The translations under genes and the position numbers were made by a program. Below are positions 1-64,000 of a stretch of DNA of 64,000 bases, piece by piece. A model generated the notes under the pieces. It had not been told where the DNA came from. It ran no database searches and saw nothing but the letters and a program-made list of their open reading frames with translations. The stretch is from positions 516 to 64,515 of the forward strand of contig JAWKVM010000006.1 of the NCBI GenBank assembly GCA_041398025.1, given 5' to 3'. Source of the DNA: Alphaproteobacteria bacterium. Lineage in GTDB: Bacteria > Pseudomonadota > Alphaproteobacteria > Geminicoccales > Geminicoccaceae. Position 1 is the first letter of the stretch. Each line of letters opens with the position of its first letter.

Positions 1-1067
1 CCGATCACGAAGATGGCGCCCGACGCTTCGAGCTTTTCTCGCATGCCATTTGCTTCCAGGATCTGCAGCACCGCATGGCGTGTGCACACATAGACTGGCT
101 TCCTGAACGTCTGATCTTCCGCCAGCGCTGCCAGCGCCCGGCATTCGTCCAGCGAGAAATGGGGGCTGCCGAGCGCCACGCAGTCGATCTCCACCGACGA
201 TGTGGTCGACAACGCATTGCGCGCGGCCTGCATGTCGGCGGGCGACGGCGTGATCACCGCCTCGGGCGGCTCGCCCGCGAAGGCTTCGGTCTCGGTCCGC
301 GCCTCAGGCGTGACGCCGATGGCGTGGAAAAGAGCGACGGCACCGGTTGACGCGGCAGCAGCACCAAGCGCCTTCAGCCGGTCCTCGCTGACACCAGCCG
401 GCAGGCCCTTGATGGCGGCAACCGTCGAGCCGAGCGTCCTGCCGAGCCAGGCGCCGAGGACCGGAAAAAAGCTGTCATCGTTCAGCAGGGCAGGGGAGAG
501 GGCGTTGAGATCCACAAGGATTTTCGCCACCCGCGCTTCGTCACGATGTAGACCGACATCGGGGGCTCGTGCGGTAAGGGCCGCGCAGATGTCGAAAAAA
601 TCGCCATAGCGATTGGTGCGCGCACCCAGGACGGAATTGGCGAACACGATCGCATTGCTCTCTGCCCAGGCGATCTGTTCGCCGAGCCTGGGGCGATAGC
701 CCGCTTGATAGGGAGCGCAGGTCCAGCTCTGGGTGCAGCCGAGCGCCACATAGGCATCCATTAGGCGTCGGCTCATTGTCTTGGCGTGGGCATCCGCCAG
801 CACCAGCTCCGGATGCAGGATGTCGAGGGCGCCGACATTGAGCGATGAGGGGACCGCCACATGACCGCCGAGGTCCCTCAGCCTCTCCGCGAACAGCACG
901 CCCGCATCACCGAAATAGACGCAGCCGTCGATGTGAGCGGACGTGATCGGCACCAGCCGGTCAGCACCCATCATCCTCGCCGTATCGACCAGAATGCGCA
1001 TTGCCATCGTGGTGGCCGGAGGCGCGTCCGGCGCGAGGAGGTCTCTTTCGTCCGGGCTCAGATACAT
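1..1067 (-). CDS. Aconitase X (DUF521) catalytic-domain protein, 3' end cut by window edge
   Basis: This gene is absent from the ORF track because it runs off the window. My own minus-strand translation from the ATG at 1067 gives MYLSPDERDLLAPDAPPATTMAMRILVDTARMMGADRLVPITSAHIDGCVYFGDAG...QSWTCAPYQAGYRP...NAIVFANSVLGARTNRYGDF..., the conserved core of the AcnX/DUF521 family. Confidence 0.75.
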   Translation of the reverse strand, partial: MYLSPDERDLLAPDAPPATTMAMRILVDTARMMGADRLVPITSAHIDGCVYFGDAGVLFAERLRDLGGHVAVPSSLNVGALDILHPELVLADAHAKTMSRRLMDAYVALGCTQSWTCAPYQAGYRPRLGEQIAWAESNAIVFANSVLGARTNRYGDFFDICAALTARAPDVGLHRDEARVAKILVDLNALSPALLNDDSFFPVLGAWLGRTLGSTVAAIKGLPAGVSEDRLKALGAAAASTGAVALFHAIGVTPEARTETEAFAGEPPEAVITPSPADMQAARNALSTTSSVEIDCVALGSPHFSLDECRALAALAEDQTFRKPVYVCTRHAVLQILEANGMREKLEASGAIFVI

Positions 1068-1307
1068 GATGTGCTGGTGATGTCCATGACCGTTTGCGTA
1101 CTGATTCTCGACGACCAGAACAGACGCCTTTGGCCATGGATGCAAGATCCCGCTGAAGGATCAGTGTCGGTCGTCTGCAGGTAGGCGCCTTCCGACAGAC
1201 GTCTTCGACCGCCGTGCCTCCTTATCTCCGCCGTGGGAAGGGTGTGATCTGCGCATCCGTGACCGCTGACGTCTGCAGTCTTTGTCCTGATCCAGCAGCA
1301 ATCTCCG

Positions 1308-3983
1308 CTAGATGAGAGTGTTCTCTCTTTCCGAGCCAGCATTGCCGGCAAGCAGATCGCGGGCGTGCGGCTTGCGCGAGAGAGCGGGGGCTGGAGCTTT
1401 GGATGCGATGCTGTCGCGCAGTTTAAAAAAGGCCATCAGGTCGGCGAGTTTGCCGGCCTGATCGCTCAGCGACCTGGCGGCGGCCGTGCTCTCCTCGACA
1501 AGGGCGGAGTTCTGCTGGGTCATCTCGTCCATGCCGGTGATCGATGTGTTGATTTCATGAACACCGATGGCCTGTTCCTGCGAGGCGTCCGAAATCTGCC
1601 CGACGATCGTCGTCACCTTGCCGATCGATTCGACGATCTCCGTCAGAGCCTCTCCGGCTTGATTGACCAGCCGCACGCCATCCTTGACCTGATCATTGCT
1701 GTCCTTGATCACTTTCTTGATGTCGGACGCGGCCTGGGCGGACCGCTGCGCCAGCTGGCGGACCTCCTGAGCGACGACGGCGAAGCCCTTGCCCGCCTCG
1801 CCGGCACGCGCTGCTTCGACACTGGCATTGAGTGCGAGCAGATTCGTCTGAAAGGCGATCTCGTCGATCACCGTGATGATATCCGTGATTTTCTGGGCGG
1901 AGCCTTCGATGCCGGACATGGCGCTGACCGCCTGTCTGACCACCTCGCCGCCGGTCTTCGCGGTCTGATCGGCGCTGCCGGCAAGATGGCTCGCGGTCTT
2001 TGCGCTTTCGGCATTCTGCCGAACCGTTGCGGCCATCTCTTCGGTCGAGGCCGCGGTCTCTTCGAGATTGGCGGCCGCCTGCTCCGTGCGCGATGACAGA
2101 TCCTCGGTGCCGACGGTAATCTCCGACGCTGCGTTCTTCACTTCCTCCGCCGTCGACTGGATGTCGGACACGATGCCGATCAACCGACGGGTCGTGTCGT
2201 TGGCATGTCGCTTAAGCTCATCGAAGCGTCCGCGATAGTCTTTCGTGATCTCGCGGCGCAGATCGCCTTGAGCCAGAGCCTCGAGCGTTGCGCCGACATC
2301 GCTGGTCACCTCGTCGACCATGCTGATCAGCTCGTTCATGCCACTAGCAAGGCTGAGCATGAAACCCTGCTTGTCTTCAAGGGGCAGGCGCCTGCTGAGA
2401 TCACCCTGATTGGCAGCGGCGACGACGTTGCTGACTTCCTCCTCGATAGCGATCTCCGAGGTTCGATCCCGCCACTCAACCACCGTTCCGAGCGGCGCGC
2501 CAGCCTCGCTCCGGATCGGACTCACGGCAATCGTCAATGTGTGCCGACCCAGCTTGATGTTGGCTCGGTGCACGGCGTTCAGCCCATCGAGCACGCCATC
2601 CTGACGAGCGGCGTTCCGATGGAAGACACTGATGTTCGCGCCGAGCAACTCGTCCGCCGAAAATGTGGGCAGGACGCGCTGAATTTCGGGTTCCATCGAT
2701 TTCAGCAGGGCGCGCAGGCTGGGATTGACATAGACGATTTCCTGCCGGCGATTGGCAACCATCACATTGGTCTGTGCACCGTCCAGAGCTGAGCGCAGGC
2801 GCGCGGCTTCCAGACCTTTTTGATAAACCTGATCAAGGGATCGACCAAGCTCGCCGAGTTCGTCCAGACGATTGCGGCCCGGGATCTCGACCTGATCGCC
2901 TTTGGCGAGCTTCGCGACCGCGGCAGCGTAGGCGCGGATCGGGGCGATGGTCGTCCGTCCGATCGCCGTGCCGATGATGATCGCGAAGATCAGGGTGGCG
3001 AGCACGATGCCGATGGTGAGGTTGCGCGCCCAGACCGCAGTCGCAACGGCGCCGGCCGCGGCGGCATCGGCCTGCGACGTCACGAGATCGCGAAAGATGG
3101 CGAAGGAGTGCTGGGCTTCTGCTCCGAGCCTTTCGACATCGGCAAGCCGTGCGGTCTCTCTGTCGATCAGCGCCTGAAAGCGCGGCTCGACAACCTTGCG
3201 GAGTTCGTCAAGCGCGACCGTCACCCGTGCTGTGCGCCGTGCTTCCATGCGCACGAATTGCGATTGCTGCCGGTCCTGTGGAGCCCCCAAGACCTTGTCC
3301 TTGGCGTAGACATAGGTCGCCTCTTCGGCCTTGCCCAAGGTATCAAGACGTTCGGCCAGTTCCGGCTCGTCTGGAGCGAAGTTTCGATGCCAGCGGGCAA
3401 AGGTGGTTTGCTCGGGGTCCAAATTGCCGGCGAAATCCGTGCCGAAACGGACCGCTTCTTCGACCGAGCGCAGCCAGCCGGAGAACTCGACTTCGATCCG
3501 ATCGAGCAGTGCGCTGACGCCGACGATTTCACCGTCGATGTCGAAGATCAGGTCTTCACTTTCGCCATGGCCCGCGATCACGGCGGCGACGCTTTCCTGC
3601 AGCGCCGGCACGCGCTCGGCGACCTGTCCGAAAGCCGATATCAGTCCGTCCCGGTTTTCCGAAGGCGGCAGCTGCTGCAGCTGGCGGTCGAGGCGTGCGA
3701 TCGTCGAAGCAAAAGCTCCCATCGCCGACGTCACGTCGGCCTCCGCGCCTTTCAGGTTCCCATGCGACAAAAGCGCGCTCTTCAGGGCGACGAGTGTCGT
3801 CAGGAGCTCGATCTCTGCGACCCGCGCCTGATCTTTCAGAGCGACTTCCTGCTCCATGACCTGATCGATCCGGACAGCGGTCTGGCTGACGAAGTAGGAA
3901 GCAACCACGCCTGAGATCGAGGCAATCGCGGTGATCAGACAAAAGGACAGGAGAAGTCGTGCTTGCAGCGAGCGGCGAATCAT
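1308..3983 (-). CDS. Methyl-accepting chemotaxis protein (helical periplasmic sensor, HAMP, PAS-like, MCP signalling domain)
   Basis: The 891-aa ORF has an N-terminal TM helix and a second TM (IGIVLATLIFAIIIGTAIG). It has a PAS-like segment (VMVANRRQEIVYVNPSLRALL...VVEWRDRT). It carries the canonical MCP hairpin QTNLLALNASVEAARAGEAGKGFAVVAQEVRQLAQRS. Confidence 0.95.
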   Translation of the reverse strand: MIRRSLQARLLLSFCLITAIASISGVVASYFVSQTAVRIDQVMEQEVALKDQARVAEIELLTTLVALKSALLSHGNLKGAEADVTSAMGAFASTIARLDRQLQQLPPSENRDGLISAFGQVAERVPALQESVAAVIAGHGESEDLIFDIDGEIVGVSALLDRIEVEFSGWLRSVEEAVRFGTDFAGNLDPEQTTFARWHRNFAPDEPELAERLDTLGKAEEATYVYAKDKVLGAPQDRQQSQFVRMEARRTARVTVALDELRKVVEPRFQALIDRETARLADVERLGAEAQHSFAIFRDLVTSQADAAAAGAVATAVWARNLTIGIVLATLIFAIIIGTAIGRTTIAPIRAYAAAVAKLAKGDQVEIPGRNRLDELGELGRSLDQVYQKGLEAARLRSALDGAQTNVMVANRRQEIVYVNPSLRALLKSMEPEIQRVLPTFSADELLGANISVFHRNAARQDGVLDGLNAVHRANIKLGRHTLTIAVSPIRSEAGAPLGTVVEWRDRTSEIAIEEEVSNVVAAANQGDLSRRLPLEDKQGFMLSLASGMNELISMVDEVTSDVGATLEALAQGDLRREITKDYRGRFDELKRHANDTTRRLIGIVSDIQSTAEEVKNAASEITVGTEDLSSRTEQAAANLEETAASTEEMAATVRQNAESAKTASHLAGSADQTAKTGGEVVRQAVSAMSGIEGSAQKITDIITVIDEIAFQTNLLALNASVEAARAGEAGKGFAVVAQEVRQLAQRSAQAASDIKKVIKDSNDQVKDGVRLVNQAGEALTEIVESIGKVTTIVGQISDASQEQAIGVHEINTSITGMDEMTQQNSALVEESTAAARSLSDQAGKLADLMAFFKLRDSIASKAPAPALSRKPHARDLLAGNAGSERENTLI

Positions 3984-4096
3984 TGTCTGTCTCTCATGAG
4001 GTGGTAGCCGGCAGATCCCCGACTGGCTGCGGACGGTCTAGCTCGTCGCCGTGTTGCCGGCAGACGAGCTCGATCGGCGGCCGATCTGGCTGCCAT

Positions 4097-4606
4097 CTAG
4101 AGGTGGCTGATATGTTCGATCACCTCTGAGAGTTCCTCCTTCACCTGGTGAAGATGCGCGCGGTTGCGGTCCTTCTGGTATTGCTTCAGAAGGATGTAGG
4201 CGGTTGCGGGATGAACCACGCTGTCCATATGCGAGACGACCGGTCCGAAATGATCGAGTTCCTCGAAGTCGATGCCATGCTCGGCGAGGACACCGCCTTC
4301 GTGCCAGGCCTCCTCGATCTCGTCGAGGTCCATCCGCTTCATGGTTTCGGCACCGTCGATGACCAGGCGCATCACTTCGGCGGCATCAGGATCGCTCGCC
4401 ATCAGCTCGCGGCATCCCTCGACGCCGAGGGCGACGAGCTCCTCCTGGCGCGCGATCAGCGCCGCGATGTCGGCATTGCCGGCATTCAGCTCCTGCACCG
4501 TCTGCGACGCCAGGGCGTTGAAGCGCGCCACATCCAGGGCATCGGCGGGGGCGGCGGCCAGCAGCAGGCACAGAGCGGAGGGAACGAGAATGGAAAACTT
4601 GCGCAT
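4097..4606 (-). CDS. Hypothetical secreted helical protein (signal peptide MRKFSILVPSALCLLLAAAPADA)
   Basis: The 169-aa ORF has a clear Sec signal peptide and AxA cleavage site. It is acidic with helical-looking composition. It sits directly upstream of the MCP gene on the same strand. I recognise no family. Confidence 0.6.
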   Translation of the reverse strand: MRKFSILVPSALCLLLAAAPADALDVARFNALASQTVQELNAGNADIAALIARQEELVALGVEGCRELMASDPDAAEVMRLVIDGAETMKRMDLDEIEEAWHEGGVLAEHGIDFEELDHFGPVVSHMDSVVHPATAYILLKQYQKDRNRAHLHQVKEELSEVIEHISHL

Positions 4607-4895
4607 CGGGATCCCCTTAGATCAATGACTCGTCCCGAAAGCTCGCAGACAAAAATCAATTTTTGGTTAAGAAACTCATGGATTTCTAAAGCTTGTCGTT
4701 CTCTTGTCGAAAGTGGTGCCGGGGCCGCGCGCAACGCAGCGTCCGCTTGCGGGCATGCGACCAGGTGCAGCCCGCACTGCCGAACGTCACCGGGACCAGC
4801 GTTTGCGTTGGCGGGAAGTCGGTCTCGAGCTGCCGTCGTCGACATGCCAAAGCGCGACCATGGAGCGGCGTTCAGCCTGGTCCAGACAGCTGCGC

Positions 4896-5867
4896 TCAGA
4901 GCCGGCCGACGGGGTGGCGTTTGGCGCCTCTCTTCTCGGCGAGCAGGCAGAGCCAGTCATGGGCGACGGTGGCGGCGGCGAGTGCCGTGATCTCGGCGTG
5001 ATCGAAGGGCGGGGATACTTCGACCACGTCCATGCCCACCAGGTTCATCTCGCCAAGGCCGCGGATCAGCGCCAGCGCCTGCCAGGAGGCGAGGCCGCCC
5101 GCAACCGGCGTGCCGGTCCCGGGGGCGAAGGCGGGATCGAGGCCGTCGACGTCGAAGGAGATGTAGAGCGGTGCCTCGCCCGCGCGCTCCCTGATCACGT
5201 CGAGGGCGGCGTCGATGCCGTGCCGATGCACCCAGGGGCTGGTCAGGATCTCGAAGCCGTGATCGCTGTCATTATGGGTGCGCAGGCCGAGCTGGGTGGA
5301 TCTGGCGACGTCGATCACGCCTTCCGCCGCAGCGCGTGCGAACATGGTGCCGTGGTCGAGCTTTTGCCCGTCGTCCTCCCAGGTGTCGCAATGGGCGTCG
5401 ACCTGGAGGAGGGCGATCGGGCCGTGCTTCTTGGCATGCGCCTTGATCAGCGGATAGGCGGTGAAGTGATCGCCGCCGAAGGTCAGCATCTTCGCGCCGC
5501 TTTCCAGGATGTTATCGGCATGCGCTTCGATCGCCGCGGGCACGGTCTCGGGATGGTGGGGATCGACGAAGCAGTCGCCATAGTCGATCACCGCCAGATG
5601 CTGGAAGGGATCGAAGCCGAAGGGGAAGGCCGTCAATTCGGCGAGCTGCACCGAGGCCGCCCGGATCGCCTGCGGACCCTGCCGGCAGCCCGGGCGAAAG
5701 GTGACCGAGGCGTCATAGGGAACGCCGCTCACCACCACGTCGACACCCTCGAGCTCGCGCGTGTAGCGGCGCCGAAGGAAACTCAAGGCGCCGCCATAGG
5801 TCATTTCCGGCCAGCGGCCCTTGGTCTCGCTTTTCCTGAACGCCTGATCGCCCCGTTCCGTGGTCAT
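4896..5867 (-). CDS. Agmatinase / guanidino-acid ureohydrolase (arginase family)
   Basis: Arginase-fold Mn-binding motifs are present: GGDHFTAYPLI, LLQVDAHCDTW, SFDVDGLDPAFAPGTGTP. I set the start at MTTERGDQAF (ATG 5867), which gives about 323 aa, typical for the family. The track ORF extends to 5918. Confidence 0.9.
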   Translation of the reverse strand: MTTERGDQAFRKSETKGRWPEMTYGGALSFLRRRYTRELEGVDVVVSGVPYDASVTFRPGCRQGPQAIRAASVQLAELTAFPFGFDPFQHLAVIDYGDCFVDPHHPETVPAAIEAHADNILESGAKMLTFGGDHFTAYPLIKAHAKKHGPIALLQVDAHCDTWEDDGQKLDHGTMFARAAAEGVIDVARSTQLGLRTHNDSDHGFEILTSPWVHRHGIDAALDVIRERAGEAPLYISFDVDGLDPAFAPGTGTPVAGGLASWQALALIRGLGEMNLVGMDVVEVSPPFDHAEITALAAATVAHDWLCLLAEKRGAKRHPVGRL

Positions 5868-5942
5868 GGTTCTTGTCCCGATATCCGATGTCGTCACCAG
5901 CCTGAGGAGAGCGCCCACCGAGCGCTCTCCCTTCGGCTGCCC

Positions 5943-7616
5943 TCACTCGGCGGCGGCCTCGACCTCGCCCCTGTCGCCGGTGAGCGCTGCCGGCCCGAAC
6001 CAGTCGCCGGTGTCCAGCGGCTGCCGGTCGATGTCGACGATCGGCTGCGGCGGGTCGATCCGCTGGGTCAGCAGCGAGAACACCACCAGGCAGACGATCG
6101 AGGCGAGCAGGCCCCAGATCGAGGCGATATAGAGCGCATCCCACATCGCCCAGTCGAAATACACCCCTTCGACGCCGGGCACCACGTCGGTATTGGCAGC
6201 CATGGTCGCGGGCAAATAGAGGTAGTAGGCGAAGATCCAGACGGCGAACCCGGCGATGAAGGCGGCAAGCGCGCCCATGCCGTTCGCCTTTTTCCAGAAG
6301 AACGCGGCGACGTAGGGCGCGAACAGCCCCACCAGCAGCACCGTCCAGGCGACCACCATCAGATTGTAGATGGTCTCAAAACGGAGGGCGAGCACGAGGG
6401 CGGCGGCGGTGATGATCGGCACGCAAAGGCGGGTCACGAACAGCGTGGTCTTGTCGCTGACCTCGGGGTTGAAGGTGGTCATGCCGTTATAGCCGATGAT
6501 CGAGGCGGCGGCGAGGATCGCGGCCGCTGCACTGGACATCAGCGCCGCCACCAGGCCGCAGACGAACAGCACTACCCCGATCAGCGGCAGATGCTCGGCC
6601 GCCATGATCAGCAGCACCTTGTTCTTGACGTCCTCGAAGCCGAGGTCCGGGTAGAGCTTGAAGGCGATCATGCCGAGGATCACCGGCACCAGGCCGAGCA
6701 CGAGATAGAGCACGCCCGCGATGATGCAGGACCAGACGCTGGTGCGCTCGTCCCTGGCCGACAGCATGCGCTGGGCGAGGTCCTGGGCGGTGATCGAGCC
6801 GAAGCCGATCGCCATCAGGGCCGCCGCCCAGTAGAACCAGCCCATATGGCCGGTGTAGTAGAGAAAGCCGGCATTGCCGTATTCGGGATCGGCGTTCGCC
6901 GCCGAGGTCGGGAAGAAGTCCCACTGATTGAGGTTCAGCATGTTGTTGGCGGCACTGGTGTCGAACACCGCGTCCCAGCCGCCGGCGAGCGGCACCGCGA
7001 TCAGCAGCATCACCACCATGCTGAGAATGATGATCGCCATCTGCAGGGCGTCGGTCAGGGTCAGCGCCCACATGCCGCCGAGATAGGTGTAGATCACCAG
7101 AACCACCGTGCCGAGGCCGATGCCCCAGCCGAGCGGCAGGCCGGTGAAGAACTCGATGATCGTGCCGAAGCCGACCAGCAGCGCTCCGACCCAGCCCATT
7201 TCCGCGATCACGATCGCGAATCCCGCCGCCAGGCCCATATGCTTGCCGTAGCGCAGGCCGAACAGGTCGACCATGGTGAGATAGCGCCCGCGGCGCACCA
7301 GGCGCGCGAACACCAGGCCGACCACGATCAGGCAGAGTGCCGCGCCATAGGGATCGAACAGCACGCCCTGATTGCCGAAGGTGAAGGCGGCACCCGCGGC
7401 CCCCATGGTGGTGCCCGCGCCATACCAGGTGGCGATCAGGGCGCCGGTGCTGAGCACCAGGCCGAGACGCCGGCCGGCGACGAGGTAGTCGGACTCTGAA
7501 ACGACCCGTTTCGAGGCCCACCAGCCGATGCCGAGAAGAATCACCATATAGGCGCCGAGGCCGATCAGCACGATCGTCCCATATTCGTAACCAGTTCCAG
7601 TCGCTTGTTCCATCAC
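5943..7616 (-). CDS. Sodium:solute symporter (SSS) family transporter
   Basis: The 557-aa polytopic membrane ORF has typical SSS N-terminal features (GIGWWASKRVVSESDYLVAGRRLG) and about 13 hydrophobic segments. Confidence 0.9.
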   Translation of the reverse strand: MMEQATGTGYEYGTIVLIGLGAYMVILLGIGWWASKRVVSESDYLVAGRRLGLVLSTGALIATWYGAGTTMGAAGAAFTFGNQGVLFDPYGAALCLIVVGLVFARLVRRGRYLTMVDLFGLRYGKHMGLAAGFAIVIAEMGWVGALLVGFGTIIEFFTGLPLGWGIGLGTVVLVIYTYLGGMWALTLTDALQMAIIILSMVVMLLIAVPLAGGWDAVFDTSAANNMLNLNQWDFFPTSAANADPEYGNAGFLYYTGHMGWFYWAAALMAIGFGSITAQDLAQRMLSARDERTSVWSCIIAGVLYLVLGLVPVILGMIAFKLYPDLGFEDVKNKVLLIMAAEHLPLIGVVLFVCGLVAALMSSAAAAILAAASIIGYNGMTTFNPEVSDKTTLFVTRLCVPIITAAALVLALRFETIYNLMVVAWTVLLVGLFAPYVAAFFWKKANGMGALAAFIAGFAVWIFAYYLYLPATMAANTDVVPGVEGVYFDWAMWDALYIASIWGLLASIVCLVVFSLLTQRIDPPQPIVDIDRQPLDTGDWFGPAALTGDRGEVEAAAE

Positions 7617-7713
7617 AGCCTCCCATGGGCTTTGCTTGCTTTGCTTCGACCGGAGCGCCCTTCGCCCGGTCGAGCGGGAGGGTTCAGACGCAACTTGGCG
7701 TCCCGCCCCTCCG

Positions 7714-7740
7714 AAAGCGGAAAGCGAGGCTTTCCGCTTT
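7714..7740 (-). terminator. Perfect 12-bp stem hairpin downstream of the amidotransferase gene
   Basis: The sequence is aaagcggaaagc-gag-gctttccgcttt, 12 nt after the stop at 7752. No U-tract follows, so intrinsic-terminator function is uncertain. Confidence 0.4.
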
Positions 7741-7751
7741 GTTCCGTCTGA

Positions 7752-8432
7752 CTAGCGCGCCTGCCTGAAAAAGGTCGCGATCCGCTCAGCGATCGCGGGT
7801 GACACGGTTTCCTGATCGAGGTTCCGCCTCGCCTCCTCGGCGATCTCGGCCGGGAGGACGTCGCCGCGTGCCACGATCAGATCGGCGAGAAACGCCCGGG
7901 AAAATTCCGGATGCGGCTGGATGGTCAGCGCCCTGTCGCCATAGGCGAGCGCCGCGTAGCGGCAGAAATCGGTGGACCCGACCACTGCCGCCTCTGCCGG
8001 CAGCGCGGTCACCTGGTCCTGGTGCCAGGCGTGCAGCCTGGCACCGTCGGGAAAGCCGTCGAGGCGATAGGTTACGGGCCCGACCGACCAGCCGCCCTCG
8101 AATTTCTCGACCTTGCCGCCGAGTGCTTGCGCCAGGATCTGGTGGCCGAAGCAGATGCCGACGATCGGGACACCCGCCGCGTAGACACGCCTCAAGAAAT
8201 CCTCGAGCGGCGGGATCCAGGCGTGATCCTCGTAGGCGCCGAATTTCGAGCCGGTGATCAGCCAGCCGTCCGCGTCTTCGGGACGGTCGGGGACGACGCC
8301 GTCCAGCACCGGCCAGGTCTCGAAGGTAAAGCCGTGGCCGGCGAGGAACCGTTCGAAGATGGCGTCATAGTCGCCGTGCGTCGCCTGGAGCTCGTCCGGA
8401 ACCCGGCCGGTCTGCAGGATGCCGATCTTCAT
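7752..8432 (-). CDS. Class I glutamine amidotransferase-like protein (possible gamma-glutamyl-amide hydrolase role)
   Basis: The sequence reads MKIGILQTGRVPDELQATHGDYDAIFERFL...VPIVGICFGHQILAQALGG...HPEF, which includes the GATase1 nucleophile elbow (GICFGHQ). I chose the start at ATG 8432, which has a GGAG-like RBS. The 98-aa N-terminal extension in the track ORF is Ala/Ser/Arg junk. Confidence 0.85.
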   Translation of the reverse strand: MKIGILQTGRVPDELQATHGDYDAIFERFLAGHGFTFETWPVLDGVVPDRPEDADGWLITGSKFGAYEDHAWIPPLEDFLRRVYAAGVPIVGICFGHQILAQALGGKVEKFEGGWSVGPVTYRLDGFPDGARLHAWHQDQVTALPAEAAVVGSTDFCRYAALAYGDRALTIQPHPEFSRAFLADLIVARGDVLPAEIAEEARRNLDQETVSPAIAERIATFFRQAR

Positions 8433-8445
8433 GGCCGTTTCTCCC

Positions 8446-9759
8446 TCAGACGCCCAGCGCGTCGCGCAGGCCGTACCACCAGGACCCGACCATCGAGTAG
8501 GGCACGCGGAACACGCGGCCGCCCGGGAACGGGAACCAGCGGATCTTGGCGAACACGTCGAAACGGCCGAGATCGCCGTCCACGGCCTCGGCCAGGATAC
8601 GGCCGAACAGATGCGAGCCGGTGACGCCGTGGCCGCTATAGCCATGGGCGAAATAGGTGCTGGGGCCGAGACGGCCGAGCTGCGGCACGCGCGAGAAGGA
8701 CAGGGCGAAATTGCCGCTCCAGGCATAGTCCACCTTCACGCCCTTCAATTGCGGGAACACCTTTTCCAGATGCGGCCTGAGCTTGCCCTCGATATCCGCG
8801 GGATCGGTGCCGCCATAGACCGAGCCGCCGCCGAACAGCAGGCGCTTGTCCGCGGAAAGCCGGTAGTAGTCGAGGATGTAGCGCAGATCCTCGACGCAGA
8901 GATCGCTCGGCAACAGCGCGTTCGCGCGCGCCTCGCCGAGAGGCTCGGTCGCGATGATCTGGGTCGAGACCGGCATGACCCGCGGGGTCAGGGTCTTCAC
9001 CACCGAGCCGAGATAGGCGTTGCCGCAGAGGATCAGGGTCCTGCACCGCACCTCGCCGGTCGCGGTCCTGACCACGGGGCGCTCGCTGCCCTCGTCGACC
9101 GAGAGCACCGGCGACATCTCGTGAATCACGCCGCCGTTCCGCTCGAACGCCGCGGCCTCGCCGAGCGCCAGGTTCAGGGGGTGCATATGCCCGCCGGAAT
9201 GGTCGATCATGCCGCCCGCATAGACGTCGCTCGCCACATGGCGGCGCATGGCCTGCTTGTCGATCAGCTCGTGATCGTCCATGCCGTGCTTTCGCCAGAG
9301 CGCCTGCTTGTCTTCCAGCTCCCGCATCTGCTTGGCGTTGCAGGCGGCGAACAGATTGCCGTCCTTCAGATCGCACTGAATGCCGTAGGTGCGGACGCGC
9401 TCGCGGATGATCCGGCCGCCTTCCTGCACCATCCTGCCGATATAGCCGGCGGCCTCGGGTCCATAGCGCTTCTCGATGGTGGCGAGGCTGGCGTTCAGGC
9501 CGTTCACGATCTGGCCGCCATTCCTTCCGGACGCCCCCCAGCCGACCCTGGCGCCTTCGAGGATCATGACCTTGTGGCCCTTCTCGGCGAGGTGCAGCCC
9601 GGCGGAAAGCCCGGAATAGCCGGCACCGACGATGCAGACGTCGATCTCATGGCGCCCTTCGAGGGCGGGGCGGGCAGGGGCGGGGTTGGCGCTCGCGGCG
9701 TAGTAGCTGCCGGGATAGGCGCCGTCGCCGGCATAGGAGCGCATGGCGGCATTCATCAC
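8446..9759 (-). CDS. FAD-dependent oxidoreductase (gamma-glutamylputrescine oxidase PuuB-like)
   Basis: The 437-aa ORF carries the Rossmann FAD motif VCIVGAGYSGLSAGLHLAEKG. Its start overlaps the stop of the upstream GS-like gene. Confidence 0.85.
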   Translation of the reverse strand: MMNAAMRSYAGDGAYPGSYYAASANPAPARPALEGRHEIDVCIVGAGYSGLSAGLHLAEKGHKVMILEGARVGWGASGRNGGQIVNGLNASLATIEKRYGPEAAGYIGRMVQEGGRIIRERVRTYGIQCDLKDGNLFAACNAKQMRELEDKQALWRKHGMDDHELIDKQAMRRHVASDVYAGGMIDHSGGHMHPLNLALGEAAAFERNGGVIHEMSPVLSVDEGSERPVVRTATGEVRCRTLILCGNAYLGSVVKTLTPRVMPVSTQIIATEPLGEARANALLPSDLCVEDLRYILDYYRLSADKRLLFGGGSVYGGTDPADIEGKLRPHLEKVFPQLKGVKVDYAWSGNFALSFSRVPQLGRLGPSTYFAHGYSGHGVTGSHLFGRILAEAVDGDLGRFDVFAKIRWFPFPGGRVFRVPYSMVGSWWYGLRDALGV

Positions 9760-11126
9760 ACGGCCTCCAGATAGCTTTGATATTCGAACTCGGTGACCTC
9801 GGCGGCGAAGCGCTCCATCTCCTGGCGCTTGGCCGCAACGATCATGGATCGAAGCGTCGGGTTCAGGATCTCGTCGACCAGCGCGGTCTCGTCGAAGGCG
9901 AAGGTCGCGGACGCCCAGTCCGGCGGCAGATGGGGCAGGTCGAGACCGTAGGTGTCGCCCGTGACCGGTGCGGGTGGGGCGACCTCGCGCTCGATGCCGA
10001 TCAGCGCCGCCCCCAGGATCGCGGCCAGCACCAGATAGGGATTGGCATCGGCGCCGGCGACCCGGTGCTCGATCCGCCTGGCCGCGGGCGCGCCGCCCGG
10101 AATGCGAAGGGCGGTGGTGCGGTTCTCGTAGCCCCAGGCTTCGGCCACCGGCGCGTGCGTCCCCTTTCTCAGCCGCCGATAGGAGTTTTCGTGGGGCGCG
10201 AACAAGAGGGTGGACGGCCCCATCGCCTGGATCAGCCCGCCGACGGCGTGGCGAAGCTTCTGGCTTCCCCGATCCGAGCCGTCGTCGAAGACGTTCCGTC
10301 CGTTCCGGTCGAGCAGGCTGAAATGCACGTGCAAGCCGTTGCCGGAGCGGTCGCCATAAGGCTTGGCCATGAAGGTCGCGGCCAGACCGTGATGGCGCGC
10401 CACCGCCTTCACCAGGCGCTTGAAGAACAGGGCGTCATCAGCGGCCTTCAGCGGGTCGGCGACATGCAGGAGATTGATCTCGAACTGGCCGCAGCCATTC
10501 TCGGAGATCGCGGCGTCGGCCGGCACGTCCTGGGCTTCGCAGGCGGCGTAGACATCGTCCAGGAAGGGCGAAAACGCATCGAGCTCGTCCGTGGACAGCA
10601 CGCCGTCGAAGGCCATGCGCCGGTCCGAACCTGGAAGCAGCGGCGGCTTCGGCCGTGCCTCGCCCGGGTCCACCAGATAGAATTCGAGCTCGGTCGCGAC
10701 CACCGGGGTCAGGCCTTTTTCGGCAAAGCGTGCGGTGATCGCCGCGAGCGCCCGCCTGGGATCGGCGGCGTAGGGCGTGCCGTCCTCATTGGCCATCCAG
10801 AGCGGCAGCAGCCCGGTCGCACGCTCGCCCAGGACCATGGGCAGCAGGCCGCGCTCGGTCGGCTCGAGAACGCCGTCGGCATCGCCGGTCTCGAACACCT
10901 GGGCATTGCCGAGCACGTCGCAGCCCCAGATATCGACACCGAGAGTCGAGAGCGGCATTCTCAGACCGCCGTTCAGCGCCTTCTCGATCTGGGCGCGCGG
11001 CAGGCGCTTGCCCCGGAGATTGCCGTTGATGTCGGCGACCGCCGCGGTGACATGGCCGATCTCGGGATGCGCCGCGAGCCAGCGCTCCGTCGCTTCCCTC
11101 GCCGTCGGTCGATTCCCTGACACCAC
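9756..11126 (-). CDS. Glutamine synthetase family ligase (gamma-glutamyl-polyamine synthetase PuuA-like)
   Basis: The 456-aa ORF has GS catalytic-domain motifs: ATFMAKPYGDRSGNGLHVHFSL, NSYRRL, ENRTTALRIP, RIEHRVAGADANPYL. Confidence 0.9.
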   Translation of the reverse strand: MVSGNRPTAREATERWLAAHPEIGHVTAAVADINGNLRGKRLPRAQIEKALNGGLRMPLSTLGVDIWGCDVLGNAQVFETGDADGVLEPTERGLLPMVLGERATGLLPLWMANEDGTPYAADPRRALAAITARFAEKGLTPVVATELEFYLVDPGEARPKPPLLPGSDRRMAFDGVLSTDELDAFSPFLDDVYAACEAQDVPADAAISENGCGQFEINLLHVADPLKAADDALFFKRLVKAVARHHGLAATFMAKPYGDRSGNGLHVHFSLLDRNGRNVFDDGSDRGSQKLRHAVGGLIQAMGPSTLLFAPHENSYRRLRKGTHAPVAEAWGYENRTTALRIPGGAPAARRIEHRVAGADANPYLVLAAILGAALIGIEREVAPPAPVTGDTYGLDLPHLPPDWASATFAFDETALVDEILNPTLRSMIVAAKRQEMERFAAEVTEFEYQSYLEAV

Positions 11127-11140
11127 GTCCTCCTTGCATT

Positions 11141-11210
11141 TGTGATAGAGTTAGATATAATGTGATCACATTTTTTGTGTCAACAGGAATTTTTGATTTT
11201 GTGATATCAT
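11141..11210. promoter_or_regulatory. AT-rich divergent promoter region with TGTGAT-type operator candidates
   Basis: The region lies between the GS-like gene (minus) and the GntR gene (plus). It contains tgtgatagag (11141), the perfect 10-bp palindrome TGTGATCACA (11161-11170), and tgtgatatca (11200-11209, core TGATATCA). The palindromes match the general GntR/FadR operator shape (t.GT...AC.a). Confidence 0.45.
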
Positions 11211-11270
11211 TTTTCTGGCCTATGGTTCCGGCCGCATCCCGTTGTCGACAAGCCTGTGCGAGGTGGTTTG

Positions 11271-11978
11271 ATGTCCCCATCCCTGAAGTTGTCCGATCTG
11301 CCGGCATCCGGCGGCGAGACCCTGCAGGAGCAGGTCTACCAGCGCCTCAGGCGGTCGATCATGATCGGCGAGGTGCGCCCGGGCGTGGCGCTCACCATCC
11401 GCGGCCTGGCCGAAGCCCTCGATGTCAGCCCGACGCCGGTGCGCGAAGCGCTCAGGCGTCTGTCCGCCGAACGCGCGCTCGCCGTGCTCGACAATCGCCG
11501 GGTGATGGTGCCGGAGATGACCGTGCAGCGCTTCGAGGAGCTCCTTGCGCTGCGCGTCACCCTCGAAACCCACGCGGCCGAGCGCGCGCTTCCTTATATA
11601 AGCGACAGTCTTGTCAGCATGTTGGTGTCGATCGACGGTTTGATCGACACGGCCCTCGATAATGACGACTACGAGGAGGTGATCGTCACTAACCAGGCCT
11701 TCCACATCCGCCTCTACGAGGCCAACCCCCACCAGCAGGCCCTGCCGATGGTCGAGAGTCTGTGGCTGCAGTTCGGCCCGTTCCTGCGGCTCGCCGCGCT
11801 GAACCTGAAGGAGCATTACCGCTTCGACCGGCACAAGGAGGCGATCGAGGCCCTGCGCCGGCGCGACCCCCTGGCGCTCAGGGTGGCGATCGAGGCGGAT
11901 ATCCGCGACGGCATCGGCCATATCGGCCGCGACGGCCTGCTCCAGGCCTTCGTCGACGCAAAGGGCGCGCTGCGCTGA
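11271..11978 (+). CDS. GntR/FadR-family transcriptional regulator (wHTH + FCD domain)
   Basis: The sequence LQEQVYQRLRRSIMIGEVRPGVALTIRGLAEALDVSPTPVREALRRLSAERAL is a classic GntR wHTH. The C-terminus is helical and FCD-like. I set the start at ATG 11271, which follows gaggtgg. Confidence 0.9.
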   Translation: MSPSLKLSDLPASGGETLQEQVYQRLRRSIMIGEVRPGVALTIRGLAEALDVSPTPVREALRRLSAERALAVLDNRRVMVPEMTVQRFEELLALRVTLETHAAERALPYISDSLVSMLVSIDGLIDTALDNDDYEEVIVTNQAFHIRLYEANPHQQALPMVESLWLQFGPFLRLAALNLKEHYRFDRHKEAIEALRRRDPLALRVAIEADIRDGIGHIGRDGLLQAFVDAKGALR

Positions 11979-12007
11979 CCGAGCCGAGGATAGAGGTCTT
12001 GAGAAAA

Positions 12008-12036
12008 GTGATCACATTAATAAAATGTGATCACGA
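12008..12036. promoter_or_regulatory. Two further GTGATCAC palindromes just downstream of the GntR gene
   Basis: The sequence is aGTGATCACAttaataaaaTGTGATCACg, with cores at 12009-12016 and 12028-12035 and a centre-to-centre spacing of 19 bp. The core matches the one at 11162-11169. Confidence 0.4.
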
Positions 12037-12300
12037 TTGATGCGGCATCGCCGCCCTCCATTCGTAGCGCCCGTCCGCGGCCGCTCCCCGTTGGGCAGCC
12101 CCTGTCACCTGCTCGCTCCACCGATCCGGATCGATCGATCAGATTCCAGCTGGAAAACCTGATGCATCGTCAACGAGGTCGTGCCGCCGCGCCTGAATCG
12201 CGAAGAGGGCGCCGCGGCAGCAGGCCGCTGCGAGCCAGTCACCGGCATGGGCTTCCTGCCGTTAACGCTGCTTTAACCTCCAGCGACTACTTTTCTTAAA

Positions 12301-12412
12301 TGGTCCATGCGACCGTGGGAATCCGCGCGGCCGGGAAGAGAAGGTGGGGCGGGGCGCGGACTCCCAGGATCGCATGGACCAGATCGACGAGATTGGCACC
12401 AGCGGGTTAAGA
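12301..12412. repeat. Long imperfect hairpin repeat element (REP/RIME-like), copy 1
   Basis: The left arm is tggtccatgcgaccgtgggaatccgcgc (12301-12328). The right arm is gcgcggactcccaggatcgcatggacca (12355-12382). Together they give a roughly 28-bp stem with 3 mismatches. A 25-nt core, GGACTCCCAGGATCGCATGGACCAG, recurs in inverted orientation at 63892-63916. The element sits between convergent genes. Confidence 0.6.
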
Positions 12413-12462
12413 TTTTCTTTCACATGCGCCCATAAGATCGACGCTGTCGTCACGGTCGCGTC

Positions 12463-13668
12463 CTACACGGGCCGTCGTGCCGATGGGGTGACGGCGGGGA
12501 AAAGGGCGATGGGCGGCACGGCCAGAAGGGCGGCTGCCGCCATCACCAGCATGGCCGTCTCGATCCCGAACCGATCGCCGACGAGACCGAACAGCCAGGG
12601 TCCGATGGCGGCGGCGAAGCTCGTCAGCGAGTACATGATCGCATAGCCGCGCGCCATGCGCCGGGGGTGGATGAGATCGGCGACCAGCCCATAGGTGATG
12701 GACGTCGATCCCTGGGCGACGACGCCGAGCGGCAAAAGCAGGATGAAGGCCAGCCAGGCGGGCGCCATGACCACCGCGACCAGCCCCAGGCACGTCAGCA
12801 GCTGAACCAGCGCGAAAGCCGGGCGCACGCCGAGATGCTCCGCGAGATAGCCGCATCCGGCCTTGCCGAAGACACCGCCGGTCAGAAGCGCCACCGTCGC
12901 CATGGTGGCGAGATAGAGCGGCAGGCCCTTGGCGATCATCAGGAAGGCGATGAACACCAGCACGCCCGCCTGCACCAGGTTGTCGATGGATATGACCACC
13001 AGCAGCGTGCCGAAGGCCCGCCAGCTCAGGACGCCCCAGCCGACATCGTCGCCCTGGCGACGCTCCGGGCGACGATCGCTGCCGCCGGTCGGCCGCGGCC
13101 TGAGCCGCCTCGTGGCGAGAGCGACGGCCGCCGCTGCCAGAATCGCCGTCAGCCCGAAGACGATCGAGATCTGCTGCCAGGCGAGGCCGGCGCCCGCGGC
13201 CAGGCTGAAGAAGGCCGAGAAGCCGAGCTTGCCGACATCGCCCGAGGAGTTGTAGAGCCCGAGCGCGCCCCGCCGCCCTCCCTCCGCATAGGCCGTGCTG
13301 ACCAGCGCCGACGAAGGAGAATGCTGAAACGCCGTGCCCGCGCCGACGATCAGCAGGCACGCCATGACCAGCGATGGATGGGATGCCGCCGCCAGCGAGG
13401 CGTAGCCGAGGCCGGACAGGATCAGCCCGAAGACGAGCGTGCGCCCTTCGCCGATCCGCTCGGCAAGGATGCCGGAATACATCTCGAGAACGGCCTGCGT
13501 GAGGCTCTTCAGGCCCTTGACCAGCCCGGCCTGGGCATAGGTGAAGCCAAAGGCCTGTGACAGGATCGGCAGCAGCACATAGGTCGCCGCGGTCAGCCCG
13601 TCCTGGACCGCATGCGCCGTGCAGCCGACGGCGAGAGCGGTTCGAGGATGGGAGGGCGAGGCGGGCAT
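12463..13668 (-). CDS. MFS transporter
   Basis: The 401-aa ORF has about 12 hydrophobic segments and an MFS-like loop 2-3 (GILAERIGEGRT). Confidence 0.85.
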   Translation of the reverse strand: MPASPSHPRTALAVGCTAHAVQDGLTAATYVLLPILSQAFGFTYAQAGLVKGLKSLTQAVLEMYSGILAERIGEGRTLVFGLILSGLGYASLAAASHPSLVMACLLIVGAGTAFQHSPSSALVSTAYAEGGRRGALGLYNSSGDVGKLGFSAFFSLAAGAGLAWQQISIVFGLTAILAAAAVALATRRLRPRPTGGSDRRPERRQGDDVGWGVLSWRAFGTLLVVISIDNLVQAGVLVFIAFLMIAKGLPLYLATMATVALLTGGVFGKAGCGYLAEHLGVRPAFALVQLLTCLGLVAVVMAPAWLAFILLLPLGVVAQGSTSITYGLVADLIHPRRMARGYAIMYSLTSFAAAIGPWLFGLVGDRFGIETAMLVMAAAALLAVPPIALFPAVTPSARRPV

Positions 13669-13848
13669 GCGGCTGCTCTATCACACAATTTTTCTCATGT
13701 CCGCTTCATGTCGGCTTCAGGCACGCGGCCGACGACCTCTGCCTGCCTGAACCTCACATCACGGCTGTCGATCGATGACAGGCGAAGTCTCGATTGCCGG
13801 AAGGGCGGGCCCGATCATGGCCCGACACGCAGCGAGGTCTATTCTTCC

Positions 13849-13879
13849 TTGACCTTCCAGTAGCTGGAATGACTATGTC
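13849..13879 (+). promoter_or_regulatory. MerR/CueR-type promoter: -35 TTGACC, 19-bp spacer with dyad, -10 TATGTC
   Basis: The -35 TTGACC is at 13849-13854. The spacer ttccagtagctggaatgac is exactly 19 bp and contains the dyad TTCCAG-ta-GCTGGAA. The -10 TATGTC is at 13874-13879. A GGAGG RBS and the ATG at 13908 follow. The overlong 19-bp spacer with an internal dyad is the hallmark of MerR-family activated promoters. Confidence 0.7.
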
Positions 13880-13907
13880 TCCTGTCCGACAGAGGACGGA
13901 GGTCGAC

Positions 13908-16352
13908 ATGGCTGTCTCCAAGGCCGCAAAGGCCAGCACCATCTTGCGCGATCCGGTCTGCGGCATGACCGTGGACCCGGAGGCCGGCAAGCCCTTCGCC
14001 GAGCATGACGGCCATCGCTATCACTTCTGTGCCGAGCGCTGCCGCGAGCGGTTTCTGGCGGACCCCGAGGCATTCGTCAGCGCCGAAGACCCCGTCTGCG
14101 GCATGCACGTCGATCGGGCGAGCGCCCGCTTCATGGCGAAGCATGCGGGCGAGCGCTTCTATTTCTGCTCGGCGCACTGCCAGGAAAAGTTCGAGCAGGC
14201 GCCCGAGGTTTTTCTCGGCGATCGGCCCGCCCCCGAGCCGATGCCGGCAGGCACGCAATATACCTGCCCGATGGACCCGGAGATCATCAGGGACGAGCCG
14301 GGCGACTGCCCGATCTGCGGCATGGCGCTGGAGCCGATGATGCCGTCGGCGGATGCCGGCCCCAACCCGGAACTGGTCGACTTCAAGCGCCGCCTTTGGA
14401 TAGGGGCACCCTTGGCGCTGGCGGTGTTCGTGCTCGAGATGGGCACCCATGTCGGCATCCCGTTCGACCGATGGCTCGGCCATACCGCCTTCCTGTGGCT
14501 GCAGGCCCTGCTGGCAGCACCGGTGGTGCTCTGGGTCGGCGCGCCGTTCTTCAAGCGCGGCTGGTCCTCGATCGTCAACCAGAGCCCGAACATGTGGGAT
14601 TCTGGATCGCGCTCGGCACCGGCGCCGCCTTCCTGTTCAGCGTCGTCGCCCTGTTCCCGAGCGTCTTCCCGAGCGATGCGAACCGAGGCCGGCGGGCCTC
14701 TGCCTATTTCGAGGCGGCCGCCGTCATCATTCTCGTCCTCGTCGGCCAGATCATGGAGCTCAGCGCGCGCGAGCGCACCGGCGATGCCATCCGCGCGCTC
14801 ATGAACCTCGCCCCAAGACCGCACGCCGGGTGACCGATCGCGGCGGAGAGGACGCTGCTCGACGAGGTTGAGACCGGTGACCGACTGCGCGTGCGTCCGG
14901 GTGAGAGCGTGCCGGTGGACGGCGCGCTGATCGAGGGCCGCTCCTCGGTCGACGAGAGCATGCTCACCGGCGAGCCGCTGCCGGTAGAGAAGGCCGAGGG
15001 CGATCAGGTCACCGGCGGCACGCTCAACAAAGCCGGCAGCTTCGTCATGCGCGCGGACAAGGTCGGCAATGAGACCATGCTCGCGCGCATCGTCGAACTG
15101 GTCGCCAAGGGCGCAGCGTTCCCGCGCCCCGATCCAGGCGCTGGCCGACCGGGTCGCCGGTATTTCAGCCGACGGTGGTCGGGATCGCCGCGCTCGCTTT
15201 CCTCGCCTGGCTCCCGATCGGGCCATCGCCGGCCTTTGTCCCACGCCCTGCTCGCCGCCGTCAGCGTGCTGATCATCGCCTGCCCCTGCGCCCTCGGCCT
15301 GGCGACGCCGATGTCGATCATGGTCGCCACTGGCCGTGGCGCCCAGGCGGGGGTGCTGATCCGCGACGCCGAAGCGCTCGAGCGTTTTTCGCATGGACGC
15401 CATCGTGGTCGACAAGACCGGCACCCTCGCTCGAGGGACGGCCGACGTTGACGGACTGCGTGCCCGCCAAGGATGTCGAAGAAAAACGCCTGCCGCAGCT
15501 TGCGGCCAGCCTGGAGCAAGGGTCCGAGCATCCGCTGGCCGAGGCGATCGTCGAGGGGGCTAAAGGGCGCGGCATCGACCTGCCGTCCTCCGAGGGCTTC
15601 GAGGCGGTCATACCGCGCGGGCGTGCGCGGCAAGATCGACGGCCGGGACGTGGCGCTGGGCAATGGCGCGATGATGTGGATCTGGGCGTCGACATCGAGC
15701 CGATGAACGATGATGCCGAGCGCCTGCGCGAGTCCGGCAAGACCGCCATGTTCGTCGCGATCGACGGCAAAGCGGCGGGCATCGTCGCGGTCGCCGACAA
15801 GGTCAAGGAAACGACCTCGGAGGCGATCCGGGCGCTGCATGAAGCAGGGCTGCGCGTCATCATGGCGACCGGCGACAACCGGCGCACGGCCGAGGCGGTG
15901 GCCGGCCCGCTCGGCATCGACGACATCCGCGCCGAGGTCAGCCCCGAGGACAAGGCCGCGCTGGTCAAGGAGCTGCAGGACCAGGGTCTCAAGGTCGCCA
16001 TGGCCGGGGACGGCGTGAACGACGCGCCGGCGCTGGCGGCGGCCGATGTCGGCATCGCCATGGGCACCGGCGCCGACGTCGCGGTCGAGAGCGCCGGGTT
16101 CACGCTCGTGACAGGGGCGATCTTTCGGGGATCGTGCGCGCGAGAAAACTTGCAGAAGTGACCATGAACAACATCCGCCAGAATCTTTTCTTTGCGTTCG
16201 TCTACAATGCGGTGGGCGTGCCGATCGCTGCGGGCGTGCTGTATCCGCTGTTTGGTCTGCTGCTGTCGCCGATGATCGCGGCCGTCGCCATGAGCCTGTC
16301 CTCGGTCTCGGTGATCGGCAACGCCCTCCGCCTGCGCCAGGCGAGAATTTGA
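13908..16352 (+). pseudogene. copA: Copper-translocating P1B-type ATPase (CopA/ActP-like) with about 11 reading-frame switches
   Basis: All family motifs are present but spread over three frames. Segments in order: two YHS/TRASH repeats (DPVCGMTVD...HFCAERC; DPVCGMHVD...YFCSAHC) and YTCPMDPEI...CPICGMALEP; IALGTGAAFLFS...YFEAAAVI; KTARRV; [16 protein letters not shown]...ESMLTGEP; [17 protein letters not shown]; [12 protein letters not shown]; [19 protein letters not shown]; IVVDKTGTL; GRPTLTD...SEHPLAEAIV; GVRGKIDGRDVALGNGAMM; MATGDN...[29 protein letters not shown]; [23 protein letters not shown]...ALRLRQ. The identity call is firm. Pseudogene versus assembly error is unresolved. Confidence 0.85.
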
Positions 16353-16363
16353 GGAGAGGAGGC

Positions 16364-16771
16364 ATGAATATCGGCGAAGCGGCGGAACAGAGCGGCCTGC
16401 CGGCGAAGACCATTCGCTATTACGAGGATATCGGCCTGGTGGCGCCGAGCGGGCGCAAAGCCAACGGCTACCGGGACTATGACGAGCAGGACCTCGCCCT
16501 TTTGAAATTCGTGCAGCGTGCCCGCTCCCTCGGCTTCACCGTCGAGGAATGCCGCGAGCTGCTCGACCTCTACCGCGACCGCAGCCGGGCCAGCGCCGAC
16601 GTCAAGGCCCTGGCCGAGAGCCGCATCGCCGACATCAGGCGCAAGATCGCGGAGCTGCAGAGCATGGAGGCGACGCTCAGCGAGCTGGTCCGGCATTGCC
16701 ACGGCGACGCGCGCCCGGACTGCCCGATCCTCGACGATCTGGCGGGTCGGCAACGGGAAGGACGGCATTGA
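16364..16771 (+). CDS. cueR: Cu(I)-responsive MerR-family regulator (CueR/HmrR)
   Basis: The N-terminus MNIGEAAEQSGLPAKTIRYYEDIGLV is a MerR HTH. A coiled-coil dimerisation helix follows. The C-terminal metal loop is CHGDARPDC (C-x7-C, as in CueR). GGAGG precedes ATG 16364. The gene starts right after the copA stop. Confidence 0.9.
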   Translation: MNIGEAAEQSGLPAKTIRYYEDIGLVAPSGRKANGYRDYDEQDLALLKFVQRARSLGFTVEECRELLDLYRDRSRASADVKALAESRIADIRRKIAELQSMEATLSELVRHCHGDARPDCPILDDLAGRQREGRH

Positions 16772-16929
16772 AAGTCGTGCCTGTACCTGCTCGCCGAGAA
16801 CAGATGCGCGGCCTTGCGACGTGCTATGGGATGAGCGTGGTCGCGGTCTTTTGAACCTATCCTTGCCTGCGCCGCAGGCTGCGCAGCCCCAAGCGTCCAT
16901 CGAGGAAAGAAGACGGAGGATTCCCGGAG

Positions 16930-17406
16930 ATGAACACGACTATAGATATCAGGCGCCGCAGCTTTCTCGGCGTGGTCGCCGCTATCGCCCTGACACCGGC
17001 CCTGCCGGTGCGCGCGGCTGAGGGTACGCTCGTCAAGGTCTACAAATCGCCGACCTGCGGCTGCTGCTCGATGTGGGTCGAGCATCTGCTGGCGAGCGGC
17101 TTCGAGGTGGAGGCCGAGGACGTCGCCGACCTCGACGCCGTCAAACGCATGGCCGGCGTGCCCGGTCACCTGCTCGCCTGTCACACGGCGATGGTCGACG
17201 GCTACGTCATCGAAGGCCATACGCCGGCTGCAGCGATCGAGAAACTTCTTGCCGAACGCCCCGCGATCCGCGGTCTCGCGGTGCCCGGCATGCCCGCGGG
17301 CTCACCCGGCATGCCCAGCTCCGAGCCGGAGCGCTATGACGTGATCGCCTTCGGCGGCGGGGAGGACCACGTCTTCATGAGCTTCGTCGAGACCGATCCC
17401 GTCTGA
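16930..17406 (+). CDS. DUF411 metal-binding protein (CopG-like), Tat-type signal
   Basis: An RRSFLGVVAA twin-arginine leader is present. The YKSPTCGCCSMWVEHL and GLAVPGMPAGSPGM motifs are typical of DUF411 copper-resistance proteins. Confidence 0.85.
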   Translation: MNTTIDIRRRSFLGVVAAIALTPALPVRAAEGTLVKVYKSPTCGCCSMWVEHLLASGFEVEAEDVADLDAVKRMAGVPGHLLACHTAMVDGYVIEGHTPAAAIEKLLAERPAIRGLAVPGMPAGSPGMPSSEPERYDVIAFGGGEDHVFMSFVETDPV

Positions 17407-17595
17407 AGGCGGCGACGTAGCCCCGTAGACCAAGCGCCGGCGATCCGGTCGTGGTGTCGAGGCTCGGGTTTCACAATTCCTTAACCCTCGTCGGATAGAA
17501 CCTCACGATAGGAAAACTTAGAGTGAGGACTTTTCTTATGGTTGAGGGCATGTCGACGCTGCGCAGCAGGCTGGCGGCAAGGTCAGTCGTGTATC

Positions 17596-17615
17596 CTGTT
17601 GAAAACACGTTGAAA
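17596..17615 (+). promoter_or_regulatory. Possible Pho-box-like direct repeat upstream of phoD
   Basis: The sequence ctGTTGAAAacacGTTGAAA has two 7-nt direct repeats with 11-bp periodicity, which is the PhoB-box geometry. It matches the CTGTCAT consensus only partially. It lies about 140 nt upstream of the phoD start. Confidence 0.25.
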
Positions 17616-17757
17616 GCCTTTCCATACGCGCCCTCACCAAGCTATCCCGGGCTTGTCGCCATCCTGCCTTGCAACAACGTGATAAGGAGAACGAACGAGC
17701 AACGCTGAGATCCTGATCGTTGCCTGCCGGTCGAATGGACCGTCTGGAATCAGGAGG

Positions 17758-19368
17758 TTGGCGCCAGTGAGGTCAGTGTCGCGAGAGAGGCATCATCGCC
17801 GGGTCCTTGCGCAGCTTTCGAGACGATCGATGCTGCGCGGCATCGCCCTTTGCGCTGCCTTTTCGTCCTCCGCGCTGGGCCTGGTCGGCAGTGGCTACCG
17901 ACCGGGCACCAAAGCGCGTGTCGATCGCTACCCCTTCACGCTCGGCGTCGCTTCCGGCGATCCGGCCGCCGATGGCGTCGTCCTCTGGACCCGGCTCGCC
18001 CCGTCGCCCCTGGAGGGCGGGGGCATGGCGCCGGTCCCGGTCGAGGTCGGCTTCGAAGTCGCCCATGATCCCGGCTTCAGGAGCATCGAACGTGTCGGCG
18101 CCGTCCTTGCCCGGCCGGAACTCGGCCACGCCGTCCATGTCGAGCTCGAAGGCCTGTCCCCCGCCCGCGACTACTGGTTCCGCTTCCTCTTCGGCGAGGC
18201 CGTGAGTCCGGTCGGCCGCACCAGAACCGCGCCAGCGTCCGGCGATCAAACGGCCCGTTTGCGCTTCGCGTCCTGCGGCTGCAGCCATTACGAGGCGGGC
18301 TATTTCACCGCCTATCGTCACATGGCCGAGGAGGCGTTCGACTTCATCTATCACTGCGGGGACTACATCTACGAAGCCGATCTCGGCGGCAAGGATTGCA
18401 AGGCTGCGATACGCCGCCATAGGGGAGGGGAGCCCTATACGCTCACCGACTATCGAAAGCGCTACGCGCTCTACAAATCCGATCCCGACCTCATGGCCGC
18501 CCATGCCTCCGCCCCCTTCATCGTCTCCTGGGACGATCACGAGATCGACAATGACTGGGCCGCCGACCACGATCAGGACGGCACCCCGCCCGAGATCTTC
18601 CTCTTCCGGCGCGCCGCCGCCTTCCAGGCCTATTACGAGCACATGCCGCTCCGCCGGCGTTCGCTGCCGACGCCGATGCATCTGCAGCTCTACCGCCAGA
18701 TCGCCTTCGGCCGGCTCCTGAGCCTGAACGTGCTCGACACCCGCCAATACCGCTCCGACCAGGTCTGCCACGGCGGCTATCTCCAGGAATGCGAAGAACG
18801 CCGCGATCCCGAGCGCTCCCTGCTCGGCCGAGAGCAGGAGGCCTGGCTGTTCAATGGCCTGGGCTCTTCGGCCGCCACCTGGAACGTCCTCGCCCAGCAG
18901 GTGCCGATGTTCTCCCTCGACCAGTCGGCGGCTGGCCTCGGCCGCTACCACATGGACAAGTGGGACGGCTACGACGCCACGCGCCAGCGCCTGTTCCAGG
19001 CCATGGCCGAACGCGGCACGCGCAATCCGGTGGTGCTCTCGGGCGATGTCCACACCCACTGGGCCGCCGATCTGCATGCCATCTGCGAGGACCCGTCATC
19101 GGCGATCATCGGCACCGAGCTCACCACCACCTCGATCACCTCAGGCGGCGACGGCACCGACAGCCTCGGCATCTGGCCAGCGATTCAGTCGGACAACCCC
19201 CACATCCATCACCACAGCAACCATCGCGGCTATCTCGTCTCCGAGGTGACGAACGGCGAATGGGCCGCGACCTTCAAGTCGGTCGACCGGGTGACCGATC
19301 CAGCACGCCCGATCCGCGCCGAGCGCACGCTCGTGATCGAACGCGGACGGCCGGGGCTGCAGATCTGA
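17758..19368 (+). CDS. phoD: Alkaline phosphatase D family (PhoD), Tat-exported
   Basis: The 536-aa ORF has a SRRSMLRGIALCAA Tat leader. PhoD signatures are present: PFTLGVASGDP, VLWTRL, CGDYIYE, WDDHEIDND, LSGDVH. Confidence 0.9.
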   Translation: MAPVRSVSRERHHRRVLAQLSRRSMLRGIALCAAFSSSALGLVGSGYRPGTKARVDRYPFTLGVASGDPAADGVVLWTRLAPSPLEGGGMAPVPVEVGFEVAHDPGFRSIERVGAVLARPELGHAVHVELEGLSPARDYWFRFLFGEAVSPVGRTRTAPASGDQTARLRFASCGCSHYEAGYFTAYRHMAEEAFDFIYHCGDYIYEADLGGKDCKAAIRRHRGGEPYTLTDYRKRYALYKSDPDLMAAHASAPFIVSWDDHEIDNDWAADHDQDGTPPEIFLFRRAAAFQAYYEHMPLRRRSLPTPMHLQLYRQIAFGRLLSLNVLDTRQYRSDQVCHGGYLQECEERRDPERSLLGREQEAWLFNGLGSSAATWNVLAQQVPMFSLDQSAAGLGRYHMDKWDGYDATRQRLFQAMAERGTRNPVVLSGDVHTHWAADLHAICEDPSSAIIGTELTTTSITSGGDGTDSLGIWPAIQSDNPHIHHHSNHRGYLVSEVTNGEWAATFKSVDRVTDPARPIRAERTLVIERGRPGLQI

Positions 19369-19379
19369 GCGGGGCGGCT

Positions 19380-20033
19380 TCAACCGGTCGGTGCTTCGGC
19401 ATCCAGCCATTCTGTTACCACCGGCAGGATCCGCTCGACGATCGCCGCCACGCCGTCAGCGTTCGGATGCAGCTGATCCGGCTGGTTGAGCGACGGATCG
19501 GCGGCCACCCCGTCGAGGAAGAACGGATAGAGCGGAATGTCATGCTTTTGCGCAAGGTCTTGATAAACTTTGGAAAAGGCGTCGCCGTAGTCCTGGCCGA
19601 GATTGGGCGGCGGCAGCATGCCGGTCAGCAGAACCGGCAGATCTTCCGCGCGCAGTCTCGTGATGATGGCGTCGAGATTGGCTTCCATCTGCTCGGTCGG
19701 CAGCCCGCGAAGCCCGTCATTGGCCCCAAGCTCCAGGATCACATGACTCGGCCGGTCGGCCAGCATCCAGTCGAGCCGCGCCAACCCGCCCGCCGTGGTA
19801 TCGCCGCTCACCCCGGCATTCAGAAGCTCGCAGTCATAGCCTTGCGCTCGAAGGGCGCGTTCGAGCTGTGCTGGAAAGCCCTGGTCGATCGGAAGGCCAT
19901 AGGCCGCGGTCAGCGAATCGCCGAGAACGCTGATCCGGCAGGCGAGTGCAAGCGCAGGCATGGCCATGCCGACCACCAGAAAGGCTGTCAAGGCAGTCGC
20001 AAGGACCTTGAGAATCCGACACTTGTGAACCAT
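19380..20033 (-). CDS. tesA: SGNH/GDSL arylesterase-thioesterase (TesA-like), secreted
   Basis: The signal peptide is MVHKCRILKVLATALTAFLVVGMAMPALALA. Block I is VLGDSLTAAYG, followed by GVSGDTT, ELGANDGLR and the DxxH block (DQLHPN). It is divergent from a ybbA/ybbP-like pair, as in E. coli. The start could be 20033 or 20045. Confidence 0.85.
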   Translation of the reverse strand: MVHKCRILKVLATALTAFLVVGMAMPALALACRISVLGDSLTAAYGLPIDQGFPAQLERALRAQGYDCELLNAGVSGDTTAGGLARLDWMLADRPSHVILELGANDGLRGLPTEQMEANLDAIITRLRAEDLPVLLTGMLPPPNLGQDYGDAFSKVYQDLAQKHDIPLYPFFLDGVAADPSLNQPDQLHPNADGVAAIVERILPVVTEWLDAEAPTG

Positions 20034-20043
20034 GTGATGCCCC

Positions 20044-20781
20044 ATGACTGTTGAGCCTGCACTCTCTCCGATGATCGCGCTTGCCGATGTCCACCTGACC
20101 CTGACCAGCGCCGCCGGCCCGGTCAAGATCCTGAAGGGCGTGGATCTTGCCATCGACGCTGGCCAATCGGTCAGCGTCATCGGCCCCTCGGGCTCGGGCA
20201 AGTCCACCTTGCTGTCGGTGGTTGGTGGAATCGAGCGGCCGAGCGCCGGCAGCGTCGGCGTTGCCGGCCAGGATCTGGGCATGCTCGACGAAGATCGGCT
20301 CGCTGCCTTTCGCGGCGAGACCATCGGCATTATCTTCCAGTCCTTTCATCTGATCCCGACGATGACGGCCCTCGAAAATGTTGCCGTGCCGCTGGAACTG
20401 GCGGGTGCCGCGGGTGCTTTCGAACGCGCTGCGGACGGGCTTCGGTCCGTCGGTCTCTCGGATCGGGCGTCACACTACCCGGGCCAGCTGTCGGGCGGCG
20501 AGCAGCAGCGTGTGGCGCTCGCCCGGGCACTCGCCAATCGTCCGAAGCTCCTCCTCGCCGACGAGCCGACCGGCAATCTCGACCAGGTGACCGGTTCGGC
20601 CATCGTCGAGCTGATGTTCGGCATCCAGCGCGAGCGCGGCATGACCCTGCTGCTGATCACCCACGAGCCTGACCTCGCGGCACGTTGCGACCGGCAGTAC
20701 CGCATGGCGGACGGTCTTCTGCGACCGGTCCGGGCCCCTGCGCTGTCGGGCGAGTCGAAGCGCTCGGACGAGGTGGCATGA
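20044..20781 (+). CDS. ABC transporter ATP-binding protein (YbbA/LolD-like)
   Basis: Walker A is GPSGSGKST. The signature is LSGGEQQRVALARAL. Walker B is LLLADEPTGNLD. Confidence 0.9.
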   Translation: MTVEPALSPMIALADVHLTLTSAAGPVKILKGVDLAIDAGQSVSVIGPSGSGKSTLLSVVGGIERPSAGSVGVAGQDLGMLDEDRLAAFRGETIGIIFQSFHLIPTMTALENVAVPLELAGAAGAFERAADGLRSVGLSDRASHYPGQLSGGEQQRVALARALANRPKLLLADEPTGNLDQVTGSAIVELMFGIQRERGMTLLLITHEPDLAARCDRQYRMADGLLRPVRAPALSGESKRSDEVA

Positions 20782-23288
20782 TCGCCAGCCTCGGTCTCGC
20801 CTGGCGGTTGGCCGCGCGCGAACTCAGAAGCGGTTTCGTCGGCTCCTCCGTGTTCCTCGCCTGCCTCACGCTCGGCGTCGGCGCGATCGCCACGGTCGGC
20901 GTGATCAATGCCGGCGTTCTGGACGGCTTGGAAGAGGACTCGGCAGCGCTGCTCGGCGGCGATCTCAAACTGGAGAGCACCAACCGTCCGCTGGATGAGA
21001 CGCTCCTTGATGAGATCGTGCCAGCCGATGCTCGCCGAAGCGATATCATCCGCACCAACGCCATAGCCCATGGTTTCGACGACCGGCGCGTGGTGGTCGG
21101 TCTCAAGGTCGTCGACGACGCCTACCCTCTCTACGGGCAGGTGCAGCTCGACCCGTCAAGCCTGTCCATGGACGACGCCCTGGCCGAGCACGGCGCGGTC
21201 GTCGAACGCGGCCTGCTGGCCAGACTGGGAGTCGATCTCGGCGATCGGATCAGGATCGGCGATGCCGAGTTGACGGTGCGCGCCGTCGTCGAACGGGAAC
21301 CGGACAGGATCGGCGGTTTCGTCAGCATCGGTCCACGGGTGTTCATGCATCAGCGCGACCTCGCTGCCAGCGGCGTGATTCAGCGGGGCTCGCTCGCCCG
21401 GTTCGACTATCGCCTGGCGGTTCCGCCGGGGACCGACGCGGAAGCGCTGGTGCGCGCGCTGAAACGCGACTATGCCGAATCCGATTTTCAGATCAACGGT
21501 ATCCGCGATATCCAGCCGCGGGTGACCCGGGTGATCGATCGGCTCTCGAGCTTTCTCACCATTGCCGGCCTCGCCTCTCTTTTGATCGGTGGCGTCGGCG
21601 TTGCCCTGGCGATTCAGCACTATCTCGCGGGCAAGACCAGGAACATTGCGACGCTGAAATGCCTCGGCGCCAGCAGCGGGCTGATTTTCCGCATCTATCT
21701 GCTGCAGGTGCTGGCGCTTGCCTCCATCGGCGTGCTTCTCGGGCTTGTCGTGGGCCAGATGCTGCCGATCGTGATCAAAAGCCTGACCGAGGGGCTGCTC
21801 CCGGTGCAGCTTCGGACCGGCTTCTATCCCTTGCCGCTGCTGGTGGCGGCCGGCTGCGGGTTGACGACGACCCTCGCTTTTGCCATCTGGCCGCTGGCAC
21901 GCGCGCGCGACGTCTCGCCCGCGGGCATGTTCCGCGCGCTTCTGGCGCCGCCGAGGCATTGGCCGGCGGCGAGCATGCTCGCCTTGCTGGCTCTCTGTCT
22001 GGCCGGCCTGGTCGGTCTGGCGATTGCCGGGGTCAGCGACAGGCGCCTCGCGTGGATCTTCGTCGCCGTCGCCATCGGCTCCGCCCTTCTGCTCAGCCTT
22101 GTCGCGCGTTTGACGATTTGGACGACCAAATTTCTGGCGCGTCGAGGCAGCGCACGCTGGCGAATGGCGTTGTCGAATCTGCATCGTCCCGGCGCGCACG
22201 CCACCAGCGTGGTCATTGCCCTGGGCGCCGGGCTCACCGTCCTCACACTGGTCGGTGTGCTCAACCGCAATCTCAGCGCCGAGCTCGACCAGAGCTTCGC
22301 CGATCGTCTCCCTTCGGTCTTTTTCATCGATATCCAGCGCGATCAGCTGGAGACTTTCGAGGACATCGTCGCAGCGCAGAACGCGGCGGAAAGTCTCCAG
22401 CTTCTGCCGACCGTCCGCGGCAGGGTGGTGCGCATCAAGGATGTTCCGGCCAGCCAGTCCGGCGTCAATCACTGGACCCTTCGCCGTGATCGGGCGCTCA
22501 GCTATTCGCCGACCATGCCGCCCAATACGCAGATCGTCGACGGTGCCTGGTGGCCCGAGACCTATCAGGGGCCGCCTCTGGTCGCGATCGAGGATGACGT
22601 CGCCGACGCCTACGATGTCGGGATCGGCGACAGGCTTGCCTTCAATGTGCTCGGCCGCGTGATCGAAGCCGAGATCGCCGTGATTCGGAGCGAGATCGAT
22701 TGGAGCCAGGGGCGTCTCGATGCGGCCTTCGTCTTCAGCCCCGGGACGCTCGAAGCAGCACCGCATACTTATGCCGCCGCGGTCGACGTGTCGGTGACGG
22801 ATGAGGCGGCCTTGTTCGACGCGGTGGCGGAAAACCTGCCGAACGTCACGCCGATCTCGATGCGCGAAGTCAGCGCACGCATCAAGGGGATCGCCGATCA
22901 GGTGCGCCTAGCCGTGCTTGCGGTCGCCGGTGTCACCTTGATGTCGGGGCTTCTGGTTCTGGCAGGGGCGATCGCCGCGGCCCGACGTCGGCATCTTTAC
23001 GAGTCGGCGATTTTGAAGGTGCTGGGCGCCAGGCGGGTGGACCTGCTCAAGATCTTCGCGATCGAATATCTGAGCCTCGGTCTGGTCGCTGCGCTCGTCG
23101 GCGGCCTGCTGGGCATGATCGGCGCCTATGTGGTGGTGATCTGGGTGATGCAGCTGCCTTGGGTGTGGGCGCCCGGGACCATGTTGACGATCGTGCTCAC
23201 GGCACTTCTGCTCACCTTGTCCGCAGGCTTCATCGGCACCTGGCGGCTGCTCGGCCGACCGGCGGCGCCCGTTCTGCGCACGCCTTGA
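20778..23288 (+). CDS. FtsX-family ABC permease (YbbP-like, duplicated FtsX domains)
   Basis: The protein is 836 aa from MIASLGLAWRLAARELRSG, with an ATGA overlap on the ATPase stop. It has two blocks of 4 TM separated by large periplasmic domains. The 31-aa extension in the track ORF is out of context. Confidence 0.85.
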   Translation: MIASLGLAWRLAARELRSGFVGSSVFLACLTLGVGAIATVGVINAGVLDGLEEDSAALLGGDLKLESTNRPLDETLLDEIVPADARRSDIIRTNAIAHGFDDRRVVVGLKVVDDAYPLYGQVQLDPSSLSMDDALAEHGAVVERGLLARLGVDLGDRIRIGDAELTVRAVVEREPDRIGGFVSIGPRVFMHQRDLAASGVIQRGSLARFDYRLAVPPGTDAEALVRALKRDYAESDFQINGIRDIQPRVTRVIDRLSSFLTIAGLASLLIGGVGVALAIQHYLAGKTRNIATLKCLGASSGLIFRIYLLQVLALASIGVLLGLVVGQMLPIVIKSLTEGLLPVQLRTGFYPLPLLVAAGCGLTTTLAFAIWPLARARDVSPAGMFRALLAPPRHWPAASMLALLALCLAGLVGLAIAGVSDRRLAWIFVAVAIGSALLLSLVARLTIWTTKFLARRGSARWRMALSNLHRPGAHATSVVIALGAGLTVLTLVGVLNRNLSAELDQSFADRLPSVFFIDIQRDQLETFEDIVAAQNAAESLQLLPTVRGRVVRIKDVPASQSGVNHWTLRRDRALSYSPTMPPNTQIVDGAWWPETYQGPPLVAIEDDVADAYDVGIGDRLAFNVLGRVIEAEIAVIRSEIDWSQGRLDAAFVFSPGTLEAAPHTYAAAVDVSVTDEAALFDAVAENLPNVTPISMREVSARIKGIADQVRLAVLAVAGVTLMSGLLVLAGAIAAARRRHLYESAILKVLGARRVDLLKIFAIEYLSLGLVAALVGGLLGMIGAYVVVIWVMQLPWVWAPGTMLTIVLTALLLTLSAGFIGTWRLLGRPAAPVLRTP

Positions 23289-23399
23289 CGATCCGAGACG
23301 GCCGCATCGATCGACGATCGGCAGCGGCTCGTCTTGTCACATAGCTCCAGCCTGGACCATACTCGCCTCTCGGCATCGAGGCTGAGCGGGGGGACAAGC

Positions 23400-24119
23400 G
23401 TGAGCGTTCAAGGCGGACTTTCGGACGAGGTCAAGGCACTGTTTGCGGCGACCACAACAGCGACCCTTTGCACCCAGCTCTTCAAGCGCGGTCTGCGCAA
23501 TCAGCTCATCCAGGGCGTGGGCCTCGTGACTCCGAAAGCCGGCATGATGATCGGCGAGGCGTTCACCTTGCGCAACATTCCCGCACGCGAAGATCTGGAC
23601 GGCCCCGGCATGTTCACGGGCCGCGAGCATCCCCAGCGCCGCGCGATCGAGGAGTGCCCTGCCGGCGCGGTCCTGGCGATCGATTGCCGGAAGGATACAC
23701 GCTCCGGCGCGCTCGGCGACATTCTGGTCACGCGCCTCGCCGATCGCGGCGTCGCCGGCGCGGTTACGGATGGCGGCATGCGCGACATCGTGCCGATGGC
23801 CGATTTCACCTTTCCTGTCTACGCCGCCTGCGCAGCCCCGCCGGCAAGCTTTCACGTGCATCACGCGGTCGACCTTCAAGTTCCGATCGCCTGCGGCGAT
23901 GTGGCGATCTTTCCCGGCGACATTCTGGTCGGTGACGCCGAGGGGGTGGTGGTCGTGCCGAAGCATCTGGCGGAAGAGGTCGCCCGCGACTCGGCGGAGC
24001 AGGAGCGCATGGAAAACTGGGTTCTGAAGGAAATCGCCAAGGGCCAATCGATCTTCGGACTCTATCCCCCGAACGACGACAACAAGCAGCGCTACGAGGC
24101 GGAACGCTCGAAAAGCTGA
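23400..24119 (+). CDS. RraA-family protein (HMG/CHA aldolase / RNase E regulator-like fold)
   Basis: RraA-family blocks are present: GDILVTRLADRGVAGAVTDGGMRD, FPVYA, GDILVGDAEGVVVVP. The start is uncertain: GTG 23400 follows a gggggga RBS, and the track ORF starts at TTG 23334. Confidence 0.7.
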   Translation: MSVQGGLSDEVKALFAATTTATLCTQLFKRGLRNQLIQGVGLVTPKAGMMIGEAFTLRNIPAREDLDGPGMFTGREHPQRRAIEECPAGAVLAIDCRKDTRSGALGDILVTRLADRGVAGAVTDGGMRDIVPMADFTFPVYAACAAPPASFHVHHAVDLQVPIACGDVAIFPGDILVGDAEGVVVVPKHLAEEVARDSAEQERMENWVLKEIAKGQSIFGLYPPNDDNKQRYEAERSKS

Positions 24120-24136
24120 GAACGGGAGACCATCCA

Positions 24137-24745
24137 ATGAAACTCCACTTCGCCATCGCCTCGCCCTATGTGCGCAAGGTGCGCGCGGTCGCGATCGAGC
24201 TTGGACTCGATGGCCGGATCGAGCTTCTCTCACGCGGCATGACGCCGATCTCGCCTGAGGACGAGCTCAACGCCGACAACCCGCTTGGCAAGATTCCCTG
24301 CCTGGTGACCGACCAAGGCGACGCGCTCTACGACTCACGGGTGATCGCTGCCTATCTCGATGATCTCGCCGGCGGCGGGCGCATGATCCCGTCGGGCGGC
24401 GCGGAGCGCTGGACCGCCCTTCGGCGCGAAGCCCTCGCTGATGGCATCCTCGACGCGGCCGTCGGCCGGCGCTACGAAACCTTCCTTCGCCCGAAGGAGC
24501 GTCAGTGGGATCAGTGGATCGACGGCCAGCGCGGCAAGTTCATCCGAGGCCTCGATCAGTTCGAGCGCGAGGCTGCGGACTTCGGCGACACCGTCGACAT
24601 CGGCACGATCGCTGCCGCCTGCGTCTGCGGCTACATGGACTTCCGCTACGCCGACGAGAACTGGCGCGACGGTCGCCCGAACCTTGCCGCCTGGTTCGAA
24701 ACCTTCTCCAAACGCCCTTCGATCGCGACGACGGCTCCCGAGTAG
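24137..24745 (+). CDS. Glutathione S-transferase family protein
   Basis: The 202-aa ORF has an N-terminal thioredoxin-like GST fold (MKLHFAIASPYVRKVRAVAIELGL...PLGKIPCLV...LYDSRVI) and a helical C-domain. Confidence 0.85.
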   Translation: MKLHFAIASPYVRKVRAVAIELGLDGRIELLSRGMTPISPEDELNADNPLGKIPCLVTDQGDALYDSRVIAAYLDDLAGGGRMIPSGGAERWTALRREALADGILDAAVGRRYETFLRPKERQWDQWIDGQRGKFIRGLDQFEREAADFGDTVDIGTIAAACVCGYMDFRYADENWRDGRPNLAAWFETFSKRPSIATTAPE

Positions 24746-24764
24746 GAACCTGGCAAGTCAACGC

Positions 24765-24776
24765 CGACGCGCGTCG
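24765..24776. terminator. 12-bp GC palindrome between convergent GST and NTPase genes
   Basis: CGACGCGCGTCG is a perfect palindrome. It lies 20 nt after the GST stop and 3 nt before the NTPase stop. It may be a bidirectional hairpin, but it is short and lacks a U-tract. Confidence 0.25.
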
Positions 24777-24778
24777 CG

Positions 24779-26392
24779 TCAGGCGGCGAGGTCGATGTCG
24801 AGATCGGTGCCATGAGGATAGACCTCCTTCTTTGAGGTCCACCCCTTGTTGTCCCGGCCGACGCGGTATTCGCCGGCAAAGGCGGGATGGATGCAGAAGG
24901 TATCGTCCTCGCTGAGCGCCATGGAGCCGGGCTGGGTGTATTCGAACTCGCCCTTGTAATAGACCTTGGTCTCGTCGACGACGATACCGAAGATCCCGAG
25001 TTCCTTGAACATCTGCAGGGCTTCGTAGTAGTCGCCGACGATGCCGCGTCCGTAATTGCGGTAGGAGAGCCGAAACTCGGACATGGTGAAGGCATTGGTC
25101 ATGTGCGGCAGCATGCACTCGCAGAGCTCGCCGCCGGACGGATGGATCTGGCGATAGCTGCTGAGCACGCCGGCGCAGATCGAGTTCGCGGCCTGGCGCA
25201 CGCCTTTGACGATGTCGTCCTCCGTGATCCGAAATTGATCGTCGTCGCGCAACAGTGCGTGGCGGACGATCTGATTGAAGATGCCGATGACGTGGCGCGG
25301 CAGAAGCTGGGTGTGCCTGAGAATGAAGGCGAAGCTGTCCTCCTGCTTGCCGAGATTGTTGACCACCTGTTTCGGCATCAGGCGCCGCCAGAACTGGTAG
25401 ACGTCGTCGCGGTCGGGATTGTCCGGGAGGCCATTGTCCCGGCGGATGCGCACGCTGTGCAGCGTGCTCAGATATTTGTCCAGGCGAAGCGCGCTCATCT
25501 TCAAGAGCTCGGGCGCAGTCCACTGCAGCATCAGCATGCTCTCGAAGTCCTTTTCCGGATTTGCCGAGATGGTGGCGGCATAGTGATGGTAGAGCTCGGA
25601 AGGGATGCAGTAGCAGATGTGGATCGGCGAATAGGCGAGGCGCAACTGACTGATCAGATGCAGAAGCCCGGCGGCAGCAGCGTCCATACGAAAATCGTCG
25701 ATCGGGAACTGCTCGACCGAATCGATCAGGATGATCACCTTTTGCCGATGGCTCTCGCAAAAGGCTTCGAGCGCGCCCGTCGCCTCGCCGACGCCGATCT
25801 GATTGATCAGGACATCCTCGAGATCGCCGCTGACGTCGAGGGAAGCTTGGGCATCATGATCGCGCGCCTTGCTCAGGAGCTTGTTCATGATGGTGCGCGC
25901 TGCGGTCTGGCCGTCGATGCCGATACGGTCGAGATAATCCTTCATCGCCAGGAAATAGGGATCGCCGTTGACGTCCGATCGGTAGCGATAGGTCTTGCAC
26001 ACCATGGCGATGGCCGAGGTCACCAGGATGGCTTTCCACAGCCGGCCGACGTTTTCGACGAAGGGGGCATAGTCCTTGTTGCTCTGGTCGAGCACGGCCT
26101 CGATGGTCAGCCCGATGGCACGAAAGGCCTGAGCAGATTCGATGCCGACCTGGTGCTCGTAGATGCCGCTGAAGCAGCGATGATAGAGAAAGGCGGTCTT
26201 GCCGGCTCCCCGCCTGCCGACGATCACCCAGGGGCGCAGATTGTCATTCCTGCGGCTGAGCGTGGTTCTGGGGTCGAAGAGGAGGTCGTGGAGGCGCTTG
26301 GCTTTTCTGGGCTCGCCTATCGGTGTCGAAATCGGTCCCAGAGGCGAGTCAACGGTGAACATATCGTCGATAAGGTCTAAATCATCGAACAT
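24779..26392 (-). CDS. Orphan P-loop NTPase, AAA+/STAND-like, with unassigned C-terminal domain
   Basis: The 537-aa ORF has a GGAG RBS before ATG 26392. Walker A is VIVGRRGAGKTAF. A Walker B-like motif is KVIILIDSVEQF. A sensor-2-like segment reads HTQLLPRHVIGIF. The C-terminal roughly 130 aa (GIFGIVVDETKVYYKGEFEYTQPG...) has no family I recognise. A/T-ending codons are more frequent than in the neighbouring genes. Confidence 0.8.
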   Translation of the reverse strand: MFDDLDLIDDMFTVDSPLGPISTPIGEPRKAKRLHDLLFDPRTTLSRRNDNLRPWVIVGRRGAGKTAFLYHRCFSGIYEHQVGIESAQAFRAIGLTIEAVLDQSNKDYAPFVENVGRLWKAILVTSAIAMVCKTYRYRSDVNGDPYFLAMKDYLDRIGIDGQTAARTIMNKLLSKARDHDAQASLDVSGDLEDVLINQIGVGEATGALEAFCESHRQKVIILIDSVEQFPIDDFRMDAAAAGLLHLISQLRLAYSPIHICYCIPSELYHHYAATISANPEKDFESMLMLQWTAPELLKMSALRLDKYLSTLHSVRIRRDNGLPDNPDRDDVYQFWRRLMPKQVVNNLGKQEDSFAFILRHTQLLPRHVIGIFNQIVRHALLRDDDQFRITEDDIVKGVRQAANSICAGVLSSYRQIHPSGGELCECMLPHMTNAFTMSEFRLSYRNYGRGIVGDYYEALQMFKELGIFGIVVDETKVYYKGEFEYTQPGSMALSEDDTFCIHPAFAGEYRVGRDNKGWTSKKEVYPHGTDLDIDLAA

Positions 26393-26671
26393 ATGACACT
26401 CCGATTTAATTGCCTCATTCTTGGTAAGAAACTTGAGATATCATTTCAAGGAAATAATATTCACTTTAAAATTTAAGAAGTCGCGCTATGAGCTTATCTC
26501 TAATTTATCAGGGGCGGATGAGGTTTGGGCGGATGCAGCAAGACGCTTTCCATTCGCCTTCGTTCGGCGCCGGCATTTTTCGAGCGTTGATGCCGCTGGC
26601 GTGATAGCGGTACGCCCAAGGATGTCCTACCGAGTTCATGGGACGCGGATCAGGACGAGGGGAGCGGGGGC

Positions 26672-29086
26672 ATGAAGTCGCATTATCGGGTTGTGGTCAT
26701 CGGCGGCGGCGTGGTCGGGGCCTCGGTGCTTTATCACCTCGCCAAGTTCGGCTGGACCGATGTCGCGCTGATCGAGCGCTCCGTCCTGACGGCGGGCTCG
26801 TCCTGGCATGCGGCCGGCGGCGTGCATGCGCTGAATGCCGACCCCAACATGGCGGCATTGCAGGCTTACACCATCGATCTGCTGTCGGAGATTCAGGAGG
26901 AATCGGGCCAGGATATCGGCCTCCACATGACCGGCGGCATCACCGTTGCCTCGGCACCGGCGCGCTGGGAATGGCTGCAGTCCGCCTATCGCATCTTCCA
27001 GACCATCGGCATCGAGGACTGCCATCTGATGACGCCCGACGAGATCCAGGCGAAATGCCCGATCATGGACGTCACCGGCGTCATCGGTGGTCTTTGGGCG
27101 GATCGCGAGGGCTATATCGACACCAATGGCGTGGTCCACGCCTATGCGCGCGCTGCTCGGAAGTATGGCGCCGAGGTGATCGAGCACAACAAGGTCGAAG
27201 CGCTGACCCAGTGCACCGATGGGTCTTGGGACGTCGTCACCGAACAGGGCACGGTGCGCGCCGAGCATGTGGTCAACGCGGGCGGGCTTTGGGCGAAGCA
27301 GGTCGGGCGCATGGTCGGTCTCGACCTGCCGGTCTCGCCGCTGGAGCACCACTATCTCGTCACCGAGACCATCCCCGAGGTCCAGGCGATGGACTTTGAA
27401 GTGCCGATGATGGTCGACCTCGAGGGCTTTTCGTACTTGCGCCAGGAAGGGCAGGGCGTGCTGCTCGGCATCTACGAGGTCACGCACAAGCACTGGAACA
27501 TGGAGGGTGCACCCTGGGACTACGGCTTCGAGCTGATCCAGGAGGACATCGACCGCATCGAGGACGAGCTTTCGCTCTGCTATGAGCGCTACCCTTGCCT
27601 GCAGACCGCCGGTATCAAGCGCTGGGTCAACGGCGCCTTCACCTTTTCGCCCGACGGCAATCCGCTGGTCGGGCCGGTGCCCGGCATGCGCGGCTACTGG
27701 CTGGCCTGCGGCGTCATGGCGGGCTTCCTGCAGGGCGGCGGCGTCGGCAAGTCGCTCGCCGAATGGATGATCCACGGCGAGGCTGAGGCCGATACCTGGC
27801 CGATGGACATCGCGCGCTACGGACCGTTCGTCTCGAATCGCGAGTATATCAAGCAGACCACCGGGCAGTTCTACTCGCGCCGCTTCGTCATGACCTATCC
27901 GAACGAGCAGCTTCCGGCAGGCAGGCCGCTGAAGAAGGCCCCGGCGTACGACGCGATGAACGACGCAGGTGCGATCTGGGGGTGCAGCTGGGGGCTCGAG
28001 ATCCCACTGGTGTTCGCGCCGAAGGGCTTTGAAGAGACGCCGACGCTCAAACGCTCGAACGCCTTTCCGATCGTTGCCGAGGAATGCCGCGCGGTGCGTG
28101 AGGATGTCGGCCTGCTCGACACCTCGGGATTCTCACGCTTCGAGGTGAGTGGCGAACGTGCCGCGTCATATTTGGATAAGCTGACGGCGGGCCGTCTCCC
28201 TGCAGCGGGTCGCTGCCGCCTGGCGCCGATGTTGGGCCTCGACGGCCGGCTCAAGGGTGATCTCACCGTCTTCAACTGGGGTGACGGTCGTTGGTGGATC
28301 ATGGGCTCCTACTATCTCCGCCAGTGGCACATGCGCTGGTTCCAGGGCCATGACGATGGCGGCGTCGACATCAGAGATATCTCGGATGCCACTGTCGGCT
28401 TCTCGCTTTCCGGTCCCAGATCCCGCGACGTGCTCGCAGCCCTGACCCATCAAGACGTGAGCGATCAGGCCCTGCCGTTCATGGGCTGCACGGTCCTCGA
28501 TGTCGGCCTGATCCGTGCCAAGGTCGGGCGCCTCTCGGTCGCGGGCGAACTTGGCTACGAGATCAATTGCGGCGCTGCCGAACACATCACGCTGCGTGAG
28601 ATCCTGCTCGAGGCCGGTGCCGCCCATGGCATTCGCGAATACGGCTATTACGCGCTGAATTCGCTTCGCCTGGAAAAGAGCTTCGGCATCTGGAGCAAGG
28701 AATTCACGCAAGGCTACACGCCCGGCATGACCGGCATGGACCGCTGGATCGCCTGGGACAAGGGTGACTTCATCGGACGGGAGGCCGCGCTCGCCGAGCG
28801 GAAGGACGGCACGGCAAAGCAAAAGCTGGTGACGCTGGAGGTGGATGCCGCCGACGCCGACGGTTCCGGCTTCGAGCCGGTCTGGAAGGACGGCAAACGC
28901 GTCGGCTTCATCACCTCGGGCGGCTACGGCCACAGTGTGCAGAAGAGCCTGGCTATGGCGCTGCTCGACTCGGCCCACGCCGAGCCCGGGACCGAGCTCA
29001 CGACGCACATCGTCGGCGTCGAGCGCGCGGCGAAGGTCATCGCGCCGAGCCCGCACGATTCGAAGGGAACGCGGATGCGGGCGTAG
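26672..29086 (+). CDS. FAD-dependent dehydrogenase with C-terminal folate-binding aminomethyltransferase (GcvT) domain (dimethylglycine/sarcosine dehydrogenase-like)
   Basis: The 804-aa ORF starts with the FAD motif MKSHYRVVVIGGGVVGASVLYHLAKFGW. The C-terminal half is GcvT-like (DTSGFSRFEVSGERA...GYEINC...GYGHSV). Confidence 0.9.
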   Translation: MKSHYRVVVIGGGVVGASVLYHLAKFGWTDVALIERSVLTAGSSWHAAGGVHALNADPNMAALQAYTIDLLSEIQEESGQDIGLHMTGGITVASAPARWEWLQSAYRIFQTIGIEDCHLMTPDEIQAKCPIMDVTGVIGGLWADREGYIDTNGVVHAYARAARKYGAEVIEHNKVEALTQCTDGSWDVVTEQGTVRAEHVVNAGGLWAKQVGRMVGLDLPVSPLEHHYLVTETIPEVQAMDFEVPMMVDLEGFSYLRQEGQGVLLGIYEVTHKHWNMEGAPWDYGFELIQEDIDRIEDELSLCYERYPCLQTAGIKRWVNGAFTFSPDGNPLVGPVPGMRGYWLACGVMAGFLQGGGVGKSLAEWMIHGEAEADTWPMDIARYGPFVSNREYIKQTTGQFYSRRFVMTYPNEQLPAGRPLKKAPAYDAMNDAGAIWGCSWGLEIPLVFAPKGFEETPTLKRSNAFPIVAEECRAVREDVGLLDTSGFSRFEVSGERAASYLDKLTAGRLPAAGRCRLAPMLGLDGRLKGDLTVFNWGDGRWWIMGSYYLRQWHMRWFQGHDDGGVDIRDISDATVGFSLSGPRSRDVLAALTHQDVSDQALPFMGCTVLDVGLIRAKVGRLSVAGELGYEINCGAAEHITLREILLEAGAAHGIREYGYYALNSLRLEKSFGIWSKEFTQGYTPGMTGMDRWIAWDKGDFIGREAALAERKDGTAKQKLVTLEVDAADADGSGFEPVWKDGKRVGFITSGGYGHSVQKSLAMALLDSAHAEPGTELTTHIVGVERAAKVIAPSPHDSKGTRMRA

Positions 29087-29092
29087 ATCCTC

Positions 29093-30643
29093 ATGGCCGA
29101 CCTGCGCGGCGAGGGTAGACGAAGAGGCCGCGGCCGCAGGCAGGTTCCTGCATCGCAGGCATCCGGGCGCGCGGTCGACTATCGAAACCTGCAAAACCCG
29201 TTCGCGCCGGCCCGAATCTATTCCGACGACCAAATCGAGCAAATCCACGACACCTCGCTTCGGGTCCTCGAAGAACTGGGCGTCAAGATCCTGCTGCCGG
29301 CAGCCCGGCGGCTTTTGAAGGATGGTGGCGTCGACGTCGACGAAGCGTCGATGATGGCGCGCTTCGATCGCAACCTCGTGCAGCAGGCGATCGCATCCGC
29401 CCCGACGAGCTTTGAAGTGCACGGCGCCGTCGAAAGAACCTCGTTTGTCTGGGGCGGACACCGGGTGACCTGGAGCCCGGTGGGTGGTCCGCCGCACATC
29501 TCGGATCTCGACGGTGGCAAGCGTCCAGGAACGCTGGTCGATACCGAGAACATCATCCGCCTTGCCGAGCATTACGACGTCATGCATGTGCAAAGCCCGA
29601 ACGTCGAACCGCAGGACGTGGCGCCAGAGGTCCGTCACTACGCCACCATGCGCGCGCAGCTGACCCTGTCGCAGAAGGTGCCGTTTCTGTTCAGCCGCGG
29701 CGCACCGCAGGTTCGAGACGGCTTTCGCATGATGCAGATCATGCGCGGCCTGTCGGAAGACGAGTTCGGGCAGACACCCTGCGTCTGGACGGTGATCAAC
29801 ACCAACTCACCGCTGATCCTCGACATCCCGATGCTGCAGGGCCTGATCGATTTCGCGAGAGCGGGCCAGCCCTCGGTGATCACGCCCTTCACCCTGGCGG
29901 GTGCCATGGCGCCGGTGACGCTCGCAGGAGCTCTGGTGCAGCAGCATGCCGAGTTCCTGGCAGCACTCGTTGTGACGCAGCTGGCGAAACCCGGCGCTCC
30001 GGCGGTCTACGGTGCGTTCACGTCGAACGTCGACATGAAGTCGGGTTCGCCCGCCTTCGGCACGCCGGAAAACGTGCGTGCTGCCTTCGCCAGCGGCCAG
30101 CTCGCCCGCTTTCTCGACCTGCCCTGGCGCTCCTCAATGCCGTCGGCCTCCAACTGCGTCGACGCCCAGTCGATCTACGAAAGCCAGATGGCGCTCTGGG
30201 GAGCGACGCTCGGCGGCGCCAACCTGGTGCTGCATGCGGCCGGCTGGATCGAAGGCGGGCTCACCGCTTCGATGGAGAAATTCATCATCGACATCGAAAT
30301 GCTGCAGCAGATGGCGGAACTGATGCAGCCGGTGCGCTTCGACGACGCCGAACTCGCTTTCGAGGCGATCCGCGAAGTCGGATCCGGCGGCCATTTCTTC
30401 GGTGCTGCCCACACCATAGATCGCTACCGCACCGCCTTCTACGCGCCCTTCGTCTCGGACTGGTCCAATTTCGGCCAGTGGACGGAAGCAGGCGCCAAGA
30501 CCGCGACCGAGCGTGCCAACACCATCTGGAAACAGGTGCTTCGCGACTTCCAGCCGCCCGCAACCGATCCGCCCAGGATCGAGGAACTGGACGCGTTCAT
30601 CGCGAAACGGACGGAAGAGGGTGGCGCGCCGCCGGAGAGCTGA
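29093..30643 (+). CDS. MttB-superfamily (trimethylamine methyltransferase family, non-pyrrolysine) methyltransferase
   Basis: The 516-aa ORF has no in-frame amber codon. It has an Arg-rich N-terminus followed by LQNPFAPARIYSDDQIEQIHDTSLRVLEELGVKILLP. The conserved C-terminal part includes GGHFFGAAHT...YRTAFY...SDW.N. It starts 6 nt after the upstream stop. Confidence 0.85.
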   Translation: MADLRGEGRRRGRGRRQVPASQASGRAVDYRNLQNPFAPARIYSDDQIEQIHDTSLRVLEELGVKILLPAARRLLKDGGVDVDEASMMARFDRNLVQQAIASAPTSFEVHGAVERTSFVWGGHRVTWSPVGGPPHISDLDGGKRPGTLVDTENIIRLAEHYDVMHVQSPNVEPQDVAPEVRHYATMRAQLTLSQKVPFLFSRGAPQVRDGFRMMQIMRGLSEDEFGQTPCVWTVINTNSPLILDIPMLQGLIDFARAGQPSVITPFTLAGAMAPVTLAGALVQQHAEFLAALVVTQLAKPGAPAVYGAFTSNVDMKSGSPAFGTPENVRAAFASGQLARFLDLPWRSSMPSASNCVDAQSIYESQMALWGATLGGANLVLHAAGWIEGGLTASMEKFIIDIEMLQQMAELMQPVRFDDAELAFEAIREVGSGGHFFGAAHTIDRYRTAFYAPFVSDWSNFGQWTEAGAKTATERANTIWKQVLRDFQPPATDPPRIEELDAFIAKRTEEGGAPPES

Positions 30644-30680
30644 TCGGAAATGAGCAGACGGCACGGGAAGGGATGAAACG

Positions 30681-31985
30681 ATGACCAGGGATGCGGACGC
30701 GATCATCATCGGTGCCGGTGTGATCGGTGCGGCGACGGCATTCGAGCTTGCGAAACGCGGTTACAGGACGATCACCGTCGATCGCAACCACGACGCCGGC
30801 ACGGGCTCGACGGGGGGCTCCTGCGCGATCATTCGGGTGCACTATTCGACGCTCGAAGGATCGGCGTTCGCCTATGAGGGCTATTTCTACTGGCGCGACT
30901 GGGCGGACTATCTCGAGATCGCCGACGAGCAGGGATTGGCCCGTTTCGTCGAATGCGGCTGCCTGGTGATGGCGACCGAAGCGAACGGCTTTCTGGAAAA
31001 GCATAAGCGCTTTTGCCGGGAGCTCGGCATTCCCTTCGAAGAGTGGGATGCGGCGGGCGTCGAGAAGCGTCTGCCCATCTACAGCATGGATAGCTTCGCC
31101 CCGCCGAAGCGCCTGGACGATCCGGCGTTCGGCGAACGCAATGGCAAGCGCCTCAAGGGCGGCGTCTTTTTCCCGACGGCGGGGTATGTCACCGACCCGC
31201 AGCTCTCTGCGCACAATCTGATGCGTGCCGCAGAAGCGAAAGGATCCGTGTTCCGCTTCAACGAGACGGTGGTTTCCATCTTGAAAGACGGAGGCCGGGC
31301 GGCAGGTGTCGAGCTTGCGAGCGGCGAGATCGTGCGCGCACCCGTGGTGATCAATGTCGGCGGGCCGGCGTCCGGGCGGATCAATGACATGGCCGGTGTG
31401 ACGGGCGACATGACGATCACCACCAGGCCGCTTCGCCAGGAGGTCGCCCATGTGCCGTCGCCGGCTGGTTTCGACTTCGAGAAGCGTGGGCTGGTGGTCT
31501 CCGACAGCGACATCGGCTGTTACATCCGCCCGGAACATGGCAGCCACATTCTGGTCGGTTCGGAAGATCCACCCTGCGACGAGCATGACTGGGTCGACGA
31601 CGAGGCCTTCAATCGCGAGTTCACCGAGCAGTGGACCACCCAGGTGCATCGCTATGCCCAGCGTGTCCCGTCGCTCGGCATTCCATCGCGCACGCGCGGC
31701 GTGGTCGACCTCTACGACGTCACCGAGGACTGGATTCCGATCTATGACCGATCGAGCCTGCCCGGCTTCTATATGGCCTGCGGCACCAGCGGCAATCAGT
31801 ACAAGAACGCGCCGGTCGCCGGCAAGATGATGGCGGCGCTGGTCGACTACTGCGAGGGTGGGCGCGACCATGACGCCGAGCCGCTGCAGTTCAGGCTGCC
31901 CCATCTCGATCGTGAGCTCGACGTCGGCTTCTATTCGAGAAAACGAGAGATCAACAGGGAAAGCAGTTTTTCCGTACTGGGTTAG
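30681..31985 (+). CDS. FAD-dependent oxidoreductase (DAO / sarcosine-oxidase-beta-like)
   Basis: The N-terminus DADAIIIGAGVIGAATAFELAKRGY is a Rossmann motif. The ORF is 434 aa. Confidence 0.85.
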   Translation: MTRDADAIIIGAGVIGAATAFELAKRGYRTITVDRNHDAGTGSTGGSCAIIRVHYSTLEGSAFAYEGYFYWRDWADYLEIADEQGLARFVECGCLVMATEANGFLEKHKRFCRELGIPFEEWDAAGVEKRLPIYSMDSFAPPKRLDDPAFGERNGKRLKGGVFFPTAGYVTDPQLSAHNLMRAAEAKGSVFRFNETVVSILKDGGRAAGVELASGEIVRAPVVINVGGPASGRINDMAGVTGDMTITTRPLRQEVAHVPSPAGFDFEKRGLVVSDSDIGCYIRPEHGSHILVGSEDPPCDEHDWVDDEAFNREFTEQWTTQVHRYAQRVPSLGIPSRTRGVVDLYDVTEDWIPIYDRSSLPGFYMACGTSGNQYKNAPVAGKMMAALVDYCEGGRDHDAEPLQFRLPHLDRELDVGFYSRKREINRESSFSVLG

Positions 31986-32085
31986 CAGCCGCAGCGCCGA
32001 ACCTCGGGCCGTTTCGATGCTTTACGAGACGAAAACGCACCCCTATCGTTTTGTCAGACAATGACAAATGAAAAAGGGAAGGCTC

Positions 32086-33063
32086 ATGAAACGGCTGCTG
32101 ATCGGCGCTTTGGCCCTGACGGTAACGTCGGTCGGTTCGGTGCAGGCCGAGGAGGTGTTGAACGCCGTCCACGCTTTCCCGAAGCCGCTCGATTTCACCA
32201 AGAGCTTCCTTCGCTATGTCGACGAGGTGAATGCGGTAGGCGCCGGCGTTGTGCGTATCAACGTCCAGGGCGGTCCCGAAGTCATTCCCCCGCCGGAGCA
32301 GGGCGATGCCGTGCGTCGCGGTGTCGTCGACATGCACTACGGTCCGGCCACCTATTATCTCGGCGCCTTTCCCGAGGCGGATGCCATGGTCGGCAGCAAT
32401 CTTTCACCCGCCGAGACCAGGGCGAATGGCGGGCTCGACATGCTGGGCCAGGCGTTTGCCGAGAAGATGAACGCGCATTTGCTCGGCCATTTCGATACAG
32501 GCATCCCGTTTCATCTCTATCTCGTCAGTGAGCCGAAGCGCACGGAGGCGGGCGGCATCGATCTCTCCGGTCTCAAGCTGCGCTCGCAGCCGATCTATCG
32601 CGAATTCTTCGAGAAGATGGGCGTGAGCACCGTCTCCATTCCGGTGCCCGAGGTCTATACCGCCCTCGAGCGCGGCACGGTGGATGGTCTCGGTTTCCCC
32701 TTGGTCGGCGTGATGGATCTCGGCTGGCACGAGCATTTCCGCTATCGCATCGATCCGCCGTTCTTCCAGACCGACCTCGTCACCATCGTGAACCTGGAGA
32801 GATGGAACGCGCTTTCCGACGAGGCGAAGGCCATTCTTCAGGAGACGGCCATCGCCTTCGAGCCGTCATCGCACGACTATTTTCAGACCTACCAGGCGGA
32901 GCTCGATCAAAAGATGCGAGACGCCGGAATCGAGGTGATCGATCTCGAAGGCGAGGTCGGCGAGGCTTTCGCGGCGAGTGGCTACGAGACCGCGTGGGAA
33001 CGCTTCGCCAGCAAGGACGCGGCGGCCGCGGCTGCGTTCAAGGAAAAGTTCTATCGCGAGTGA
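32086..33063 (+). CDS. TRAP transporter substrate-binding protein (DctP family)
   Basis: The signal peptide is MKRLLIGALALTVTSVGSVQA. The length and composition are DctP-like, and DctQ and DctM genes follow. The start could be 32086 or 32068. Confidence 0.85.
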   Translation: MKRLLIGALALTVTSVGSVQAEEVLNAVHAFPKPLDFTKSFLRYVDEVNAVGAGVVRINVQGGPEVIPPPEQGDAVRRGVVDMHYGPATYYLGAFPEADAMVGSNLSPAETRANGGLDMLGQAFAEKMNAHLLGHFDTGIPFHLYLVSEPKRTEAGGIDLSGLKLRSQPIYREFFEKMGVSTVSIPVPEVYTALERGTVDGLGFPLVGVMDLGWHEHFRYRIDPPFFQTDLVTIVNLERWNALSDEAKAILQETAIAFEPSSHDYFQTYQAELDQKMRDAGIEVIDLEGEVGEAFAASGYETAWERFASKDAAAAAAFKEKFYRE

Positions 33064-33072
33064 CGCCTCATC

Positions 33073-33567
33073 TTGCTGCGTTTCTATGATCGCTTCATCG
33101 CCGCGCTGGCGGGACTAGCCGGCGTCACCTTGTTCGTGATCGCAGCGATGATCGTGCTTGACGTGACCATGCGCACGCTCGGTCTGCGCCCGCCTCAGGC
33201 GATCAGCGCGCTCACTGAATATGCGCTGCTGTACGCGACCATGGCTGCAGCCCCCTGGCTCGTGCGCACCGGCGGCCATGTCACCATCACGACACTCACC
33301 GACCGTCTGCCCTCCGGCATGCGAACGCTCCTCCGTCGCATCATCCTCGTCATGTCCATCGTTCTCTGCCTCGCCCTTTCGCTCGCAGCTTTCGGCATGG
33401 CGATCGAGAGCTTTGGCCGCGGCGACGTCGATGTGCGCTCGATCGATCTTCCCCGCTGGTCATTGTTCGCCCCGCTCGCAGCGGGCTTTCTGCTGTTGGC
33501 CAGTGAATTTCTCCGGCTTCTGATCCTGGGGACACCGGTATCGGAAGCGGCAGGCGAGGGGTTCTGA
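33073..33567 (+). CDS. TRAP transporter small permease (DctQ family)
   Basis: The 164-aa ORF has 4 predicted TM segments and lies between the DctP and DctM genes. Confidence 0.85.
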   Translation: MLRFYDRFIAALAGLAGVTLFVIAAMIVLDVTMRTLGLRPPQAISALTEYALLYATMAAAPWLVRTGGHVTITTLTDRLPSGMRTLLRRIILVMSIVLCLALSLAAFGMAIESFGRGDVDVRSIDLPRWSLFAPLAAGFLLLASEFLRLLILGTPVSEAAGEGF

Positions 33568-33571
33568 TCCC

Positions 33572-34885
33572 ATGGACTGGGCAGCGGCGGCCGCCTTGCT
33601 CCTGGGGTCGGTGATCGCGCTCATGGCGCTCGGCATGCCGGTCGCCCTGGCGTTCCTTGCGAGCAATGTTGTCGGCGTCTACATCTTCATGGGCGGGCTT
33701 CCGGGAATCGGCCAGCTGGTCGCCAACGCCACCGCCAGCGTGACCTCCTTCATCCTCGTCCCGGTGCCGCTTTTCGTGCTTATGGGCTCGCTTTTTTTTC
33801 ATAGCGGTCTTGCGCGACGGGTGTTCGACGCGCTCGATCTCTGCATCGGTAATCTCCAGGGAAGGCTCGCCTATCTGACCGTTCTGAATGGCACGATCTT
33901 CGCAGCGCTCTCCGGCTCGAGCATGGCGAACACGGCCATGCTCGGCAGCCTCATGGTCCCGGAGATGCGCGCGCGCGGCTACAAAACCAGCCTTGCGGTC
34001 GGCCCGATCCTCGGCTGCGGCGGCCTCGCCATCCTGATCCCGCCATCGACGCTGGCCGTGCTGCTGGCGAGCCTCGGCCGGATCGACGTCGGCGCTCTGC
34101 TCATTGCCGGTATTCTGCCCGGCCTGCTCCTCGCCGTCCTCTACGCCGTCCTGATCCGGCTGCATCTTCGCCTGGACCCGAAGGCAGCGCCTGCCTACAG
34201 CATCGCCAAGGTCAGCGCCGGCCGGAAGCTGAACGCGATCGCCGTCAACATCCTACCGATGGGGCTGGTGGTCTTCGCCGTAGTCGGTCTGATCATCCTC
34301 GGCATCGCGACACCGAGCGAGGCGGCCGCGTTCGGCGTGCTTGCCGTTCTCATCCTCGCTCTGGTCTTCAAGAGCCTCACGATCCATTCCCTGCGCCAGG
34401 CCGCGATGGACGGCGTGCGCATCACCGGCATGACCTTTCTGATCCTGATCGGCTCCTCGACTTTCTCGCAGATCCTGGCGTTTTCCGGCGCGACCTCGGG
34501 CTTCATCGCGCTCGCGACCGGCCTCGACCTCACGCCGCTCGCCATGCTGCTCTGCATGCTCGCCGTTCTGCTGGTGCTCGGCATGGTTATGGACCAGCTC
34601 TCCATGATGCTGCTGACCCTGCCGATCTTCATCCCCGTCGCAGCAAGCCTCGGTTTCGATCTGATCTGGTTCGCCGTGATCATCCTCTTGGCGCTCGAGA
34701 TCAGCCTGATCACGCCGCCCTTCGGGCTGCTTCTTTTCGTGATGCTGGGCGCAGCACCAGAAGATGTCTCGTTTGGCGAGGTCGTGCTGGCGGGGCTTCC
34801 CTATATCGGAAGCGCCATGATCGTTACGCTGCTGGTGGTCATCTGGCCCGAGCTGGCCCTTTTTCTTCCCGGCCTGATGCGCTGA
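33572..34885 (+). CDS. TRAP transporter large permease (DctM family)
   Basis: The 437-aa ORF is polytopic and shows typical DctM blocks (FAALSGSSMANTAMLG, PPSTLAVLLA). Confidence 0.9.
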   Translation: MDWAAAAALLLGSVIALMALGMPVALAFLASNVVGVYIFMGGLPGIGQLVANATASVTSFILVPVPLFVLMGSLFFHSGLARRVFDALDLCIGNLQGRLAYLTVLNGTIFAALSGSSMANTAMLGSLMVPEMRARGYKTSLAVGPILGCGGLAILIPPSTLAVLLASLGRIDVGALLIAGILPGLLLAVLYAVLIRLHLRLDPKAAPAYSIAKVSAGRKLNAIAVNILPMGLVVFAVVGLIILGIATPSEAAAFGVLAVLILALVFKSLTIHSLRQAAMDGVRITGMTFLILIGSSTFSQILAFSGATSGFIALATGLDLTPLAMLLCMLAVLLVLGMVMDQLSMMLLTLPIFIPVAASLGFDLIWFAVIILLALEISLITPPFGLLLFVMLGAAPEDVSFGEVVLAGLPYIGSAMIVTLLVVIWPELALFLPGLMR

Positions 34886-35016
34886 AGGGCGAGCAGGCGT
34901 CTGGGAGTGTGCTGTTTCGTCCCCGGCGCGAAATTGACCGTAAATCCGAATGGCGCCAGTATTTTGTCACATGAAAGTCAAAGGTTCTGAACCTGGAACG
35001 TCCGAAGGGAAAAAGC

Positions 35017-36078
35017 ATGCGTCTTCAATCGGGCTATGTTGCAGCCACCGCCATCGGAACGGCGCTCCTGGCAACGCTGTCACCGAGCTGGGCCGCCGAG
35101 GAGCTGAATGCGCTGGTCTGGTGCGACCATGCCGATCCCGACCTGCTGGCTCCCTTCGAGGAAGCCAATGACGTGCGCGTCAACGTCAAGGAATTCGAGG
35201 GCACGGGTGCCGGCCTCGCTATCGTCGAGCAGTCCCAGCCGGGCGACTGGGACGTGATGGTGATCGACTCGGTCGACGTGCCGCGCGTCGCCGACAGCGG
35301 CCTCTTCGCCGAGCTGCCGGAAGATCAATTGCCGTTCGGCGATCTCTTCCCCGAAGTGGTGCTCGACAGCTTCACCAAGCAGGACGGCAAGCGCTACGCG
35401 ATCACGGAAAAATTCGGCTACAACTCGATCAGCTACAACAAGGACGCTGTCGATCCCGCTGCCATGACCTCGCTCCAGAACCTGCTGGGCGGGGAATATC
35501 AAGGCAAGATCGCGATCTACGACTACTATCTCCCGGTCATGGGCATGGCCGCACTCGCCCTCGGCAAGACCACCGCCGACCTCACCGCCGACGATCTCCC
35601 GGCGATCCGCGACCTGCTCGTGCAGCTCAAATCCAATGCCGCCCTGGTCGCCGATGTGGTCGGCAGCCAGACCGCGATTGCCACCGGCGAGGTCGATGTC
35701 CTGGTCGGCGGCGGCGAGTGGGTGACCGCCGGACTCGCCGAGGAAAACCCGGCGCTCGAATTCGCCATTCCCGATGAGGGCGGCATCCTCTGGTCCCAAG
35801 CACTCGCCATCTTCGCCGACAGCGAGCGTCAGGACCTTGCGCTCAAATTCGTGCAATATGTCATGAGCCCGGAGGGCCAGGCGCGCCTCGCCACATCCTC
35901 CTGCTATTGGGGCATGCCCGCCAACACCCAGGCCGCGCTTTCTGACGAACAGAAGAAAATCCTCCGCTTTGACGAGCAGTCGGATTTCCTCGCCAAATCC
36001 CAGCTCTACCCCGCGCCGGACGCCGCTCTCGACAAGGCGATGCAGGACGTCTGGACCGACATGCTCCAATCCCAATAG
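35017..36078 (+). CDS. ABC transporter periplasmic substrate-binding protein (PotD/PotF-like, family 1 SBP)
   Basis: The 353-aa ORF has the signal peptide MRLQSGYVAATAIGTALLATLSPSWA. Its composition is PotD-like, and two permease genes and an ATPase gene follow. Confidence 0.8.
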   Translation: MRLQSGYVAATAIGTALLATLSPSWAAEELNALVWCDHADPDLLAPFEEANDVRVNVKEFEGTGAGLAIVEQSQPGDWDVMVIDSVDVPRVADSGLFAELPEDQLPFGDLFPEVVLDSFTKQDGKRYAITEKFGYNSISYNKDAVDPAAMTSLQNLLGGEYQGKIAIYDYYLPVMGMAALALGKTTADLTADDLPAIRDLLVQLKSNAALVADVVGSQTAIATGEVDVLVGGGEWVTAGLAEENPALEFAIPDEGGILWSQALAIFADSERQDLALKFVQYVMSPEGQARLATSSCYWGMPANTQAALSDEQKKILRFDEQSDFLAKSQLYPAPDAALDKAMQDVWTDMLQSQ

Positions 36079-36127
36079 CCGGGGACGCCCGGCAGCGTTG
36101 ACTTGGGGGCGGTGTCTTGAGTGAGCG

Positions 36128-36988
36128 GTGGTGTCTGTTTTGACCAGGTCTGGGGGAGTGACGGCCTGGGTGCTGTTGGCGCCGGCGCTGGGCTTCCTGC
36201 TGCTGTTCTTCGTCGCCCCCTTTCTTGCCATGCTGGCGACCAGCTTCTCGCGGCTCGGCGCTGATGGCATCGAGCCGCTCGCCGGGCTGCAGAACTACCG
36301 TCAGTTCTTCGAAAACGACTCCTACTGGCTAGCCATGGTCAACTCGCTCGAGGTCACGGTCATGGTGGTGGTGATCTCGGTGCTGCTCGCCTATCCCTTC
36401 GCCTGGATCCTCGCCGAGCGCGTGCCCGAGCGCTTCCAGCGCCTCTGCCTGATGCTCGCCGTGCTGCCATTCTGGACCTCCTACGTGGTGCGCTCCTACG
36501 CCTGGCTGCTGGTGCTGGCGAAGAAGGGTGCGGTGAACGAAGCGCTGCTCGGCCTGGGCCTGATCGCCGACCCCCTGGTGCTCGCCAACACGCGCGCCGC
36601 GACCGTCCTCGGCTTCACCCATTTCTTCGTCATGCTGCTGACGCTTACCATCTACGCCAACCTGAAGCAGCTCTCCCCCAACTACCGAAAGGCCGCGGTC
36701 GACCTCGGCGCCTCGGGCTTCCAGACCTTCCGCCACGTCATCCTGCCGCTGACGCTGCCCGGCATCATGGTCGGCGCCTTTCTCACCTTCGTCCTTTGCA
36801 TCGGCGACTACATCACGCCGCAGATCCTCGGCGGTAACAACGAGCTCCTGATGCCGCAGCTGATCATGCTGCAGATCGGCCGGCGCGGCGACTTCCCGCT
36901 CGCCTCCGCTCTCTCCCTGATCCTGATGGTGGTGATCTCGCTCGCCTATCTCGCCACCGCGCGCTGGCTCAAACTGGAACGCGCCTGA
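36128..36988 (+). CDS. ABC transporter permease (PotB-like)
   Basis: The 286-aa ORF has 6 TM segments and an EAA-type loop (KAAVDLGASGFQTFRHVILPLTLPG). Confidence 0.85.
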   Translation: MVSVLTRSGGVTAWVLLAPALGFLLLFFVAPFLAMLATSFSRLGADGIEPLAGLQNYRQFFENDSYWLAMVNSLEVTVMVVVISVLLAYPFAWILAERVPERFQRLCLMLAVLPFWTSYVVRSYAWLLVLAKKGAVNEALLGLGLIADPLVLANTRAATVLGFTHFFVMLLTLTIYANLKQLSPNYRKAAVDLGASGFQTFRHVILPLTLPGIMVGAFLTFVLCIGDYITPQILGGNNELLMPQLIMLQIGRRGDFPLASALSLILMVVISLAYLATARWLKLERA

Positions 36989-37749
36989 TGCGACGCCGCA
37001 ACGTGCGCAGCGTCGATTTGCTGGCTGGGCTCTACGCCCTTCTGGTCTACGCCTTCATCTTCCTGCCGGTCGCTGTGCTGGTGCTGTTTTCGTTTCAGTC
37101 GAGCCGCTTCCCCGTGCCGCCCTTCACTGGCCCGTCGCTTCGCTGGTACGAGGAGGTGCTGACCGACAGGCGGCTGACCGAAGCGCTCGGCAATTCGATC
37201 AGCGTGGCGATCCTGTCGTCCGCCGTCGCCGTGCTACTCGGCTTCCTCGCCGCCTACGCGCTCGCCCGCTATCGCGTGATCGGCTCGCCCTTGTGGCGCG
37301 GCCTGCTGACGGCGCCGCTTTCCGTCAGCTACCTGATCATCGGCATGCCGAAGCCGCTGCTCGCTGCCGGCATCGGCCATGTGGTGATCAACATGCCGCT
37401 GTGCTTCGCCATCATCTACAGTCAGATGGGCGAGCATCAGGCCAATATCGAACGCGCCGCGCGCGACCTCGGTGCCCGCGAATGGCAGGTGCTGACGCTG
37501 ATCACCGCCCCTATGCTCTGGCCTGCCCTGTTCGCGAGCTTCTTCCTCGCCGTCACCTTCTCCTGGGACGAATTCGTGATCGCCTTCCTGCTCACCCGTT
37601 TCGACACCACGCTGCCGGTCGAGATCTGGGCGCTCCTGCGCTCCGGCCTCAACCCCAAGACCAACGCCGTCGGCAGCCTGGTGTTCCTGGTGTCGATCGT
37701 CCTGGTGATCCTGGTCGAGCTTGCCGTGCTGCGCCGGGTCAGGCGATGA
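36988..37749 (+). CDS. ABC transporter permease (PotC-like)
   Basis: The 253-aa ORF has the EAA loop RAARDLGAREWQVLTLITAPMLWPA. Its start overlaps the upstream stop. Confidence 0.85.
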   Translation: MRRRNVRSVDLLAGLYALLVYAFIFLPVAVLVLFSFQSSRFPVPPFTGPSLRWYEEVLTDRRLTEALGNSISVAILSSAVAVLLGFLAAYALARYRVIGSPLWRGLLTAPLSVSYLIIGMPKPLLAAGIGHVVINMPLCFAIIYSQMGEHQANIERAARDLGAREWQVLTLITAPMLWPALFASFFLAVTFSWDEFVIAFLLTRFDTTLPVEIWALLRSGLNPKTNAVGSLVFLVSIVLVILVELAVLRRVRR

Positions 37750-38807
37750 GCGCGCTGATCACCGTCGATCACGTCTCCCACGCCTTTGGGACCAACCGGG
37801 TCCTGGACGGTATCGATCTCGCGATCGAGGCGGGTTCCTATACCGTCCTCCTCGGCCCCTCGGGTTCCGGCAAGACCACGCTGCTCTCCGTCCTCGGTGG
37901 ATTTTTGATGCCGGACCAGGGCCGCGTGCTGCTCGCAGGCGAGGACATCACATCGATGCCGCCGGCGAGACGCCCGACCGCCACAGTCTTCCAGGACTAT
38001 GCCCTGTTCCCGCACATGACCATCGCCGCCAATGTCGGCTTCGGCCTGCGCATGCGCGGGATGAAAGCCTCGGAGCGCCGCGAGAAGGTTCAAGCCGCGC
38101 TTGCCTTGGTCGGCCTCGCCGATCTCGGCGCGCGCAAGCCGCACCAGCTCTCCGGCGGCCAGCGTCAGCGGGTGGCGCTGGCGCGCGCGCTGATCATCGA
38201 GCCCAAAGCACTCTTCCTCGACGAACCCCTCGGCGCTCTCGATCTTGCACTCCGCCGCCAGATGCAGGACGAGCTGAAGTCGACGCAGCGCCGCGTCGGC
38301 GCCGCGGCCTTCGTGCATGTCACCCACGACCAGGAGGAGGCGATGGCGCTCGCCGATCAGGTGGTGGTGATGAACGCCGGGCGCATCGAGGATGCGGGCC
38401 CGCCCGAGCGCGTCTACGCCCGTCCCGCGAGCCGCTTCACCGCCGCCTTCATGGGCGAGAGCAACGTGATCGAAGGCCGAGCGCTCGACGCCCGCGACGG
38501 GCGGGTCCAGGTGGAGACACCGCTCGGCAGGTTCGACGTCGCGGGCAGCGCGGCACCCGCAGCGCCGGTGGCGCTCGCCATTCGTCCGGAGTCCCTGACC
38601 ATCGGTGCTGCAGGCGGCGACCGCTTGTCATTGGGCGAGGTGCGCGTCGAGGAGGTGGTTTTTCAGGGCAGCTTCAAGCGCGTTCGAACACGAACCGTCG
38701 ACGGCCAGACGCTGCTGCTCAAGACGACGATCGACATCGTGTTTTCGGAGGGTGAAACGATCAGCTTGCATGCCCGCGAACAGGATCTCATTCTGCTCAG
38801 TCGCTAG
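37746..38807 (+). CDS. ABC transporter ATP-binding protein (PotA/CysA-like with C-terminal TOBE-type domain)
   Basis: The N-terminus is MSALITVDHVSHAF. Walker A is GPSGSGKTT. The signature is LSGGQRQRVALARAL. Walker B is LFLDEPLGALD. I set the start at ATG 37746 (ATGA overlap). The track ORF's 151-aa N-terminal extension lies out of frame over the permease gene. Confidence 0.9.
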   Translation: MSALITVDHVSHAFGTNRVLDGIDLAIEAGSYTVLLGPSGSGKTTLLSVLGGFLMPDQGRVLLAGEDITSMPPARRPTATVFQDYALFPHMTIAANVGFGLRMRGMKASERREKVQAALALVGLADLGARKPHQLSGGQRQRVALARALIIEPKALFLDEPLGALDLALRRQMQDELKSTQRRVGAAAFVHVTHDQEEAMALADQVVVMNAGRIEDAGPPERVYARPASRFTAAFMGESNVIEGRALDARDGRVQVETPLGRFDVAGSAAPAAPVALAIRPESLTIGAAGGDRLSLGEVRVEEVVFQGSFKRVRTRTVDGQTLLLKTTIDIVFSEGETISLHAREQDLILLSR

Positions 38808-38820
38808 AGGGAAAAAGACG

Positions 38821-39564
38821 ATGACCGCACCGATCCCTGCCGCCGACTGGTACGAGACGCTGCGCTTCACCGATGACGTCACGCTGATCCACGAGCCCTG
38901 GATCCTGCCCTTCTATCGCTGCAATATCTGGCATGCGCGCGGACGCGACCGGGATCTCTTGTTCGACAGCGGCCTCGGCCACTTCAGCCTGCGTGCGCAT
39001 GTTCCTTTGGTCACGGAAAAACCGCTGATCGCGGTCGCCAGCCACACCCATTTCGACCACATTGGATGCCACCACGAATTCCCTGACCGCGCGGTCCACA
39101 GCGCCGAGGCTGAGATCATCGCCGATCCGAGGAATGAACTGACCCTCGCGGATAAATACGCGACGGACGAAATGTTTCTCCGTCCTCCCGCGGGCTGGGA
39201 CGCTGCCGGCTACTGCATCAAGCCTGCGCCGGCTCGGTGCCTCGACCATGGCGACATCGTTGATCTCGGCGATCGGGCGTTCGAGGTCGTGCACACGCCG
39301 GGGCACTCACCGGGCGGCCTCGGCCTGTTCGAGCGAAAGACCGGGATCTTCCTGTCAGGCGATATCGTCTATGACGGGCCGCTGATCGATGATGCCTACC
39401 ACTCCGATGTCGAAGTCTACGCCGACACCCTCGAACGACTTCGAGCACTGCCGGTGACGCTGATCCACGGCGGACACTTCCCGAGCTTCGGTCCCGTCCG
39501 CTACCGTCAACTTATCGACGAGTATCTCGAAGGTCGGCGAAAGCCGGGCTGTCATCTCGGATGA
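38821..39564 (+). CDS. MBL-fold metallo-hydrolase
   Basis: The protein is 247 aa from MTAPIPAADWYE. It carries the HxHxDH motif ASHTHFDHIGCH and a later HTPGHSPGG. Confidence 0.85.
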   Translation: MTAPIPAADWYETLRFTDDVTLIHEPWILPFYRCNIWHARGRDRDLLFDSGLGHFSLRAHVPLVTEKPLIAVASHTHFDHIGCHHEFPDRAVHSAEAEIIADPRNELTLADKYATDEMFLRPPAGWDAAGYCIKPAPARCLDHGDIVDLGDRAFEVVHTPGHSPGGLGLFERKTGIFLSGDIVYDGPLIDDAYHSDVEVYADTLERLRALPVTLIHGGHFPSFGPVRYRQLIDEYLEGRRKPGCHLG

Positions 39565-39651
39565 TCGTTGCGGACGAGCTGCGAAGACAAGGGGGCCGAC
39601 GCCGGGCTTCTTTCGGTGGGCGGAGATTGCGAGCTTGATGAGCGAAAAAAC

Positions 39652-41298
39652 ATGAGCAGGCGCGTCAGGAACATTCTCTTCATCATGTTCGATCAGCTCC
39701 GCTTCGACTATCTGAGCTGTGCCGGTCATCCAAGTCTCGAGACCCCGAACATCGATGCGCTCGCGGCCCGCGGCGTTCGCTTTTCCAATGCCTACGTACA
39801 GTCTCCCGTCTGCGGCGCGTCGCGCATGTCCTTCTATACCGGGCGCTATGTGCACTCGCACGGTGCTGCCTGGAACGGGTTTCCGCTCAAGGTCGGCGAG
39901 ATGACGCTTGGGGATCACCTTCGGCCGCTCGGCATGGACTGCTGGCTGGTCGGCAAGACCCACATGCGCGCGGATGTCGCCGGCATGAAGCGCCTCGGGC
40001 TCAGCCCGGACAGCGTCATCGGCGCCCGGCTTGCCGAATGCGGCTTCGACATATTCGAGCGTGACGACGGCATGCGGCCCGAAGGCCCGGACGGGTTCTA
40101 CGACGAGCACGGCGCCGAAGCCTATAATGCCTATCTGCGCGCGAAGGGTTACAACTCCGAAAACCCCTGGCACGACTTTGCGAATGCCGGCGTCGACGAG
40201 GACGGCGAGATCGCGTCGGGCTGGTTCATGACGAACGCGGACAAGCCGGCGAACATCGCGGAAGAGGACTCCGAGACGCCCTACATGACCCGGCGCGGCA
40301 TGGCGTTCATGGAGCAGGCCGGCGACAAACCCTGGCTTTGCCATCTGTCCTACATCAAGCCGCACTGGCCCTATATCGTGCCGGCGCCCTATCACGCCAT
40401 GTACGGCCACAATCAGGTGCTGCCGCCGGTCCGGCATGAGAAGGAAAGGGAAAACCCGCACCCTGTCTTCGAGGCCTTCATGAACAATCAGATCGGCCGC
40501 GCCTTTTCGCGGGACGAGGTGCGCGCGAAGGTGGTGCCCGCCTATATGGGGCTGGTCAAGCAATGCGACGATCAGATGGGCGTGCTGTTTCGCTGGATGC
40601 ACGAGACCGGGCGGATGGAGGACACGCTGATCGTGGTCACCTCCGATCACGGCGACTATCTCGGCGATCACTGGCTAGGTGAAAAGGACCTGTTCCATGC
40701 CCCGTCGGTGAAGGTGCCGCTGATCATCTACGATCCTTCCGAGAAAGCGGACACCACCCGCGGCACGGTCTCCGACGCGCTGGTCGAGAGCATCGATCTC
40801 GCCGCCACCTTCATCGAGGTCGCCGGCGGCGACGTGCCTGATCACATTGTCGAGGGGCGATCCCTGTTGCCACTGCTGCACGGGCAAGAGCCCGCCGGTT
40901 GGCGGGACTTCGTCATTTCCGAGTACAACTATTCGGTCACACCCATGGCTGCCAGACTGGGCCTGGAGCCAAAACAGGCCGTCCTTTTCATGGTCGCCGA
41001 TCACCGGTGGAAGCTCATCCACGCGGAGGGGTTCCGTCCGATGCTGTTCGATCTGCAGAACGATCCGAACGAGTTCGAGGATCGGGGCGGGGATCCTGCT
41101 TTCGACGACGTCCGCGCCATGATGTATGACCGTCTGTTCACATGGTCCCGCCGCCACGCCCAGCGCACCACGCGCTCGGATGCTGAGCTTCGGGCCATGC
41201 GCGGCAAGTCGAGAAGGCGAGGCATCCTTCTCGGTGTCTATGAGGGCAGCGACGTGCCTGACGAACTGACAGCGAAATATCGTGGGAAGCTGCCATAG
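39652..41298 (+). CDS. Sulfatase-family hydrolase, phosphonate-monoester-hydrolase (PMH)-like
   Basis: The N-terminus is MSRRVRNILFIMFDQLRFDYL. The formylglycine motif SPVCGASRMSF (C-x-A-x-R) is present, along with HLSYIKPHWPYIVPAPYHAMY, VTSDHGDYLGDH and LFDLQNDPNEFEDRGGDP. From memory these blocks resemble the Rhizobium PMH/PehA-type enzymes. The subfamily call is tentative. Confidence 0.8.
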   Translation: MSRRVRNILFIMFDQLRFDYLSCAGHPSLETPNIDALAARGVRFSNAYVQSPVCGASRMSFYTGRYVHSHGAAWNGFPLKVGEMTLGDHLRPLGMDCWLVGKTHMRADVAGMKRLGLSPDSVIGARLAECGFDIFERDDGMRPEGPDGFYDEHGAEAYNAYLRAKGYNSENPWHDFANAGVDEDGEIASGWFMTNADKPANIAEEDSETPYMTRRGMAFMEQAGDKPWLCHLSYIKPHWPYIVPAPYHAMYGHNQVLPPVRHEKERENPHPVFEAFMNNQIGRAFSRDEVRAKVVPAYMGLVKQCDDQMGVLFRWMHETGRMEDTLIVVTSDHGDYLGDHWLGEKDLFHAPSVKVPLIIYDPSEKADTTRGTVSDALVESIDLAATFIEVAGGDVPDHIVEGRSLLPLLHGQEPAGWRDFVISEYNYSVTPMAARLGLEPKQAVLFMVADHRWKLIHAEGFRPMLFDLQNDPNEFEDRGGDPAFDDVRAMMYDRLFTWSRRHAQRTTRSDAELRAMRGKSRRRGILLGVYEGSDVPDELTAKYRGKLP

Positions 41299-41315
41299 CG
41301 GCGCGGCGTCGGGGC

Positions 41316-42077
41316 TCAGTTCTGCCGCTCGGCGCCGACCGTGATCTGCACGCGCGTACCGGCAAAGCAGGTGATCCCGAGCCGAATCGGACGGCCGTCG
41401 GGATCGACGTCGACTGCCTCGGTAACCAGCACCGGCTGACTTGCCGGTTGTTTCAGATGGCGTGCTTCGTCTTGTGTTGGCATGCGTGTGAGAATGCGGG
41501 TATCGCGCCTGTGATAGTCGGCAAGGTCGTAGGTCGCGAGCGTCTTCGAGATCGAGCCTTTGTCCTGCAGCAGTTCTGCTAGACCGGGAAAGCGCGCATG
41601 CGGGAAGATGCTCATCGAGAGGCTCATGGGCACGCCGTCGGCTAGGCCGACCGCTCGGCTGACGACGATCTTCGCCCCGCGTCGCACGTTCAGGCCCGAT
41701 GCTATGCGGGAGTCGGCACGCAGTTCGTCGACCTCGATGATCCTGTGCTCCGGTTCCCGGCCTTGCTCCAGAAGATTGGCGCTGAAGCTGGTGCGATAGC
41801 GAAGCGGGTAGTCGATGACCACGTCTTCAACGAAGGCGCCACGGCCCTGCTCGACACGCACCAGACCCTGCTCAGCGAGCGCGCCGATGGCGCGGCGCAC
41901 GGTGTGCCGGTTCACCCTGAACCGCTCGGCAAGAACGGACTCGGTCGGCAGGCGATCATTGGCTCCCAGACGCCCGGCGGTGATGTCGTCTTCGAGGTGG
42001 CTGGCAAGCTGTCGCCAGATGGCGACGCCGGCACCGCGCTCGACGCGGAGATCGTCGCTCAAACCCGTCGCGGTCAT
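41316..42077 (-). CDS. phnF: GntR/HutC-family regulator with UTRA domain, phosphonate regulator PhnF-like
   Basis: The sequence LPTESVLAERFRVNRHTVRRAIGALAEQGLVRVEQGRGAFV is a HutC-type wHTH, and the C-terminus is UTRA-like. The gene is divergent from phnG. Confidence 0.8.
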   Translation of the reverse strand: MTATGLSDDLRVERGAGVAIWRQLASHLEDDITAGRLGANDRLPTESVLAERFRVNRHTVRRAIGALAEQGLVRVEQGRGAFVEDVVIDYPLRYRTSFSANLLEQGREPEHRIIEVDELRADSRIASGLNVRRGAKIVVSRAVGLADGVPMSLSMSIFPHARFPGLAELLQDKGSISKTLATYDLADYHRRDTRILTRMPTQDEARHLKQPASQPVLVTEAVDVDPDGRPIRLGITCFAGTRVQITVGAERQN

Positions 42078-42141
42078 GAAGTCGTCACCTTTTCATGATC
42101 TGTTTGATTCCGCTGTCGATTGCAGGACAGTAGCCAAAATT

Positions 42142-42151
42142 TGTCTAGACA
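42142..42151. promoter_or_regulatory. HutC-type operator palindrome TGTCTAGACA in the phnF-phnG intergenic region
   Basis: This perfect 10-bp palindrome contains GT-c-TA-g-AC. That matches the published HutC-subfamily operator core GT-N-TA-N-AC. It lies in a low-GC stretch 45 nt upstream of the phnG GTG. Confidence 0.5.
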
Positions 42152-42195
42152 TCTATATAAGAAAAGCAGCGCTCACTTGCGAGGCGGGAGCGAAC

Positions 42196-42641
42196 GTGGA
42201 CGACACCAGTTCAAGACAGGCTTGGCTCTCCGTGCTGGCGCGATCGAAGCGTGCGGCGATCGAGGCGGCGCTCGCTGATCATGCGCTTCCCGAGACCGAC
42301 ATGCTCCGTCCCCCCGAAGTGGGGCTGGTCATGGTGCGCGGGCGGGCGGGCGGCAGCGGTCAACGCTTCAATCTCGGCGAAATGCCGGTCACCCGATGCA
42401 CCGTGCGCAGCGCTACCGGCTATGTCGGGCATGGCTACGTCCAGGGCCGCGACAAAGCTCACGCGGAACTCACCGCCAGGCTCGATGCCGCGCTGCAGGA
42501 CCCCGCACGGCGGGGAGCGTTGACCGAAACGGTGATCGACCCCCTGGCTGCAGCGCTCGATGCCGGAAAAAAAGCGATCGAGGCGAAAGCGGCCGCGACC
42601 AGGGTCGATTTCTTCACCATGGTTCGGGCGAGAGCGAATGA
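42196..42641 (+). CDS. phnG: C-P lyase core complex subunit PhnG (native stop is out of frame by 1 nt)
   Basis: The ORF starts at GTG 42196 after gggag. The sequence reads RQAWLSVLARSKRAAIEAAL...LRPPEVGLVMVRGRAGGSGQRFNLGEMPVTRCTV...TRVDFFTMVR, which is PhnG-like. The expected TGA at 42639-42641 forms an ATGA overlap with phnH but is in the wrong frame. As sequenced, the ORF therefore reads on to 43230. Confidence 0.75.
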
Positions 42642-43237
42642 TCGAGCCGACCGTGCTGACACCGGGCTTCGCCAATCCTCCTCTGCAGGCGCAGTCGGTG
42701 TTCCGGCTCGTCCTGGGTGCCATGGCGAGCCCGGGTCGGGTCAACATGCTCAGCGACGACGCACCGATAGCGCCGTCGCCACTGGAGGATGCGACCTTTG
42801 CCCTGGCCCTCACGCTCCTCGATTTCGAGACGGCGGTCTGGCTCGACGCGTCTCTTTCGACGCCAGATGTTCTCGCAGGCCTGCGCTTTCATTGCGGCTG
42901 TCCGATCGTCAACAGGCCCGAGGAGGCGGCTTTCGCACTGATCGGCGAGGCGGCGCATCTGCCCTCTCTCGATGCCTTCGATCATGGCACGCCGGACTAT
43001 CCGGACCGCGCCGCGACACTGGTGATCCAGGCCCAGGGTCTCGTCGAAGGGGAGGGGTGGACGCTCAGCGGTCCGGGCATCAGACAGCGCGCCAAGCTTC
43101 GGGTGCTCGGCCTGCCGGATGCGATGATCGGTCAGCTGCAGGCAAACCGCGCACGCTTTCCCAACGGTGTCGATCTCGTCTTCACCTGCGGACGACAGTT
43201 CGCCTGTCTGCCGCGCACCACCGAGCTTGAGGGTTAG
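42638..43237 (+). CDS. phnH: C-P lyase core complex subunit PhnH
   Basis: The protein is 199 aa from MIEPTVLTPGFANPPLQAQSVFRLVLGAMASPGR, a typical PhnH N-terminus. It sits between phnG and phnI. Confidence 0.85.
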   Translation: MIEPTVLTPGFANPPLQAQSVFRLVLGAMASPGRVNMLSDDAPIAPSPLEDATFALALTLLDFETAVWLDASLSTPDVLAGLRFHCGCPIVNRPEEAAFALIGEAAHLPSLDAFDHGTPDYPDRAATLVIQAQGLVEGEGWTLSGPGIRQRAKLRVLGLPDAMIGQLQANRARFPNGVDLVFTCGRQFACLPRTTELEG

Positions 43238-43240
43238 GCC

Positions 43241-44329
43241 ATGTACGTCGCGGTCAAGGGTGGAGAGAAGGCGATCCAGAACGCCCATCGCTGGCTCGCC
43301 GACGAGCGGCGCGGCGATGCGGCGATCCAGGAGCTGACCATCACGCAGATCAGGGCGCAGCTCACCATCGCCACCGACAGGGTGATGAACGAGGGGTCGA
43401 TCTACGATCCGGAACTCGCCGCGCTCGCGATCAAGCAGGCGCGGGGCGATCTGGTGGAAGCGGCGTTTCTGCTGCGTGCCTATCGCACCACGCTGCCGCG
43501 CTTCGGCCATTCCACGCCGATCGACACATCAGTCATGACGATCAAGCGGCGCATCTCCGCGACGTATAAGGACCTGCCCGGCGGCCAGCTCCTCGGCCCG
43601 ACCTTCGACTACAGCCACCGTCTGCTCGACTTCATGCTCGCTGCCGAGGGCACCGAGCCGGAGCAGGCTTTGCGAAGAGAGCCTGACCAGGAGGCCATGC
43701 CCAGGGTCACGGACATCCTGAACTATGAAGGCCTGATCCAGGAGGAAGTCGACGCAGCCGGTGCCCGGGTCGGGGACGTCACGCGCGAACCGCTGCTGTT
43801 TCCTGCAGGTCGCGACATCCGCCTGCAGAGCCTCGCCCGCGGCGACGAAGGGTTTCTGCTGGCACTCGGCTATTCCTCCCAGCGCGGCTTCGGCCGCACG
43901 CATCCCTTTGTCGGCGAGATAAGGCTTGGTTTGGTCGCGGTGAGTTTCGCGCCGGAGGAACTCGGTTTCGAGATCGACATCGGCGAGATCGAAATCACCG
44001 AATGCCAGATGGTCAACCAGTTCGAAGGCTCCAAGACCGAGCCCGCGCAGTTCACCCGCGGCTATGGCCTCGTGTTCGGACATTGCGAACGCAAGGCCAT
44101 GTCCATGGCGCTGGTCGACCGTGCGCTGCGCGCCGCCGAGATGGGCGAGGAGGTCACCGCTCCCGCCCAGGACGAGGAATTCGTCCTCTCTCACGCCGAC
44201 AACGTCCAGGCGACCGGCTTCGTCGAGCACCTGAAGCTCCCCCACTATGTCGACTTCCAAGGCGAACTCGAAACCATCCGGCGGCTGCGGAGCGCAGCGC
44301 TCAGCCTTAACCTCGGAGCGGCGGAATGA
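43241..44329 (+). CDS. phnI: C-P lyase core complex subunit PhnI
   Basis: The N-terminus MYVAVKGGEKAIQNAHRWLADERRGD is the conserved PhnI start. The ORF is 362 aa. Confidence 0.95.
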   Translation: MYVAVKGGEKAIQNAHRWLADERRGDAAIQELTITQIRAQLTIATDRVMNEGSIYDPELAALAIKQARGDLVEAAFLLRAYRTTLPRFGHSTPIDTSVMTIKRRISATYKDLPGGQLLGPTFDYSHRLLDFMLAAEGTEPEQALRREPDQEAMPRVTDILNYEGLIQEEVDAAGARVGDVTREPLLFPAGRDIRLQSLARGDEGFLLALGYSSQRGFGRTHPFVGEIRLGLVAVSFAPEELGFEIDIGEIEITECQMVNQFEGSKTEPAQFTRGYGLVFGHCERKAMSMALVDRALRAAEMGEEVTAPAQDEEFVLSHADNVQATGFVEHLKLPHYVDFQGELETIRRLRSAALSLNLGAAE

Positions 44330-45334
44330 GTTCCAGTGCAGACGCCCCCCCGACGGACGCCGTTGGCGAGAGCCTCGCGACTGGCACAGACACCACGTCA
44401 AGAAAAACAAACAATCCGTCTGACACAAACGCCAAGTCAACGAGGTACGCGTCGTACAATTTCGCTTATTTGGATGAGCAGACGAAGCGGATGATTCGGC
44501 GGGCGATTCTCAAGGCGGTGGCTGTGCCAGGGTATCAGGTGCCGTTCGCGTCGCGCGACATGCCGTTGCCTTACGGATGGGGCACGGGCGGCATTCAGGT
44601 GACGGCGGCGTGCATCGGGCCGGACGACGTGCTGAAGGTGATCGACCAGGGATCGGACGACACCACCAACGCCATCTCGATTCGCGCGTTCTTCCAGCGC
44701 ACCACGAATGTGCGTGTCACCGAACGGACTACGGAAGCCACCATCATCCAGACGCGTCATCGCATCCCGGAGACGCCGCTGACCGAGGGGCAGATCTTCG
44801 TTTACCAGGTGCCGATACCCGAGCCGCTGCGCTGGCTGGAGCCGCGCGAGACCGAGAGCCGGAGGATGCATGCGCTTGCCGACTACGGCGTGATGCACGT
44901 CAAGCTCTATGAGGACATCGCGCGCTTCGGGCGGATCAGCACCAGCTATGATTATCCGGTGCTGGTCAACGAGCGCTACGTCATGGCGCCGTCGCCGACG
45001 CCGAAATTCGACAACCCGAAGATGGACAACTGTCCGGCCCTGCAGCTCTTTGGGGCCGGGCGCGAAAAGCGTATTTACGCGATCCCGCCCTACACAAAGG
45101 TGGTGCCTCGATTTCGAAGATCATCCCTTGAGGTGCAACGCTGGGATGATGTCTGCGCGCCATGCGGCGCGGAGGACGGCTATCTCGACGAGGTCGTGAT
45201 CGTCGACAAGGGCGGGCGATGTTCACCTGTTCAGACACGGACTACTGCGCGACGCGACGCGCCGAGGACATCGCGGGCCGGCACCGGAAGACGTGCCCGA
45301 AGCGTTTCAACGCGAAGGGGAGGGAGGGACCTGA
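44326..45334 (+). pseudogene. phnJ: C-P lyase radical-SAM subunit PhnJ, disrupted by about 4 indels near the 3' end, with an unusual N-terminal extension
   Basis: YNFAYLDEQTKRMIRRAILKAVAVPGYQVPFASRDMPLPYGWGTGGIQVTA...QTRHRIPETPLTEGQIFVYQVPIPEPLRWLEPRETESRRMHALADYGVMHVKLYEDIARFG...NPKMDNCPALQLFGAGREKRIYAIPPYTKVV is near-identical in pattern to E. coli PhnJ. The downstream segments then change frame: LDFEDHPL is in frame +1, EVQRWDDVCAPCGAEDGYLDEVVIVDKGGR is back in frame, MFTCSDTDYC is in a third frame, and the likely tail PAPEDVPEAFQREGEGGT* is in yet another. Confidence 0.85.
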
Positions 45335-46119
45335 TGGCTTGGGACGACGAGCTCCCGCTCCTCACTGTCGACGGCCTCTCGAAAAACTTCGGCAGAACAA
45401 TTGCGGTCGACGATGTCAGCTTCGAGCTTTGGCCCGGCGAGGTGCTGGCCGTGGTCGGCGAGAGCGGATCGGGCAAGACGACGCTGCTCAATGGCCTCGG
45501 TGCCGGTCTGCCGGTGGATGCGGGACGTGTGCACTATCGAAAGCGCAGCGGCGAGGAGGTCGAGATCACCACGCTCGACGAGCCTGCGCGCCGGCTGCTC
45601 ACGCGGACCGAGTGGGGCTTCGTGCATCAAAACCCGCGCGACGGCCTTCGTCTCGGTGTGAGTGCCGGCGCCAATATCGGCGAGCGGCTTATGGCCGTGG
45701 GTGCGCGCCACTATGGCAAGATCAGAGGTGAGGCGCTGGCGTGGATGGCCAGGGTCGAGATCGATCGCAGCCGCATCGACGATCGGCCCGCCACCTTTTC
45801 CGGCGGCATGCAGCAGCGCCTGCAGATCGCACGCAATCTCGTGACCAGACCGGCTTTGATGTTCATGGACGAGCCGACCGGAGGGCTCGACGTTTCGGTG
45901 CAGGCGCGACTCCTCGATCTGCTGCGTCAGCTGGTCACGGAGCTGTCGCTCTCGGTGATTATCGTGACCCATGATCTTGCCGTCGCCCGGCTGCTGTCCC
46001 ATCGCATGATGGTCATGCAGCGAGGCCGCGTGGTCGAACTCGGGCTTACCGATCAAATCCTCGACGATCCGCAGCATGCCTACAGCCAGCTGCTGGTCTC
46101 GTCGATCCTCCAGGGCTGA
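45334..46119 (+). CDS. phnK: Phosphonate C-P lyase system ATP-binding protein PhnK
   Basis: The N-terminus is MAWDDELPLLTVDGLSKNFG. Walker A is GESGSGKTT. The signature is FSGGMQQRLQIARNL. Walker B is MFMDEPTGGLD. GGGAGGGAGGG precedes the ATG. Confidence 0.9.
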   Translation: MAWDDELPLLTVDGLSKNFGRTIAVDDVSFELWPGEVLAVVGESGSGKTTLLNGLGAGLPVDAGRVHYRKRSGEEVEITTLDEPARRLLTRTEWGFVHQNPRDGLRLGVSAGANIGERLMAVGARHYGKIRGEALAWMARVEIDRSRIDDRPATFSGGMQQRLQIARNLVTRPALMFMDEPTGGLDVSVQARLLDLLRQLVTELSLSVIIVTHDLAVARLLSHRMMVMQRGRVVELGLTDQILDDPQHAYSQLLVSSILQG

Positions 46120-46122
46120 CCG

Positions 46123-46845
46123 ATGACGCATGGCAAAGACGACGAGACGACGGCGGCAGTTCGACTGGAAGGGATCAAGAAGGGTTTCACGCTGCATCTG
46201 CAGGGGGGCGCTTCCATCCCGGTGTTCGACGGCATCGAATTCGAGGTCGATCCGGGAGAGTGCGTGGTACTGACCGGTGCGTCCGGTGTCGGCAAATCGA
46301 CGCTTATGAAGCTGATCTACGGCAATTATCGAGCCCTGGGCGGAAGGGTGCTGATCGACCATGGCGGGCAGATGATCGACCTGGTGAAGGCAAACCCTCG
46401 GACGATCATGAGCATTCGCCAGCGAACGCTCGGTTATGTCAGCCAGTTTCTGCGCTGCGTGCCGCGGGTTCCGGCGCGCGATGTCGTGGCGGAACCGCTT
46501 CTGACGCTTGGTGTGTCCCGCCGGCAGGCGCGTGAGCGCGCGGACGCTTTACTGACGAGGCTGAACATTCCGGAACGACTTTTGAATCTGCCGCCCGCGA
46601 CCTTTTCCGGCGGCGAGCAGCAGCGTGTCAACATCGCGCGCGGCTTCGTGCATGCCTATCCGATCCTTCTTCTCGACGAACCGACGGCATCGCTCGATGC
46701 CGACAATCGTGCCATTGTCGTCGACCTCATGGCGGAGGCGAAGGCACGGGGTACGGCGATGATCGGAATCTTTCATGACACCGACGTGCGCGATCAGATC
46801 GCCGATCGTCGCATCGCGCTCGAAACCGCGCGAGCGGCCGCATGA
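46123..46845 (+). CDS. phnL: Phosphonate C-P lyase system ATP-binding protein PhnL
   Basis: The 240-aa ORF has Walker A GASGVGKST, signature FSGGEQQRVNIARGF and Walker B LLLDEPTASLD. It sits between phnK and phnM. Confidence 0.9.
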   Translation: MTHGKDDETTAAVRLEGIKKGFTLHLQGGASIPVFDGIEFEVDPGECVVLTGASGVGKSTLMKLIYGNYRALGGRVLIDHGGQMIDLVKANPRTIMSIRQRTLGYVSQFLRCVPRVPARDVVAEPLLTLGVSRRQARERADALLTRLNIPERLLNLPPATFSGGEQQRVNIARGFVHAYPILLLDEPTASLDADNRAIVVDLMAEAKARGTAMIGIFHDTDVRDQIADRRIALETARAAA

Positions 46846-48014
46846 GATCCTGGCAGACGGAAGCGTCGTCCGGCGAGACCGGTTTCGCCAACGCGCGAAT
46901 CGTGCTCGCCGATGAGGTCGTTCACGGCAGCCTGAAGGTCGAGGATGGTGCGATCGTCGCGATCGATTCGGGCAGGAGTGTCATGCCGGGCGCGATCGAT
47001 CTCGATGGGGACTATCTCATCCCCGGCCTTATCGACCTGCATACCGACAATCTGGAGAAGCATTTTCAGCCGCGGAAGGGCGTGTTCTGGGATGGCGTGG
47101 CTGCGGCGCTCAGCCATGACGCTCAAGTCCTCGCTGCCGGCATCACGACGGTATTCGACAGCCTGACGTTGGGCGCAGCTGACGGTTGGGACAGCCGCAC
47201 CGAGATGGTGCAGCCGATGATCGATGGGATGACCGAGGCGCATGAGCACGGTCTGCTGCGGGCCGATCACTTTCTCCATCTGCGCTGCGAGGTGACGCAT
47301 CCGGCGATCACGTCGACCGTCGAACAGGTCGTCGATCATCCGCTCGTGCGCTTCATGTCGCTTATGGATCATGCCCCCGGTGATCGCCAAAGTCCCGACG
47401 TCGAGCGCTATCGCAGCTTCTACCTGCCTGCCTTCAACCACGATGAGTTGGCTCTCGATCGCCATATCGAAGACCTGGTGACCAAGTCGCGAACCATTGG
47501 CCCGGAAAACCGCCGAGCGCTCGCTGCTCTGGGACAAGTCCGCGCTGTTCCCCTTGCGAGCCATGACGATTCCAGAATCGAGCATGTCGAGGAAGCCGCC
47601 GAGCTCGGCTGTACCATGACCGAATTCCCGACGACCGTCGAAGCCGCGTCCGCAGCGCGCGCTCTTGGGCTCAAGGTTCTGATGGGTGGCCCCAATTTGA
47701 TCCGCGGCGGATCGCACACCGGCAACGTCGCTGCGGGTGATCTCGCAAGCAGCGGGCATTTGAACATCTTCGCATCGGACTATATCCCGAGCAGCATGCT
47801 CGCCGCCGCGTTCAAGCTGACCGAAGCACCGTTCTCCTGGGCCCTGCCAAGAGCCGTGCAAACAGTGACCAGGGAACCGGCCGAAGCGACAGGCCTCGGC
47901 GCAAACCGCGGCACGATCGCGCCAGGACTGCGCGCTGATCTCGTGCGCGTTGCCTTGATCAATCGGAGGCCCGTGGTGCGGGCCGTCTGGAGGCAGGGGG
48001 CCCGGATTCTTTAG
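46842..48014 (+). CDS. phnM: Alpha-D-ribose 1-methylphosphonate 5-triphosphate diphosphatase PhnM (amidohydrolase fold)
   Basis: The 390-aa ORF has the amidohydrolase HxH motif (LIDLHTDNLEKH). Further PhnM blocks are HDDS...HV and SDYIPSSML. An ATGA-type overlap links it to phnL. Confidence 0.9.
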   Translation: MRSWQTEASSGETGFANARIVLADEVVHGSLKVEDGAIVAIDSGRSVMPGAIDLDGDYLIPGLIDLHTDNLEKHFQPRKGVFWDGVAAALSHDAQVLAAGITTVFDSLTLGAADGWDSRTEMVQPMIDGMTEAHEHGLLRADHFLHLRCEVTHPAITSTVEQVVDHPLVRFMSLMDHAPGDRQSPDVERYRSFYLPAFNHDELALDRHIEDLVTKSRTIGPENRRALAALGQVRAVPLASHDDSRIEHVEEAAELGCTMTEFPTTVEAASAARALGLKVLMGGPNLIRGGSHTGNVAAGDLASSGHLNIFASDYIPSSMLAAAFKLTEAPFSWALPRAVQTVTREPAEATGLGANRGTIAPGLRADLVRVALINRRPVVRAVWRQGARIL

Positions 48015-48032
48015 GGGCTGCCGGCCTTGTCT

Positions 48033-48431
48033 TCACGCGATCTCGAGGTTTCGGGCTTCGTCTTTATCAAAATCAATATGAATGTGATTGCCGTCCGGAT
48101 CCCAGATATTGACCTGAACGATCGGAAAGTCCGGCACCTTGGCAAGCCTGCAGTCGATCCCCTCGGACTTCAGGTGTTCGAGAAACTCAACGAGTCCGCT
48201 CGCCGACAGTGCGAAATGCTCGAGGCGCAGATCATCCTGGTGGGCGGGCAGGGCGCGATCGACCCCGACCAGGTGGAGATAGGGTTTGTCGCCGACATAC
48301 ATCCAGGCACCGGGAAAGTCGAAGCCCGGCCGCCTTCCTTGCTTCATTCCCAGAATGCGGTCGTACCATTCGATCATCTCGTCCAGATTGCGTGTCCGGA
48401 CGTTGACGTGATCGAGCGTGGCCAGCTTCAT
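48033..48431 (-). CDS. VOC/glyoxalase-family protein
   Basis: The sequence MKLATLDHVNVRTRNLDEMIEWYDRILGM...HFALSASGLVEFLEHLKSEGI...IWDPDGNHIHIDF shows the classic paired beta-alpha-beta-beta-beta VOC motifs. I chose the start at ATG 48431. Confidence 0.8.
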   Translation of the reverse strand: MKLATLDHVNVRTRNLDEMIEWYDRILGMKQGRRPGFDFPGAWMYVGDKPYLHLVGVDRALPAHQDDLRLEHFALSASGLVEFLEHLKSEGIDCRLAKVPDFPIVQVNIWDPDGNHIHIDFDKDEARNLEIA

Positions 48432-48528
48432 TCCTGCCTCCCTTTCGAGGAATTTTCGAACGTCTTCCGTTGAGTTTTTGTCGCCATGCGCTGGATTGCA
48501 AGCGTCAACGCCGGACCGATGATCGCGA

Positions 48529-49299
48529 TCAGGCGGTTTCGAGTGCTTCGCGGCTGTAGCCCTGGCTTGCCCGGTAGAGCTGCTGCGCATAGCCAGTCTC
48601 GAAGGCACCGTCCTCGAGCACGGCGCCGTCCGCGAATTCCAGGATGCGGCCCTGCTGCATGACCGCGAGCCGGTCGCACATATGGCCGATCACGCCGAGA
48701 TTGTGGCTGACCAGCACGAAGGTAAGCGCGAGCGACTGGCGAAGCTCGACCAGCAGGTTCAGGATTTCCGCTTGGATCGAGACGTCCAGCGCGGAGGTCG
48801 GCTCGTCGAGCAGCAGCGTTTCCGGCTCCAGAATCAACGCGCGCGCGACCGCCACGCGCTGGCGCTGGCCGCCGGAGAGCTGGTGGGGAAAGCGAAAGCG
48901 GAATTCCGGGCCGAGACGGACCTGGTCCAGCGCTTCCAGGATGCGGCGCTCGCGCTCGTCCATGCGGTGGATCGCGAGCGGCTCGCGCAGGGTCTGGTCG
49001 ACGGTCTGGCGCGGGTGCAGCGAGCCGAACGGGTCCTGAAACACCATCTGCACTTTTTTGTGGAATGCCAGTTTTTGTCGACTTGCCAGGGCCTCACCAT
49101 CATAAGTGATTGTGCCTTGCCAGTTCGGATTCAGGCCGGCGAGCGCTCTCAAGATGGTCGACTTTCCCGACCCGCTCTCGCCCACCAGCCCAAAGGATTC
49201 TTTTGACCCGACCTCGAAGCTGACGTCCTTGACCGCATCGACGCGGTCTGCGCCGCTGCCAAAGCTGATGTCGAGATTCGCAACGCTGATCAACGTCAT
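48529..49299 (-). CDS. ABC transporter ATP-binding protein (DppF/OppF-like)
   Basis: Walker A is GESGSGKST. The signature is LSGGQRQRVAVARAL. Walker B is LLLDEPTSALD. Confidence 0.9.
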   Translation of the reverse strand: MTLISVANLDISFGSGADRVDAVKDVSFEVGSKESFGLVGESGSGKSTILRALAGLNPNWQGTITYDGEALASRQKLAFHKKVQMVFQDPFGSLHPRQTVDQTLREPLAIHRMDERERRILEALDQVRLGPEFRFRFPHQLSGGQRQRVAVARALILEPETLLLDEPTSALDVSIQAEILNLLVELRQSLALTFVLVSHNLGVIGHMCDRLAVMQQGRILEFADGAVLEDGAFETGYAQQLYRASQGYSREALETA

Positions 49300-50150
49300 G
49301 GCCGTGGCGCCTCGCCGCCGAGCCAGGCGGTGTCGCGCTGCATGACGCGTAGCGGCCGGCCGCGGGTCCTGGCGCTCGGCAGGCAGGCCATCAGGCCCTG
49401 GGTGTAGGGGTGCTTCGCCTCGTGCAGGTTGCTCGCTTCGAGAGTTTCGACGATGCGACCAGCATACATCACCAGGATGCGGTCGCAGAAGGTGGCGACC
49501 AGCTCCAGGTCGTGGCTGATCAGGATGAGGCCCATGCCGCGCTCCTGCACGAGCCGGTCCATGATGCGCAGCACGGTCTGCTGCACGGTGACGTCGAGGG
49601 CGGAGGTCGGCTCGTCAGCGATCAGCAGATCGGGGCCGGGGAGCAGCATCATGGCGATCATCGCCCGTTGCCCCATGCCGCCCGAGAGCTCGTGGGGAAA
49701 AGCGCGGTAGACGCGTTCCGGGTCGTCGATCTGCACCGCCTCGAGCATATCCAGGGCGCGGCGGCGTGCGTCGCTCGACGACACCCGTTCATGGGCGCGC
49801 AGCGCCTCGACCAGTTGCTTGCCGATGCGCATGACCGGATTGAGCGAGAACTTCGGATCCTGCATCACCATGCCGATCCCCCCGCCCCGAAGGCTGCGAC
49901 GCGCAGCAGCGTTGACTTTAAGCAGGTCCATGTCCTGGAAGCGCAGTGTTTCGGCCTCGACCTTGCCGTCGGTCAGCCCGAGGATCGCCCGCCCGGTCTG
50001 CGACTTCCCCGATCCACTCTCCCCAACGATCCCGAGCTTCTCCCGCCCCATCGCGAACGACACTGCGCGCACCGCCTCGATCAAACGGCCGCGCTCTTCG
50101 AAGGTCACGCGAAGATTCCGAACTTCAAGCAGAGTCTCAGGCAAGTTCAC
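49296..50150 (-). CDS. ABC transporter ATP-binding protein (DppD/OppD-like)
   Basis: The ORF begins at GTG 50150 (a GTGA overlap with the permease stop): VNLPETLLEVRNLRVTF...GIVGESGSGKSQT...LSGGMGQRAMIAMML...LLIADEPTSALD. The rest of the 618-aa track ORF lies out of frame over the permease gene. Confidence 0.9.
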   Translation of the reverse strand: MNLPETLLEVRNLRVTFEERGRLIEAVRAVSFAMGREKLGIVGESGSGKSQTGRAILGLTDGKVEAETLRFQDMDLLKVNAAARRSLRGGGIGMVMQDPKFSLNPVMRIGKQLVEALRAHERVSSSDARRRALDMLEAVQIDDPERVYRAFPHELSGGMGQRAMIAMMLLPGPDLLIADEPTSALDVTVQQTVLRIMDRLVQERGMGLILISHDLELVATFCDRILVMYAGRIVETLEASNLHEAKHPYTQGLMACLPSARTRGRPLRVMQRDTAWLGGEAPRP

Positions 50151-51094
50151 GCCCCCGCGCGTCGCGGGTCGAGGACGTCGCGGAGGCCGTCGCCGAGGAG
50201 GTTGAAGCCGAGGGAGGTGATGAAGATGGCGAGGCCGGGCATGGTGGCGACCCACCATTGCTGCAGGAGATATTGGCGGCCCGACGAGATCATGGCGCCC
50301 CATTCGGGAAGGGGGGGCTGGGCGCCGAGGCCGAGGAAGCCCAGGCCGGCGGCGGTGAGGATGATGCCGGCCATGTCGAGGGTGAGGCGGACGATCAGGG
50401 ACGACATGCACATGGGCACGATGTGGCGGCCAATGATTCTCGCGGGGGACGCCCCCTGGATACGCACGGCTGATATGTAGTCGGCCTGGCGGACGGTCAG
50501 GGTCTCGGCGCGCGCCATGCGGGCGTAGGGCGGCCAGACGGTGATTGCGATGGCGAGCACAGCGTTCTCGATGCCGGGGCCGAGGGCGGCGACGAAGGCG
50601 AGCGCCAGGATCAGGCGCGGGAAGGCCAGAAAAATGTCGGTGATGCGCATCAATATGCGGTCGACCCAGCCGCCCATATAGCCCGCGACCGTCCCGACCG
50701 TGAGGCCGACCGGACCGACCACGATCGCGACGATGAAGATGATGTAGAGGGTGAGGCGGGAGCCATGGACGATGCGCGACCAGATGTCCCGGCCAAGTTC
50801 GTCTGTGCCCAGCCAGTGCGCGGCGGACGGCGGCTGCAGGCGGTCGGCAAGCACCTGCACCGTCGGCGCGTGGGTGGCGAGGAGCGGGGCGAAGAGGGCG
50901 GTGAGCAACAGGAGTACAATGATGCCGAGGCCGATCATCGCGGTGATGTTGCCGCGGAAGTTCAGCCAGGCGGTATAGAAACGTCCCAGCCTCGCCTGGC
51001 TTGGCGAGGTCGGGGTCTCGCTGAGAAGCCAATCGCGCCAAGTCACATCCTGATTTGATGAGGTCGAAAGTCGACCATGTGGCGGCGCCACCAT
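50147..51094 (-). CDS. ABC transporter permease (DppC/OppC-like)
   Basis: The 315-aa ORF has 6 TM segments and the EAA loop (SAVRIQGASPARIIGRHIVPM). Confidence 0.85.
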   Translation of the reverse strand: MVAPPHGRLSTSSNQDVTWRDWLLSETPTSPSQARLGRFYTAWLNFRGNITAMIGLGIIVLLLLTALFAPLLATHAPTVQVLADRLQPPSAAHWLGTDELGRDIWSRIVHGSRLTLYIIFIVAIVVGPVGLTVGTVAGYMGGWVDRILMRITDIFLAFPRLILALAFVAALGPGIENAVLAIAITVWPPYARMARAETLTVRQADYISAVRIQGASPARIIGRHIVPMCMSSLIVRLTLDMAGIILTAAGLGFLGLGAQPPLPEWGAMISSGRQYLLQQWWVATMPGLAIFITSLGFNLLGDGLRDVLDPRRAGA

Positions 51095-52101
51095 CAGCGA
51101 GCCCTCGGATCGAGCGTTCGATACAGCACGTCGGACAGGAGATTGAGTCCAATAAAGACCATGCCCACGACGATCGTGCCGCCGAGCACCGCGTTCATGT
51201 CGGCGTTCAGGAGGGAGTTGGTGATGTAGAGGCCGAGGCCTGGCCAGGCGAACACGGTTTCCGTCAGAACGGAGCCCTCCAGGAGGTTTGCGTAGGAAAG
51301 GGCGACGACGGTCACCAGCGGCACGGCGGTGTTACGCAGCGCGTGCAGCCAGATCACTTTCCACTCGGCGAGACCCTTGGCGCGCGCCGTGGTGATATAT
51401 TCCTGGCCGAGCTGCTCGAGCATCAGGCTGCGGGTCATGCGGCTGATATAGGCGAGGCTGTAATAGCCGAGGATCGAGGCCGGCAGGATCAGGTGGGACA
51501 GCGCATTGCCAAAAACCTCCCAGTCGTCGGCGATTACCGCGTCTATCAGGATCACGCCCGTAACGGCAGGAACGAGGTCTTCATAAAAAATGTCGAGCCG
51601 TCCCGGCCCCGGTACCCAGTCGAGCCTGGCGTAAAACAGCAAGAGCCCGAGCAGACCCAGCCAGAACACCGGCATCGAATAGCCGACCAGCCCGAAAATG
51701 CGCACGAGATGATCCGGCCATTGCCCATGCCAGACGGCCGCCGCCACGCCTGCGGGAATGCCCACGGCCAGCCCGATCAGTACAGCCACTGTCGACAGCT
51801 CCAAGGTCGCAGGAAACACGCGAAAAATGTCCGAAAGAACCGGCTGTGCGGTCAGCACGCTCTTGCCGAGATCGCCCCTGAACACGTCGGCGACATAGAG
51901 GAAAAACTGCTGCCAGAGCGGCAGATGCAGCCCCATCTCGATGCGCACGCGCTCATAGACGTCGGGAGGTGCCCGATCGCCGACGGCGGCCAGGACGGGG
52001 TCGATCGGCACCACCCGGCCGATCACGAAGGTAACAAATACAAGGCCGAGGAACGTCAGCAATAGGGTGCCGACAAGTAGAAAAAAAGATTTGAGGGGCA
52101 C
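51094..52101 (-). CDS. ABC transporter permease (DppB/OppB-like)
   Basis: The 335-aa ORF has a typical DppB N-terminus (FVTFVIGRVVPIDPV) and the EAA loop (YITTARAKGLAEWKVIWLHALRN). Confidence 0.9.
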   Translation of the reverse strand: MPLKSFFLLVGTLLLTFLGLVFVTFVIGRVVPIDPVLAAVGDRAPPDVYERVRIEMGLHLPLWQQFFLYVADVFRGDLGKSVLTAQPVLSDIFRVFPATLELSTVAVLIGLAVGIPAGVAAAVWHGQWPDHLVRIFGLVGYSMPVFWLGLLGLLLFYARLDWVPGPGRLDIFYEDLVPAVTGVILIDAVIADDWEVFGNALSHLILPASILGYYSLAYISRMTRSLMLEQLGQEYITTARAKGLAEWKVIWLHALRNTAVPLVTVVALSYANLLEGSVLTETVFAWPGLGLYITNSLLNADMNAVLGGTIVVGMVFIGLNLLSDVLYRTLDPRAR

Positions 52102-52107
52102 GGCCCC

Positions 52108-52653
52108 TCACCCGTTGACGTTGCCGGAGACTGGCATGTTGCCGATCGCTTCGTGGCGGACGATGGCGCCGGGCTCGATGCCCAAAAGGCGCGTGGTGCC
52201 GGCGGGGACCTCCAGGACGTAGCGTACCGGACCGGCGGAGCTCACGATCGCCTCGGAATGGGGGACGGTGTCATGGGCGATATTCACCACCTCGCCGCCA
52301 TTGGCGATGAACAGCATGTCCAGCGGAATGTAAGTATTGCGCATCCACATCGCGACCGGCTGCGCGCGTCCGAAATCGAACAGCATTCCGGCATCCGGCG
52401 CCATCTCCCGCCGATACATCAACCCAACCCGCCGCTCTTCAGGCTCCGCCGCCAGCTCGACGTTGAAGCGGAAGGTCCGCTCGCCTGACTCGAGGACGAG
52501 CTCGCTCTTCTCCAGCACCTGCGGCTGGCCTTCGGCTGCCGCCGTTGCCACCGGCAATTGGTTGACGGACAGAAGAACGAGCACCAGAAGAACGGCGCAT
52601 CGCCCTATGCCTCGCCGAAGGGAAGTTGCTGCGCCATCCATCGCCGTTTCCAT
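52108..52653 (-). CDS. DUF192 (COG1430) periplasmic protein
   Basis: A signal-like segment RCAVLLVLVLLSV is followed by FNVELAAEPEERRVGLMYRREMAPDAGMLFDF...MWMRNTYIPLDMLFI...HSEAIV...YVLEVPAG, the DUF192 core. The start is uncertain (52653 up to 52734). Confidence 0.75.
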   Translation of the reverse strand: METAMDGAATSLRRGIGRCAVLLVLVLLSVNQLPVATAAAEGQPQVLEKSELVLESGERTFRFNVELAAEPEERRVGLMYRREMAPDAGMLFDFGRAQPVAMWMRNTYIPLDMLFIANGGEVVNIAHDTVPHSEAIVSSAGPVRYVLEVPAGTTRLLGIEPGAIVRHEAIGNMPVSGNVNG

Positions 52654-52892
52654 GCTTGCCTGTCCCGATCGAGAAGGCATCATGTTATGCAGAGACTTCG
52701 CGCCAACAACAAGAAACCTCTGCGAAAGGTGCAAGAGGTGCAGCTTTCATCCGAGATGCTTGATGGCGACGACCACCATGGGCATCAAGCCCAGCGAGCA
52801 ATCAGGGAGGCACGAAACGGCTGCTGCTCATGGCCAGAGAAAATGCCGACAATGGCGCAAGCCGCAGCCAATCGCCGCCGGGTCGACCGCAC

Positions 52893-53963
52893 TCAAACGT
52901 CGTGAGCCGATGGTCTGACCTGACCTCGGCGGTTCAGCAGCCGATCGGTGAGGCCGGCTGCGACGGCCATGCTGGCGAGCGCGATCAGCGCGGTCAGCGC
53001 CAGGACCGAACAGCCGGTCATGCCGGCGCCGACGGAGCAGCCGCCGGCGAGCATCGAACCGAAGCCCATCAGGGCGGCGCCGATCAGATAGCGCGGCAGG
53101 CCGACACCGGCTTCGAAGCCCTCGATCCTGAACTCGCCGGTCGCAAAGGCCGCCAGGAAAGACCCGGCAAAGACACCCGGAACCAGACCGATATCGAAGG
53201 AATAGGTCAGTTCGGGATTGTTGATCAGCGCCATCAGCGTGTCGGCGGACGGTCCGGAAAAGCTGAAGCTCTTGACCGGGATCACCTCGAAGGACTGGGT
53301 CGCGAGCAGGCTGGTGAACGCCCAGCCGGCGACGATTGCGAGGCCGACCGTCAGCGCGCAGACCCATGCGAGCGGTCGAAGACCGGCATGGAAGGCGATA
53401 GCGACGGCCAGGGTCAGGCCGGCGAGCGCCATGCCCAGGATGAGCCAGTCGGGGAGCGTCATCAGCGAGGCGCGCCAGTCAGTGCTCATGATCTGCAGCG
53501 AGGCGAGCTCGAGGCGGAGCGGCGAGAGGATGCCGCGCAGCGAGGCCTGGGCGACCACAGTCAGCACCAGGCCGGCGACCAGCGCCCGCAGATTGCCGGT
53601 CGCCGAGAGCACCAGAAGCCTGCCGGCGCAGCCGCGGGCCAGAGCCATGCCGACACCGAAGACGATGCCGCCGATCAGGGCGCCTGAAAGCGTGCCCGTG
53701 GTCGTGAGCTGGCGCACCGATGATATGTCGAGCACCCCCGAGACGCGCAGCCATTGGGTGCCGAGCAGGGCCGCGAAGAACGCCAGCATCCAGACGCCGA
53801 GCGCGCCGCCGAGCCGGCCCTGCCAAAGCTCGATCGAGGACGAGCGCAGGCAGAAGCGGCTTTGCTGGGCCGCAGCGCCGAACACCAGACCGATGACGAG
53901 CCCGCCAAGAGCGGCGGTTTTGAAATCACCGAGGGTGTCGATGACAAAGCTCAGATCGAGCAT
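52893..53963 (-). CDS. YeeE/YedE-family membrane protein (putative sulfur-compound transporter)
   Basis: The 356-aa ORF carries two copies of the YeeE/YedE signature with conserved Cys (AAQQSRFCLRSS; ARGCAGRLL; LAGGCSVGAGM). Confidence 0.8.
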   Translation of the reverse strand: MLDLSFVIDTLGDFKTAALGGLVIGLVFGAAAQQSRFCLRSSSIELWQGRLGGALGVWMLAFFAALLGTQWLRVSGVLDISSVRQLTTTGTLSGALIGGIVFGVGMALARGCAGRLLVLSATGNLRALVAGLVLTVVAQASLRGILSPLRLELASLQIMSTDWRASLMTLPDWLILGMALAGLTLAVAIAFHAGLRPLAWVCALTVGLAIVAGWAFTSLLATQSFEVIPVKSFSFSGPSADTLMALINNPELTYSFDIGLVPGVFAGSFLAAFATGEFRIEGFEAGVGLPRYLIGAALMGFGSMLAGGCSVGAGMTGCSVLALTALIALASMAVAAGLTDRLLNRRGQVRPSAHDV

Positions 53964-54017
53964 CGGCGGATCGTTGGACGATGAGCGCCAGGTTTCTTGC
54001 CGACCACTTTCATCGGC

Positions 54018-55022
54018 TCAGATAGTCCAGGTCGGGCCTGAACGCATGGCTGCGGCGAGGCGCTCGCGCACGCGCTCCGGGGCGGCCTCGATTGCCATCT
54101 GGCGCTGCATGAACGATCGATCGGGGGCTGCATAGAGGACGCCGGCCGGCAGCGGGAACGATGGCGGCGCGCAGCCGGCGAGCAGCCAGGCCTGGGTCCT
54201 GTTGGTCTCGTCATGGATCAGGATGTCGGCCTCGGTGACGCCGTTCCGGCCGATCTCGACCACCTCGAGCTCGAGCCGGGCGGGATCGAGCCTGAGGCCC
54301 CGCTCGCGATCGGCGCCGAAGACCATCGGCTGGCCGTGCTCGAGGATCAGCAGGGACTCCTTGGCGCTGGTCTTGTCCTCGACATTGGCGAACACGCCGT
54401 CGTTGAAGACCAGGCAGTTCTGCAGCACCTCGACGAAGCCGGTGCCGACGAAGTCACGCGCGCGGTTCAGCGTCGCCACCAGCAGCGGCATGCCGGTATC
54501 GACCGCGCGCGCGATGAACCGCCCGCCTGCGCCGAGCGCGAACTGGGCGGGATTGACCGGCATGTCCACCGTGCCGAACGGGCTCGAGGGCGTATGGGTG
54601 CCGAGCCGCGAGGTCGGGGAGGCCTGGCCCTTGGTGAGGCCGTAGATCTCGTTGTTCAGCAGCAGATAGGTGAGGTCGGCGTTGCGGCGCAGCAGATGCA
54701 GCAGATGGTTGCCGCCGATCGCCAGGGAATCGCCGTCGCCGGAGACCACCCAGACATCGAGCTCGGGCCGCGCGAGCTTGACGCCGGTGGCGACCGCCGC
54801 GGCACGGCCGTGGATGGTGTGGAAGCCGTAGGTCTCCATGTAGTAGGGAAAGCGGGAGGAGCAGCCGATGCCCGAGATGAAGACCGTGTCCTCGGGCCTG
54901 GCATCGGCATCCGCCAGCACCTTCTGGACGGCCTTGATGATCGAGTAGTTGCCGCAGCCGGGGCACCAGCGAACCTCCTGGGCGGAGGCGTAGTCCTTCG
55001 GTTTTCGCGCTTCGATGGTCAT
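54018..55022 (-). CDS. korB: 2-oxoacid:ferredoxin oxidoreductase beta subunit (KorB-like, TPP-binding)
   Basis: The sequence reads MTIEARKPKDYASAQEVRWCPGCGNYSI...SGIGCSSRFPYYM...VVSGDGDSLAIGGNH...NNEIYGLTKGQ. I set the start at ATG 55022, overlapping the korA stop. Confidence 0.9.
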   Translation of the reverse strand: MTIEARKPKDYASAQEVRWCPGCGNYSIIKAVQKVLADADARPEDTVFISGIGCSSRFPYYMETYGFHTIHGRAAAVATGVKLARPELDVWVVSGDGDSLAIGGNHLLHLLRRNADLTYLLLNNEIYGLTKGQASPTSRLGTHTPSSPFGTVDMPVNPAQFALGAGGRFIARAVDTGMPLLVATLNRARDFVGTGFVEVLQNCLVFNDGVFANVEDKTSAKESLLILEHGQPMVFGADRERGLRLDPARLELEVVEIGRNGVTEADILIHDETNRTQAWLLAGCAPPSFPLPAGVLYAAPDRSFMQRQMAIEAAPERVRERLAAAMRSGPTWTI

Positions 55023-56923
55023 CGGTTCGATCCCCTTGGGGCAGCACCCGACAGGCGGTCGCGCACGGCGGCTTCGATCTCGGCGACCTTGAACAGCTGG
55101 CCGGTCACCTTGCTCAGGCTGTCGATGGGGCGAAGGCATTCGGCGCGCAGCAGCCAGGCGAGCTGTCCGGTGTTCATTTCCGGCACCAGGATGTGCTCGA
55201 ACCCCTGCAGCAGCGCCTCGAGATTCTTCGGAAGCGGCCAGAGCTGCTCCAGGTGAATATGCGCGACCTCGGTGCCGCCGGCCTGAAGGCTGGCGACGGC
55301 ATCGGCAATCGGGCCAAAGGTCGAACCCCAGCCGACGACCGCGATCCGTCCCTCTGAGGGGCCTGAGGTGACGGCCTGCTCGGGGAGCTGATCGGCAAGG
55401 CCCATGATCTTCCGCCGGCGCAGCTCGGTCATGCGCTGGTGATTGTCCGGGTCGTAGGAGACCTCGCCGGTCACGTCCTTGCGTTCGAGGCCGCCAAGGC
55501 GATGGGTGCCGCCCGGCGTGCCCGGCGGCACCCAGGGCCGGCCGAGGGTTTCCGGATCGCGGGCAAAGGGCGAAAAGCCGTCCGAGCCTGGCAGCGGCGC
55601 CGACGGCGGGGCGGGGGAGGGCGGGTCCGGAATGCGCCAGGGCTCCGAGGCATTGGCGAGATAGCCGTCGGACAGCAGGATCACGGGTGTCATGTGGCTG
55701 ATCGCGATGCGCACCGCCTGGCGCGCCAGGGCGTAGCCGGAAGACGGCGTCGAGACCGCGAGCACCGGGATCGGCGCATCGCCGTTTCGCCCCATCACCG
55801 CCTGCCAGAGGTCGGACTGCTCGGCTTTGGTCGGCAGGCCGGTCGAGGGACCGCCGCGCTGCACGTTGATCACCACCAGCGGCAGCTCGGCCGCGACCGC
55901 GAGCCCGAGGGCTTCGGTCTTCAGCGCCATGCCCGGTCCTGACGTGCCGGTGATGCCGACCGTGCCGGCATAGGACGCGCCGATCGCCGCACAGACGGCG
56001 GCAAGCTCGTCCTCGGCCTGGAAGGTCCGGATGCCGGCCTCGGCGCCGAGCTTGGAGAGCACGTGCAGCATGTTGGAGGCGGGGGTGATCGGATAGGAGC
56101 AGTAGACGGGCCGGCGGCCCTGCTCGAGACAGCCGGCGACCAGCCCGAACACCAGCGACTCGGTGCCGGTGACGCTGCGGTAGAGGCCGGGCTCCGCCTC
56201 GGCGGCGGGCACGCGCACCGGCTCCAGCCCCTGCGGCAGGAGGGCGGTGGCACCGAAATGGTAGCCCTCCTCCAGGGCAGCGCGGTTGATGCGCGCGGTC
56301 TCCGGCGAGGTCGCGAACTTGCGGTCGATCCAGTCGAGCGTCGCCTTCGGATCGCGGCCGAAGAACCAGAGCACCAGCCCGAGCGCCCAGAGGTTCTTGG
56401 CGCGCGAGGCGTCCTTGCGCGAGGAGGTCGAGACATCGGGGAGGGCCGCGACGACCTCTCGGACCATTTTCGAGATGTCGAGACAAAAACGCTGATAGGC
56501 CTCGAGACTGCCGTCCTCATGGGGGTTGGTCTCATAGCCGGCCTTCTGCAGCGTGCGTTCCGTGAAGCTGCCGCAGTCGGTGATGATCAGCCCGCCGATC
56601 TTGACGTCGGCGAGATTGGCCTTCAGCGCCGCCGGATTGAAGGCGATCAGAACATCGAGCTTGTCGCCCGGGGTATGCACCGGGCCGGATGCGACCTGCA
56701 CCTGATAGGAGGAAACCCCGGCCAGGGTGCCGGCGGGTGCGCGGATCTCGGACGGGAAGTCGGGGAAGGTCGACAGGGCATTCCCGGCTAGCGCTGATTC
56801 GATCGAGAACTGCGTGCCGGCTGCCTGAATACCGTCGCCCGAATCGCCGGCGAAGCGGATCACGACATGATCGACCTCACGCGCGTGGGTCGATGGTTCG
56901 GTCTGGTCGAGCGGTGCATTCAT
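55019..56923 (-). CDS. korA: 2-oxoacid:ferredoxin oxidoreductase alpha subunit (KorA-like, fused gamma/alpha domains)
   Basis: The 634-aa ORF has IRFAGDSGDGIQAAGTQF in the gamma domain and CSYPITPAS...GTSGPGMALKTE in the alpha domain. Confidence 0.9.
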   Translation of the reverse strand: MNAPLDQTEPSTHAREVDHVVIRFAGDSGDGIQAAGTQFSIESALAGNALSTFPDFPSEIRAPAGTLAGVSSYQVQVASGPVHTPGDKLDVLIAFNPAALKANLADVKIGGLIITDCGSFTERTLQKAGYETNPHEDGSLEAYQRFCLDISKMVREVVAALPDVSTSSRKDASRAKNLWALGLVLWFFGRDPKATLDWIDRKFATSPETARINRAALEEGYHFGATALLPQGLEPVRVPAAEAEPGLYRSVTGTESLVFGLVAGCLEQGRRPVYCSYPITPASNMLHVLSKLGAEAGIRTFQAEDELAAVCAAIGASYAGTVGITGTSGPGMALKTEALGLAVAAELPLVVINVQRGGPSTGLPTKAEQSDLWQAVMGRNGDAPIPVLAVSTPSSGYALARQAVRIAISHMTPVILLSDGYLANASEPWRIPDPPSPAPPSAPLPGSDGFSPFARDPETLGRPWVPPGTPGGTHRLGGLERKDVTGEVSYDPDNHQRMTELRRRKIMGLADQLPEQAVTSGPSEGRIAVVGWGSTFGPIADAVASLQAGGTEVAHIHLEQLWPLPKNLEALLQGFEHILVPEMNTGQLAWLLRAECLRPIDSLSKVTGQLFKVAEIEAAVRDRLSGAAPRGSNR

Positions 56924-57168
56924 GGTCGGGCATACCGGTATGGGAAGGACATGTTACGCGTCATCCACTCTACCCATAGGCTAAAAATCTGCCGTTGTCC
57001 CATCGCTGTCTCATCCTGCTCTCCGCTCCAGCCTAGCCGGCAGATTGTCGTCGCACGGCCTTGTCCTCGACCATCGATAGCACAGGTCATGATAGCGGAC
57101 CCTTGCTATCGCCAAAGATGGCGAATTGCTGCAGGTTTCTCTGGCCCGACCGATAAAGGCGCGCCGTC

Positions 57169-57423
57169 ATGCCCAAGCTCGTCACCTACCTGGCCGGTCA
57201 CGCCGCCCTCGGCTTCGCCATCGCCATTGCGGCCGTCGGCCTGATGATGATCACCGATTTCGCACAGCTTCGAACGCTGATCATCGGCTCGGATATGATG
57301 GTGCTTTCCCTGTTTCTGCTCACCTTTTTCCTCGGCCTGACCTTGGCGAGCGTGCAGATGGGGATCGCCGTGATCCTCCTGCGCGACGACCGTCCCGGCC
57401 GCGGCGGCGGGCCCGGCTCGTGA
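57169..57423 (+). CDS. Small hypothetical membrane protein (84 aa, 2-3 TM)
   Basis: The ORF has hydrophobic segments (GHAALGFAIAIAAVGLMMI; MMVLSLFLLTFFLGLTLASVQMGIAVILL), which is unlike a GC-rich shadow ORF. I recognise no family. Confidence 0.4.
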   Translation: MPKLVTYLAGHAALGFAIAIAAVGLMMITDFAQLRTLIIGSDMMVLSLFLLTFFLGLTLASVQMGIAVILLRDDRPGRGGGPGS

Positions 57424-57475
57424 CATCAGTGGCCGACAGGTCGCGGTGGCGAGGCGTGGAGCTGCCGGGCTCGAC

Positions 57476-58432
57476 CTAGTGGTCGGCCTCCTGGCTTTCC
57501 GCGGGCGACGGCAGGAAGTACATGCGGGCGATGGTTCTGTGGATGTCCTGTAGACCGCGCTGCAGGCGGTCGATCAGGGCTTCGAGGGAACCGGGTTCGA
57601 GCGTCTCGACCTTGGTCTGCTCCAGCTCGTTGACCACGCCGCGCACGGCCAGGAGGCAAGGGTGGTTGTTGGTCAGCATGCCCAGGCTCTCCTCGACGGC
57701 ATTCAGGCAGTGCATGAAGGAACGCGGGGACTCGTCGTCGTTGAACAGGAACCATAGGACGTGCTGACGCTGCACCTGGGCGCCCATCTTGCGCCGATAC
57801 ATGTGGTAGGCGGAGAGCGCGCCGAGGACGATGCCCCATTGAAGGGCATGACCTGACGACATTTCAGGCATGTCGTCGGCATCGGCGACCGCCAGGCGCA
57901 TGTCGAGGAAGCGGGTGGTCATGTCCGCCCGCTCCAGATTGCGTCCGAGACGGACGAATTGGTAGGCGACGTCACGGGTCATCACCGAGCCGAGCAGCCC
58001 GATGCTCATCTGACAGGAACGAACGATGCGGCCCAGAAATTCGTGCCGGCCCTTCTTGGTCAGGCCGGACTCCAGGTTCTCGTCGACATAGAGCTGCACC
58101 TCGTTCAGATAGTGCCAGGCTTCGGGCGGCAGGATGTCGCGCACCGTCCGGCAGTTCTCGCGCGCCATGCGCAGGCAGCTCGAGACCGAGCTCGGGCTGT
58201 CGCGGTCGCCGAGAAGAAACTGGATCACAGAGCGTTCGCGATAATCCTTGTGGCGCTCCTCGAACAGGGTGTTGGCGCCGAGGGTGTCGATCAGCGGCTT
58301 CCACCCGGGATCGATGCCGCGCGGCAGGTCGAGCTGCAGATTGGCGTTGACGCTGACCACCCGGGCGATGTCCTCGGCGCGCTCGATATAGCGGCACATC
58401 CAGTAGACGTTCTCGGCGACGCGGGAGAGCAT
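57476..58432 (-). CDS. Alpha-E domain protein (DUF403)
   Basis: The N-terminus MLSRVAENVYWMCRYIERAEDIARVVSVNANL is the hallmark alpha-E start. The start at 58432 lies 1 nt after the ATP-grasp gene's stop codon (58434-58436). Confidence 0.85.
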   Translation of the reverse strand: MLSRVAENVYWMCRYIERAEDIARVVSVNANLQLDLPRGIDPGWKPLIDTLGANTLFEERHKDYRERSVIQFLLGDRDSPSSVSSCLRMARENCRTVRDILPPEAWHYLNEVQLYVDENLESGLTKKGRHEFLGRIVRSCQMSIGLLGSVMTRDVAYQFVRLGRNLERADMTTRFLDMRLAVADADDMPEMSSGHALQWGIVLGALSAYHMYRRKMGAQVQRQHVLWFLFNDDESPRSFMHCLNAVEESLGMLTNNHPCLLAVRGVVNELEQTKVETLEPGSLEALIDRLQRGLQDIHRTIARMYFLPSPAESQEADH

Positions 58433-58433
58433 C

Positions 58434-59936
58434 TCAAACCTCCCCGCCGTCGACGATTCCGCCGTCGGCGCTCCCACCATCGGCGATCCCCCAATCGACG
58501 ATCCAGGTGTCCTTGCTGCCGCCGCCCTGGGAGGAATTGACCACCAGCGAGCCCTTGCGCAAAGCGACGCGGGTCAGCCCGCCCATGGTCACATAGGTGC
58601 TGCGCCCGCTCAGAATGAACGGGCGGAGATCGACATGCCGGGGCTCGACGCCGTGACCGATCACCGTCGGCACGGTCGACAGGCGAAGGGTCGGCTGAGC
58701 GATGTAGTTGCGCGGGTCTTTTTTGATCAGCTCGGCGAAGCGCTCGCGTTCCGCCCTGCTCGCGGAGGCACCCATCAGCATGCCGTAGCCGCCCGACTCG
58801 TTCGCGGGCTTGACCACGAGCTTGTCGAGATTGGCGAGCACATACGCGCATTCCTCCTCGAACATGCAGCAATAGGTCGGGACATTGGGGATCAGCGGCT
58901 CTTCATCCAGATAGAAACGGATGAAGTCGGGCACGAAGGCGTAGACGACCTTGTCGTCGGCCACGCCGGCCCCCGGCGCATTGGCAAGCCCGACATTGCC
59001 CGCTTTCCAGGCACGGAGCAGCCCTGGCACGCCGAGCATGGATTCAGGCCGAAACGCCTCCGGGTCCATGAAGTCGTCGTCGATCCGGCGGTAGATGACG
59101 TCGACCCGCTGCGGACCGGAGACGGTGTGCATGTAGACGCAGTCGTCATCGTCGACGAACAGATCCCGCCCCTCGACCAGCTCGCAGCCCATCTCCTGGG
59201 CGAGATAGGCGTGCTCGAAATAGGCTGAGTTGAAGATGCCGGGCGTCAGCACCACGATCTCGGGGCGCTCGGTGCGTCTGGGCGAGAGATCGGCCAGCAT
59301 GGCGTTGAGCCTCGCCGTGTAGGCGTCGACCGGAAGCGGCGCGTAGCGTTCGAACAGTTCCGGAAAGACGTGCTTCGTGACCTGACGGTTCTCCAGCATG
59401 TAGGACACGCCGGAAGGCACCCGCAGATTGTCTTCGAGGACATAGATCGTGCCGTCGTGGTCGCGCACCAGGTCCGAGCCGCAGATATGCGCCCAGACAC
59501 CGAGCGGCGGCGACACGCCGACGCATTGCGGCCGGAAATTTTTCGACTTTGCCAGCACATGGGGCGGCAGGACGCCTTCGGCGATGATTCGCTGATCATG
59601 ATAGATGTCGTCGATGAACAGATTCAGGGCACGCGCGCGCTGGATCAGCCCCGCTTCGACCCGCCGCCATTCCTCGCGCGGGATGATGCGCGGCAGGATG
59701 TCGAACGGCCAGGCGCGGTCGATCATGCCCTGCTCGGCTTCGGTATAGACCGAAAACGTGATCCCCATCTGCCTGATCGCCAGTTCGGCCGAGGCCTGGC
59801 GGCCGGCGAGCTCCTTGTCGTCCAGCGTGCCGAGCAGCTCTTTCAGCCCGAAGGCGTGCGGCCGTGCCTGGTCGGATTTCACCAGCATTTCGTCGAAGAA
59901 ATCGTCCGCCGGGTAGCGATTGAAGTCGACTGGCAT
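58434..59936 (-). CDS. Circularly permuted ATP-grasp type 2 protein (DUF404/DUF407)
   Basis: The 500-aa ORF reads ...GITFSVY...WPFDILPRIIPREEW...VLEDNLRVPSGVSYMLENR...VVKPANESGGYGM... It pairs with an alpha-E gene, which is the conserved arrangement for this family. Confidence 0.9.
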   Translation of the reverse strand: MPVDFNRYPADDFFDEMLVKSDQARPHAFGLKELLGTLDDKELAGRQASAELAIRQMGITFSVYTEAEQGMIDRAWPFDILPRIIPREEWRRVEAGLIQRARALNLFIDDIYHDQRIIAEGVLPPHVLAKSKNFRPQCVGVSPPLGVWAHICGSDLVRDHDGTIYVLEDNLRVPSGVSYMLENRQVTKHVFPELFERYAPLPVDAYTARLNAMLADLSPRRTERPEIVVLTPGIFNSAYFEHAYLAQEMGCELVEGRDLFVDDDDCVYMHTVSGPQRVDVIYRRIDDDFMDPEAFRPESMLGVPGLLRAWKAGNVGLANAPGAGVADDKVVYAFVPDFIRFYLDEEPLIPNVPTYCCMFEEECAYVLANLDKLVVKPANESGGYGMLMGASASRAERERFAELIKKDPRNYIAQPTLRLSTVPTVIGHGVEPRHVDLRPFILSGRSTYVTMGGLTRVALRKGSLVVNSSQGGGSKDTWIVDWGIADGGSADGGIVDGGEV

Positions 59937-60185
59937 CGAGGCCCCCCGATAAGATCCGATGCCGAGGGATATGCAAGATGCAAGCCAGCACGGCCTGGTA
60001 GACCGTCCATTCCCGATGGGCGAGTCGTCGCATCAGGAGGCCGAGAGAGGCTATCGACCGGCGACCATGCTCATTGACTCAACCAACCGGTTCGTACAAA
60101 CGTCCGGAAGACATGGCGAAGGCTGCGGCGATGACGCGGCGGGCGGGTCTGGAGGTCGAAAGAACCTCCGCATCGGGGAGCGATC

Positions 60186-61091
60186 TTGACGGCAGGCGCC
60201 AGATATGAGTCGGACAGGAGCGACGGCGCCTCCCCCTTGCCGCCGTCCGTCCTCGTCGGGCTGATCGGCAAGGGCATTCAGAACTCCAGAACGCCGTTCA
60301 TGCATGAATGTGAGGGCGCCCGTCAGGGCCTCCGCTACGTCTACAAGCTTCTCGACACCGACATGATGGGCGGGACGCCGCCCGCGATCGAGGACATCCT
60401 CGCCTTCGCCCGTCGTTTCGGCTTTCGGGGCGTGAACGTCACCTATCCCTACAAGCAGGCGGCCATTCCGCATCTGGACGAGATGACCGCGGATGCGGCC
60501 GCGGTGGGGGCGGTCAACAGCGTGCGCTTCGAGGATGGCCGAGCGATCGGCCACAACACCGACATGCCCGCCTTCGCCGCGAGCTTTCGCCAGACCCTCG
60601 CCGGAGCGCCCCATGACACCGTGCTCCAGCTCGGCGCCGGCGGGGGCGGCGCTGCCGTCGCCGCGGCCCTGCTGTCGTCAGGCGTGTCGGCGCTCCTGAT
60701 TCACGATATCGATCCGGCGCGCGCGGACCAGCTGGCGGCGTCCCTTGCGGCAACGTTCGACAAAGCCCGCGTCTCGACCGTGCCCAGCGCAGCCGAGGCG
60801 TCGGCGCGGGCGGACGGCATCGTGAACGCGACCCCGGTCGGTATGGCCTCGCTGCCCGGAACGGCGATCGACATCGGGCTCGTCCGGCCGGACATGTGGG
60901 TTGCGGACATCGTCTATTTCCCGCTGGAGACCGAGCTTTTGCGCCTCGCGCGGGCCAAAGGCTGCCGTGTCATGAACGGCAGGGGCATGGCGGTGCATCA
61001 GGCCGCCCTCGCGTTCGACTACTTCACGGGTCTTTCCGCCGATGTCTCGGCGATGGGTCGCGATTTCGATGCGCTGTCCGGAGGATCGTGA
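60186..61091 (+). CDS. Shikimate/quinate dehydrogenase family protein (AroE/YdiB-like)
   Basis: Family blocks are present: VGLIGKGIQNSRTPFMHE, GVNVTYPYKQAA, AVGAVNSV, GHNTD, LGAGGGGAAVAAAL, NATPVGM. The start is uncertain (TTG 60186 or TTG 60237). Confidence 0.8.
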   Translation: MTAGARYESDRSDGASPLPPSVLVGLIGKGIQNSRTPFMHECEGARQGLRYVYKLLDTDMMGGTPPAIEDILAFARRFGFRGVNVTYPYKQAAIPHLDEMTADAAAVGAVNSVRFEDGRAIGHNTDMPAFAASFRQTLAGAPHDTVLQLGAGGGGAAVAAALLSSGVSALLIHDIDPARADQLAASLAATFDKARVSTVPSAAEASARADGIVNATPVGMASLPGTAIDIGLVRPDMWVADIVYFPLETELLRLARAKGCRVMNGRGMAVHQAALAFDYFTGLSADVSAMGRDFDALSGGS

Positions 61092-61329
61092 GGAGCGTTT
61101 TCCAGCCCAGGCAGAGCTTCCGGCATCATCGCTCCTCCCTGAACGGAGCCGTCGCCGCTCCGGGCGGATCCTGGGACTGCTGCCGTCGGCCCCAGCAACG
61201 AAGCCGCGCGCTCGATCCGCGGTCATCTGAAATCGATTGACATTGGCAATCGCGCATAACGCTCATCATTGAAAGCTTTACTTATGAAACCGGTTTTTCG
61301 ACAATAACAATTATCGAGCTTATTGGAGC

Positions 61330-61743
61330 TTGCTTGTGTTAAATACAGCGGCGGCCGTGGCCACGATTTTCAGTGCCGTCATCGCGTTCGTGGCCCTGCT
61401 GCACCAGATTTCCACGCCCGGGGGATCTTCGAGACGACGACGCGGCCTGCGTCTCAACAGGAACGAGGTCCTTCTGATCCTCTCCATCCTCCTGTTCTTT
61501 CTGCTCGGACTTGCGGTTCCCCAGGCTATTCTGCCGGTCTTTCTGTGTCTGATCATCGTCGTCTACAGAAACATTCCGCGGTCGATCTACCGCGCGCGCT
61601 ATACGCTGTCGGTGCTGGCCGTGACGCTGGCAGGTCTGGTCGGGGCCTATCTCAGCGCCTATCCCGTGGCCGCCGATGCCGGCCTTCCGATTTTCTACAG
61701 CCGCGCCTGGCGGGTTCTCGATATCTGGTATCTGCTCAATTAG
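61330..61743 (+). CDS. Hypothetical membrane protein (137 aa, 4 TM)
   Basis: The ORF has hydrophobic helices with a positively charged loop (SSRRRRGLRLNRN). Its GC is lower than the neighbours and its 5' flank is AT-rich. I recognise no family. Confidence 0.5.
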   Translation: MLVLNTAAAVATIFSAVIAFVALLHQISTPGGSSRRRRGLRLNRNEVLLILSILLFFLLGLAVPQAILPVFLCLIIVVYRNIPRSIYRARYTLSVLAVTLAGLVGAYLSAYPVAADAGLPIFYSRAWRVLDIWYLLN

Positions 61744-61748
61744 GCACC

Positions 61749-63782
61749 TCAGCCCTGGCCGCGCCGCCTGCGCCTTTCCCGCCGCCCGCTCGCTTCCGGC
61801 TCGTCCGCCTGCTCCGGCAGGGTGACGATCTTTTGCAAATTCGAGAAATCGGCATCCGCATGCGGGATCGCCATGGCCTTGACGAAATGCTCCTGGAAGC
61901 GGGGCTCGACCGCGGTCTCGACCTTTTCGATGCGGCGGACCACGTCTTCGATCTCGCGCCGGGCATTGCGATTGAGAAGCGCGATGCGCGCGCCGGTGCC
62001 CGCGGCATTGCCCGCAGACGACACCTTGTCGAGGTCGCAGTCGGGGATCAGGCCGAGGACCATGGCGTATTTGACGTCGATATGGCTGCCGAAGGCGCCG
62101 GCGAGCGTGATCCGGTCGACCTTGTCCACGCCCATCTTGTCCATCAGCAACCGTGCACCGGCATAGAGGGCCGCCTTGGCGAGCTGGATCGCGCGGATGT
62201 CGTTCTGGGTGATGCGGATCTCCGGCTCGCCCTCCTGAATCAGGTAGGAGAAGGTGCGGCCATCCGGCTGGATGCGCGGGCTGAGCGCGGCCTTGGCGCC
62301 GTCGATCATCCCGTCCTTCCGGATGATGCCGGCGAGATACATCTCGGCGATCACCTCGATGATGCCCGAGCCGCAGATCCCCGTCGCGCCGGACGCCGGC
62401 TCGTCGACGCTGCCGCGGTCCGGGTCATGCCGTCCGAGCACTCCGGTCGACCACGTGTCGGAGCCGATCAGCTTGAAGCGGGGCTCCAGGGTCTCGGGGT
62501 CGATGCGCACGCGCTCGATGGCACCGGGGGCGGCGCGCTGGCCGCAGGAGATCTGGGCGCCCTCGAAGGCCGGGCCGGTGGGCGAGGAGGCGGCCATCAG
62601 GCGATCCTTGTCGCCCAGGATGATCTCGGCATTGGTGCCGACGTCGACGATCAGGGTCATGTCCTCGGCGAGGTAGGGCGTCTCGCTCAGGACCACGCCC
62701 GCCGCGTCGGCCCCGACATGGCCGGCGATGCAGGGAAGCACGTAGACGCGCGCGCTTGGATTGGTGGCATGGATGGCGAGCTCGCTCGCCCAGCAGACCA
62801 CGGCCTCGTCGATCGCGAGCGCGAAGGGCGCGCCGCCGAGCTCGGTCGGATCGATGCCGAGCAGAAGATGATGCATGATCGGGTTGCCGACGAAGGTCAG
62901 CTCCAGGATTTCCGCGGGATCGACCATGGCCTCGGCAGCGAGCTGGCCGATCATGGCGGTGATCGTCTCGCGCACGGCAAGCGTCATCTCCTGATCGCCG
63001 CCCGGGTTCATCATGACGTAGCTGACCCGGCTCATCAGATCCTCGCCGAAGCGGATCTGCGGGTTCATCAGGCCGGCGGAGGCGACCACCTCGCCGCTCC
63101 TGAGCTCGATCAGGTGTCCCGCGATGGTGGTCGAGCCGATGTCGAAGGCGACCCCGTAGACCTTCTCCTGCAGCCCCGGCCAGAGCGCCACGATGCGGTT
63201 CTTTTCGTGCAGGGCGACCGTGACCTTCCAGTCCGCCTCGCGCAGCGTCTTCTGCACGAACTGAATGACACGCAGATCGGCGATGACGCCGGGCAGCCCC
63301 CACTGCTCCTCGAGCGCGCGTTCCAGGCGCAGGATGTCGCTCGCCTGGGCATGCATGTCCGGCGGGTCGACCTCGACATAGTGGAGGGTGACGACAGGAT
63401 CGAGCTGGATATCGCGGACTTCGACGCGCTTCCTGACGAGCTGACGATGCACCTGGCTTTCGGGCGGAATGTCCACCACCAGATCGCCGCGGAGGGCGGC
63501 CTGGCAGCCGAGACGGCGTCCAGGCTTCAGGCCCTTCCGCCGGTCGTAGCGCGCCTCCACCTCGCCCGCGGCCGAGGCATGGCTCGCCGCCGAGACGATG
63601 CCGTGCTTGGCGAACTCACCCTCGCCGAGCGCCACCTGGCAGCGGCCGCAAAGCCCGCGCCCGCCGCAGATCGAATCCAGATCCACGCCGAGCTTCTGCG
63701 CCGCCTGCAGCACGGTCGTGCCGCGGGGAAAGCGGCCGCGCTTGCCGGAGGGCGTGAACACGATCAGGGCATTGTCACTCAA
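61749..63782 (-). CDS. ASKHA-fold corrinoid reductive activase-like protein (RACo/RamA-like, DUF4445) with N-terminal 2Fe-2S ferredoxin domain
   Basis: The 677-aa ORF starts with a plant-type ferredoxin motif (SICGGRGLCGRCQV...CQA). ASKHA/actin-fold ATPase blocks follow (YGVAFDIGSTTIAGH; IVDVGTNAEI; GICGSGI). Confidence 0.85.
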   Translation of the reverse strand: MSDNALIVFTPSGKRGRFPRGTTVLQAAQKLGVDLDSICGGRGLCGRCQVALGEGEFAKHGIVSAASHASAAGEVEARYDRRKGLKPGRRLGCQAALRGDLVVDIPPESQVHRQLVRKRVEVRDIQLDPVVTLHYVEVDPPDMHAQASDILRLERALEEQWGLPGVIADLRVIQFVQKTLREADWKVTVALHEKNRIVALWPGLQEKVYGVAFDIGSTTIAGHLIELRSGEVVASAGLMNPQIRFGEDLMSRVSYVMMNPGGDQEMTLAVRETITAMIGQLAAEAMVDPAEILELTFVGNPIMHHLLLGIDPTELGGAPFALAIDEAVVCWASELAIHATNPSARVYVLPCIAGHVGADAAGVVLSETPYLAEDMTLIVDVGTNAEIILGDKDRLMAASSPTGPAFEGAQISCGQRAAPGAIERVRIDPETLEPRFKLIGSDTWSTGVLGRHDPDRGSVDEPASGATGICGSGIIEVIAEMYLAGIIRKDGMIDGAKAALSPRIQPDGRTFSYLIQEGEPEIRITQNDIRAIQLAKAALYAGARLLMDKMGVDKVDRITLAGAFGSHIDVKYAMVLGLIPDCDLDKVSSAGNAAGTGARIALLNRNARREIEDVVRRIEKVETAVEPRFQEHFVKAMAIPHADADFSNLQKIVTLPEQADEPEASGRRERRRRRGQG

Positions 63783-63854
63783 GGCTCAGCGTCTCCCGGG
63801 CCGGGTCGATCGAGAGCGCGGCGGCAGGCAGATGCCGCCCGTCTCCGTTAACCT

Positions 63855-63946
63855 CTTCTTAACCGCGATGGCGTAAAAAGCACACGCTTTCCTGGTCCAT
63901 GCGATCCTGGGAGTCCGTGCGCTCGCCAACTATCCTCCCTGCCGGC
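63855..63946. repeat. Second, inverted and partial copy of the hairpin repeat element seen at 12301-12412
   Basis: The reverse complement of 63892-63916 is GGACTCCCAGGATCGCATGGACCAG, identical to 12358-12382. Flanking similarity extends on both sides (gcgg(g)ttaaga; gccgg.a.g.a.g.t.gg.g.gcgc). The copy lies upstream of the RACo-like gene at the window edge. Confidence 0.5.
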
Positions 63947-64000
63947 GTTCCGATGATACATGTCGGCTACCTCGTCGGAGCGCCAGGCGGGACGGGACGG

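What the first reader, a model, noticed from the sequence alone, without database searches (positions are those of the whole stretch)
24779..26530. Orphan AAA+/STAND-like P-loop NTPase on a lower-GC insert: candidate single-gene defence or abortive-infection module
The 537-aa ORF (24779-26392, minus) has Walker A GRRGAGKT, a Walker-B-like VIILIDSVEQF and a sensor-2-like LLPRHVIGIF. It ends in a roughly 130-aa C-terminal domain (GIFGIVVDETKVYYKGEFEYTQPGSMALSEDDTFCIHPAF...) that I cannot place in any family. It has no partner genes: it is convergent with a GST gene and back-to-back with a DMGDH-like catabolic gene. Its 5' flank (26393-26530) is the most AT-rich stretch in the window (...tttaattgcctcattcttggtaagaaacttgagatatcatttcaaggaaataatattcactttaaaatttaag...). 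The gene itself uses many A/T-ending codons (gat gat tta gac ctt atc ...), unlike its neighbours. Together this looks like a horizontally acquired single-gene cassette with an AT-rich, possibly xenogeneically silenced promoter. Stand-alone NTPases with an unassigned C-terminal domain are a recurring architecture among anti-phage systems. I cannot assign this one to a named system.
Basis: partly seen in the sequence, partly recalled or inferred. Interest (0 to 1): 0.7.

Follow-up and report, generated by a model that had tools for sequence, protein, structure and literature searches.

The report
Solo Sll1717-family ATPase, likely phage defence
The gene is real and belongs to a named but barely studied family of switch-like ATPases, one distant member of which is proven to protect E. 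coli from phages; here it is not a recent import but an old resident of a chromosomal slot that related bacteria keep, swap or lose.

Summary
The 537-aa ORF (24779-26392, minus) and its motifs are real. It is not unassignable. It matches NCBIfam NF047389 "P-loop ATPase, Sll1717 family" end to end (164 bits, cutoff 75), C-terminal region included. The AlphaFold model (pLDDT 86) is an ORC/Cdc6-clade AAA+ ATPase; the nearest structures are BrxC and archaeal Orc/Cdc6. It carries a 130-aa helical insert, a lid, a winged-helix-like domain and a conserved tail (CxHPxF). DS-41, a single-gene anti-phage protein validated in E. coli, passes the same family threshold but is only a remote relative (hhalign 83%, 13% identity, different C-terminus). 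Other relatives carry TIR, SARP, kinase or weak cyclase-like fusions. The "recent low-GC insert" reading fails for this allele. GC3 is 0.81 (neighbours 0.79-0.84). dN/dS (0.12) and dS (0.39) equal the flanking genes'. The gene is syntenic next to the GST across Geminicoccaceae. There are no repeats, tRNA or integrase. The AT-rich flank holds a conserved promoter-like element. Across genomes, however, the slot is dynamic: one empty site, and two very divergent, AT-rich alleles (62% and 49% identity). Verdict: a new member of a known family, plausibly a single-protein defence switch with unknown output. Moderate interest.

The parts
24779..26392 (-). CDS of the 537-aa Sll1717-family P-loop/AAA+ ATPase (the end coordinate includes the stop codon)
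   Evidence: ORF. NF047389 at 164 bits over residues 32-505. GC3 of 0.80 marks this as the coding frame; overlapping ORFs have 0.40 and 0.60. dN/dS 0.116 against L072.
26330..26347 (-). Conserved N-terminal peptide motif (residues 16-21, SPLGPI; family consensus PFGPI; P17 and P20 invariant, G19 nearly invariant)
   Evidence: Alignment A2 of 54 family members. DS-41 has an NPFEHY motif at a similar position.
26195..26218 (-). Walker A / P-loop GRRGAGKT (residues 59-66)
   Evidence: Sequence. G59, R60, G62, G64 and K65 are invariant.
25751..26137 (-). All-helical insert of about 130 aa between strand 2 and the Walker B strand (residues 86-214), at the position of the ORC/Cdc6 insert
   Evidence: AF2 secondary structure: H86-100, H112-134, H145-157, H165-179, H188-199, H201-214. 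Its position relative to known ORC/Cdc6 hallmarks is inferred from 10.1101/2025.10.09.681413.
25706..25738 (-). Walker B strand VIILIDSVEQF (residues 219-229)
   Evidence: D224 is invariant. Strand E219-223 in the model.
25295..25318 (-). Invariant RHTQ-LPR motif (residues 359-366). R366 starts lid helix 365-381 and is a candidate sensor-2 arginine.
   Evidence: R359, H360, T361, Q362, L364, P365 and R366 are invariant. It aligns with the invariant SPRE of the DS-41 family.
24947..25135 (-). Winged-helix-like domain (residues 420-482; order H-beta-H-H-beta-beta)
   Evidence: Secondary-structure order (domain model pLDDT 88). The Foldseek list is dominated by PadR, MarR, NadQ, ScpB and MukE, but none is significant (best E 0.25).
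24782..24946 (-). C-terminal tail (residues 483-537) with the conserved CxHPxF motif (residues 500-505, 24878-24895)
   Evidence: H502 and F505 are invariant; C500 and P503 are nearly invariant. No structural match.
26393..26530 (-). AT-rich 5' flank. It holds a conserved promoter-like element (-35 TTGAAA at 26444-26449, a 17-nt spacer, -10-like TACCAA at 26421-26426) and the Shine-Dalgarno GGAG at 26399-26402.
   Evidence: Lowest GC in the window. TTG(A/C)AA-N17-TA(G/C)CAA and GGAG are conserved in window, L001, L004, L005 and L007. The tool's stricter sigma-70 scan did not call it on this strand.
24137..24745 (+). Convergent GST gene, the constant neighbour of the slot. It is context only and not proposed as a functional partner.
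   Evidence: Pfam GST_N_2, GST_N_3 and GST_C_2. It lies next to the ATPase in all loci that carry the class-A, L003 or L071 alleles. GST orthologues exist without the ATPase.
26672..29086 (+). Divergent DMGDH-like gene, the other edge of the slot (context only)
   Evidence: Pfam DAO + FAO_M + GCV_T + GCV_T_C. It follows the GST directly in the empty site of L006.

Best explanation
The gene encodes a full-length member of the Sll1717 family (NCBIfam NF047389). It is a stand-alone AAA+ ATPase of the ORC/Cdc6 (STAND-like) clade.

Its parts, in order, are:
- a short conserved N-terminal peptide;
- a P-loop core interrupted by a 130-aa helical insert;
- a lid carrying an invariant RHTQ-LPR motif;
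- a winged-helix-like domain;
- a conserved C-terminal tail.

The most likely role (inferred, not shown) is a single-protein anti-phage or anti-mobile-element switch. In the resting state it would bind nucleotide as a monomer. An invader-derived cue, nucleic acid or protein, would be read by the winged-helix/tail and/or the helical insert and would drive ATP-dependent assembly. The assembled form would then block phage replication or trigger growth arrest. The output step is unknown, because the protein has no recognisable nuclease, TIR or protease domain.

In this genome the gene is an old chromosomal resident. It is expressed from a conserved AT-rich promoter region. It sits in a GST|DMGDH slot that related Geminicoccaceae keep, lose or refill with divergent alleles.
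For: Family and fold (shown):
- NF047389 scores 164 bits against a cutoff of 75, over profile positions 11-450 of 454. All 54 aligned relatives match it.
- The AF2 model has pLDDT 86 and pTM 0.87.
- The Foldseek top hits are BrxC, then archaeal ORC2/Cdc6 (E 2e-4 to 2.5e-3).

Link to immunity:
- DS-41 (WP_033812887.1) is a validated single-gene system (PMC13092281).
- Its 99%-identical cluster representative P0211 passes the NF047389 threshold with 97.6 bits.
- Its close homologues are named 'Sll1717 family' by NCBI.
- hhalign of the two sub-families gives 83% probability, E 9e-6, over 353 columns.
- 34 of 54 relatives weakly hit the DS-41 model, and 26 of 54 hit the PADLOC candidate PDC-M28C.
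- Three of the ten fused or extended family members scanned carry a TIR domain.

Behaviour typical of accessory or defence genes:
- Distant members are solo genes in unrelated contexts.
- The slot is empty in L006.
- The slot holds a 62% allele with GC3 0.58 in L003, and a roughly 49% allele with GC3 0.42 in L071. The neighbours there are 71-91% identical with GC3 0.73-0.78.

The gene is functional: dN/dS is 0.116 and the motifs are invariant.
Against: - No member of this sub-family has been tested. DS-41 is only 13% identical, and its match to NF047389 stops at profile position 353 of 454, so its C-terminus is not shared.
- There is no significant PADLOC hit.
- There are no defence genes within about 8 kb in the window.
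- The sampled contexts are not defence islands.
- The window's allele evolves exactly like its metabolic neighbours and is syntenic across a bacterial family. That is unusual for defence genes.
- Other fusions in the family are typical of ordinary signal transduction: SARP DNA-binding domains, a Ser/Thr kinase and a weak cyclase match.
- No effector domain can be named.
- The winged-helix assignment rests on topology, without a significant structural match.
Confidence: 0.5

Rival explanations
1. A host signalling or regulatory ATPase, not an immune one. This would be a MalT/AfsR-style nucleotide switch whose winged-helix domain binds host DNA. It might regulate the divergently transcribed DMGDH/MTTB methylamine-catabolism genes or the adjacent GST.
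For: - It is transcribed divergently from DMGDH, with a shared and conserved intergenic region.
- It is syntenic, with neighbour-like dN/dS and dS.
- Family members are fused to Trans_reg_C + BTAD (SARP) modules, a Ser/Thr kinase and, weakly, a cyclase.
- It has a winged-helix-like C-terminal domain.
Against: - In L002/L008 and L009 the gene is not next to DMGDH.
- L006 keeps GST and DMGDH but lacks the ATPase.
- Distant members sit next to unrelated genes, with no recurring target.
- AT-rich replacement alleles in the same slot are hard to reconcile with a dedicated regulator.
- GST orthologues occur widely without it.
Confidence: 0.2
2. One reading: a recently acquired single-gene cassette on a low-GC insert, kept quiet by xenogeneic silencing of its AT-rich promoter.
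For: - The gene has the lowest GC in the window, and its 5' flank is the window's AT extreme.
- Its amino-acid composition is AT-skewed relative to its neighbours.
- The alleles in L071 and L003 really are compositionally foreign.
Against: For this allele:
- GC3 is 0.81, the same as the neighbours.
- Across 7 of 8 loci its GC3 tracks host GC3 from about 0.6 to 0.87.
- dS is 0.39, against 0.37-0.47 for the flanks.
- There are no direct or inverted repeats at the boundaries, no tRNA, and no integrase or transposase among the annotated flanking genes.
- The AT-rich flank is conserved among relatives and contains a promoter-like element.
Acquisition, if it happened, predates the divergence of these Geminicoccaceae.
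Confidence: 0.07
3. A selfish or mobile-element-derived ATPase (a prophage or plasmid remnant, or an addiction-type gene) that persists without benefit to the host.
For: - A weak match to a phage protein family of unknown function: phrog_13260, E 7e-5, residues 33-393.
- Sporadic distribution in unrelated contexts.
- Allele turnover at the slot.
Against: - No relative was found in 2.9 million viral contigs, and viral structural matches are only generic AAA+.
- No mobile-element genes flank it in the window.
- Purifying selection is as strong as on the neighbours.
Confidence: 0.1
4. A housekeeping DNA-transaction factor, i.e. an ORC/Cdc6- or DnaA/DnaC-like loader or initiator accessory.
For: ORC/Cdc6-type fold with a following winged-helix-like domain. 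Syntenic and under purifying selection.
Against: - Absent from L006 and from the more distant relative L010.
- Patchy distribution across bacteria.
- Replaced by 49-62% alleles in sister genomes.
- TIR fusions in the family.
- No replication or repair genes nearby.
Confidence: 0.03

Closest known systems
NCBIfam NF047389, 'P-loop ATPase, Sll1717 family' (named after Synechocystis Sll1717; no function assigned)
   Same: Full-length match above the curated cutoff (164 bits against 75; profile positions 11-450 of 454). The match covers the N-terminal motif region, Walker A/B, the lid motif and the C-terminal domain. All 54 relatives match as well.
   Different: Nothing structural differs; this is the family it belongs to. 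The family has no experimental characterisation that I could find: there were 0 papers for 'Sll1717'.
DS-41 ('AAA2', WP_033812887.1; NCBIfam NF053860), a single-gene anti-phage system validated in E. coli (DefensePredictor, PMC13092281)
   Same: - Both are solo proteins of about 500 aa.
- Both pass the NF047389 threshold.
- They share the same layout: an N-terminal Pro-Phe-type motif, Walker A near residue 55-60, a long helical insert, Walker B, and a lid with (S/L)PR.
- hhalign gives 83% probability and E 9e-6 over residues 30-437.
   Different: - Only 13% identity.
- The window protein scores 22 bits against the 370-bit equivalog cutoff.
- DS-41 matches only positions 1-353 of the 454-position Sll1717 model.
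- The profile-profile alignment ends at residue 437 of the window protein, short of the helices, wing and CxHPxF tail that follow.
- The mechanism of DS-41 is itself unknown.
BrxC / DUF499-type ORC/Cdc6 AAA+ ATPases of BREX and related systems
   Same: Best structural neighbours: 9zll_B and 9zdx_C, E 2e-4. Same order of AAA+ core, helical bundle, then a winged helix (description in 10.1101/2025.10.09.681413).
   Different: - TM-scores are low (0.30).
- BrxC is 1,200-1,300 aa and works inside a multi-gene system with PglZ, BrxX and BrxB.
- No such genes are present here, and there is no PADLOC BREX hit.
Archaeal Orc1/Cdc6 replication initiators
   Same: AAA+ plus lid plus C-terminal winged-helix layout. 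Foldseek E 1e-3 to 2.5e-3, target-normalised TM 0.40-0.44 for 1w5s_B, 1w5t_A and 2qby_A. A weak Pfam ORC-CDC6-like hit.
   Different: - About 11-13% identity.
- The Pfam hit is below threshold (17.7 against 27 bits).
- Much larger helical insert and an extra C-terminal tail.
- Dispensable and sporadic in bacteria.
STAND-type immune NTPases (Avs/AVAST, NACHT, bNACHT) and STAND regulators (AfsR/SARP, MalT)
   Same: The logic of a nucleotide-dependent switch ATPase followed by a winged helix. The same repertoire of fused domains in relatives: TIR, SARP, kinase and a weak cyclase match. DS-41 was flagged as a remote homologue of an Avs1B-labelled cluster (supplement file 7).
   Different: - No NACHT, NB-ARC or AAA_16 hit for this protein.
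- No C-terminal TPR, WD40 or LRR sensor array.
- No N-terminal effector domain.
- No Avs hit in PADLOC for this protein.

Membership tests
NCBIfam NF047389 (P-loop ATPase, Sll1717 family) | Whole-protein score above the curated cutoff (75 bits) | tested here: met
   164.2 bits, E 5.6e-48.
NCBIfam NF047389 (P-loop ATPase, Sll1717 family) | Match spans the whole model, including the C-terminal part | tested here: met
   Residues 32-505 against profile positions 11-450 of 454.
NCBIfam NF047389 (P-loop ATPase, Sll1717 family) | Intact P-loop NTPase motifs (Walker A lysine, Walker B aspartate) | tested here: met
   GRRGAGKT with K65, and D224; both invariant in 54 sequences.
DS-41 anti-phage protein (NCBIfam NF053860, equivalog) | Score above the equivalog cutoff (370 bits) | tested here: not met
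   22.4 bits. True DS-41 relatives score 372-414 bits.
DS-41 anti-phage protein (NCBIfam NF053860, equivalog) | Homology of the ATPase and lid module | tested here: met
   Both proteins pass the NF047389 threshold. hhalign gives 83% probability, E 9e-6, over 353 columns. This homology is remote (13% identity).
DS-41 anti-phage protein (NCBIfam NF053860, equivalog) | Same C-terminal domain | tested here: not met
   DS-41 covers only profile positions 1-353 of 454 of the Sll1717 model. The profile-profile alignment stops at residue 437 of the window protein.
DS-41 anti-phage protein (NCBIfam NF053860, equivalog) | Protection against phage when expressed alone | not testable with these tools
   Needs plaque assays. 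This has been shown only for E. coli DS-41 (PMC13092281).
ORC/Cdc6-clade AAA+ ATPases (Pfam PF24389 ORC-CDC6-like; BrxC; Orc1/Cdc6) | Pfam gathering threshold (27 bits) | tested here: not met
   17.7 bits, over residues 36-78 only. Some relatives carry a precomputed PF24389 hit.
ORC/Cdc6-clade AAA+ ATPases (Pfam PF24389 ORC-CDC6-like; BrxC; Orc1/Cdc6) | Structural similarity of the core, and the order AAA+ core, helical lid, then winged helix | tested here: inconclusive
   The top Foldseek hits are BrxC and Orc2/Cdc6 (E 2e-4 to 2.5e-3), but TM-scores are only 0.30-0.44. The secondary-structure order fits. The winged-helix domain alone gives no significant hit.
STAND NTPases (NACHT / NB-ARC / Avs) | NACHT, NB-ARC or AAA_16-type NTPase profile hit | tested here: not met
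   No such Pfam hit at E <= 1. No Avs hit in PADLOC for this protein.
STAND NTPases (NACHT / NB-ARC / Avs) | Tripartite architecture: an N-terminal effector domain and a C-terminal repeat sensor | tested here: not met
   The protein has only about 50 residues before the P-loop and no repeat array. Effector-type fusions (TIR) occur in relatives only.
Known defence systems in PADLOC-DB v2.0.0 | Significant match to any system component model | tested here: not met
   The best hits are PDC-M28C at E 0.02 and mad8 at E 0.033. Relatives reach 9e-7 for the unvalidated candidate PDC-M28C.
Recently acquired genomic islet | Synonymous-site composition deviates from the host | tested here: not met
   GC3 is 0.81, against 0.79-0.84 in the neighbours. 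The gene tracks host GC3 in 7 of 8 loci.
Recently acquired genomic islet | Boundary marks: direct repeats, a tRNA, an integrase or a transposase | tested here: not met
   Only chance-level short repeats. No tRNA in 64 kb. The neighbours are metabolic or transport genes.
Recently acquired genomic islet | Presence/absence polymorphism among relatives | tested here: met
   L006 is an empty site (GST stop, about 180 bp, DMGDH start). L003 and L071 carry divergent AT-rich alleles. This shows turnover at the slot, not that this particular allele arrived recently.

The most novel reading that the evidence does not exclude
The archetypal Sll1717-type proteins (742 clusters at E <= 1e-30) may be a widespread single-protein immune sensor that has not been tested and is distinct from DS-41. 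The winged-helix domain plus the CxHPxF tail and/or the 130-aa helical insert would recognise invader DNA or protein. The ORC/Cdc6-like ATPase itself, with no enzymatic effector domain, would deliver the block, for example by assembling on and occluding phage replication origins. The GST|DMGDH site in Geminicoccaceae would then be a chromosomal defence slot where alleles are exchanged by recombination through conserved flanks.
Probability: 0.3. Interest if true: 0.55.

Novelty: new member of a known kind. Interest (0 to 1): 0.36.

Why it matters
If the defence reading holds, a large annotated but functionally blank family (NF047389) would gain a role. That would extend it from the one validated outlier, DS-41, to the archetypal form with a different C-terminus. 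It would also give an example of an immune protein with no recognisable effector domain.

The locus shows that a defence-type gene can look entirely native by GC3, dS and dN/dS in one genome, while comparison across genomes reveals a slot with loss and allele replacement. Scans that rely on composition to find defence genes outside islands would miss this.

If the defence reading fails, the gene is simply an uncharacterised regulatory ATPase and is of routine interest.

Tried and rejected
- Pfam, PDB-sequence and PADLOC scans of the protein gave nothing significant.
- A literature search for 'Sll1717' found no papers, and the term is absent from the DefensePredictor supplements.
- hhalign against the single, truncated DS-41 sequence was inconclusive (30% probability). 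I resolved this by building a DS-41 family profile.
- Foldseek of the C-terminal domain alone found no significant match (best E 0.25). The winged-helix call is therefore based on topology only.
- A homology search with the C-terminal domain profile, meant to find other architectures, returned only three fragments of the same gene and was uninformative.
- The viral-contig scan and the BFVD fold search found no specific phage relatives. There is only a weak hit to phrog_13260.
- I looked for target-site duplications, inverted repeats and tRNA at the gene boundaries and found none.
- I considered a GST-ATPase two-gene system and rejected it. The genes are convergent, GST orthologues are widespread without the ATPase, and the 58% allele in L070 has no GST within its 4.3-kb contig.
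- I considered that the low GC1 and GC2 are fixed by the protein family. That is rejected as the sole cause, because family members range from FYMINK 0.19 to 0.35.
- The sigma-70 consensus scan did not call a promoter on the gene's strand. The promoter-like element I report rests on conservation in the alignment, not on that scan.
Full report
**1. What is in the sequence**

The ORF at 24779-26392 on the minus strand encodes 537 aa and is present exactly as described.
- Walker A GRRGAGKT is residues 59-66.
- The Walker-B-like strand VIILIDSVEQF is residues 219-229.
- LLPRHVIGIF is part of an RHTQ-LPR motif at residues 359-366.

In a 54-sequence family alignment, G59, R60, G62, G64, K65, D224, R359, H360, T361, Q362, L364, P365 and R366 are invariant. 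So are G466, G469, Y478, H502 and F505 in the C-terminal part, and P17 and P20 near the N-terminus.

Pfam confirms the neighbours. A GST (24137-24745, +) is convergent with the gene. A DAO + FAO_M + GCV_T protein, DMGDH-like (26672-29086, +), is divergent from it. The surrounding genes are PhoD, a GDSL lipase, a MacB/FtsX permease, an RraA-like protein, MTTB, another DAO protein and DctP/DctM. None is defence-related.

Two long ORFs overlap the gene, one on the opposite strand and one in another frame. They are high-GC artefacts: their GC3 is 0.60 and 0.40, against 0.80 for the real frame.

**2. Composition**

Parts of the composition claim hold.
- The 5' flank contains the lowest-GC 100-bp stretch of the 64-kb window: 0.29 at 26381-26480, with the next lowest 0.33 near 11131.
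- The gene has the lowest overall GC of the long ORFs, 0.59-0.60 against a window mean of 0.647.

The claim about A/T-ending codons is wrong.
- GC3 is 0.81, against 0.79-0.84 in the six flanking genes.
- Only the first 30 codons are A/T-ending (GC3 0.57). The remaining codons have GC3 0.83.
- The deficit lies in codon positions 1 and 2 (0.60 and 0.38, against 0.65-0.70 and 0.46-0.51 in the neighbours). It reflects an AT-skewed amino-acid composition: FYMINK 0.26 against 0.15-0.20, and GARP 0.26 against 0.31-0.37.

Family members elsewhere range from FYMINK 0.19 to 0.35, so the protein family does not fix this composition. Native synonymous sites combined with AT-skewed replacement sites is the pattern expected of an old acquisition whose fast-evolving sites have equilibrated. 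That last step is inference.

**3. Family assignment**

- Pfam gives only a sub-threshold ORC-CDC6-like hit.
- PADLOC and the PDB sequences give nothing significant.
- NCBIfam places the protein firmly in NF047389, "P-loop ATPase, Sll1717 family". The score is 164 bits against a cutoff of 75, over residues 32-505 and profile positions 11-450 of 454.

An exhaustive profile search finds 742 clusters (at 50% identity) with E <= 1e-30, and 3,922 with E <= 1e-3. Most are solo proteins of 520-560 aa. I found no paper on Sll1717.

**4. Structure**

The AlphaFold2 model is confident, with pLDDT 86 and pTM 0.87.

Its best matches among solved structures are the BREX ATPase BrxC (E 2e-4) and archaeal Orc2/Cdc6 (E 1e-3 to 2.5e-3), followed by generic AAA+ proteins. 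TM-scores are modest, 0.30-0.44.

The order of elements is:
- an N-terminal peptide;
- P-loop strand 56-59;
- strand 80-84;
- an all-helical insert of about 130 residues (86-214);
- Walker B strand 219-223;
- a further core strand (257-264);
- a helical lid (293-412);
- H420-430, beta 434-436, H437-448, H455-465, beta 468-474 and beta 478-482, which is the canonical winged-helix order;
- a tail of about 55 residues bearing CxHPxF.

Modelled alone, the C-terminal 126 residues are again confident, with pLDDT 88. They have no significant structural match (best E 0.25). The weak hits are mostly winged-helix DNA-binding proteins: PadR, MarR, NadQ, ScpB, MukE, TubR, Sso10a and F93. I therefore call the domain winged-helix-like on topology and do not treat this as proven.

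An AAA+ core followed by a helical bundle and a wHTH is the module described for BrxC, DUF499 and related anti-invader ATPases (10.1101/2025.10.09.681413).

**5. Link to a tested protein**

A weak local hit to NCBIfam NF053860 (DS41_1_antiphage) led me to DS-41, also called "AAA2" (WP_033812887.1). It is a single-gene system of 502 aa, validated against BASEL phages in E. coli (PMC13092281).

- P0211, which is 99% identical to DS-41, scores 414 bits on its own equivalog model. It also scores 97.6 bits on NF047389, above that cutoff, but only over profile positions 1-353 of 454.
- NCBI names close DS-41 homologues "P-loop ATPase, Sll1717 family".
- A profile-profile comparison of my alignment with a 25-member DS-41 alignment gives 83% probability and E 9e-6 over 353 columns. 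It covers residues 30-437 of the window protein against 31-439 of DS-41, at 13% identity.

The two proteins therefore share the N-terminus, the ATPase core, the insert and the lid as remote homologues. They belong to the same NCBIfam family. The window protein is not a DS-41 equivalog (22 bits against 370), and the remainder of its C-terminal domain and the CxHPxF tail are not shared with DS-41.

Among relatives of the window protein, 34 of 54 weakly hit the DS-41 model, and 26 of 54 hit the unvalidated PADLOC candidate PDC-M28C.

**6. Fusions**

I scanned ten family members that have extensions.
- Three carry TIR_2, two at the N-terminus and one at the C-terminus.
- Two carry Trans_reg_C + BTAD (SARP-type), one of them with an added Ser/Thr kinase.
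- One has a weak nucleotide-cyclase match.
- Two have an extra AAA_16 module.
- The other two (P0114, P0187) showed only ATPase-type matches.

This is the fusion repertoire of STAND-like switch NTPases. It is consistent with both immune and ordinary signalling roles.

**7. Genomic behaviour**

The nearest relatives are MAGs of Geminicoccaceae, which are Alphaproteobacteria.

I anchored a scan of one genome per species on the GST gene. Combined with contig look-ups for three close ATPase homologues, it gave nine loci with a GST orthologue at 71% identity or more (eight distinct contigs, since L008 is the same contig as L002 and L024 the same as L001). Eight of these loci carry the ATPase convergent with the GST. 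That includes L009 and L002, where the outer flanks differ. L006 is a clean empty site, with about 180 bp between the GST stop and the DMGDH start. The flanking genes of L006 are closest to those of L005, which has the gene, so loss is the most economical reading.

The evidence for long residence is as follows.
- Across hosts whose GC3 ranges from about 0.6 to 0.87, the ATPase's GC3 tracks its neighbours' in 7 of 8 loci.
- Against the closest relative (L072, 91% amino-acid identity), dN/dS is 0.116 and dS is 0.39. The GST gives 0.111 and 0.47, and the DMGDH gives 0.130 and 0.37. This indicates co-divergence with the neighbours under equally strong purifying selection.
- No repeats, tRNA, integrase or transposase mark the boundaries.

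The homologues are syntenic and the codon statistics do not differ from the genome. There is, however, no known housekeeping role.

The slot is nevertheless not static.
- In L003 the ATPase is only 61-64% identical to all other copies, while its neighbours are 77-91% identical. Its GC3 is 0.58, against 0.73-0.78.
- In L071 the copy is about 49% identical with GC3 0.42, while GST, RraA, MacB, DMGDH, PhoD and GDSL are 71-84% identical. The four of those neighbours measured for GC3 give 0.74-0.78. That contig carries frameshifts, probably from assembly error.
- Both divergent alleles keep RHTQLLPR and CIHPAF, and L003 also keeps GRRGAGKT.

The slot has therefore seen one loss and two replacements by compositionally foreign alleles. 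This kind of turnover is common at defence loci, which is established general knowledge. It raises my estimate for an immune role, even though the window's own allele looks native.

Distant family members sit as solo genes in unrelated housekeeping contexts, with no recurring partner.

**8. The AT-rich flank**

I aligned the upstream regions of the window, L001, L003, L004, L005 and L007. In all of these except L003, the following are conserved:
- TTG(A/C)AA, then 17 nt, then TA(G/C)CAA. In the window these are at 26444-26449 and 26421-26426.
- An AT-rich block upstream of that.
- A GGAG Shine-Dalgarno sequence 6 nt before the ATG.

The generic sigma-70 scan does not call this element on the minus strand. 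It finds a plus-strand candidate at 26433-26460 that could serve the DMGDH gene.

The simplest reading is a functional, conserved promoter region shared by two divergent genes. Xenogeneic silencing cannot be tested here.

**9. Mechanism and likelihoods**

Shown: family membership, an AAA+ fold of ORC/Cdc6 type, intact nucleotide-binding motifs, purifying selection, the solo arrangement, and turnover at the slot.

Inferred:
- The protein is a nucleotide-dependent switch that assembles on a cue.
- The cue is read by the winged-helix domain and tail, or by the helical insert.
- The outcome is interference with an invader.

The output step is open, because there is no recognisable effector domain.

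My estimates are about 0.5 for a defence or anti-mobile-element role, 0.2 for a host regulatory switch, about 0.1 for a selfish or mobile-element remnant, under 0.1 for the recent-cassette-with-silencing version, and about 0.03 for a housekeeping role.

**10. Novelty**

This is a new member of a known, named family whose only tested representative is a distant one. The finding is real and moderately interesting. It is not categorically new, and the compositional argument that drew attention to it is mostly incorrect for this allele.

Noticed in passing
L071:3833-5415 and L003:10001-11611, the slot equivalent to window 24779-26392: Two sister genomes carry highly divergent, AT-rich alleles of the same gene in the same GST|DMGDH slot. 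The alleles are 49% and 62% identical with GC3 0.42 and 0.58, where neighbouring genes have GC3 0.73-0.78. This suggests repeated in-situ replacement. The breakpoints were not mapped.
   Followed up: partly
L006:10607-10787: A clean empty site. The GST stop is followed after about 180 bp by the DMGDH start, with no remnant of the ATPase detected by tblastn.
   Followed up: partly
L001:1971-3932: A 653-aa TIR_2 + FGE-sulfatase fusion protein lies about 6 kb from the ATPase in a related genome. The window has DctP/DctM transporter genes at the corresponding place.
   Followed up: no
L071:7125-8204: A DDE_3 transposase is inserted between RraA and MacB in one relative. The same contig has frameshifted DMGDH and ATPase genes, probably from long-read assembly errors.
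   Followed up: no
L063:11643-14205; L064:11623-11994: Some distant Sll1717-family genes are followed by uncharacterised ORFs. One is a 707-aa protein followed by a Vsr endonuclease. Another is an overlapping 123-aa ORF with an HTH_3 gene upstream. These could be lineage-specific partners.
   Followed up: no
window:26433-26460 (+): A promoter-like TTGAGA-16-TAATAT on the plus strand lies inside the shared AT-rich intergenic region. It could serve the divergent DMGDH/MTTB genes.
   Followed up: no
window:11131-11230: The second-lowest-GC stretch of the window (0.33). It lies between two divergent ORFs, 9756-11150 (-) and 11205-11978 (+), and is probably another divergent promoter region.
   Followed up: no
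window:24887-26380 (+) and 24540-25760 (-): Long ORFs of 497 aa and 406 aa overlap the ATPase gene on the opposite strand or in another frame. They have GC3 0.60 and 0.40, against 0.80 for the real frame, so they are high-GC artefacts and not genes.
   Followed up: yes
window:26330-26347 (-), residues 16-21: A short N-terminal motif (consensus PFGPI; P17 and P20 invariant) is conserved across the family, and DS-41 has an NPF motif at a similar position. Its role is unknown. It is the only conserved element upstream of the P-loop and a candidate interaction or output peptide.
   Followed up: partly
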